Shown here piece by piece: positions 1 through 25,136 of a stretch of DNA of 25,136 nucleotides. A program made the position numbers and the translations under genes. Every line of letters begins with the position of its first letter. The first letter of the stretch is position 1. This DNA comes from Methanomicrobia archaeon (GTDB lineage: Archaea; Methanobacteriota_B; Thermococci; Methanofastidiosales; B48-G16), in assembly GCA_021159325.1 (NCBI GenBank), contig JAGGSA010000115.1, positions 1 through 25,136 on the forward strand, written 5' to 3'. The notes beneath the pieces are model-generated. The model was given only the letters and a program-made list of their open reading frames with translations, had not been told where the DNA came from and searched no databases.

Positions 1-52
1 TCCCCGCCCCAAACCCCGTGTCCAAACCCCACAACCGCACTTTTTTTCTCCC
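1..52. other. GC-rich C4/G4-tract element (possible 3' end of a structured RNA or G-quadruplex motif) followed by a T7 oligo-T
   Basis: Plus strand tCCCCgCCCCaaaCCCCgtgtccaaaCCCCacaaccgcac TTTTTTT. Four C4 runs give four G4 runs on the minus strand. GC content is far above the local background. The element is truncated by the window edge. Confidence 0.3.
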
Positions 53-69
53 AGGATCGATCGGGAATA

Positions 70-561
70 TCATTGTTTGGCTACAAATCTTCCATCGTCT
101 TTTGATACAGGAAGTCTATGTATCCTTTTTTCAAGCCATCCTATTTTTTTAACTTCTCTCCTATCAAACTCAGGGACATAGGGTTTGATATCAAGAAGAG
201 GTGTTCCATCCACTATGTCCACATCTTGTATATATAGAATATTTTTATGTATCTTCATAAGCTTTACCGTTGAGATCCCTATGGGGTTGGGTCTACTTGG
301 GGCACGGGTTGCAAAAACTCCACGTATATGATTATCCATGTATGGTCTAACCCTTAATAGCGATTTTTTTGAGAGATGAAAATGATATATCAGTGTTATA
401 TAGGAGAAAGCTTCGAGATCTTTCAGACCCTCAGTATATTCTGGAAATACCTCTATCTCTCCTTCGATACCTCTGCCGGATGCAGGCTGAATCGGCGTTC
501 CCTTTGGTTCTTTAAATGGAGTATGAACGATTCCTATGGGGTTATACTTTATTTCATTCAT
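70..561 (-). CDS. TsaA/TrmO (YaeB, UPF0066) family SAM-dependent tRNA methyltransferase
   Basis: 163-aa ORF with ATG at 559-561 (minus). The N-terminal IGIVHTPF...GxG and PNPIG motifs and the ~160-aa size are typical of YaeB/TsaA beta-barrel methyltransferases. A TATA-like TTTATATAT on the minus strand (589-597) sits ~27 nt upstream of the ATG, consistent with a leaderless start. Confidence 0.7.
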   Translation of the reverse strand: MNEIKYNPIGIVHTPFKEPKGTPIQPASGRGIEGEIEVFPEYTEGLKDLEAFSYITLIYHFHLSKKSLLRVRPYMDNHIRGVFATRAPSRPNPIGISTVKLMKIHKNILYIQDVDIVDGTPLLDIKPYVPEFDRREVKKIGWLEKRIHRLPVSKDDGRFVAKQ

Positions 562-588
562 ATCTTCTCACTTTTTGAGTTTAGTTTT

Positions 589-600
589 GATATATAAAAA
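589..600 (-). promoter_or_regulatory. TATA-like box for the TsaA-like gene (leaderless-type spacing)
   Basis: The plus-strand atatataaaaaa reads TTTTTTATATAT on the minus strand, centred ~27-30 nt upstream of the ATG at 561. This matches the archaeal TATA consensus TTTAWATA. Confidence 0.35.
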
Positions 601-696
601 ATTTGTGGCTACAGAGTCAGAGCATCCAGAACAAAGAAGAAAGTATCTCTTCTATTTCTTCAGAAAACCGGGGTTCAGTACAGAGACGTGTGACCG

Positions 697-714
697 AAAA
701 ATTAATAAATACAT
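697..714 (+). promoter_or_regulatory. Candidate BRE/TATA promoter for tRNA-Tyr
   Basis: A-rich purine tract (CGAAAA) is followed by TTAATAAATA, centred ~27 nt upstream of the mature tRNA 5' end at 733. Confidence 0.3.
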
Positions 715-732
715 TTGTAAAAGATCATTTTA

Positions 733-806
733 CCCGACGTGGCCTAGTCTGGTAGGGCAGCGGACTGTAGATCCGCGGATCGCTGGTTCAAATCCGGCCG
801 TCGGGA
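733..806 (+). tRNA. tRNA-Tyr (anticodon GTA)
   Basis: Manual cloverleaf fold. Acceptor CCCGACG/CGTCGGG with discriminator A. Anticodon stem GCGGA/TCCGC with 7-nt loop CT-GTA-GA. 5-nt variable loop. T-arm GCTGG-TTCAAAT-CCGGC. The C1-G72 pair is the archaeal/eukaryal tRNA-Tyr identity element. No intron; CCA not encoded. An oligo-T (CTTTTTA) follows immediately at 807-813. Confidence 0.85.
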
Positions 807-813
807 CTTTTTA
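807..813 (+). terminator. Oligo-T terminator after tRNA-Tyr
   Basis: A T5 run lies directly 3' of the tRNA. Archaeal RNA polymerases terminate at oligo-T. Confidence 0.35.
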
Positions 814-850
814 TAGCAAGATTTTTAAACTTATTTTTCATATATGTCTT

Positions 851-1039
851 ATGGTAGAACCACACAGGCACTGTTTGGTATGTGGAAAAGCAATTCCCAC
901 AGATAAAAATTTCTGTTCTGAGAAATGTGAGAGGTATTACGAAAAAAAGATTAAAACTCAGAAAAGATACTTTTATATTCTCATGGCATTACCGATAATT
1001 CTGATACTTCTTCTTTTTATTCTCGGCGGAGTGCAGTGA
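851..1039 (+). CDS. Small Zn-ribbon membrane protein (DUF2116-like: HRHCxxCG...FCSxxC + C-terminal TM helix)
   Basis: Internal ATG at 851 of track ORF 536..1039; the upstream part of that ORF overlaps the tRNA-Tyr gene and is rejected. The 62-aa product MVEPHRHCLVCGKAIPTDKNFCSEKCERYYEKK... has a CxxC...CxxxC Zn ribbon followed by a hydrophobic helix (YFYILMALPIILILLLFILGG). Confidence 0.5.
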   Translation: MVEPHRHCLVCGKAIPTDKNFCSEKCERYYEKKIKTQKRYFYILMALPIILILLLFILGGVQ

Positions 1040-1090
1040 TTATGGATTAACTTTATAAATATAGAATCTCTATTATAATATGTGAGAAAA

Positions 1091-2761
1091 ATGAAGAATT
1101 ACAAGCTGGGACTTGTTATGATTGTATTTTTAGTTTTGGCAGGAATGAAAGTTCCTGTGAGATCATCTGTTATTAAGGTGCCGGATGATTATCCCACGAT
1201 AAATGAGGCTATTTCAAGTGCTATTGAGGGAGATACAATAAAAATAAAAGGAGAATATACAGAAAATGTTACCGTAGATAAGAGATTGACAATAGAGGGA
1301 GAAAATGCGGTGATCAATGGTAAGGTAGTTATAGATGCCAAAAATGTAAAAATCTCCAAAATAACGATCAGAGATGCCATTGAGGGCGTTGAAGTTACTT
1401 CCTCCGGAAGCGGGATACTCTATTCCATTAAAATTGAAAACTGTACATACGGTATAAAGATGATTAAGAGTGGGAGAATAGATCTTCACAATGGCATATT
1501 CAGGAACTGTGAATACGGTGTATACGGTGAGAAGCTCACAGGAGTTCTCATAGATAATTCAGAGTTTTCAGAAAATGAAAATGCTCTTTATTTTCTGAAT
1601 GTATCTGGATGTTCAGTAGCAAATTCAAAGATCGAGAACTCAACAACAGGTTTTTATGTTTCTCTATCTCCATATGTCTCCATCTCTAGGAATATTATCA
1701 CTGATTGCGAGAAAGGAATAGTTTTAGAAAATTCCAATGGAGATATTAAAGATAATTTCCTGAAAAACAATGATAATATAGATATAAGCTATATGAAAGA
1801 TTCTGAAATTACAGGAAACACGATACAGGATGGTAATACTGGAATTCTGATGGAATACTCCTCTGGAAATGAGATAAGTGGAAATAGAATCAAAAATGTA
1901 GAGTCTTATGGTATAAGAATTATGTATCAGTCTGAAAATTGCAACCTTTATAACAATATAATTTATTACAACTCAGAGGGAATAGCGGTGCTTGCAGGAT
2001 GTAAGAATATTAAAATAGTAAATAATACGCTGTACTCAAACTCTGACAAAAATATATGGGTTTATGATTCGCAAAATATACTTATCCAGAACAATATTAT
2101 AGCAAAGGGCAATTATGGAATATACTCTCAGCAGGCAACACTGGACATAGATTACAATGATTTCTGGAACAACAAGAATAATATATTTGGAGCAGATGTT
2201 GGAAATTACAATATATTCCAGGATCCGATGTTTTTGAACGTAGAGAAAGAGAACTTTAAATTGAATATAAATTCTCCATGTGTGGATTTTGGGAAGTTGC
2301 AGGATTCTCCTGGCTCAGACTTTGAGGGAAAGAAAAGGCCCTACAGCAAGGGAGTGGATCTGGGAGCTTATGAGGTGGCGAGTATACAGATTACCCTTGT
2401 TGCAAATACAGTGGATTATGGACTTGCGAGTGAGTTTATAGAGTTTCTGAAGATGAACAATGTCATGATAACAGAGATCTCAGCACCGGATTTCCCGGAT
2501 CATCAGAGTGATAAAATCATCATCATTCTTGGAGGTCCAGATGCATACGATGGAATAGGGTTTATCGTCAAGAATGTTCTGGATTCCAATGAGATAGATC
2601 TCCTCAGGGAGGAGGGTAGTTCTGCCATGTTCATAAAAACGAATGTGTGGAGAGATGGTCAGCTGATAATAGTACTTGCAGGAAATGATAGAGACCTCAC
2701 AAGAAAGGCATGGATGGATAATAAGGAAAATGTTTTTACTCAGATGAAAGAATGGATCTAA
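1091..2761 (+). CDS. Secreted/surface right-handed parallel beta-helix repeat protein (pectin-lyase fold, NosD/PbH1-like) with a distinct C-terminal domain
   Basis: The track ORF begins at a GTG (1082); the ATG at 1091 gives MKNYKLGLVMIVFLVLAGM... (signal peptide or N-terminal anchor). There are >10 imperfect ~22-aa repeats with the N/D-x-I-x-x-N pattern characteristic of PbH1 beta-helix turns. Many N-x-S/T sequons suggest archaeal N-glycosylation. The C-terminal ~150 aa (ITLVANTVDYG...IIIILGGPDAYDG...) is non-repetitive. Confidence 0.65.
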   Translation: MKNYKLGLVMIVFLVLAGMKVPVRSSVIKVPDDYPTINEAISSAIEGDTIKIKGEYTENVTVDKRLTIEGENAVINGKVVIDAKNVKISKITIRDAIEGVEVTSSGSGILYSIKIENCTYGIKMIKSGRIDLHNGIFRNCEYGVYGEKLTGVLIDNSEFSENENALYFLNVSGCSVANSKIENSTTGFYVSLSPYVSISRNIITDCEKGIVLENSNGDIKDNFLKNNDNIDISYMKDSEITGNTIQDGNTGILMEYSSGNEISGNRIKNVESYGIRIMYQSENCNLYNNIIYYNSEGIAVLAGCKNIKIVNNTLYSNSDKNIWVYDSQNILIQNNIIAKGNYGIYSQQATLDIDYNDFWNNKNNIFGADVGNYNIFQDPMFLNVEKENFKLNINSPCVDFGKLQDSPGSDFEGKKRPYSKGVDLGAYEVASIQITLVANTVDYGLASEFIEFLKMNNVMITEISAPDFPDHQSDKIIIILGGPDAYDGIGFIVKNVLDSNEIDLLREEGSSAMFIKTNVWRDGQLIIVLAGNDRDLTRKAWMDNKENVFTQMKEWI

Positions 2762-2762
2762 A

Positions 2763-2835
2763 GGACCCGTAGTCTAGTGGACAAGGCGCGAGGCTTCGGA
2801 CCTCGTTTCCGCGGGTTCGAATCCCGCCGGGTCCG
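2763..2835 (+). tRNA. tRNA-Arg (anticodon TCG)
   Basis: Manual fold. Acceptor GGACCCG/CGGGTCC with discriminator G. D-stem GTCT/AGGC (one G-U). Anticodon stem CGAGG/CCTCG with loop CT-TCG-GA. T-arm GCGGG-TTCGAAT-CCCGC. It starts 2 nt after the stop of the beta-helix gene. Confidence 0.85.
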
Positions 2836-2840
2836 CTCAC

Positions 2841-3584
2841 TTACTGTTTTGGGAACTTTATGGTGATACCGTCACTTCCTATTATTGTATTTCCAAAGTT
2901 CTCGACTATCATCTTTACAAGACTCAGGTCTACATCCATGTCTACCCCTGTAAAGTTGAGATATGTGTTATCAGAATCTTCATAGGAGCTTATCTCCAAG
3001 GTTTTACCTGAAGAGAGTAGCATTTCAAATGCATCAGAGATAAGAGGTGTAGCTTTCACTGTAAGATCCTTTTTTACATCTATATCTATCTTTTTCTTCC
3101 CTCTGTATTTCTTCTCCATCTCCAGAAGCATCTCGCCTATGTTTATATCTCTTATCTTATAATTTTCCATATTTTTTATTCTTTTTAGAGTTTCTATTGC
3201 ATTACCACTAGTTTTTATAGTGCTTATAACTCTTTTTAGATAATCTTTTCCTCTGTCGCTTATTTCTTCCCTTTCCAGCATATTCAGGTATCCTAAGGCA
3301 ATCTGATTTAGATTGTTCAGATTATGAGAGATGATCTCATCTATAATCTCTGATCTTTCTCTTTTATACCTTTTAACTACCTCTTCTGTCCCTGACTCCT
3401 CTCCAAGAATATAACTTCCTATGAAAACATTAAAGATTATCATTAAAAATAATGTGGTGACTATCAGATATCTATCTACCAGATTAGCCTGAGAATAGAG
3501 ACCCTGTCCGATAAATGAAGCCAGTATCGTATAATATAAAACTGAAATAATTAAAGCAGCGTATCCTACAATCTTTCTATCCAT
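2841..3584 (-). CDS. Membrane-anchored sensor histidine kinase-like protein (two N-terminal TM helices, HisKA-like H-box, degenerate ATPase domain)
   Basis: 247 aa with ATG at 3582-3584. Two hydrophobic helices in the first ~60 aa. The H-box-like IISHNLNNLNQIALGYLNML resembles the SHELRTPL consensus. The C-terminal region is weakly HATPase-like, with no clean G1/G2 boxes. Confidence 0.4.
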   Translation of the reverse strand: MDRKIVGYAALIISVLYYTILASFIGQGLYSQANLVDRYLIVTTLFLMIIFNVFIGSYILGEESGTEEVVKRYKRERSEIIDEIISHNLNNLNQIALGYLNMLEREEISDRGKDYLKRVISTIKTSGNAIETLKRIKNMENYKIRDINIGEMLLEMEKKYRGKKKIDIDVKKDLTVKATPLISDAFEMLLSSGKTLEISSYEDSDNTYLNFTGVDMDVDLSLVKMIVENFGNTIIGSDGITIKFPKQ

Positions 3585-3665
3585 ATTATTTAATCATATG
3601 CTTTGAATAAAAAGTTTTTGCCAGTTCTGAAAAAATATTAAAAACTTATATGATATAGATATAGT

Positions 3666-4013
3666 ATGTTTGAATTTGAGTATTCTCCACATAAAAAAGG
3701 CATAGAAAAGATCTTGAGCCCCATGGAAAGTGAGATTATGGAGATAATGTGGAGAAAAAAAATGGCTACAGCAAAAGAAGTATTTTCATCTCTCAAAAAA
3801 GGAAAGAGATCGAGTATAAGCATAATTCTTCAGAGATTATGTGAAAAAGGACTTTTATCCAGGAAAGAAGAAATAGCAAAGGGGGGTAAGAGATATATTT
3901 ATTCTGTGAAAATTGATAGGGAAACTTTTGAAAAATATGTGGTAAAAACTGTGATCGATTCGCTGATAGAGTCTTTTGGAGAGGGTGTCAGGGATTATCT
4001 AAAGCAGATCTAG
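3666..4013 (+). CDS. BlaI/MecI/CopY (penicillinase-repressor) family winged-helix transcriptional repressor
   Basis: 115 aa. The LSPMESEIMEIMWRKKMATAKEV... N-terminal wHTH followed by a dimerisation helix is the hallmark of the BlaI/CopY family. Its start is divergent from the HK-like gene. Its 3' end overlaps the convergent AK6 gene by 15 nt. Confidence 0.65.
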   Translation: MFEFEYSPHKKGIEKILSPMESEIMEIMWRKKMATAKEVFSSLKKGKRSSISIILQRLCEKGLLSRKEEIAKGGKRYIYSVKIDRETFEKYVVKTVIDSLIESFGEGVRDYLKQI

Positions 4014-4529
4014 ATTTTTCTCAGTTAAATATCGACATGTGGGTTTAAATGCTATACTTTCCTCCACGCTCCTGTTTTTTATCAACTCTATCATTTTTTC
4101 AACTGTTTTTTCTATGGAGAGATTTTCTATTTCGAAGACAATGGTGTGATCGTTATTCTGAGCTGCAGAGATAAGACAGGAATCCAGTATCTCTGCTAAG
4201 AGATTCTCTCTGACCTTTTTTTCACTAAATTTCTTTTTTAGCCTTTCCTTTAAGATCTCTGGAGGGCATCTCAGAACAAAGACGATATCGGGATCCAGAA
4301 GTTCAGAGTAGTGTCCGTCAAGAACGATATTATCAAGATCTTTCAGAAGTTTTTTCAGTTTTTTCTCATCCACAACATCTGTTTTTCTCTCCGGGTCTTT
4401 TTTTATTATCAGATTGTTTTTTTCTGCGAAATTACCTATATCGATATATCCATAATTCAGTATCTCAGCAATTTTTTTTGATATCGTTGATTTACCTGTG
4501 CAAGGAGTGCCTGTAACAGCGATCCTCAT
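3999..4529 (-). CDS. Archaeal AK6/Fap7-type putative adenylate kinase (P-loop NTPase)
   Basis: Start chosen at the internal ATG 4527-4529 (MRIAVTGTPCTGKSTISKKIAE...), the canonical N-terminus of COG1936 kinases. The Walker A motif is GTPCTGKS. The 22-aa N-terminal extension in the track ORF is probably untranslated. Confidence 0.7.
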   Translation of the reverse strand: MRIAVTGTPCTGKSTISKKIAEILNYGYIDIGNFAEKNNLIIKKDPERKTDVVDEKKLKKLLKDLDNIVLDGHYSELLDPDIVFVLRCPPEILKERLKKKFSEKKVRENLLAEILDSCLISAAQNNDHTIVFEIENLSIEKTVEKMIELIKNRSVEESIAFKPTCRYLTEKNLDLL

Positions 4530-4643
4530 ACGATAGTATTTGATTCTATTTTTAATAAATCTTTGTTTATTCTTAAAATAAATTACAGGTGTCACTAACC
4601 TCAGAGGAAAAGATATTTAAACATAGGTCTATGAAAATGATAT

Positions 4644-4901
4644 ATGAATGAGGATATAATGAAACTGCTCTTCAAAGAGAAGACGCTGAGGATATTTCTG
4701 AGTGTGGAAGAGGGGGAGTATGCAGCAAAGATAAGGAATAAAGCTGTTTGTATGTACAGTTATGTGATCTCATGCCTCAGGAAGTTTGAGGAGTTAGGAT
4801 TAATTGAGTCTCAGAAAGAGGGAAGGATAAAGAGGTATAAGTTAACAGAAAAGGGAAAAATAATAGCGAGTAAAATAAAAGATTTACTTGATATCAAATA
4901 A
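4644..4901 (+). CDS. Small winged helix-turn-helix DNA-binding protein (ArsR/MarR/TrmB-like)
   Basis: 85 aa. A predicted HTH (YSYVISCLRKFEELGLIE) followed by a basic wing (KEGRIKRYKLTEKG). The start could alternatively be the ATG at 4659. Confidence 0.45.
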   Translation: MNEDIMKLLFKEKTLRIFLSVEEGEYAAKIRNKAVCMYSYVISCLRKFEELGLIESQKEGRIKRYKLTEKGKIIASKIKDLLDIK

Positions 4902-6162
4902 AAGATTTAAATTTTCTACCAGCATAAATAGAAAATTCGTTTTCTTCCTCTATTTTGAGTAATCTGTTATATTTAGCTACTCTTTCCCCTCTGCATGGCG
5001 CACCGGTCTTTATCTGTCCTGAGTTTAAGGCTACACTTATATCTGCTATGCTTGTGTCAACTGTCTCTCCCGATCTGTGTGAAACAACAACATTGTATTT
5101 ATTCTTTAAGGCAAGTTCTGCTGCTTCCATGGCTTCTGTTATGCTCCCTATCTGATTTATTTTTAGCAGTAAAGCATTGCATAATTTTTTCTCTATTCCC
5201 ATTCTCAGCAACTCTGGATTTGTGACAAAGATATCGTCACCAACGATCTGGATCTTCATCTCCTCTGTGATCACTTCGAAGCCTTCATAATCCTCCTCGT
5301 AGAATGGATCCTCTATGGATACTATATTATACTTTGAAACAAGCTCTTTATATAACTCAAGTAGCTCCATATTCGTGTATTCTTTTTCACTGATTGTGTA
5401 CTTTTCTGTTTTTTTATTATAGAAATATGAGGGAGCGGAATCAATGGCGAATCTTATATTTTTATCGTATCCGAGATTTTCCATAGCCTTCAGTATCATC
5501 TCAAAAGGTTCCTCTATGTCGCTCATTGGTGGTGCAAATCCTCCTTCATCTCCTATGTTTATCGCAGTTTTTCCATATTTCTCTTTCAGAACATTTTTAA
5601 GCTCATGATAGACCTCTGTTCCAACTCTTAAGGCTTCTTTAAAGCTCTCAAGATTAACGGGAAGTATCATGAACTCCTGAAACTCCAAGGAGTTTCCTGC
5701 ATGGGCACCACCATTGATTATATTCATCATTGGTATTGGAAGGAGATAACTGTTTGGATTCAGATATCTGTACAGAGGGAGTCCAAGAGAGGATGCAGCT
5801 GCTCTTGCACACGCTAAGGAGACGCTCAATATAGCGTTGGCACCTAAATTAGATTTATTTCTGGTATTATCCATCTCAAGCATAAAGAAGTCTATTTTTC
5901 TCTGATCAAGCACATTTTCACCGATGAGTAAGGGGGCTATCCTTTCATTTACATTTTTTACGGCTTTTTTCACACCTTTTCCATGATATCTTTTATCACC
6001 GTCTCTCAGTTCAAGAGCCTCTTTTTCTCCAGTAGATGCACCCGAAGGCACCATTGCAGTTTCAGATGCAAACTCTGTATCGATCTCACATTCTATGGTC
6101 GGATTTCCTCTTGAATCCAGAATTTCTCTTGCTCTAATATCAATTATGGTAATTTCATCCAT
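4894..6162 (-). CDS. eno: Enolase (phosphopyruvate hydratase)
   Basis: Start at ATG 6160-6162 (MDEITIIDIRAREILDSRGNPTIECEI..., the canonical enolase N-terminus). Conserved catalytic regions are present (SGASTG, IEDPF, metal-binding D/E), ~422 aa. The upstream 21 codons of the track ORF overlap the SPFH gene and are rejected. Confidence 0.95.
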   Translation of the reverse strand: MDEITIIDIRAREILDSRGNPTIECEIDTEFASETAMVPSGASTGEKEALELRDGDKRYHGKGVKKAVKNVNERIAPLLIGENVLDQRKIDFFMLEMDNTRNKSNLGANAILSVSLACARAAASSLGLPLYRYLNPNSYLLPIPMMNIINGGAHAGNSLEFQEFMILPVNLESFKEALRVGTEVYHELKNVLKEKYGKTAINIGDEGGFAPPMSDIEEPFEMILKAMENLGYDKNIRFAIDSAPSYFYNKKTEKYTISEKEYTNMELLELYKELVSKYNIVSIEDPFYEEDYEGFEVITEEMKIQIVGDDIFVTNPELLRMGIEKKLCNALLLKINQIGSITEAMEAAELALKNKYNVVVSHRSGETVDTSIADISVALNSGQIKTGAPCRGERVAKYNRLLKIEEENEFSIYAGRKFKSFI

Positions 6163-6208
6163 GGTATCACTTTTCAGATGACATATTAAAAAATTTTCTA
6201 TTTTCTGA

Positions 6209-7177
6209 TCAAACCTTCTCCCCACAGTTTGGACAGTACTTACTACCAGCTGGTATCTCTGCTCCGCATTTCTTGCATTTTATCTTGGCTTTTGGCATGG
6301 AAAGTTTGTATCCACAGTTAGGACAGAATTTTGAGTTCCTGGGTACCTGATACCCGCAGTTCGGGCATACTACTGTTGCAACACCTGCTGCCTGTGGCGT
6401 CAGGAGATTTGATACTCCCTGCATTGCATAGGGTATGGCCATGAATCCAGCACCCATCGCAGCTCCGCCACCCTTTGTCTCTTTTATAGCCTCAGCAAAC
6501 TTCTCTGCTATCTCCTTTCCCACCAACTGTTCAGGTGTAACGCCTCTCTGCAGATAGAATAACTTGTTTTTATACTCATCGGGAATTGTTACTCCTTCTA
6601 TCTTCAGATCCACCATATCTATTCCGAATCTTTCAAAGTCTCCTCTCAGTCTTGTCTTTATAAACAGAGATGTCTCAGATGTCTGCTGATATACGTTGTA
6701 GGATGTCTGTTCAGCAAGATTGTCGATGAATTTTTCAATGATGAATGCTTCCACAAACTCCTTAACGTCCTCTTTGGTAAACTTGCCAAGATTTCCAACG
6801 ATCTCTATCACAAAAAGCTTGGGGTCAGAGATCTGTATATAGCATCTACCAAATGCTCCACACGGCACCATATCTCTCAGCATGACCTTCTGTTTTGTTC
6901 CAAACTTGAACTCTATCTTTGATGTGTTTACGAAGACAACTTCTGCTGTGAAAGGTGTCCTCCCCTGAAAAAATACCTTATATGCATTGAAAAGTAAAGG
7001 TATATTCAGAGTTGTCAGGGTATGTCTTCCGGGACCCAGAACGTCATAAGCCTTTCCATCTCTGAAGAATACAGCCTGCTGGTTTTCCCTCACTATCAGC
7101 TGATCTCCCAAGGTGATCTCTCCTCTGTATGCATGAATAAGATCATTATTCATGCCTCTCCAGTCTATAACTCTCAT
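6209..7177 (-). CDS. SPFH/band-7 (stomatin-prohibitin family, COG4260-like) protein with two C-terminal Zn-ribbons
   Basis: 322 aa. The N-terminal IDWRG...LGDQLIVRENQQAVFFRDGKAYDVLGPGRHTLTTLNIP matches the SPFH fold of COG4260-type proteins. The C-terminus has two CPxCG-x(9-10)-CPNCG ribbons. Its ATG at 7175-7177 is directly abutted by the upstream stop codon (TAAATG). Confidence 0.7.
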   Translation of the reverse strand: MRVIDWRGMNNDLIHAYRGEITLGDQLIVRENQQAVFFRDGKAYDVLGPGRHTLTTLNIPLLFNAYKVFFQGRTPFTAEVVFVNTSKIEFKFGTKQKVMLRDMVPCGAFGRCYIQISDPKLFVIEIVGNLGKFTKEDVKEFVEAFIIEKFIDNLAEQTSYNVYQQTSETSLFIKTRLRGDFERFGIDMVDLKIEGVTIPDEYKNKLFYLQRGVTPEQLVGKEIAEKFAEAIKETKGGGAAMGAGFMAIPYAMQGVSNLLTPQAAGVATVVCPNCGYQVPRNSKFCPNCGYKLSMPKAKIKCKKCGAEIPAGSKYCPNCGEKV

Positions 7178-7618
7178 TTATTCACCCATCATATATTTTT
7201 TTCTCTTTTCAAACTCCTCTTCCAGAATTCTCAGATTCTTCAGGACATCCTTCGAATCTTCTCTCTCCTTTATCTCCTCTATTTTTTTCAGGATTTTTTC
7301 ATCGTATTCATACAGTCTGTCCAGTTCTTTCTCGTCTATATGCTCAAGATCAAAAAAACCTGCATATCCATAATCTGCATGCTCTATCTTGTCTATCAGT
7401 TTCTGGAGCTGTTTTATTATCTCCTCACATTTTCTCAGTTCATCAATGTTTTCAATCCCGTCTTCCATATACTCAAAATCCTTTTTTATATACTTCAATT
7501 CATCACATATTTTTGTTCTCAACAACTTGTCGCTTTCTCTTCTCAACTCTTTCTGTTTGTATCCCCTGAATCCAGGTATTAACAACTCTATATCCTCCAA
7601 AATTCTATGTTTTTCCAT
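7178..7618 (-). CDS. Highly charged coiled-coil protein (hypothetical)
   Basis: Start chosen at ATG 7616-7618 (MEKHRILEDIELL...) because AGGTGAT lies 5 nt upstream. The longer track start at 7666 would overlap the rSAM gene. 146 aa, K/E-rich heptad-like sequence. Confidence 0.5.
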   Translation of the reverse strand: MEKHRILEDIELLIPGFRGYKQKELRRESDKLLRTKICDELKYIKKDFEYMEDGIENIDELRKCEEIIKQLQKLIDKIEHADYGYAGFFDLEHIDEKELDRLYEYDEKILKKIEEIKEREDSKDVLKNLRILEEEFEKRKKYMMGE

Positions 7619-7626
7619 AAGATCAC

Positions 7627-8880
7627 CTAATAACACTGCATCTCCAAGGGACATCCTGCTGTACATTCCCTGTTTTTATATTTTTCACATTCCTTACATT
7701 CCTCCGGCATGTACTCTCTATTTCTTATATATCTTGCCAGCTCTGAGTTCCATATATTCTGCCATGGATCCTTTAAAATATTTCCCATGGGCTCAAACCA
7801 GCTCTGACATGGGATAACATCCCCATTTGGTTCAACAGTGACATTGATCCTCGCTGCTGAACATACCTTCAATCCAAGTCCATACTCCACAGGATCTATC
7901 TCACATCTCTTTGTTGGAGTATACCAGACAAGCTCAAGATTAAGTTCATCGCATACCTCGATTATTTTTTCAAGGGTAGCTCTTAACTCATTGAGAGAAA
8001 GAGCATACTCCCTTTTTGCCTTGCCGGAGTAGATGATAGAGTTAAAAGCAAGTCTTTTTAGACCGAGATCACTCAAAAAATAAATGAATTTTTCAATATC
8101 TTTATAGTTATACTTCATCAGCGTTGTATTTGTCAGAGTAAATACAGAAGAGTCCACAGCTTTTTTTATTCCCTCTACCGTTTCCTTCCATGAATTTGCT
8201 CCCGTGATTTTATTATGCACATCTTCAAATCCTTCTATCGTGATCTGAAGATGATCAAGTTCCGCCTTTTCCAGATCATCCATATATTTTGATAGAAGTC
8301 TTCCGTTCGTGATAAGTCCTGTAACGAGGTTTTTGCTGTGAGCCACAAGATCCACAATATCCTCTCTTAAAAGAGGCTCTCCACCTGTGAAGATCACTGA
8401 GTTACTGAGATCAGATATGATATCGATGATCTTTTTCCATTCCTCTGTACTCAGTTCCTCTGTTTCCCTGGGGGATGCTGCATAACAGTGGATGCACTTA
8501 TTGTTGCATCTGTAAGTTACAGCAAGATCAAATCGATGGGGAGCTTTAAGCTCATAGTCCTTGGAGAACGGTGAGATACTCTCTATTCCGAGAGAGGAGA
8601 ATGGACATATATCCTTTGAAGATGCAAGAGCTATGATGCTGAAATAGATCTTTTCATAATCTTTCTCTATTTTTTCCTTGGATACTTTATACTTCTTTCT
8701 CATTATCTTTATTATCTCATTCTTCGTTTTTTCCTCCATTATATATTTCACATACTCTGTTGCAGTTTCATTGAGATAGAGGATATGTGCTCCATTTATA
8801 TTCAGAACAGAGAATCCTTTTTCCTCTCTCAGACTGAGTCTTATCTTTCCTTCCTCAAAAAACAGTGTTTTTCTGAACAT
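7627..8880 (-). CDS. Radical SAM / SPASM-domain peptide-maturase-like enzyme with N-terminal PqqD-like RRE domain
   Basis: Start at ATG 8878-8880 (MFRKTLFFEEGKIRL...), preceded by GGAGGAGGAGGA and overlapping the upstream stop (TGATG). The N-terminal ~85 aa (VLNINGAHILYLNETATEYVKYI...EIIKIMRKKYKVSKEKIEKDYEKIYFSII) has a PqqD/RRE-like pattern. CNNKCIHCY is the CxxxCxxC radical SAM cluster motif. The C-terminus carries a 7-Cys SPASM pattern (Cx13C ... CxxCx7CxxxC ... C). The track's longer N-terminus (MRMCIMCVC...) is a different-frame read-through of the repeat and is rejected. Confidence 0.8.
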   Translation of the reverse strand: MFRKTLFFEEGKIRLSLREEKGFSVLNINGAHILYLNETATEYVKYIMEEKTKNEIIKIMRKKYKVSKEKIEKDYEKIYFSIIALASSKDICPFSSLGIESISPFSKDYELKAPHRFDLAVTYRCNNKCIHCYAASPRETEELSTEEWKKIIDIISDLSNSVIFTGGEPLLREDIVDLVAHSKNLVTGLITNGRLLSKYMDDLEKAELDHLQITIEGFEDVHNKITGANSWKETVEGIKKAVDSSVFTLTNTTLMKYNYKDIEKFIYFLSDLGLKRLAFNSIIYSGKAKREYALSLNELRATLEKIIEVCDELNLELVWYTPTKRCEIDPVEYGLGLKVCSAARINVTVEPNGDVIPCQSWFEPMGNILKDPWQNIWNSELARYIRNREYMPEECKECEKYKNRECTAGCPLEMQCY

Positions 8881-10469
8881 CAGAATCCTCCTCCTCCAGC
8901 ACACGCACATGCACAGGAGACACATGCGCATGCACACGCACATGATACACATGCGCATACACAGGATTTTCCTGAGTGTGCTATCACTATTGGTGTTATT
9001 GCACCTGCAAGTTTTTTGGCACTTATTCCCGGGTTCTTTTCAATGCTCTTCTTGCCTTTGCCAAAGTTTTTTGCAAACTCCTTCCCCTTATAGCTTCCCT
9101 TTGGCAGATTGTACCATATCCACCATGATGTGGGTCTGAAAGTTGCGTCCACATCTTTGAATGTAGATCCAAACTTATCATCAAATTTATCATCTATCAT
9201 AAGCCATCCAGCCTTTTCACCGAAGAGCCTGTATCTCTCTTCTGGAGACACATTCTTCAGCTCTCCCCAGAACTTTTCTATCTTTTCTTTATAGTACTTC
9301 TCTGTATCTCTTCTGCAGTATCCTTTCATCTTTCTGTCCACATTCCTGCTCAGACTCTTTAAAACAATTTTAACTCCATCCACGTCCAAGGTACCATCCT
9401 CTTTAATCCCCTTCAGCAGGAACTGATTCTCATAATAAAATGTTTTTCCCTCAAGAACTACTTCACATCCACAGTATTCACAGTACTCTATCTCCGATTC
9501 TCCCTTCATGGGAGCGCCACAGTTGGGGCAGTGATATGTCTTCTGTTCTTCCCTTGTAGGTAAGATCTCGACCTTTACAGGATTCCACTGGAGGATTCTT
9601 ATCCTCCCCTTCTTCACAAGTCCGAATAAGATTATATTGATTATCTTGAACGGATGGGCTCCAAGAAGAACAGCTGCTTCAGCGTTGTCAAGATCCTTCC
9701 GCACTCCAAGAGACTCCATATGCATTGTGGGATCCTTATACATTTTTTTGGCAGCCTTCAATACCCTGTAAAGGGTATAGGCTACAACTATGAAGGTTAC
9801 AAGAATAAAAAGAATTCCGATTATAATTGATAGGTTATCACTCTCTGGCTTTTTTTCCAGAACATTCGTTACGTATCCCTCAGGAAAGGATATTCCACAG
9901 TCAAATCTTTCTCCTTTTGATAGAGTTCTTTCCCAGTATGCAAATGCTCTTCCGTTTTCTTCTCCAAAGTTATCCGCAGGGACAGGTTTACATCCAAGTT
10001 CCTCTTTTGATACTCCTTCAGGAGCTATAAACTTTACTCTTAAGATATTCACATCCTGATAATCCCAGTAAGCGGGTATAAACTCAACACCTACTCTCCC
10101 CTCCACATCTTTATAAACCATATCAGGAACTATAAGATGGATCTTTAATTTTGTGATATCTCCAGTATTGGCTATTTCTGGGAAGTATATCTTCAGTCTT
10201 TTTCCCTGTTTTTCAACATCAAGCATTGTATTTCCCGATGTTACAGAGTAATCGGTGATCTCATCCTTTGGGATTCCAAAATATATACCTCTCTGAGGCC
10301 CTGAAGTTGTTTCAATAGTTAAAAAATACCATATATCAAGCGAAGAATCATTCTGAACAGTTATTTCCACATTTTCCTCTTTTATAACGAACTCAGGTCC
10401 ATTGGCAAAAGAAATCCCAAGAAACAAAAAAATTATTCCTGCAAGAATAAGCCCATACCTCTTTTTCAT
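8880..10469 (-). CDS. Type-I membrane protein (DUF2207-like architecture: signal peptide, ~190-aa extracytoplasmic domain, TM, cytoplasmic Zn-ribbon) with C-terminal Cys-rich (CxC)n-GGGGF tail
   Basis: 529 aa. ATG 10467-10469 with GAGGAG 5 nt upstream. The N-terminal MKKRYGLILAGIIFLFLGISFANG is a signal peptide. A TM helix lies at ~res 213-236. The Zn ribbon is HCPNCG...CEYCGC. The last 27 aa are SCVCACVSCACACACVSCACACAGGGGF. The stop overlaps the rSAM ATG. Confidence 0.75.
   Translation of the reverse strand: MKKRYGLILAGIIFLFLGISFANGPEFVIKEENVEITVQNDSSLDIWYFLTIETTSGPQRGIYFGIPKDEITDYSVTSGNTMLDVEKQGKRLKIYFPEIANTGDITKLKIHLIVPDMVYKDVEGRVGVEFIPAYWDYQDVNILRVKFIAPEGVSKEELGCKPVPADNFGEENGRAFAYWERTLSKGERFDCGISFPEGYVTNVLEKKPESDNLSIIIGILFILVTFIVVAYTLYRVLKAAKKMYKDPTMHMESLGVRKDLDNAEAAVLLGAHPFKIINIILFGLVKKGRIRILQWNPVKVEILPTREEQKTYHCPNCGAPMKGESEIEYCEYCGCEVVLEGKTFYYENQFLLKGIKEDGTLDVDGVKIVLKSLSRNVDRKMKGYCRRDTEKYYKEKIEKFWGELKNVSPEERYRLFGEKAGWLMIDDKFDDKFGSTFKDVDATFRPTSWWIWYNLPKGSYKGKEFAKNFGKGKKSIEKNPGISAKKLAGAITPIVIAHSGKSCVCACVSCACACACVSCACACAGGGGF
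8899..8964. repeat. Imperfect alternating purine-pyrimidine (CA/CG/TG)n microsatellite, ~66 bp
   Basis: The sequence gcacacgcacatgcacaggagacacatgcgcatgcacacgcacatgatacacatgcgcataca is a GC-rich island in an AT-rich genome. It encodes the Cys-Ala/Val repeat tail on the minus strand and His-Ala repeats in a spurious plus-strand frame. Confidence 0.8.
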
Positions 10470-10531
10470 ATGATCTCCTCTTTTCTATTTTTAGAATCAA
10501 AGTTTTTAAAGTTTTCTATCGCAGTATAATT

Positions 10532-10945
10532 ATGAATGATCATTTTTTCATATACATAGGTTATGAACTTGCACATCTTAATGATCATCTTCCTGAAGAA
10601 AGGGTATCCTTAAAAGATCTTATAAAACAGGGAAAAACTGTGATAAAAACAAAGACAGGGGAGCATTATTTTGAAAAAAGTGATATTGATACTCTGAAGA
10701 GTTTTGTTCCAAGGGAATTCTGGAATAAAATATATCTGCCACTGATATTTCTCAGGAAAAAGGAAGTATATGAGTTTACAGGCAACATATATGAATGTTT
10801 CCTGATAAAGAAGATCCTGAATGGTGAGAGGTATACCTATGATGCGGTGATAGAAACAGATAAAAGATTGATCCTTTATACCCCGCAGATCATAGAGTTA
10901 AAGAAAAAGTTTAAGAGTATCTTTGTTATAGGTTTCAGCATATGA
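10532..10945 (+). CDS. Hypothetical protein (no recognisable family)
   Basis: 137-aa ORF with an ATG start, no obvious SD, and no motifs I recognise. It lies divergent from the minus-strand operon and is followed by a T-rich terminator region. Confidence 0.3.
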   Translation: MNDHFFIYIGYELAHLNDHLPEERVSLKDLIKQGKTVIKTKTGEHYFEKSDIDTLKSFVPREFWNKIYLPLIFLRKKEVYEFTGNIYECFLIKKILNGERYTYDAVIETDKRLILYTPQIIELKKKFKSIFVIGFSI

Positions 10946-10989
10946 TGAATGAATCCAATTCTGATCCAAGATGATGAGACTTATGAGCG

Positions 10990-11034
10990 CTGAAGCTTTT
11001 TTATTTTTTATTCTGTATATATTAAAATAAAAAA
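10990..11034. terminator. T/A-rich bidirectional terminator region between convergent genes
   Basis: On the plus strand, gaagcttttttattttttattc follows the ORF ending at 10945. On the minus strand, TTTTAATTTTTTATTTTAATAT follows the AOR stop at 11035. These are oligo-T archaeal terminators. Confidence 0.4.
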
Positions 11035-12837
11035 TTAAAAGAGTTTTTTTGCCACATCCTTCAGTCCAAGGCTCTCAAGTGTCTCTTTTTTTGGAACTCC
11101 GTTTTCGTCCCATCCCCTTATTTCATAGTACATTGATAACATCTTATCATACTTCTCTCTGTCCAGATGGTACCCTTTAAGCTCACCTTCACTTAAAGGC
11201 TGGGAGAACCATCTTTCAGGTGGATAATCCATTTTCCTATCCCATTCTCCTTTTTCCCTGATCCAGAAAGCCCTGATGAGAGCATAGATCCTGTCACCTA
11301 TTTTGTTCAGATCATACATTGTGAATGTTTCTCCGGTGGCTACACTCAGGTACTTTGGATACCAGTCAAGATCAAAACCTATCTCAACCCATGGAAGTCT
11401 GCATGCTGTGAGGGATTCAAACATTCCTCCTCTTATCCTCTGGAGTTCAATAACTTTTTCCACCTTTTCCCTGTTATATGAGAATCTATCTGTTGATATC
11501 TCCCATGAGATTACCCATGAATCCTTATGGTGAGCACCTATGGGCGATGTACCAAAAGCCAGAGCCATTCCAGGACATGCATGACAGTTATATGCGGAGA
11601 TCTCCAGTCCTTTCACATGCATTGCAAACTCTTTGCCCCCATACTTTTCAGATGCGTATCTGACTCCTTCTGCAAGATCCTTTCCTATACCCTCTCTGTT
11701 CAGTATTTTAATTATCATTTCCTTGGCTTTCTCAAAGTCTCCCCACTCTATCTTTTCAGAGATCATTCCTCTTTCAGATAGTTCCATTGCAAATCCTATG
11801 GCGTTTCCAAGGGATATTGTATCAAATCCAAGTTCATCTGCCATCCTGTTCAGTGTTGCCACCTGTTTCAGATCTCCGATACCGAGATTTGGTCCGAGCA
11901 TTCCCACATTCTCATAATCGAGCTCTGATTTCAGGCCTTCTGTATCAAGGATCGTGTTACCACACTGCATATTGCATAGAGGGCATCCTCTTCTCTCCAC
12001 TTTTATTTTTGCCATTGCCTTTCCATCAACGTTATCTGCAAGCTCAAAAACACCTTCTCTGTAATTTCTCGTAGGAAGACATGAGTTTGCATTTGTCCAT
12101 TCCAAGGCCTGCATTGTACCTTCAGTAATCCAGAAATCATATAGTTTTTTGTTCTTGATCTCTTTATACCCTTCCAGTCCCATTTCCTTGAGTTTTTCCA
12201 TGTCATATACAGGGATCTCCTTTGTTCCCTTTATGACAATGGCCTTTACATTTTTCGATCCCATGACTGCACCCATTCCGGGTCTTCCTCCTGCCCTTCC
12301 CTTCTGGGATATTATAGTTGAGATCTTTATCATTCTTTCTCCAGCGGGTCCTATCAGCAGTATTCCTGCATCCTTTCCATATTTCTTTTCGAGGATATCC
12401 TGTGCTTCAAATGTGTCCTTCCCCCAGAGTTCGGATGCATCCAGGATCTCAACATTATCATCATTTATATAGATATAACAGGGTGTTTCTGACTTGTTTT
12501 CAAGAATCACAACATCGTATCCCGCTTTCCTCAGATTTACAGCTGCCATTGTTCCCAGATTTCCATCTCCGTATCCTCCTGTAAGAGGAGATTTGGCTGC
12601 CACAACGAGTTTCCCTGAGCTTGGCAGAGGAAGACCTGTCAGTGGCCCTGCTGCAAAAATAAGTTTATTTTTTTCTGACAGGGGATCTACACCCTTTTCC
12701 AGTTCATTCCATAGAAGCTTGATCGCAAAACCTCTTCCTCCGAGGTATGTCTTTGCAAAGTTCAGATCATACTTTCTCACCTTGGAGCTCTTATCCTTCA
12801 GATTTACTCTCAGAATCTTCCCATTCCATCCATACAT
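11035..12837 (-). CDS. aor: Tungsten-containing aldehyde:ferredoxin oxidoreductase (AOR family)
   Basis: Start at ATG 12835-12837 ([13 protein letters not shown]..., the canonical AOR N-terminus), with AGGTG 6 nt upstream. The track start at 12846 is a GTG. ~600 aa with AOR N-terminal and catalytic domains (the region around CNMQCG, including the conserved Cys ligands for the 4Fe-4S cluster). Confidence 0.9.
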
Positions 12838-12869
12838 TTTCAACACCTGATCCTACTTATCCTCCACAT

Positions 12870-13544
12870 TTATAACTGTTTTTGTTTTTCCTGAATAAAC
12901 TCTGTAACGAGAGTTCTTTCAACAAACTCAAAGTTGCTGTCAAACTCAGGACAGAGATCAATGAATTTATAGGAAGGTGCAGCAACATAGAAATCTTTAT
13001 TGAAGTGTCTGGCTGTTAAGGCCAGTGGAAGCGTGCCAGTTTTATTTATGAATCCTTCTTCCAGAAGAGAATCAGCCCCGGAAACAACAATATCAGAGTT
13101 CTTAACGGCATAACTCATAAATGCATCGAGATATATTTCTGCTTTTTTTCCTCTATCCTTCAGCCATCTGAATGTATCAATTCCTTCCTTTTCAGGTCTG
13201 GATTCCAGAATATTGATCTTTTTTGCCTTTAATAATCCTCTTTCAACTATATGACTTCTGCTTATCACTGTAACAATCTTGTTCTCAGCTATTTTTTCCA
13301 GATTTTCAGATGTTCTTCTATTCATCTCCTCAAATTTGTCAATTATTTTATTTATTTTCATACCAGATTCAATATTATCCACAATAAACCTCAATCCAGC
13401 CATTGAGGGATGCGTATCCAGTATCTTTTTGCATATTTCCAGTCTCTCATCTTCGTCTGTATCTTTGAGGAGTTCCAGTGTATTTTTAATTATTTTCGAA
13501 GAACCACTTCGATTATCGGATAGTATGGACTCAAGATCTCTCAT
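12870..13544 (-). CDS. eIF-2B alpha/beta/delta-related (IF-2B family) protein, short form
   Basis: 224 aa with an ATG start. The C-terminal GADSLLEEGFINKTGTLPLALTARHFNKDFYVAAPSYKF matches the IF-2B/MtnA-family Rossmann-like core. It lacks the N-terminal domain of MtnA/R15P isomerases. Confidence 0.5.
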   Translation of the reverse strand: MRDLESILSDNRSGSSKIIKNTLELLKDTDEDERLEICKKILDTHPSMAGLRFIVDNIESGMKINKIIDKFEEMNRRTSENLEKIAENKIVTVISRSHIVERGLLKAKKINILESRPEKEGIDTFRWLKDRGKKAEIYLDAFMSYAVKNSDIVVSGADSLLEEGFINKTGTLPLALTARHFNKDFYVAAPSYKFIDLCPEFDSNFEFVERTLVTEFIQEKQKQL

Positions 13545-13858
13545 ATCTTATAATTCAGCCCTGATTTTATTAAATTTTAGTATGCAGAAGAATCATTGTA
13601 CCGAAAAGTTTTTAAATAATAAAACATATACAAAGGCATTACTCTCTGCTGTACCGCTTCCCGATCCCGATCTCAGGAAAGAACTGGTACCTCTCAAAGG
13701 TGACGTCCCAAGTCCTGTCAATCCTCTATCAAGGATGTAGGTTTCATCCAAGACGCATACATGCCATGGAGATCTGTAAAAAGGAAGAACAGATCTTAAA
13801 AGGAATCAGAGAAGACCATATGGTAGCCTGTTATCTTTATAATGAAAAAACTTAAAAA

Positions 13859-13890
13859 AGATCAGGAAAAAGTTTATTTATGCCTGATCA
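13859..13890 (+). promoter_or_regulatory. Candidate cit-operon promoter: TATA-like TTTATTTAT embedded in a 7-bp inverted repeat (GATCAGG-N16-CCTGATC)
   Basis: Seen directly. The arms are 13860-13866 and 13883-13889, and the spacer contains aaaaagtttatttatg. It is ~60 nt upstream of the ATG at 13946, which has GGAGGAG 5 nt upstream. Confidence 0.35.
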
Positions 13891-13945
13891 AAATAAAGTA
13901 AAAAACTCGGAATATATTGAAATATTCATCTGTGGAGGAGTTTAA

Positions 13946-15073
13946 ATGGATAGAACTGGAACCTCAGGAAGTGAAGAAAAGGGGGATTGTTATGTTGAAG
14001 TTACCCTTGATTCCGAAAATCTTGAGATCGATATTCAGAGTAAAGTCGAGAAACTCTATGGGAAGTCCATAAGAAAGACTGTGAAGGAAACATTGAAAAG
14101 ATTTGGTATAAAAAAAGGAGTGATAAGAGTAAGGGATAAAGGTGCCTATGATTTTGTCATATCTGCAAGATTAGAGGCAGCATTGTTAAAGGCTGGAGTA
14201 AAAATAGAGAATGATCGTATAGAGAGGGGAAAGGAGAGAGAGATAAAGTTGAGAAGAACAAGATTGTATCTTCCAGGAAACAATCCAAAGCTTCTCTTTG
14301 ATGGAAGTATATTTGACTGCGATTGTGTGATTCTGGATTTGGAGGATTCAGTTAAGATAGATGATAAAATAGATGCGAGAATCCTTGTGAGAAATGCTCT
14401 TTTTGAAATAAAGTACAGGCAGGAGAGGATGGTGAGGGTGAATCCACTTCCTCTTGGAGAAGAAGATTTAAAAGAGATACTGAAAACAGATGTTGATACT
14501 ATTTTAATCCCAAAGGTGGAAACAAAATTACAACTGGAGAAATTTACAGAAATAATTGAAAAATATGAATCTGAATATAAAAAAGATAAAAAAGTAAGAG
14601 TTATACCAATAATAGAGACAGCCTTGGGTCTTGAAAATGCTTTTGAGATAGCGTCTCATGAGAGAGTTGTGGCTATGACATTTGGGGCAGAGGATTACCT
14701 TGCTGATGTTGGTGGTGAGAGGAGCAATGAGGCTCTGTTTTATCTCAGATCAAGGATACTCAACGCAGCAAAGGCATGGAAAAAACAGGCTCTTGATACA
14801 GTATTCCCTAATGTTAACGATGAAAAAGGTTTAGAGGAGGAAACAAGACTTATCAAAGGCATGGGATATGACGGGAAGGGGATCATACATCCAAGACAGG
14901 CAGAGATAATTCATAGAGTCTTTACTCCGTCAGATGAGGAGTATAAAAAAGCAAAAAGAATTATAGAAGCATTTGAAAGATCGAAAGGAGTTGTTGCAAT
15001 AGATGGAAGGATGATAGACCTTCCTGTCGTTAAAAGAGCTCAAAAAATAGTTGATCTTTATGAGGGGAGATAA
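13946..15073 (+). CDS. citDE: Citrate lyase acyl-carrier (gamma, CitD) fused to citrate lyase beta subunit / citryl-CoA lyase (CitE, HpcH/HpaI aldolase fold)
   Basis: Residues 1-95 align with CitD (GTSGS...GD...IDIQS.VEK.YG..IR.TV...L..F......I.V.DKGA.DFVI.ARLEAAL), including a Ser in the GTSGS position equivalent to the prosthetic-group Ser. The remainder is CitE-like (LRRTRLYLPGNNPKLL...DCVILDLEDSV...). 375 aa. Confidence 0.8.
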   Translation: MDRTGTSGSEEKGDCYVEVTLDSENLEIDIQSKVEKLYGKSIRKTVKETLKRFGIKKGVIRVRDKGAYDFVISARLEAALLKAGVKIENDRIERGKEREIKLRRTRLYLPGNNPKLLFDGSIFDCDCVILDLEDSVKIDDKIDARILVRNALFEIKYRQERMVRVNPLPLGEEDLKEILKTDVDTILIPKVETKLQLEKFTEIIEKYESEYKKDKKVRVIPIIETALGLENAFEIASHERVVAMTFGAEDYLADVGGERSNEALFYLRSRILNAAKAWKKQALDTVFPNVNDEKGLEEETRLIKGMGYDGKGIIHPRQAEIIHRVFTPSDEEYKKAKRIIEAFERSKGVVAIDGRMIDLPVVKRAQKIVDLYEGR

Positions 15074-16606
15074 ATGATAAACGGCGTTGGAAGAGATATA
15101 CCGGATGAAATAAAGGGTTATGGAAAGGTCAGGCATTATAAAGGTGCTTTCGAGTATGTTCCAACAGGGAACAGATATGGACCTGTAAAAAAATTCATCA
15201 AACCAGGGGAAGACAAAATAATGACCCTAAGAAATGTTATTAAAAAATATGTAAAGGATGGAATGACAATATCCTTTCATCATGCCTTCAGGAATGGGGA
15301 TGTTCTTGTAAACAGAGTACTCGATATATGCAGTGATCTGGGAATAAAAAATCTCAGGCTCTTTCCCTCAGCGTTATTTCCCTGTCATGAACCTGTAATA
15401 GAGCATATTAAAAACGGAGTTGTAACAAGAATAGAGGGAAGCATGAATGGACCTGTGGGAGAGGCTGTTTCGCATGGTATTCTTCCTTACCCGGCAGTAC
15501 TGAGATCCCATGGAAATCGGTACAGAACGGTGGAGGCTGGAGAAGTACATATAGATGTTGCATTTATAGCAGCACCCACCTCTGATGAATACGGGAATGC
15601 AAATGGAATATATGGACCAACGCCCTGTGGCCCCTTAATATACTCAAAAGTTGATTCATTGTATGCGGATAAGGTCATAGTTGTTACAAATAATCTTGTT
15701 GATTATCCAGCATTCCCCATGACGATAAAACAGACAGATGTGGATCATGTTGTGGTGGAGGATAATATAGGTGACCCTAAGGGCATAGTTTCAGGGACAC
15801 TGAGAATAACAAGATCCCCCAGAAGATTGAAGATAGCAAGAACAGTAGTTGATGTCATAAGGGCATCAGGTGTCCTGAAAGATGGATTCAGCTTTCAGGC
15901 TGGGGCAGGAGGGATATCCTTAGCAGTTACAAAGTATCTTGGAGAGGCCATGGAGGAAGAGGATATAGTGGGAAGTTTTGGAATGGGAGGAAGCACAAGG
16001 TATCTTGTGGATATTCTGAAAAAAGGAAGACTCAGGTGTATTCTTGAGGGGCAGTGCTTTGATGAGGAGGCTATAAAATCTCTCAGAGAGAACCCAAATC
16101 ATGTAATAGTTGATCCGAGTTTCTATGCGAACTACAACTCAAGAGGAAATGCGGTGTACAAAGAGGATGTGGCATTTCTCGGTGCTACAGAGATAGATAC
16201 AAAATTCAATGTGAATGTCAATACACACTCAGATGGTCTTCTTCTCCATGGAATAGGGGGTCATCAGGATGTTGCCTCAGGGGCAAGGATCTGCATAATC
16301 ACAGCACCGTTACTCAGAGATAGAATACCTGTTATAGTAAAGGATGTTACAACAGTCACAACTCCGGGGGAGACAGTGGATGTAGTTGTCACGGATGTTG
16401 GTGTTGCTGTTAACCCGAGGAGAAAAGATCTTTTAGAAAAACTTAAAGCTGCAGATATAGAGGTAAGAGATATAAAGGAACTTCAGGAAGAAGCTTATGA
16501 TATAGCAGGAGAACCTGAAAAACCAGAAACAAAAGATAGAATAATAGCGGTGATACAGTACAGGGATGGAAGTGTAATAGATGTGGTAAAGGAGGTAAAG
16601 GAATGA
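15074..16606 (+). CDS. citF: Citrate lyase alpha subunit (citrate CoA-transferase, CitF)
   Basis: 510 aa. The N-terminal NGVGRDIPDEIKGYGKV...RNVIKKYVKDGMTISFHHAFRNGD is typical of CitF. The ATG directly follows the citDE stop (TAAATG). Confidence 0.85.
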   Translation: MINGVGRDIPDEIKGYGKVRHYKGAFEYVPTGNRYGPVKKFIKPGEDKIMTLRNVIKKYVKDGMTISFHHAFRNGDVLVNRVLDICSDLGIKNLRLFPSALFPCHEPVIEHIKNGVVTRIEGSMNGPVGEAVSHGILPYPAVLRSHGNRYRTVEAGEVHIDVAFIAAPTSDEYGNANGIYGPTPCGPLIYSKVDSLYADKVIVVTNNLVDYPAFPMTIKQTDVDHVVVEDNIGDPKGIVSGTLRITRSPRRLKIARTVVDVIRASGVLKDGFSFQAGAGGISLAVTKYLGEAMEEEDIVGSFGMGGSTRYLVDILKKGRLRCILEGQCFDEEAIKSLRENPNHVIVDPSFYANYNSRGNAVYKEDVAFLGATEIDTKFNVNVNTHSDGLLLHGIGGHQDVASGARICIITAPLLRDRIPVIVKDVTTVTTPGETVDVVVTDVGVAVNPRRKDLLEKLKAADIEVRDIKELQEEAYDIAGEPEKPETKDRIIAVIQYRDGSVIDVVKEVKE

Positions 16607-17115
16607 GAATAAATGAGTTATTTCCATATATTGGTAAAATAGAGAGTGAATCTCTGAGAAATAAAACAGAAAAAGTGATAGAGTACGCATTAAGGGGATG
16701 GAATGAAAAAGATATAAAAAACATACCGTTCACACTCCTGGTAGAGACAGAGATTAATCTGATAGATCACATAAATACAGTTACAGAACTCAGTTACAGC
16801 ATTGGACTAATCATGAAGAAAAGGGGATTTAAAATAAATATGGATTATCTTATAGCTGGAGCTATTTTACACGATATAGGAAAATTCATAGAATATGAAA
16901 AAAAAGGAGATAAAATTGTACAGAGTTATCCTGGGAAACTTGTTAGACATCCTGTTTCCGGAGCTGGTATTGCAATGAGATTTGATCTTCCTGTGGAAAT
17001 AGTGAATATCATAGCAGCGCATTCAAAAGAGGGTGAGTTTGTAAAAAGAACTCCTGAGGCTATAATAGTACATCACTGTGATTTTATTCATTTTGAAAAT
17101 GTAAAAGCATTATGA
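16603..17115 (+). CDS. HD-domain metal-dependent phosphohydrolase (function unknown)
   Basis: 170 aa. An H...HD motif ([10 protein letters not shown]) and downstream His/Asp (HHCDF). ATGA overlap with the citF stop, and AGGAGGT 8 nt upstream. Confidence 0.6.
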
Positions 17116-19910
17116 AAAGGATAAAGATTGTAGGAGCAAGAGAACACAACTTGAAGAATATAAACTTAGAACTTCCGAGAGATAAACTGATAGTTATCAC
17201 AGGAGTCTCAGGATCAGGTAAGTCCTCTCTGGCATTTGATACGATCTATGCAGAAGGTCAGAGGAGGTACGTTGAATCTTTATCTGCCTATGCAAGACAG
17301 TTTCTCGGACAGATGAAAAAGCCGGACGTTGAGTATATAGAGGGCCTCTCACCGGCTATATCAATAGAACAGAAGGGCATATCAAAAAATCCAAGATCCA
17401 CAGTGGGAACTGTTACAGAGATATATGATTACCTCAGACTTCTTTTTGCAAGAATAGGTATACCCCACTGTCCTCTCTGTGGAAAGGAGATAAGACAGCA
17501 GACATCCCAACAGATAATAGAGAATGTGATGAACCTCAATGGAAAAATAACTATATTTGCGCCAATAGCACGGGGAAAAAAAGGAGAATATAAAAAAGAG
17601 TTTGAAACTCTGAGGAGAGAGGGATTTGGAAAGGTGAGAGTTGATGGAGAGATAATAGATCTTGAAAATGATATATCTCTTGATAAGAAAAAGAAACATA
17701 ACATCGAGGTTTTAATAGACAGAATAAACCTTGATAAGTCAAAAGACAAAACAAGGATAGCAGATGCAGTTGAACTTGCTTTGAAAATAGGAGATGGGCT
17801 TGTGCTTGTATCATCTGATAGGGAGTATCTCTACAGTGAAAAGTTTGCATGTCCTGACTGTGGTATCAGTTTTGGTGAGATAGAACCAAGAATATTCTCT
17901 TTTAACTCCCCATTTGGTGCCTGTCCTGAGTGTAAGGGACTGGGATATAAGATTGAAATTGATCCTGATCTGGTCATTCCCGATAGATCCCTCTCCATTA
18001 TAGAAGGCGCTATAGCTCCTTGGGGAAATAATATGGATACATATTATATGAAGATGCTCAGAACAGTGGTGGAACATTACGGATATACTGTGGAGACACC
18101 CATTGAGGATATGGATGAGAAGGTTATAGATATAATACTCTATGGAACAAAAGAGAAGATAAAGTTTTCTTTTAAAGGAGAATCATCTCAGTGGTCATAT
18201 GAGGGGGGATTTGAAGGAGTGATCAGAAATCTTGAGAGGAGATTCAGGGAAACTTCCTCTGAGTATATAAGGAACGAAATAGGAAAATATATGAATGAAA
18301 AAGCATGTTCTTTCTGTAATGGAAAACGACTTAAAAAAGAAAGCCTGGCAGTTACCATAAATGGAAAAAATATAATAGAACTTACGGAGATGTCAATAAA
18401 GAAATTGTATAGATTTTTCAACAATTTAAAACTAACTGAAAGAGAAAAAATCATATCAAAGCAGATCTTGAAAGAGATAAAGAATAGACTGGAGTTTTTG
18501 ATCTCTGTGGGACTGGATTATCTGACACTCGATAGAAAATCTGCTACACTTTCTGGCGGGGAAGCTGAGAGGATAAGGCTTGCCACACAGATAGGTTCGA
18601 GTCTTGTAGGTGTTCTATATATTCTTGATGAGCCGTCCATAGGGTTGCATCAGAGAGATAATACCCGACTGATCCAGACCCTGAAGAAACTGAGAGATTT
18701 GGGAAATACCGTGATTGTTATAGAGCATGATGAAAATATGATAAGAAATGCTGATCATATTGTTGATATGGGACCAGGTGCTGGAGAACATGGAGGAAGA
18801 GTTGTTGCTCAGGGCAACCTGGAAGAAGTAATGAATAACTCCGAATCTCTTACAGGAAAGTATCTAAAAGGTGTTTTGAAGATAGAAGTTCCAAAAAAAA
18901 GAAGAAAATCCAATAAATTTTTAAAAATAACAGGTGTGAGACATAATAATCTAAAAAATATAACTGTTGAAATTCCTCTGGGGGTTTTTGTCTGTATTAC
19001 AGGTGTATCTGGATCCGGGAAATCCTCCCTTATAAACGATACACTGTACAGAGCGATAGCCCAGAAACTTTACAGAGCCAAGGAAAAACCAGGAAGATAT
19101 GAGAATATAATTGGGCTTGAGAACATAGATAAGGTGGTGGTCATAGATCAGTCTCCCATAGGAAGAACTCCAAGATCCAATCCTGCCACATATACAGGTG
19201 TTTTCACGCCTATCAGAGAGTTATTTTCCATGCTTCCAGAATCAAAAATAAGGGGATATTCCCCTGGAAGATTCAGTTTCAATGTAAAAGGAGGAAGATG
19301 CGATGCATGTGAGGGGCATGGACTGATAAAAATAGAGATGCACTTCCTTCCTGATGTTTATGTACCCTGTGAGGTATGTAAGGGAAAAAGATTCAATAAG
19401 GAGACACTTGAGGTGAAGTACAAGGGTAAAAACATAGCAGATGTTCTTGATATGAGTGTTGAGGAGGCTTTGAATTTCTTTGAGAATATCCCGAGGATAA
19501 AGAGAATTCTTCAGACGCTTTACGATGTTGGCATGGGATATATAAAACTTGGACAGTCAGCTACCACTCTTTCTGGAGGCGAAGCCCAGAGAGTAAAACT
19601 TGCAAAGGAACTGAGTAAGAGAGCCACAGGAAGAACGTTATATATTCTTGATGAGCCAACTACAGGGTTGCACTTTGATGATATAAAGAAGCTTCTGAAT
19701 GTCCTCAATAGACTGGTAGATAGGGGAAATACAGTTCTTGTGATAGAACATAATCTTGATGTTATAAAAAATGCAGATTATATAATAGATTTAGGCCCTG
19801 AGGGAGGAGATAAGGGAGGATATGTCGTGGCCAAAGGAACTCCTGAAGATATAGTAAAGAAGAATACATATACTGGTCAGTTTCTGGAAAAAGTCTTGAT
19901 TAGCTCATGA
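17112..19910 (+). CDS. uvrA: Excinuclease ABC subunit A (UvrA)
   Basis: 932 aa. Two ABC ATPase modules ([10 protein letters not shown] twice, with LSGGE signature motifs) and Zn-finger CxxC pairs. ATGA overlap with the HD gene stop. Confidence 0.95.
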
Positions 19911-20006
19911 AGGAATGAACTTGCCAAGATAAATTCCAATTTTCTGAATTCTCTTCCCGTCTGAAATGGGGATATCCTTTCGTTTAATATCTTTCATAAT
20001 TTTATC

Positions 20007-21065
20007 TCACACATCTCTCTCTATAAGATACTCCATAAAGGATTGCAGTGTTTTTTTAGCCTCAGACTCCTTCAGGACTTTCTCTGCTTCTTTCCAGGCA
20101 TCTTTAAGCATCTTCCTGGCAAGATTCTTTGCATAGTTAACAGCATCATACTTCTCTATTATTTTTATGGCTTCATTTATCAGATTTTTATCCTTTGTAT
20201 GAGAATCCAGAATTTCAATAAGTCTTTTTTTGTCCTTTTCCTCCCCTCTCTCAAGAACTCTTATCACCATCAGAGATCTTTTCCCCTCAGTTATATCATT
20301 TCCGAATGCTTTCCCGAACTTTTTTCTCTCCTTTGCTGTTATATCAAGGATATCATCCTGTATTTGAAATCCTATTCCTATTGTCTCAGCCATTTTTCCA
20401 AGAATTTTCTCTGTTTTTTCATCTTTTCCAGAAAGAAGAGCAGCTAAACGTGCGGAAAGTCTTGCAAGTGTCCCTGTTTTAAAGCTCACCATCTGCAAAT
20501 ACTGTTTTTCTGTTATGCCTCTATTTCCTCCTTTATGCCAGAATATATCCATAGCCTGACCAAAATGCAGATTTATCATCTCCTGAGAATATATCTCAAA
20601 AGCTTTTTCCTTAACAGAAGTATCAAGATCAGAATCCATTATGATCTTTAAAGGGATAAAATAGATGGCATTTCCAGCGTTTATAGCGATATCTTCTCCA
20701 TATATCTTATGGAGACATTTTTTTCCTCTCCTTAAGGAAGAATTATCCTCTATGTCATCTATTATTATAGTTCCATTATGGATAAACTCTATAAGTGCTA
20801 CAAAATCCAGAACTTTTTCTGTATCTCCTCCAAGAGCTTCTGTTAACAGCATAAATAAAGCAGGTCTCCATCTTTTTCCTCCTCTATCAAGAAAATCCCA
20901 TACAGGCTCTGATATAGCTCTATTTGCAGAGTCTATATCAAAAGAGTATTTCTCCTTTCCGAGAATATTTCTTAAAGTTCTTTCATTGAACTTCCTTGGT
21001 ATGTATTTTTCAAGTACAGAGTCAATCACTTCCTTTTTTTCCTTAAGATACAGATTTATATCCAA
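20007..21065 (-). CDS. idsA: Geranylgeranyl (or longer short-chain) diphosphate synthase, trans-isoprenyl diphosphate synthase family
   Basis: Asp-rich motifs IIIDDIEDNSSLRRGK (FARM) and FQIQDDILD (SARM), plus the KRWRP motif. The start codon is TTG at 21063-21065, with GAGGTGAT 4-5 nt upstream. The first in-frame ATG is ~70 codons in and would delete conserved sequence. Confidence 0.8.
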   Translation of the reverse strand: MDINLYLKEKKEVIDSVLEKYIPRKFNERTLRNILGKEKYSFDIDSANRAISEPVWDFLDRGGKRWRPALFMLLTEALGGDTEKVLDFVALIEFIHNGTIIIDDIEDNSSLRRGKKCLHKIYGEDIAINAGNAIYFIPLKIIMDSDLDTSVKEKAFEIYSQEMINLHFGQAMDIFWHKGGNRGITEKQYLQMVSFKTGTLARLSARLAALLSGKDEKTEKILGKMAETIGIGFQIQDDILDITAKERKKFGKAFGNDITEGKRSLMVIRVLERGEEKDKKRLIEILDSHTKDKNLINEAIKIIEKYDAVNYAKNLARKMLKDAWKEAEKVLKESEAKKTLQSFMEYLIERDV

Positions 21066-21069
21066 AATA

Positions 21070-22269
21070 TCACCTCAGAACTGTATTATCTTCCATATTT
21101 TTATCCACGATCCTTCCAGGATATACACAGCAGGAGCTTCCTATTATTCTCCCCGGATATATCGTTACATTTATTCCTGTTTTTGTATTACTTCCCATAA
21201 TACATCCCATTTTTCTTCTCCCTGAGTTTATTTTTTTACCCTTTACCTCCATAAAAACAGTTTTATCGTCGAATCTGAGATTTGCCACCATCGTCCCGGC
21301 TCCCAAATTGCAGTTCTCATCTATTATGGAGTCACCGACATAGTTGAAATGCGGGATATTTGTTTTATCATATATTATGGAGTTTTTGATCTCGCTCATT
21401 CCTATATGGCAGTTATTTCCTATTACAGTATTTTTCCTTATAAAAGAGTTTGGACCTATTTTACAGCTTTTTCCTATCACCACAGGACCAACTATGTAGC
21501 TTCCCTCTCTCACTGTTGTTTCTTCTCCTATGTATACAGGGGGGATGATTTTAACATTTTTCTCTACATTTCCAAGAATTTTATGTTCCAGTTTTTCCAT
21601 TATAAACTCGTTAGTATTAAGAATATCCCAGAAATACCCTATATCATTCCAGAAACCTTTATACTCCAGAACCTTTGCATTGCATCTATTAAGGGCATCC
21701 GTTATTTCATATTCATTTCTTTCAGATTTTTTTATTTTTTTTATAGCTTCCAGGACTTCATCTGTGAAGAAATATACCCCTATATTTGCCAGGTTGGAGG
21801 ATGGATTTTTTTCTTTTTCGCAGATCTTTAAAAAATCGTTTCCTTCTTTATAAACAACTCCATAATTTTCGGGATCATCTACTTTTTTTACACTTATAAC
21901 ATTCATATTATACTTTGAATACAGTTTTATCACATCTGAGATGAGATAGGGTTCAAAGAATATATCACCATTGATGCACAGAAACTCATCATAAGGAGAT
22001 AATGAAATGGCAGAGGCAGTGCCACTGACCTCTCTCTGTTCTATGAATCTTATATTCAGATCGTACCTTTTTATATACTCTTTTATATGGTCTGTCAATA
22101 TTTCCTTTCTGTAATTCACAACGAAACTTATCTCATCAAAATCTTTCAGAGAATCTATAATATAATCTATAATCGTTTTTTCACCAATTCTTATTAACGG
22201 TTTTGGCCTTGAGTTGGTGAGTGGTCTTAAACGTGTACCCAGTCCTGCCGCTAAAACTAATGCTTCCAT
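21070..22269 (-). CDS. Bifunctional sugar-1-phosphate nucleotidylyltransferase / acetyltransferase (GlmU-like; NTP-transferase domain + left-handed beta-helix hexapeptide domain)
   Basis: 399 aa. The N-terminal LVLAAGLGTRLRPLTNSRPKPL is the G-x-G-T-R nucleotidyltransferase motif. The C-terminal third has hexapeptide repeats ([LIV]-G-x-x-x-x). Confidence 0.75.
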   Translation of the reverse strand: MEALVLAAGLGTRLRPLTNSRPKPLIRIGEKTIIDYIIDSLKDFDEISFVVNYRKEILTDHIKEYIKRYDLNIRFIEQREVSGTASAISLSPYDEFLCINGDIFFEPYLISDVIKLYSKYNMNVISVKKVDDPENYGVVYKEGNDFLKICEKEKNPSSNLANIGVYFFTDEVLEAIKKIKKSERNEYEITDALNRCNAKVLEYKGFWNDIGYFWDILNTNEFIMEKLEHKILGNVEKNVKIIPPVYIGEETTVREGSYIVGPVVIGKSCKIGPNSFIRKNTVIGNNCHIGMSEIKNSIIYDKTNIPHFNYVGDSIIDENCNLGAGTMVANLRFDDKTVFMEVKGKKINSGRRKMGCIMGSNTKTGINVTIYPGRIIGSSCCVYPGRIVDKNMEDNTVLR

Positions 22270-22301
22270 AACACTGTATAAATAAAAAAGAATAAAAAGA
22301 T

Positions 22302-24269
22302 TTACTCTATTCTTGCACCATTTTTTACATCTTTATCCACAGTTGCCAGAGAGATATTATCCCCATCTACAGCAGCGAGAAGCATCCCCTGAGATTCAAC
22401 GCCAAATAGTTTTGCAGGTTCCAGATTGGATACCACTATTATCTTTTTTCCTATTAATTCCTCAGGGCTATAATACTGAGCTATACCTGCCACAAGCTGT
22501 CTCTCTTCCCCTATATCTACTCTTAGTTTCAGAAGCTTTTTCGATCCTTTGATAGGCTCTGCAGATTTTATTTCTCCAACTTTCAGCTCAATTTTCTTAA
22601 ATTCATCATATTTTATCATTCCATCACCTCTTTTTCCTCTGAATTTTTCTTTATATTTCTCCAGACTTTTATCATCTATCTTTTTAAACGGGATTTTTAT
22701 ATCCTCAAGTTCATGATCTCCAATATCAAGGGGGATATTATTTATATTCTCTTTTTTTACTTCTCCTTTAAATCCTAACTGTTCCCACAATTTCTGGGAT
22801 GATGATGATATTACTGGATACATGGCCACTGCAATTATTACGCACAACTCACAGACTGTCCTCAGAACTTTTTTACATCTTTCTTCATCCTCTTTTATAA
22901 GTTTCCATGGCTCATTTTTCTGGAAGTACTGATTTCCAAGATCTGATATCTTTAAAAGTGTTTTAACAGCTTCTTTGAATTTGAGACTCCACAACTCTTC
23001 TTTGTATTTATCAAGGAGTTTAAATGCCTCTTTTATTACATTTTCATCACTTTTCACGTCCGGAACTTTTCCATAATGTTTCTTTGTGAATGAAAGGCTT
23101 CTGTAAAGGAAGTTTCCAAGATTTCCAACCAAGTTGTTATTTATATGTTCCTGAAATCCCTCCCATTCAAAATCTGTATCTTTTGTGGAGGGTCTTATGC
23201 TTATGAGGTAAAATCTCCAGAGATCGGGAGGTATCTCAAGTTTCATTATATCGTCTCCAAATACCCCTCTGTTCTGCGACTTGCTGAACTGTCCTCCTTC
23301 ATAGTTGAGATACTCATTGGATCCTATCATATCTGGCAGAAGCCAGTTTTCCTCTGTTCCAAGAAGGGATGCAGGCCATATCAGTGTGTGAAAGGGAACA
23401 TTATCCTTCCCCATGAAACAGTAGAGCCTTGTCTCTTCAGGATTCAACCACCAGTCTCTCCATTCTTTTGTATATTCGTAGGTAGATCCTATGTACTCAA
23501 TAGGTGCATCAAACCATACATAGAAAACTTTATCCTCATATCCCTTTAGAGGGACTCTGATCCCCCATTTCAAGTCTCTTGTTATGCATCTCGGCTCTAA
23601 ACCTTTTTCTATCCATGCCAGGGGAAGATTTTTTATTATTCCTGACCATTCCTTTGATTCTATCCATTTTTTTACTTTTTCTGAGAGTTTTGGAAGGTCA
23701 AGATAGAGATGTTTTGATTTTCTCAAAACAGGTGTGGAACCACAGATTATGCATCTTGGATTTATCAACTCTGTGGGATCAAGAAGCCGGGTACATTCAT
23801 CACACTGATCTCCTTTAGCATCTGGATTTCCGCAGTAGGGGCATTCTCCAACTACATATGTGTCAGGAAGAAATTTCCTGCATTTTTCACAGTACAGCTG
23901 TTCTATTTCTTTTTCGAAGATATACCCATTTTCATACAGTTTTAAAAATATATGTTGGGTAAGTTCATGATTTTCTTTACTTGATGATCTTCCAAAGTTA
24001 TCAAACTCGACCCCCATCCATCTAAATATATTCAGTATTTTCTCATGCATCATTTTACAGTATTCATCCGGAGTCATTCCCCTTTTTTCAGCCTCTATCT
24101 CTGTTCTTGTCCCATGTTCATCTGTTGCGCAGATATAAATGGCTTTTTCCCCGTTTATTTTCAAAAATTTTGAGAATACATCTGCTGAGAGTATTGGAAT
24201 TAAATTTCCAAGATGGGGAACTGCGTTTACATAGGGCAGAGCCGATGTTACCAAGTACTTCACTTGCAT
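22302..24269 (-). CDS. metG: Methionyl-tRNA synthetase with C-terminal EMAP/Trbp111-like tRNA-binding domain
   Basis: Start chosen at ATG 24267-24269 (MQVKYLVTSALPYVNAVPHLGNL). HLGN (HIGH-class) and QFSKS (KMSKS) motifs, a CPYC...CDEC...CIIC Zn knuckle, and a C-terminal OB-fold region (IELKVGEIKSAEP...GVESQGMLLAA). A TATA-like TTTATATTC on the minus strand (24291-24299) lies ~25 nt upstream, consistent with a leaderless mRNA. The track's N-rich 22-aa extension is rejected. Confidence 0.9.
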   Translation of the reverse strand: MQVKYLVTSALPYVNAVPHLGNLIPILSADVFSKFLKINGEKAIYICATDEHGTRTEIEAEKRGMTPDEYCKMMHEKILNIFRWMGVEFDNFGRSSSKENHELTQHIFLKLYENGYIFEKEIEQLYCEKCRKFLPDTYVVGECPYCGNPDAKGDQCDECTRLLDPTELINPRCIICGSTPVLRKSKHLYLDLPKLSEKVKKWIESKEWSGIIKNLPLAWIEKGLEPRCITRDLKWGIRVPLKGYEDKVFYVWFDAPIEYIGSTYEYTKEWRDWWLNPEETRLYCFMGKDNVPFHTLIWPASLLGTEENWLLPDMIGSNEYLNYEGGQFSKSQNRGVFGDDIMKLEIPPDLWRFYLISIRPSTKDTDFEWEGFQEHINNNLVGNLGNFLYRSLSFTKKHYGKVPDVKSDENVIKEAFKLLDKYKEELWSLKFKEAVKTLLKISDLGNQYFQKNEPWKLIKEDEERCKKVLRTVCELCVIIAVAMYPVISSSSQKLWEQLGFKGEVKKENINNIPLDIGDHELEDIKIPFKKIDDKSLEKYKEKFRGKRGDGMIKYDEFKKIELKVGEIKSAEPIKGSKKLLKLRVDIGEERQLVAGIAQYYSPEELIGKKIIVVSNLEPAKLFGVESQGMLLAAVDGDNISLATVDKDVKNGARIE

Positions 24270-24290
24270 CACCGAATTTTTATTATTGTT

Positions 24291-24300
24291 GAATATAAAA
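24291..24300 (-). promoter_or_regulatory. TATA-like box upstream of metG (leaderless spacing)
   Basis: The plus-strand ttgaatataaa reads TTTATATTCAA on the minus strand, centred ~27 nt upstream of the ATG at 24269. Confidence 0.35.
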
Positions 24301-24517
24301 AACTTTCTATTTTTCTTATCTGGAGTTATTACCATAGGTAATATTTTTGAGGTTCAGGAAAATCTTTATATGCTCATAAACATCGTTTCTATCTCTTCCA
24401 CTTCTATTCTTCTTTCACCCCCGTTCCATATTTTGAAATATTTGGGGTTTTCGCTAGAATTGTGCAACAAAGCATGAGCGAGAAAACATTTAAATATAAT
24501 TTTATAGAGTTTTTAGT

Positions 24518-25136
24518 ATGATGACCAGAGAGGAGTACAAGAGGCAGTTTGTTCACATTTTTATGGGAATCTGGTCTATTTATCCATTGTTTTTAACAAA
24601 AAACCAGGCACTGTGTATTCCTCTGATCATGGCAGTTCTTGTGATTTTTTTCTGGAGACCAAATGGCTTATGGAAGAGAGGATTTGAGTTCATGGCGAGA
24701 GAAGAGGATTATAGATACGGGATTCTTGTCGGTCCATTAATATACATTGTAGCGATAGAGCTCTGCGTTTTTCTCTTTCCTGTTTACGTTTCAGCTATGT
24801 GTATCGGTATCTTGGCATTGGGGGATGGATTTTCTACGATAATAGGTAAAAATCTTGGAAAACATAAGCAGTGGATAGACAAGAATAAGACTTATGAAGG
24901 AAGTTTAGGGTTCTTTGCAGCTTCTTTTTTGTATGCTCTGTTAATTTTGAGCTTCATTTCGCCTATCAAAGAGTTTAGTTACATATTAAAGATAGCTCTT
25001 GCCGGAAGTATATCGGGGATGCTTGTAGAAACTTTACCATTTGAGAATAATAGAGGTAATCAGAGGCTTTTTTCGAGAATAATAATAGATGACAATTTCT
25101 TTATACCAGTTGTCTCCAGTGTATTTATGTATTTAG
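24518..25136 (+). CDS. Integral membrane protein, 3'-truncated by window edge; polyprenol/dolichol-kinase or cytidylyltransferase-like (CTP-transferase-type GDGxS...G motif)
   Basis: I translated this by hand from ATG 24518 (MMTREEYKRQFVHIFMGIWSIYPLFL...ALGDGFSTIIGKNLGKHK...). It has several hydrophobic helices and no stop before the window end. It is not in the ORF track because it lacks a stop. Confidence 0.35.
   Translation, partial: MMTREEYKRQFVHIFMGIWSIYPLFLTKNQALCIPLIMAVLVIFFWRPNGLWKRGFEFMAREEDYRYGILVGPLIYIVAIELCVFLFPVYVSAMCIGILALGDGFSTIIGKNLGKHKQWIDKNKTYEGSLGFFAASFLYALLILSFISPIKEFSYILKIALAGSISGMLVETLPFENNRGNQRLFSRIIIDDNFFIPVVSSVFMYL

Follow-up and report, generated by a model that had tools for sequence, protein, structure and literature searches.

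The four genes at 6209-10469 of the stretch of DNA analysed here (the window, 25,136 nucleotides from a Methanomicrobia archaeon) are probably two independent two-gene modules that have been joined in one Methanofastidiosia clade. The first (module A, genes g1 and g2) would encode a substrate together with its maturase, and the second (module B, genes g3 and g4) would be the archaeal counterpart of YdjI/SamI. The most unusual feature of the interval, unmentioned in the preliminary description of this DNA, is a Cys/Ala tail at the C-terminus of the g1 protein. We suggest that this tail is the part of g1 on which the radical SAM enzyme g2 may act.

Organization of the locus

Table 1. Features of the four-gene interval and its flanks, in window coordinates
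Feature	Position	Strand	Description
g1	8880..10469	-	529-aa single-pass membrane protein carrying Cys/Ala tail
g1 internal Zn ribbon	9468..9530	-	CPNCGAP...CEYCG
g1 C-terminal tail, aa 503-529	8883..8963	-	CVCA-CVSCACACA-CVSCACACA-GGGGF; putative modification site
g2	7627..8880	-	417 aa; PqqD-like RRE + radical SAM + SPASM
g3	7178..7618	-	146-aa soluble helical-bundle protein
g4	6209..7177	-	322-aa YdjI/SamI-type cytosolic SPFH protein
g1 upstream intergenic region	10470..10531	-	TATA-like TTTAAAAA at 10503-10510 and GAGGAG at 10475-10480, before the ATG; direct reading
g4-enolase spacer, 46 nt	6163..6208	-	TTTTTTAATAT at 6183-6193; direct reading

The genes are tightly packed (Table 1). When the minus strand is read directly, the TGA stop of g1 shares bases with the ATG of g2 (TGATG), the TAG stop of g2 is followed by 8 nt (GTGATCTT, part of AGGTGAT) and then by the ATG of g3, and the TAA of g3 lies directly against the ATG of g4 (TAAATG). 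The enolase ATG is at 6162, 46 nt past the g4 stop. Every junction given in the preliminary description, which spoke of four minus-strand genes with overlaps or gaps of 8 nt or less and of enolase 46 nt further on, was confirmed. Longer ORFs for g2 (443 aa) and g3 (162 aa) in a mechanical ORF list were rejected because orthologues begin at the stop-overlapping ATG; the N-terminal extension of g2 (MRMCIMCVCM...) is the tail repeat of g1 in another reading frame.

The region upstream of g1 possibly holds a promoter (the TATA-like element) and a ribosome-binding site (GAGGAG); beyond it is a divergent DUF61 gene (10532-10945). At the other end, TTTTTTAATAT in the spacer could be an archaeal oligo-T terminator and/or the TATA box of enolase. 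Enolase itself lies outside the conserved unit, since one relative (L008) has a different gene after g4. Close relatives (L001-L004, L008, L040, L106, L132, L133) have the identical four-gene order, so it cannot be put down to faulty assembly. All four genes are probably co-transcribed in this Methanofastidiosia clade.

The g1-g2 pair

According to AlphaFold2 and hydropathy, g1 consists of a signal/anchor helix (aa 2-19), a beta-sandwich ectodomain (aa 27-196) and a TM helix (aa 212-243), followed by a cytoplasmic winged-helix-like region, a Zn ribbon and a helical domain. The model is of moderate confidence only (pLDDT 78.6; pTM 0.47). The ectodomain resembles ribophorin I/Ost1 (Foldseek E 1.9e-9), and ectodomain and TM helix superpose. 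No Pfam or NCBIfam family matches g1, and PF09972 (DUF2207) gives sub-threshold matches in distant homologues only (E 0.0069 and 0.078). A profile search with g1 collects 808 representative clusters at 50% identity. In public sources, some of the homologues go under the names 'DUF2207 domain-containing' or 'OST subunit 1'. In the literature searched we found no description of a g1/g2 system.

The Zn ribbon is internal to g1 here. In other lineages the ribbon domain is on a separate small protein with two TM helices, whose gene is just upstream of g1, and the profile matches of distant g1 homologues break around the Zn-ribbon segment. Among 88 full-length carriers, 63 have the separate gene and no internal ribbon, 7 have the internal ribbon and no separate gene, and none has both. 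The small Zn-ribbon protein appears, then, to be a third part of module A in most lineages, fused into g1 in the window.

The tail is the best-conserved part of g1. It is invariant in 36/36 full-length homologues, the rest of which is 38-50% identical. At least 119 species genomes encode its 14-residue core, always at the C-terminus of a homologous protein, and 114 distinct DNA versions of the core are present in 119 loci. The synonymous sites of the core are saturated and both serine codon families are used; over 22 tail codons the window differs from its relatives by 8-13 synonymous and 1-4 non-synonymous changes. The genome loci in this core sample were chosen by the motif itself and invariance there is by construction; independent support for conservation comes from the alignment of full-length homologues and from a survey of variants. 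Variants do occur, with AG or AS linkers or with shorter blocks, the commonest having 15-17 Cys/Ala residues, poly-Gly flanks and a GGGR end. The motif is fixed across archaeal phyla, and in bacteria only the two-residue linker differs. The tail is disordered in the AlphaFold2 model (pLDDT < 40). Since the TM helix is followed by KAAKKMYK, the predicted topology puts it in the cytoplasm, on the side of the enzyme.

The domains of g2 are all above their Pfam cut-offs (Radical_SAM 5.2e-27, SPASM 1.1e-12, PqqD 2.9e-6). The RRE occupies aa 25-77 (PF05402, 28.0 bits against a cut-off of 23.4), and the AlbA model aligns from aa 28. The CX3CX2C cluster motif is CNNKCIHC (C125/C129/C132), and the C-terminal part has seven Cys (340, 358, 395, 398, 406, 410, 416), as in SPASM domains with about seven Cys and two auxiliary clusters. 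Among solved structures PqqE, SkfB and CteB come closest, and PGAP annotates g2 as a 'PqqD family peptide modification chaperone'. All 25 matches listed to curated NCBIfam radical SAM equivalogs, PqqE, MftC and GeoRSP among them, are far under their cut-offs: the best is NirJ2 (121 bits vs 500), and AlbA (75 vs 850), StsB (87 vs 625), PapB (67 vs 340) and ACGX (73 vs 400) are all lower. The sole PADLOC match in the interval is a generic similarity of the radical SAM core of g2 to pVip; g1, g3 and g4 match no PADLOC defence system.

A g2 orthologue adjoins g1 in 105 of 113 informative loci: in 92 it is the very next gene downstream, in 4 it is downstream past a gap, and in 9 the two are adjacent in some other way. 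The remaining 8, from Thermoproteota and Asgard, have no g2 in the available flank. Stop-start overlap or near-overlap of g1 and g2 is found in both archaea and bacteria. The two genes are adjacent without g3 or g4 in L005, L006, L007 and most of the 119 genome loci, and in about 95% of the 119 they are found together with g3 and g4 missing. The pair g1+g2 is widespread in both domains. The idea of an rSAM gene inserted into an SPFH module has to be given up: g2 is the fixed partner of g1.

The g3-g4 pair

The g3 protein has two invariant motifs, IPGF(R/K)GYKxKExRRExD and H..YGYAGFFD. In g4, a Band_7_1 domain (aa 16-207; PF13421, E 1.1e-37) is followed by a Gly/Ala-rich linker and two double Zn ribbons (aa 268-322), which have three CPNCG knuckles and one CKKCG and are read by Pfam as DZR / Zn_Ribbon_1. 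A hydropathy scan of g4 found no hydrophobic segment or TM helix. BLASTP aligns it with B. subtilis YdjI over 313 aa, ribbon included (E 2e-17; 322 vs 323 aa). The preliminary description was right to call g4 a COG4260-type SPFH protein with a C-terminal Zn ribbon, and right about CPNCG-type ribbons in both the first and the last protein.

Upstream of the SPFH gene, g3 is an obligate partner: it is followed by g4 in all 77 informative loci among 80 from metagenomes. The preliminary description had proposed profile searches of the 146-aa protein against PspA/Vipp1/ESCRT-III; a likeness to the PspA/ESCRT-III helical hairpin in sequence profile or fold is not borne out, and with PspA hhalign gives probabilities of 1.7% and 0.5%. 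Both g1 and g3 score at most 0.2% with YdjH, and the Pfam lists for identical contigs contain no PspA_IM30 domain among the genes of the window.

One system or two?

The preliminary description regarded the four genes as one module. In this case all of them would form a single membrane-stress or microdomain system, in which the cytoplasmic part of g1 serves g4 and g3 as an assembly platform, as YdjG/YdjH serve YdjI, and g2 matures g1. The genes are translationally coupled here, and the pairs also come together elsewhere, as g3-g4-znr-g1-g2 in the Bathyarchaeia loci L025 and L127 and convergently in L026, more often than expected by chance. In 20 of the 80 loci (seen in some Bathyarchaeia) g3-g4 come after a YdjG homologue, and g1 has a YdjG-type Zn ribbon and a GGGGF end comparable to the MGGGF of YdjG (primers in PMC8581546). 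Nevertheless, we consider a single system unlikely. Either pair is strictly conserved alone: g1/g2 accompany g3/g4 in only 2 of the 80 metagenome loci and are missing from the other 78, g3/g4 are present at only about 6 of the 119 g1-g2 loci, and g3+g4 are adjacent without g1/g2 in L009-L011. In addition, PspA is absent here and g3 is not PspA-like. What survives of the one-module proposal is the tight coupling in the window, and what survives of the conserved operon order is its retention in close relatives; in most other loci each pair stands without the other. Similarly, the suggested likeness to ydjG/H/I is sound insofar as a pspA-ydjGHI neighbourhood exists (PMC8581546; locus L213) and g4 is of the YdjI type, but g1 is YdjG-like only in its ribbon and GGGF. 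The pairs may yet be weakly linked in function; they are neighbours in three arrangements in different lineages.

What might g2 do to the tail of g1?

Adjacency by itself is no proof that g2 acts on g1. A substrate-maturase relationship is suggested because g2 shares its RRE-rSAM-SPASM architecture with AlbA, CteB and SkfB, because the tail is the best-conserved part of g1 with its synonymous sites saturated, and because g1 and g2 overlap at stop and start while the tail is predicted to be cytoplasmic like the enzyme. The scheme that probably explains these data best is the following. The Ost1/DUF2207-like ectodomain of g1 would be outside the cell, and its cytoplasmic part would end in the unstructured tail of CxxCACACA units. 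Cytoplasmic g2 would dock through its RRE on g1 just before the tail and modify the Cys/Ala core in place by radical chemistry. The likeliest products would be thioether cross-links from Cys-S to carbon, as in sactipeptides and ranthipeptides. The modified tail would be retained on g1 as a rigid thiol- or metal-active appendage, with no peptide released. In module B, soluble helical g3 would take the place that PspA has in bacteria.

More tentatively, and with rather less confidence than in the two modules themselves, we speculate that g1 and g2, along with the small Zn-ribbon membrane protein, are an ancient archaeal and bacterial system for tail maturation, in which a dedicated g2 turns the invariant (CxxCACACA)n tail of a receptor-like g1 into a covalently cross-linked, thiol-derived metal or redox site that may serve as a built-in cofactor or sensor at the cytoplasmic face. 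The lineages named in this connection are Methanofastidiosia, Bathyarchaeia, other Thermoproteota, Asgard and bacteria.

There are other ways to account for the tail. It could be an unmodified metal- or Fe-S-binding appendage or a redox/thiol buffer, with g2 having another substrate or needing the tail only to exchange electrons or clusters with it. Four thiolates are available in every CxxCACACA unit, and CxC and CxxC motifs typify metallothioneins and CopY-type metal sites (PMC12648655). The top scores of the g2 core are those with the tetrapyrrole-modifying NirJ2 and AhbC and also with PqqE. Still, the PqqD-type RRE of g2 is above the Pfam cut-off, and domains of this sort mark enzymes with peptide substrates; simple metal binding is not expected to fix the intervening Ala, Val and Ser, and the adjacency of g1 and g2 is near-universal. 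We give an unmodified tail perhaps one chance in a handful.

Alternatively, the tail may be the precursor of a released RiPP natural product, cut from g1 after modification. The enzyme architecture is of the RiPP type, and SCIFF and sactipeptides have a similarly Cys-rich core, yet no recurrent protease, transporter or immunity gene was found among the 119 loci, and the lack of the first two argues that the modified product stays on g1. The core is also near-invariant across phyla, unlike those of antimicrobial RiPPs, and its carrier is a conserved 530-aa membrane protein with other conserved domains, all of which makes release very improbable. Equally hard to believe is a tail anchor, that is, a second, C-terminal membrane-embedded segment of small residues. 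Hydropathy would allow it (mean Kyte-Doolittle 2.24 over aa 499-526), as would the basic or His residues before the tail in archaeal members; against this, the commonest variants, flanked as they are by poly-Gly, are too short for a membrane-spanning helix, AlphaFold2 predicts no helix there, and the rSAM partner would be left unexplained. Finally, the tail DNA is repetitive (TRF finds a 27-nt period with 2.2 copies, and imperfect 6-, 12- and 27-nt periodicity at 8899-8963) and yields repetitive pseudo-peptides in other frames, but its accidental translation from a functionless TGTGCA-type microsatellite is refuted by the 114 DNA versions of the same 14 residues, by the excess of synonymous changes and by the constant C-terminal position in a homologous protein.

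Implications

If g2 does modify the tail of g1, a full-length membrane protein would here undergo maturation of the RiPP type, in a family as large as the 808 clusters and at least 119 species genomes given above. g2 would then join the few known radical SAM/SPASM enzymes that build a permanent protein feature. Fixation of the motif across phyla implies a housekeeping role, not an antibiotic. Should the more tentative idea of an ancient maturation system also be correct, both the post-translational modification and its function would be without a characterised counterpart. The tail, of about 30 residues, is a concrete and easily expressed test substrate, and the system gives a way into proteins that so far are just labelled 'hypothetical', 'DUF2207' or 'OST subunit 1'. 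With their strict pairing, g3 and g4 for their part mark out an archaeal form of the YdjI/SamI SPFH scaffold in which a new partner replaces PspA, a finding relevant to the use of SPFH scaffolds by organisms without PspA near these genes.

Comparison with known systems

The closest parallels to g1-g2 are the sactipeptide and ranthipeptide systems (AlbA/subtilosin, SkfB, CteB/SCIFF, PapB), which have in common with it an RRE, a CX3CX2C core, a SPASM domain with two auxiliary clusters and a Cys-rich substrate encoded immediately beside the enzyme. As in SCIFF, the substrate sequence is highly conserved and not hypervariable. Here, however, the substrate would be the last 27 or so residues of a 530-aa membrane protein instead of a peptide of 40-50 aa, there is no associated protease or exporter, and CxxCACACA matches no described core. 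A SCIFF precursor has about 45 aa and a six-Cys signature; the 529-aa carrier g1 matches neither Pfam nor NCBIfam.

In the QhpC/QhpD system an rSAM/SPASM maturase installs Cys thioethers in the gamma subunit of quinohemoprotein amine dehydrogenase, which is retained as a functional subunit. As compared by NCBIfam scan only, g1 has no sequence relationship to QhpC and is not accompanied by dehydrogenase genes. The ACGX-repeat/rSAM_ACGX system (TIGR04340), reported largely from methanogens, is similar in combining a short Cys-containing repeat substrate with an rSAM/SPASM enzyme; the repeat unit and the carrier differ.

The ectodomain fold of g1 is like that of ribophorin I (Ost1), while its matches to DUF2207 stay below threshold, and there is no evidence of a role in glycosylation. 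Membrane proteins of TIGR04222 ('near_uncomplex') have Cys-rich C-terminal tails that are proposed MNIO substrates (PMC12452194), a precedent for the role suggested here for the g1 tail. They resemble g1 in that a RiPP-type enzyme encoded alongside is presumed to act on the low-complexity, Cys-containing C-terminus of a membrane protein. Weak juxtamembrane matches to TIGR04222 are found in 12 of 33 g1 family members (best E 2.5e-4, under the 43-bit cut-off) and none in g1 of the window. The partner enzyme is different: no MNIO (DUF692) gene is beside g1, and the neighbour is a radical SAM/SPASM gene at every locus examined. The TIGR04222 tails are variable in Ser/Gly/Cys and predicted to be periplasmic, whereas that of g1 is fixed in sequence and predicted to be cytoplasmic.

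The relative of g3-g4 is the membrane-stress module PspA-YdjG-YdjH-YdjI (SamGHI) of B. subtilis (PMC8581546; bioRxiv 10.64898/2026.02.06.704340). The archaeal loci differ from it in having neither PspA nor the TPM-domain YdjH, their invariant partner being the unrelated helical g3, and g1 shares with YdjG only the 40-residue Zn ribbon (E 4e-5) and the GGGF C-terminus. It is g4 that ties the two together as a full-length homologue of YdjI/SamI, free of TM helices and combining a Band_7_1 domain with a Zn ribbon.

The g1-g2 pair and its surroundings

The notable object in this region is a pair of genes, not a four-gene operon. One gene, g1, encodes a membrane protein and the other, g2, a radical SAM (rSAM) enzyme. 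Judged by sequence, the pair would be classified as an rSAM/SPASM maturase of the RiPP type together with its Cys-rich substrate, and it is unusual in three respects. The putative substrate belongs to a large membrane protein, of which it forms the tail. The core motif of that tail is fixed across archaeal phyla and in some bacteria. No annotation of the pair was found in Pfam, NCBIfam or the searchable literature; the literature search returned nothing relevant, with subscription-only papers outside its coverage.

The preliminary description had reported four minus-strand ORFs at 6209-10469, and the sequence bears out all their features. The g1/g2 junction is TGATG (1-nt overlap), g2/g3 is an 8-nt gap with AGGTGAT, g3/g4 is TAAATG, and the enolase ATG at 6162 lies beyond a 46-nt spacer from the g4 stop. 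The closest relatives of the window are labelled Candidatus Methanofastidiosia. In public records g1 and g3 appear as 'hypothetical protein'; g2 is listed as 'PqqD family peptide modification chaperone' and g4 as 'SPFH domain-containing protein'.

Genes discussed in the text (coordinates after an L-number are internal to that locus)
Feature	Coordinates	Strand	Remarks
g1	8880-10469	minus	ORF, 529 aa
g2	7627-8880	minus	ORF, 417 aa
g3	7178-7618	minus	ORF, 146 aa
g4	6209-7177	minus	ORF, 322 aa
Small Zn-ribbon protein, L102	3239-3820	plus	
Small Zn-ribbon protein, L127	1701-2087	minus	
Small Zn-ribbon protein, L214	4625-4981	plus	
Small Zn-ribbon protein, L059	5146-5553	minus	

A mechanical ORF list gave g2 443 aa and g3 162 aa. 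Both lengths are artefacts, in the case of g2 because the extension is the repeat encoding the g1 tail read in a second frame, while orthologues start at the stop-overlapping ATG. This false N-terminal extension (MRMCIMCVCMRMC, 8880-8958 (-)) is one product of the tail repeat; another is a spurious ORF at 8785-9093 (+) for a His/Ala-rich peptide (HAHAQETHAHAHAHDTHAHTQ). The automatic gene call in locus L006, which starts inside the g1 tail and has 444 aa versus 417-419 aa in orthologues, apparently includes such an extension.

In a relative with 71% identity, the gene after g4 is not enolase; it encodes a 388-aa protein that begins with a double zinc ribbon (L008:11362-12528 (+)). The window's enolase thus lies outside the conserved cluster. 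A scan for bacterial-type promoters and terminators, which says little for an archaeon, found fewer sites than in shuffled sequence. Some 55 nt before the g3 start codon, inside the 3' end of g2 (7690-7705 (-)), is a TATA-like AAATATAAAAA. It may have been kept as the promoter of a once-independent g3-g4 unit, or have arisen by chance in AT-rich coding sequence. Elsewhere in the window, a co-directional block with overlapping or abutting stops and starts (13946-19910 (+)) encodes citrate-lyase-like subunits (an ACP/HpcH_HpaI fusion, then CitF), an HD-domain protein and a 932-aa UvrA-like ABC protein, the domain names being those in the Pfam lists of identical contigs. A short CCCCGTCCCCAAA tandem repeat (2.3 copies) at 2-30, the contig start, may be an assembly-end feature.

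Domain content

No family in Pfam or NCBIfam matches g1. Its AlphaFold2 model (pLDDT 78.6) has a signal/anchor helix, a beta-sandwich ectodomain and one TM helix, then a winged-helix-like unit, a Zn ribbon and a helical domain; the final 35 residues are disordered. In structure comparison the ectodomain is similar to ribophorin I/Ost1 and to the N-domain of M1 peptidases. g2 combines a PqqD-like RRE (aa 25-77, above the Pfam cut-off) with a radical SAM core (CNNKCIHC) and a complete SPASM domain. Among solved structures PqqE, SkfB and CteB come closest, and g2 reaches no curated equivalog in the NCBIfam scan. The helical protein g3 is a five-helix bundle in a confident model (pLDDT 87.5). In g4, Pfam finds Band_7_1 (PF13421, E 1.1e-37) followed by two double zinc ribbons; hydropathy shows no hydrophobic segment, and a sequence search against the PDB gave no match. 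The possibility of a defence system was ruled out by PADLOC.

The Cys/Ala tail of g1

The preliminary description missed the C-terminus of g1. It reads SCVCACVSCACACACVSCACACAGGGGF, that is CVCA, two copies of CVSCACACA and then GGGGF, and is encoded by an imperfect 27-nt tandem repeat. The tail is identical in 36/36 full-length homologues from the first protein search, the remaining sequence being only 38-50% identical. When the 22 tail codons of the window are compared with those of four relatives, synonymous differences number 8-13 and non-synonymous ones only 1-4, a mark of strong purifying selection on the peptide. Codon analysis likewise disposes of a microsatellite accident as the source of the tail.

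A degenerate-codon scan for CACACACVSCACAC, with one genome per GTDB species, yielded at least 119 loci. Among these the invariance of the core is a consequence of how the search was constructed; independent evidence comes from the 36 homologues and from tail variants in a profile search. There are 114 different DNA versions of the 42-nt core, and they use every synonymous codon, both serine codon families included. In every locus the motif is at or near the C-terminus of an ORF of about 540-600 aa, homologous to g1 even with the tail left out. Bathyarchaeia are the majority; other labels are other Thermoproteota, Theionarchaea, Methanofastidiosia, Asgard archaea, a Methanocella MAG and some bacterial MAGs (Allofournierella, Bacillota, others).

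The g1 profile, searched against 1.84 billion representatives, matched 808 proteins at E<=1e-3 and 150 at E<=1e-30. A Cys/Ala tail is present in 111 of the best 147 matches, as the archaeal core in 24 and as variants in 87, most often ...GGGCACACACAGCACACAGGGR. Seven further proteins of the 147 have short Cys/Ala tails ending CACACACACAGGGR or CACASCACACAGGGR and were scored 'none', having only four or five Cys within the last 45 residues; the remaining tail-less matches are mostly fragments. Common to all variants are two (CA)3 blocks with a two-residue linker, i.e. CxxCACACA units. The commonest variant (...CACACACAGCACACAGGGR) has one named example, in a Thermoanaerobaculia MAG, and a second on a contig with bacterial-type LigA and YkuD genes; few others carry a taxon name, and the variant is therefore not put down as specifically bacterial. 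In Allofournierella (Oscillospiraceae) MAGs (L083:1220-3747, L014, L095, L099, L108) the rSAM gene is upstream of the carrier gene and overlaps it. The Cys/Ala block of these carriers (GGGCACACACVSCACACACAGGGR) is internal, followed by an extension of about 35 residues, and the carrier has a weak DUF2207 match.

Genes accompanying g1

Among the at least 119 loci, a g2 orthologue lies immediately downstream on the same strand in 92 (phmmer E about 1e-90 to 1e-130), downstream with a gap in four and adjoining g1 in another orientation in nine. It was not seen within the available flank in eight, and six were uninformative. Stop-start overlap or near-overlap of g1 and g2 extends to the Thermoanaerobaculia MAG and the contig with bacterial-type genes. 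No recurring protease or transporter was found near the pair in these loci. On the contig with bacterial-type genes, two more genes come after g1-g2, one for another radical SAM protein (392 aa) and one for a SAM-dependent methyltransferase (249 aa; L214:8059-9983 (+)); some lineages may therefore add tailoring steps. In 39 Bathyarchaeia loci (e.g. L070:4381-5799 (+)) a protein of about 416 aa, with an N-terminal HAD-hydrolase fused to a polytopic membrane domain, is encoded downstream of g2; it could reflect lineage synteny or be an extra component.

Just 5' of g1, 69 of the at least 119 loci encode a protein of about 110-130 aa that has two TM helices and, at its C-terminus, a Zn ribbon with the final residues TEEPKW. 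Its conservation extends from Bathyarchaeia to an Asgard MAG and a bacterial contig. The window's lineage has no such separate gene; the ribbon is internal to g1 instead. Of 88 full-length carriers, 63 have the separate gene and no internal ribbon, 7 the internal ribbon and no separate gene, and none both; in 18 neither was seen. Since the two states are mutually exclusive, a domain-fusion argument suggests that the small protein and g1 work together.

The g3-g4 pair

The g3 family has 229 matches at E <= 0.001, named Methanofastidiosia, Theionarchaea, Bathyarchaeia, Thermoprotei and one 'Candidatus Binatus' MAG, with the invariant motifs IPGF(R/K)GYKxKExRRExD and H..YGYAGFFD. In three look-ups, and in all 77 informative loci among 80 metagenome loci, g4 directly follows g3. 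The g1-g2 pair is present at only 2/80 metagenome g3-g4 loci, both of the window's own clade, and g3-g4 is near g1-g2 at about six of the at least 119 genome loci. So the four-gene order is kept only among close relatives, with at least 71% identity (L008). The single module proposed in the preliminary description holds only in part: the two pairs are joined in that clade and are mostly apart elsewhere. The rSAM gene is not an insertion into an SPFH module: g2 is a fixed neighbour of g1. Where the pairs meet, the order is g1-g2-g3-g4 in the window clade, g3-g4-small Zn-ribbon gene-g1-g2 in two Bathyarchaeia, and convergent in one case; these three arrangements hint at a loose association.

What might happen to the tail

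By sequence, g2 is built like enzymes that bind a peptide with an RRE and alter it through radical chemistry. Its constant neighbour has a C-terminal Cys/Ala tail under selection, and predicted topology places that tail in the cytoplasm. We suggest that g2 acts on the g1 tail and modifies it. Thioether cross-linking would be the most likely chemistry: given a Cys-rich substrate, nearly every characterised enzyme of the RRE-rSAM-SPASM type forms such links (sactipeptides, ranthipeptides, QhpC). The two (CA)3 blocks and their short linker would be well suited to a hairpin cross-linked between its strands. With no protease or exporter associated, the modified product would presumably stay attached to g1, where it might provide a membrane receptor-like protein with a metal- or redox-active element.

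Alternatively, an unmodified tail might be a binding site for metals or Fe-S clusters. It might also be that all four genes cooperate in the window clade. By its hydropathy the tail could count as a TM segment, but in its commonest variants it lacks the length for one.

Comparison with known systems

For tail modification by g2, the nearest published concept is that of TIGR04222 membrane proteins, whose Cys-rich tails are proposed as MNIO protein substrates (PMC12452194). Weak, sub-threshold TIGR04222 matches are found in 12 of 33 g1 members.

The preliminary description likened the cluster to bacterial PspA-associated ydjG/H/I neighbourhoods. In B. subtilis, PspA is followed by YdjG (Zn_Ribbon_TF), YdjH (TPM domain) and YdjI (Band_7_1 and Zn ribbon). 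The YdjG query was validated in databases (100% and 99% identity to B. subtilis proteins), and its termini agree with published primers (PMC8581546). The likeness stands for g4, which aligns with YdjI end to end (E 2e-17), but not for the others. The match of g1 to YdjG is confined to the 40-residue ribbon (E 4e-5), so that g1 is no full YdjG homologue. For g3, the 'coiled-coil' protein of that description, hhalign probabilities are 1.7% (E. coli PspA), 0.5% (B. subtilis PspA) and 0.2% (YdjH), and neither g3 nor g1 can be taken as YdjH. In sum, the observation of the gene cluster is confirmed and its interpretation partly supported: the SPFH protein was rightly assigned, a PspA-like reading of g3 finds no support, and the rSAM gene is no insertion.

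Gly-rich ends are seen in g1 (GGGGF, 8883-8897) and, according to published primers, in B. subtilis YdjG (MGGGF) and YdjH (GAGAVF; L213). Such C-termini with a terminal aromatic residue may be an unexplained feature common to these membrane proteins. Directly upstream of g3-g4, 20/80 metagenome loci (L011:5184-5936 (+); L158:7130-7882 (+)) encode a Zn-ribbon protein of about 250 aa that is homologous to the YdjG of B. subtilis (BLASTP E 3e-8 over about 250 residues). Some archaea thus have the order YdjG-like, g3, YdjI-like.

Follow-up and report, generated by a model that had tools for sequence, protein, structure and literature searches.

Cys-rich core sequences that are served by SPASM radical-SAM enzymes with an RRE have so far mostly belonged to thioether systems, including those of AlbA, SkfB, CteB, PapB, Tte1186 and QhpD. 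Sactipeptides are hairpins stapled through bonds between Cys sulfur and an alpha-carbon, and Ala is a known acceptor. QhpD, a SPASM radical-SAM enzyme, installs Cys thioethers on QhpC, the gamma subunit of quinohemoprotein amine dehydrogenase, and the modified protein stays a functional subunit and is not released as a natural product. We analyzed a stretch of archaeal DNA of 25,136 nucleotides (the window), in which a membrane protein with a Cys-Ala tail is encoded next to an RRE/radical-SAM/SPASM enzyme. This pair is one copy of a conserved, unnamed cassette of two genes, three in many lineages, that occurs in anaerobic Archaea and Bacteria. A preliminary description of the locus could not assign the arrangement to any known family, and this was borne out: no Pfam or NCBIfam family covers the membrane protein or the enzyme, and no paper describing either partner was found in the searchable literature. 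The same unnamed and unstudied gene pair is present in hundreds of anaerobic archaea and bacteria; given this wide occurrence, it is probably the sign of a so far undescribed modification that an enzyme makes on a full-length protein. All features described below lie on the minus strand.

The membrane protein (529 aa; 8880..10469, stop included) has an exact match in the protein collection, GenBank MCD6127983.1 (“hypothetical protein”), and 40 homologs were found. Its AlphaFold model (mean pLDDT 76.8) comprises an N-terminal hydrophobic helix (aa 2-20, 10410..10466, sequence MKKRYGLILAGIIFLFLGISFA), which may be a signal peptide or a membrane anchor, an extracytoplasmic beta-sandwich domain (aa 27-195, 9885..10391), a TM helix (aa 212-242, 9744..9836), a Zn ribbon and a disordered tail. 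Basic residues (KAAKKMYK) follow the TM helix, and by the positive-inside rule we infer that the C-terminal half is cytoplasmic; in this predicted single-pass topology, both the Zn ribbon and the tail are located C-terminal of the TM helix. The cytoplasmic domain (aa 251-437, 9159..9719; MESLGxRKDLDxxEAA...) combines a winged-helix-like part with a helical bundle, is the most conserved stretch of the family and holds the inserted Zn ribbon (CPNCGAP-x10-CEYCG, aa 314-336, 9462..9530), in which C314, C317, C330 and C333 are invariant. It is followed by a conserved amphipathic segment (aa 462-493, 8991..9086, GKEFAKNF...KKLAGAITP; modelled as a helix at 462-478), whose consensus in other phyla was PGxxFAxxh...F(A/T)xxh..P in an alignment of C-termini from 18 lineages. 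This segment is a candidate leader-like docking site for the RRE, a role that is only inferred. Membership of the protein in DUF2207, which the preliminary description had raised, found no support, as Pfam gave no match for the window protein even at E<=10; one Bathyarchaeia relative matched DUF2207 below threshold (E=0.0018; 19 bits, gathering score 24.4).

The open reading frame closes in ...HSGKSCVCACVSCACACACVSCACACAGGGGF, and the terminal sequence of the protein is CVCACVSCACACACVSCACACAGGGGF. Within it, the Cys-Ala block CVCAC-VS-CACACAC-VS-CACACA (aa 503-524, 8898..8963) is followed by the C-terminus GGGGF (8883..8897). The (CxC)n tail noted earlier is thus real, but its Cys count had been overstated: the 22 residues contain 10 Cys, not 11. 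The family core is CACACAC-[A/V][G/S]-CACACA-GGG, extended to 10 Cys in the window copy, and GGG after the block is kept in all lineages. The tail was invariant in 36 of 36 full-length homologs with overall identities of 38-99%, and at every position between the Cys, 83-91 of the 91 representatives (50% identity) had Ala. In contrast to a DNA repeat, the codons of the tail vary synonymously (TGT/TGC, GCN), which indicates selection on the protein. Judged from these alignments, conservation of the tail is far beyond chance. We propose that the Cys-Ala block is the core, i.e. the site modified by the enzyme. The tail was modelled as disordered (pLDDT<50), so the model gives no indication of a hairpin or docking.

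The enzyme (417 aa; 7627..8880, stop included) is GenBank MCD6127982.1, annotated as “PqqD family peptide modification chaperone”. A longer frame in a mechanical ORF list, reaching 8958, was rejected since its extension merely reads the tail in the +1 frame and database homologs have 417 aa and start with MFRKTLFF. The AlphaFold model (pLDDT 84, pTM 0.85) begins with a PqqD-like winged helix, the RRE (aa 2-87, 8620..8877), made of strands (2-36) and helices (38-87). Pfam PqqD (PF05402) matched residues 25-77 with 28.0 bits, above the gathering score of 23.4, as expected from the PqqD-type N-terminus proposed before; several orthologs scored under the Pfam threshold for this domain, and for one short-form partner (L030) no PqqD match was listed at E<=0.01. 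The radical-SAM core (aa 121-266, 8083..8520; PF04055, 95.5 bits) contains CNNKCIHC (nt 8485-8508), whose C125, C129 and C132 (CxxxCxxC) were invariant in an alignment of 36 sequences. The SPASM region (7651..7905; PF13186, residues 340-399, 48.5 bits) has the seven Cys noted earlier, all invariant in the same alignment (C326, C340-x12-G-x4-C358, C395-x2-C398-x7-C406-x3-C410); on sequence grounds, they would be enough for two auxiliary clusters. An invariant Cys92-Pro93 falls outside the cluster motifs.

By both profile and fold, the closest solved relatives of the enzyme are the RiPP maturases SkfB, SuiB, CteB and PqqE. The best match was the sactisynthase SkfB (profile E=1.6e-30; Foldseek E=2.6e-18, TM 0.67-0.72), followed by PqqE, SuiB and CteB; Foldseek alignments to SkfB, SuiB and CteB covered 393-458 columns of the 417-aa query, although identity to solved enzymes was only ~18%. 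Among the NCBIfam models listed, AlbA alone matched from the N-terminal RRE region on to SPASM (residues 28-402). Orthology to a cofactor-biosynthesis enzyme such as AhbD or NirJ without an RRE, which would have refuted the preliminary description, was rejected, because an RRE is present and the best NCBIfam scores of the enzyme, for NirJ2 (121 bits, cut-off 500), PqqE (115, cut-off 381) and AhbD (100, cut-off 500), were all below the cut-offs.

At the junction of the two genes (GGAGGAGGAGGA, then TTC TGATG; 8878..8897), the stop codon TGA of the membrane protein (8882-8880) and the ATG of the enzyme (8880-8878) share one A, in agreement with the translational coupling suggested earlier. The four Gly codons directly upstream (GGA GGA GGA GGA) also form a Shine-Dalgarno-like GGAGG run. 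Ahead of the membrane-protein ATG, the sequence alone offers GAGGAG at 6 nt and, ~35-40 nt upstream, a possible archaeal TATA box (TTTAAAAA, 10503..10510), whose role is inferred. Downstream of the enzyme, there is an ORF for a coiled-coil protein of 162 aa (7178..7666; probable start ATG at 7618, 8 nt past the enzyme stop), and its stop abuts (TAAATG) the start of an SPFH/Band-7 protein with a C-terminal double Zn ribbon (6209..7177; Pfam Band_7_1 at 1e-37 and DZR). The coiled-coil gene also follows the cassette in loci L050 and L034, and the SPFH/Band-7 gene is co-located with it in L032, L034, L050 and L006/L007; in the Bathyarchaeia locus L006, the pair of coiled-coil and SPFH genes lies divergent. 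They are possible accessory genes of only some lineages.

A profile search with the whole membrane protein yielded 804 clusters (50% identity). Among the best 150 hits, all entries of at least 500 aa carried the (Cys-Ala)n-GGG block, at the C-terminus in all but two, and tail-less entries had 193-486 aa, the longest of which end before the tail region is reached, as expected of cut ORFs. Thus, within these hits, there was no full-length member without the tail and no case of homologs that had lost it and kept the enzyme, an outcome that would have spoken against the proposed relationship. It also means that the tail is inseparable from the protein family, so co-occurrence alone cannot tell whether the enzyme needs the tail or the protein. 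We then considered family-blind DNA scans for the tail, which gave 119 genome loci and 120 metagenome loci from Bathyarchaeia, Methanofastidiosia, Methanocella, Asgard archaea, Chloroflexota, Clostridia, Acidobacteriota, Zixibacteria and others. The expected co-occurrence was found: 197 of 202 informative loci (genome 102/105, metagenome 95/97) had an enzyme ortholog in the same stretch, directly adjacent in 99 of 105 genome and 89 of 97 metagenome loci. The five exceptions were from Promethearchaeota (L079, L126), Thermoproteales (L124) and metagenomes (L170, L236), and here absence refers to the locus stretch only, not to whole genomes.

The pair is adjacent in Methanofastidiosia and Bathyarchaeia loci, and all other neighbours differ. 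Two gene orders were observed: the tail gene precedes the enzyme in archaea and the long forms, and the enzyme precedes the tail gene in short bacterial forms. The latter have ~300-400 aa, and their cytoplasmic side consists only of a Gly-rich linker, the tail and a short extension. A single enzyme gene is accompanied by 2-3 tandem tail-protein paralogs at L057, L204 and L227. In most other lineages, the Zn ribbon is a separate protein of ~115-120 aa with two TM helices, encoded directly upstream (48 genome and 66 metagenome loci), and in Clostridia short forms (L019) it is absent and the enzyme is retained. The Zn ribbon, being fused, separate or absent depending on lineage, is therefore not universal. 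Chloroflexota-like loci add a methyltransferase and a catalytically dead paralog, a hint that the pathway may be more complex. No other small ORF common to all lineages was found among the neighbours of the surveyed loci, and no protease or exporter was conserved across ~240 loci. MacB/LolD-type ABC ATPases are located near the cassette in a few Clostridia loci. Besides, LemA is a neighbour in 10 short-form bacterial loci, and one fusion of the membrane protein to a TPM-like domain (L101) was noticed by eye.

The anatomy, domain content, conservation, predicted topology and gene linkage of the pair are what the analysis shows. The reading of the preliminary description, in which the enzyme is a maturase and the tail its substrate, is supported by them, yet the enzyme-substrate relationship and the chemistry are unproven and inferred from comparative genomics. 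We consider it quite probable that the enzyme acts on the tail as its substrate, much as in the maturation of RiPPs (ribosomally made, post-translationally modified peptides). The short bacterial forms favour this inference, since their cytoplasmic part, where the enzyme must act, is nearly only a Gly-rich linker and the tail. Thioether formation as the chemistry is likewise inferred and untested, and remains tentative, with doubt slightly the heavier. As the best overall explanation, which lacks biochemical evidence and which we hold with a little more confidence than doubt, the enzyme makes thioether cross-links in a tail that stays on the membrane protein. The RRE would dock on the C-terminal region of the partner, in long forms likely on the conserved amphipathic segment (FAxx...) that lies 10-40 residues ahead of the Cys block. 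The enzyme would cleave SAM reductively, and the 5'-deoxyadenosyl radical would abstract a C-H hydrogen from tail residues; while an auxiliary cluster holds the thiolate of a tail Cys, several intramolecular S-C thioethers (sactionine- or ranthionine-type) could form between Cys and Ala positions. For PapB and Tte1186, tests with selenocysteine in place of the substrate Cys showed that this residue contacts an iron of an auxiliary cluster before the C-S bond forms (PMC10177961). The product would be neither cleaved nor exported; the membrane protein would keep it at its C-terminus as a rigid, cross-linked knot.

SPASM enzymes carry out many reactions (C-C cross-links, epimerisation, Cys oxidation, ether formation), and similarity therefore does not fix the chemistry. 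The enzyme might modify the tail by L-to-D epimerisation of alternating residues, C-C or other cross-links, or Cys oxidation or conversion, or a protein-bound metal-sulfur cofactor might be built or remodelled on the Cys ladder. The matches of the enzyme include PqqE (C-C), SuiB (Lys-Trp), anSME (Cys oxidation) and YydG (epimerase). Radical-SAM epimerases use a conserved Cys as hydrogen-atom donor, a role that the invariant Cys92-Pro93 could fill, and the methyltransferase and dead paralog of some lineages also suit a different reaction. However, the best profile and fold match is a sactisynthase, comparable Cys-rich cores are mostly thioether systems as described above, and no specific evidence points to any alternative reaction; we regard such chemistry as unlikely, though not negligible. 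The adjacency might even be incidental, the result of operon packing of unrelated genes with the tail as a low-complexity artefact. Only the general caution that gene neighbourhood is not function speaks for this. The overlapping stop and start codons, linkage across Archaea and Bacteria in two gene orders, and protein-level purifying selection on the tail speak against it, and the synonymous codons, the Ala spacers and the 197/202 linkage effectively refute it.

Another possibility is that the tail is not modified at all and serves as a metallothionein-like site for metal or Fe-S binding or for lipidation. The enzyme would then have a different target, for example a diffusible peptide, a small molecule or the small Zn-ribbon protein. 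In favour of this, Zn-ribbon elements are found repeatedly in the cassette, thiolate clusters typically have CxC repeats as ligands, and in a few loci no enzyme gene lies next to that of the tail protein. Simple metal ligation, however, needs no Ala spacers, which are nearly invariant across two domains of life and, together with synonymous codon variation, argue against a plain metal-binding tail. The enzyme has a peptide-binding RRE, it persists in the Clostridia short forms that lack the Zn ribbon, no alternative small ORF is shared by all lineages and the pair is kept together at nearly all informative loci, which leaves this explanation improbable. Finally, a C-terminal core beside an RRE-SPASM enzyme is the standard RiPP layout, and the membrane protein could be a giant leader or carrier from which a modified Cys-Ala peptide is cleaved and then released or exported; the ABC ATPases near the cassette in a few Clostridia loci would suit this. 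Such a scheme appears very improbable: the survey revealed no conserved protease or exporter, the carrier has domains of its own and shows strong conservation over 300-600 residues, and in the alignment of C-termini from 18 lineages no cleavage motif is conserved ahead of the Cys block, the linker being variable and Gly/Ser/Pro-rich.

The favoured reading, thioether cross-links that stay on the protein, can be compared with several known systems. Metallothionein-type sequences share the high Cys density and CxC spacing, but the spacers of the Cys-Ala tail are nearly invariant Ala, and the block only forms the short end of a large membrane protein and is genetically tied to a radical-SAM enzyme. 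DUF2207/LemA/TPM modules share the signal peptide, beta-sandwich ectodomain, TM helix and Gly-rich cytoplasmic tail; weak N-domain matches to DUF2207 in the family are below the Pfam gathering score and, to our knowledge, canonical DUF2207 proteins end in Gly/Ser-rich tails with neither a Cys-Ala block nor a radical-SAM partner. anSME (fold match E about 1e-12) is also a SPASM enzyme and has a Cys of a full-length protein as its target, but it is without an RRE and oxidises one residue to formylglycine in C/S-x-P/A-x-R, a motif that the window tail does not have. The sactisynthases SkfB, AlbA and CteB likewise have an N-terminal RRE, a radical-SAM core and a C-terminal SPASM-type domain with auxiliary clusters, and their Cys-rich cores are also encoded beside the enzyme. 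However, the window enzyme is far under the NCBIfam cut-offs (AlbA 75 bits vs 850, StsB 87 vs 625, SkfB 64 vs 300), the cassette has no protease or exporter, the strict Cys-Ala alternation is unknown in sactipeptides, and the proposed substrate is not a leader-core peptide of 30-60 aa but the C-terminal end of a conserved membrane protein of 300-600 aa. The single enzyme gene serving 2-3 tail-protein paralogs resembles RiPP clusters with several precursors. Similarly, the RRE-SPASM maturases of ranthipeptides/SCIFF (PapB/freyrasin, Tte1186/SCIFF) make several thioethers in a repetitive Cys-containing core, although the repeat unit is CxxxD or another motif and not CA, the precursors are small soluble peptides unlike the membrane protein here, and the PapB-family model NF047865 matches at 67 bits, far under its cut-off of 340. 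Among known systems in which the protein keeps its modification, QhpD/QhpC comes closest. No sequence-level membership of the window enzyme with QhpD has been shown, and QhpC is a small soluble/periplasmic subunit with Cys-to-Asp/Glu links and a quinone cofactor, whereas the proposed substrate here is the cytoplasmic tail of a membrane protein with Cys-Ala repeats.

The tail protein (MCD6127983.1), a 529-aa single-pass membrane protein with a C-terminal Cys-Ala block, is encoded at 8880..10469 on the minus strand and is followed by the gene for a 417-aa RRE/radical-SAM/SPASM enzyme (MCD6127982.1; 7627..8880, minus strand); the two genes are referred to here as the cassette. In GenBank the products carry only generic names, 'hypothetical protein' for the first and 'PqqD family peptide modification chaperone' for the second. 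The C-terminus of the tail protein reads ...HSGKSCVCACVSCACACACVSCACACAGGGGF, and a recount gave 10 Cys in 22 residues instead of the 11 reported in the preliminary description. The overlap of stop and start codons (TGATG) reported there is indeed seen in the DNA (...TGT GCT GGA GGA GGA GGA TTC TGA TG): the stop TGA of the tail gene (8882-8880) and the ATG of the enzyme gene (8880-8878) have one base in common. The four Gly codons of the tail protein form a GGAGG-type run before the enzyme start, such that the GGG(G) of the tail (8883-8897, minus strand), coded by GGA four times, also serves the overlapping enzyme gene as its ribosome-binding site. Because GGG is kept even where the gene order is reversed, the constraint at the protein level came first. 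A TATA-like TTTAAAAA was found upstream of the tail gene, the first gene of the cassette.

An AlphaFold model of the tail protein (pLDDT 76.8) contained an N-terminal helix (aa 2-20), a confidently predicted beta-sandwich (aa 27-195), a single TM helix with basic residues after it (aa 212-242), a winged-helix-like unit (aa 262-302), a Zn ribbon, CPNCGAP...CEYCG (aa 314-336; window 9462-9530, minus strand), a helical bundle (aa 345-437), a further helix (aa 462-478) and a disordered tail (aa 495-529). Neither this protein nor its bacterial and archaeal relatives could be assigned to a family in Pfam or NCBIfam scans, where only DUF2207 and TIGR04222 appeared, both below threshold. DUF2207 had been suggested for the membrane protein, but the Pfam profile (PF09972) did not match the window protein even at E<=10; against a gathering score of 24.4 bits it gave 19.0 bits with a Bathyarchaeia relative (locus L008; E=0.0018, profile positions 8-165 of 172) and 13.5 bits with a Clostridia relative (locus L019). 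The architecture of the tail protein is similar to that of DUF2207 membrane proteins.

The tail is strongly conserved. Direct homologs of the tail protein numbered 40, all from genome bins of Methanofastidiosia and Theionarchaea (38-99% identity), and each of the 36 full-length ones terminated in CACACACVSCACACA[GS]GGGF. When 1.84 billion representatives were searched with a profile of the whole protein, 804 clusters matched at E<=1e-3. Of the best 150 of these matches, all entries of at least 500 aa had the Cys-Ala block, located internally and followed by a C-terminal extension in two of them (protein entries P0179 and P0198); the block-less entries among the same 150 were 193-486 aa long, and the longest of them ended upstream of the tail region and looked cut. 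Loss of the tail with retention of the enzyme, which had been named as a refuting outcome, was thus not seen. A comparison of 91 representatives retrieved independently of the tail showed that, at each position between cysteines, 83-91 of the 91 had Ala. The most frequent variant was ...GGG-CACACAC-AG-CACACA-GGGR, and uninterrupted (CA)5 tails also exist. Tail codons varied synonymously between lineages, which indicates that the constraint acts on the peptide and rules out an origin from a DNA repeat or microsatellite. A word-index protein search with the tail only, a low-complexity query for which the index is evidently unsuited, returned no more than 13 C-terminal fragments, all of the same family. 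The long forms also have in common an amphipathic segment, PGxxFAxxh...F(A/T)xxh..P, that lies 10-40 residues upstream of the Cys block; it is plausible, by inference only, that this segment is a leader-like docking site for the RRE.

The enzyme begins MFRKTLFF. A longer ORF of 443 aa (start 8958) was rejected: database homologs are of 417 aa, with the start at 8880, and the extension is merely the +1 frame of the tail. Pfam located PqqD (PF05402), i.e., the RRE, at residues 25-77 (28.0 bits; gathering score 23.4), Radical_SAM (PF04055) at residues 121-266 (95.5 bits) and SPASM (PF13186) at residues 340-399 (48.5 bits). The radical-SAM motif CxxxCxxC (C125/C129/C132) was invariant in 36 orthologs, as were C326, C340, C358, C395, C398, C406 and C410 of the SPASM region, a 7-Cys pattern for two auxiliary clusters; all three domains had been recognized by eye in the preliminary description. 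A PqqD domain is also precomputed for many enzyme orthologs and is below threshold or not listed in some bacterial ones. The AlphaFold model (pLDDT 84, pTM 0.85) comprised a beta-sheet and three-helix RRE at residues 2-87, a radical-SAM barrel and the SPASM region. RiPP maturases were at the top of a Foldseek search (SkfB with E=2.6e-18 and TM 0.67-0.72, then CteB, SuiB and PqqE), and a profile of the 36 orthologs matched SkfB (E=1.6e-30) and PqqE (3.6e-28). Besides the cluster motifs, a Cys-Pro pair in the linker between RRE and radical-SAM domain (aa 92-93; window 8602-8607, minus strand) was invariant and was kept in bacterial orthologs too (...CPV...); it could provide a catalytic or hydrogen-donor residue.

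No NCBIfam model reached its curated cut-off with the window enzyme or with four distant orthologs, from Bathyarchaeia, Methanocella, Acidobacteriota and Clostridia; all scores stayed far below. The maturase models compared were AlbA, SkfB, StsB, PapB, ScmE/F, GeoRSP, ACGX, HxsC, WgkB and mycofactocin MftC, and the scores of the window enzyme were far below the cut-offs for maturases (bits/cut-off: AlbA 75/850, SkfB 64/300, PapB 67/340, MftC 98/265) and for cofactor enzymes (NirJ2 121/500, PqqE 115/381, AhbD 100/500, archaeal MoaA 102/325) alike. The enzyme is therefore no ortholog of NirJ, AhbD, PqqE or MoaA, and it does not belong to any of the named families of maturases. Orthology to a cofactor-biosynthesis enzyme lacking an RRE would have refuted the earlier proposal; the NirJ, AhbC, AhbD, PqqE and MoaA scores were all below cut-off and the RRE is present.

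Conserved linkage of the two genes extends far beyond the window. In two distant tail-protein homologs, the enzyme gene lay directly downstream and all other neighbours differed. Starting from the enzyme (2962 homologs at E<=1e-20), the set with 46-50% identity included Bathyarchaeia- and Bathyarchaeota-labelled proteins, and all three such loci inspected (one labelled Bathyarchaeia, two unlabelled and of identical gene layout) had upstream a 535-542-aa membrane protein ending CVCAC..CACACACV[SG]CACACAGGG(AR|VG). A scan of one genome per GTDB species for DNA coding for CACVxCACACA gave at least 119 stretches, and 117 of the 119 listed were the tail of this family. The exceptions were a chance match (L054), which was discarded, and L012, where the motif lay at the stretch edge with no readable in-frame ORF and the enzyme gene directly followed. 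Metagenome contigs scanned for CACACAGCACACAGGG gave at least 120 loci. With orthology set at phmmer E<1e-15 and only informative loci counted, an enzyme ortholog was directly adjacent in 99 of 105 genome and 89 of 97 metagenome loci (188/202) among the matches listed, and was present within the stretch in 102 and 95 of these (197/202), so that the co-occurrence survey proposed at the outset came out in favor of the earlier proposal. Two gene orders were found: the tail gene precedes the enzyme gene in archaea and in the long forms, and follows it in the short bacterial forms. No enzyme ortholog occurred within the stretch at L079 and L126 (Promethearchaeota), L124 (Thermoproteales), and the metagenome loci L170 and L236, with room on both sides. 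At L079, L126 and L124 several kb of sequence flank the tail gene on either side and contain no radical-SAM gene; these genomes may lack the enzyme or encode it at another site. In L057 (an Acidobacteriota bin), L204 and L227, two to three tandem tail-protein paralogs lie beside a single enzyme gene, a layout that may be likened to RiPP clusters with several precursors.

According to record labels, archaeal carriers include Bathyarchaeia, other Thermoproteota, Methanofastidiosia, Theionarchaea, Methanocella (with the cultured isolate MCL-LM), Promethearchaeota and Hermodarchaeum (Asgard), and bacterial carriers include Clostridia/Oscillospiraceae, Dehalococcoidia, Chloroflexia, Acidobacteriota, Zixibacteria, Aminicenantes, Krumholzibacteriia and Chitinivibrionia. 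The cassette is restricted to anaerobes and widespread: clustering at 50% identity leaves at least 804 clusters, and a single tail variant occurs in well over 100 GTDB species. A tblastn search of plasmids with a short bacterial form gave no match, and hence no sign of a mobile element.

In the short bacterial forms (~300-400 aa), a signal peptide, a homologous ectodomain, a TM helix and a Gly-rich linker are followed by SCACACVSCACACACAGGG[GRA]AGC[SA][RK]K and a short extension, often with HxCPxC. The cytoplasmic part of these forms is practically the tail alone, one of the reasons for regarding the tail itself as the likely target and not merely the protein that bears it. The Zn ribbon is fused in Methanofastidiosia, separate in most other lineages and absent in Clostridia, and is therefore not a universal partner. 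When separate, it is a protein of ~115-120 aa with two TM helices and the C-terminus TEEPKW, encoded directly upstream of the tail gene in at least 48 genome and at least 66 metagenome loci (for example, L008:3023-3376 and L225:3100-3573, both plus strand). The ribbon inserted in the tail protein of the window lineage looks like the result of a gene fusion or fission event.

The window encodes, in a tightly packed row on one strand, the tail protein, the enzyme, a coiled-coil protein and, last, an SPFH/Band-7 protein that bears a double Zn ribbon; the genes of the latter two (6209-7666, minus strand) follow the cassette without a gap, with abutting stop and start (TAAATG). This pair also adjoins the cassette in loci L050, L034 and L032 and is divergent in the Bathyarchaeia loci L006/L007. 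Since it was seen in only ~5 loci among the matches listed, it is treated as a lineage-specific association and not as part of the core. LemA neighbours at least 10 short-form bacterial loci, and the SPFH, coiled-coil and LemA genes together hint at a link to membrane-scaffold or membrane-stress modules. SufC was considered as a conserved neighbour and dismissed: the 'ABC ATPase' cluster was a mixture of unrelated ABC ATPases, with one SufC-like by eye (L107).

In Chloroflexota-like metagenome loci, the enzyme gene is followed by a paralog without CxxxCxxC and without any of the SPASM cysteines, a 'pseudo-radical-SAM' protein which keeps the RRE-like N-terminus and the fold (L225:6733-7908, plus strand; in reverse-complement coordinates, L143 4023-5216 and L165 12675-14042); a class-I methyltransferase gene often comes after it (at least 39 loci). 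In a Betaproteobacteria bin (L101:3-923, plus strand), the Cys-Ala motif is internal and precedes a TM segment and a domain of TPM-type appearance; judged by eye, tail protein and TPM module seem to be fused here. The window itself is ordinary chromosomal sequence of a Methanofastidiosia-type archaeon, under the GenBank label Methanomicrobia archaeon, with related contigs labelled Thermococci or Methanofastidiosia. It also carries citrate lyase, UvrA, MetRS, two tRNAs and ORFs named by eye from their translations (enolase, aldehyde:ferredoxin oxidoreductase-like). At the citrate lyase locus (13946-16606, plus strand), a single 375-aa ORF beside CitF combines the acyl-carrier (gamma) and beta subunits as a fusion, with Pfam matches to both ACP and HpcH_HpaI.

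Linkage, domain content, predicted topology and conservation are established here. That the tail is the substrate of the enzyme is inferred without modification data, and we consider it probable. The RRE would dock on the C-terminal region of the tail protein, and cleavage of SAM would generate a 5'-deoxyadenosyl radical that takes a hydrogen from one of the tail residues. An S-C bond could then be formed by a Cys thiolate bound to an auxiliary cluster, the step being repeated along the Cys-Ala repeat. A precedent for this is given by PapB and Tte1186, in which the (seleno)cysteine of the substrate contacts an iron of an auxiliary cluster (PMC10177961). Going by sequence alone, the near-invariance of Ala speaks for recognition of the spacer residues or for a role as acceptors; simple metal ligation would call for neither. 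More speculatively, a hairpin with the [A/V][G/S] pair at its turn could set Cys opposite Ala, as in sactipeptide hairpins; tails with an uninterrupted (CA)5 exist as well. Thioether formation itself, also an inference, is held only tentatively, at slightly short of an even chance. Other radical chemistry on the tail (epimerisation, formation of C-C links, conversion of the Cys residues, or the building of a cofactor or cluster) would involve the same two partners; we regard it as unlikely, yet worth keeping in mind.

A metal-binding tail that stays unmodified while the enzyme acts elsewhere is improbable: a metallothionein-like tail would have variable spacers and no dedicated enzyme, whereas here Ala is almost constant and a radical-SAM gene is the neighbour. 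A classical RiPP that is released from its precursor is more improbable still, as it needs a short precursor with a cleavable leader and the candidate is a membrane protein of 300-600 aa. Among the matches listed, no protease, exporter or transporter was conserved across loci, and a modified tail would therefore most likely stay on the protein; nor was a small ORF of the SCIFF-precursor type (~45 aa, six Cys) conserved across these loci. Mere coincidence, set beside the co-occurrence at genome and metagenome loci, can hardly be entertained.

If the tail is the substrate, the enzyme might convert it into a new protein-bound structure, either a polythioether 'ladder' or a cofactor-like metal-sulfur center, lending the membrane protein a redox, metal or signalling function; this full proposal is a doubtful one at present. 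Were it true, the system would be ancient and common to anaerobic Archaea, including Asgard, and Bacteria, and its product would count as a protein-derived cofactor or post-translational modification of a new class instead of one more RiPP natural product. The Cys-Ala alternation, kept across two domains of life, is among the most rigidly conserved short motifs that could be expected. The cassette offers a directly testable case of a proposed RiPP-like modification retained on the protein. The minimal substrate is defined, a host is in culture (Methanocella sp. MCL-LM), and study of the cassette may help to find out what DUF2207/LemA-type membrane modules, whose function is unknown, do. Such loci are probably scored as peptide gene clusters by genome-mining tools of the antiSMASH type, which recognition of the cassette would correct.

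To our knowledge, the RRE-containing radical-SAM/SPASM enzymes described so far nearly all serve to make small peptides that are secreted. The cassette is absent from the literature searched, which neither prints the tail motif nor links DUF2207 with radical SAM, and the preliminary view that the arrangement fits no known family is borne out, neither partner being covered by a family model of Pfam or NCBIfam. As proposed, the cassette works like sactipeptide and ranthipeptide maturation systems, and it resembles QhpD acting on QhpC in that the product is kept on the protein. Apparently, a known enzyme logic is used here on the cytoplasmic end of a membrane protein that is large and conserved; what is new is the class of substrate, the motif and how widely the cassette is distributed.
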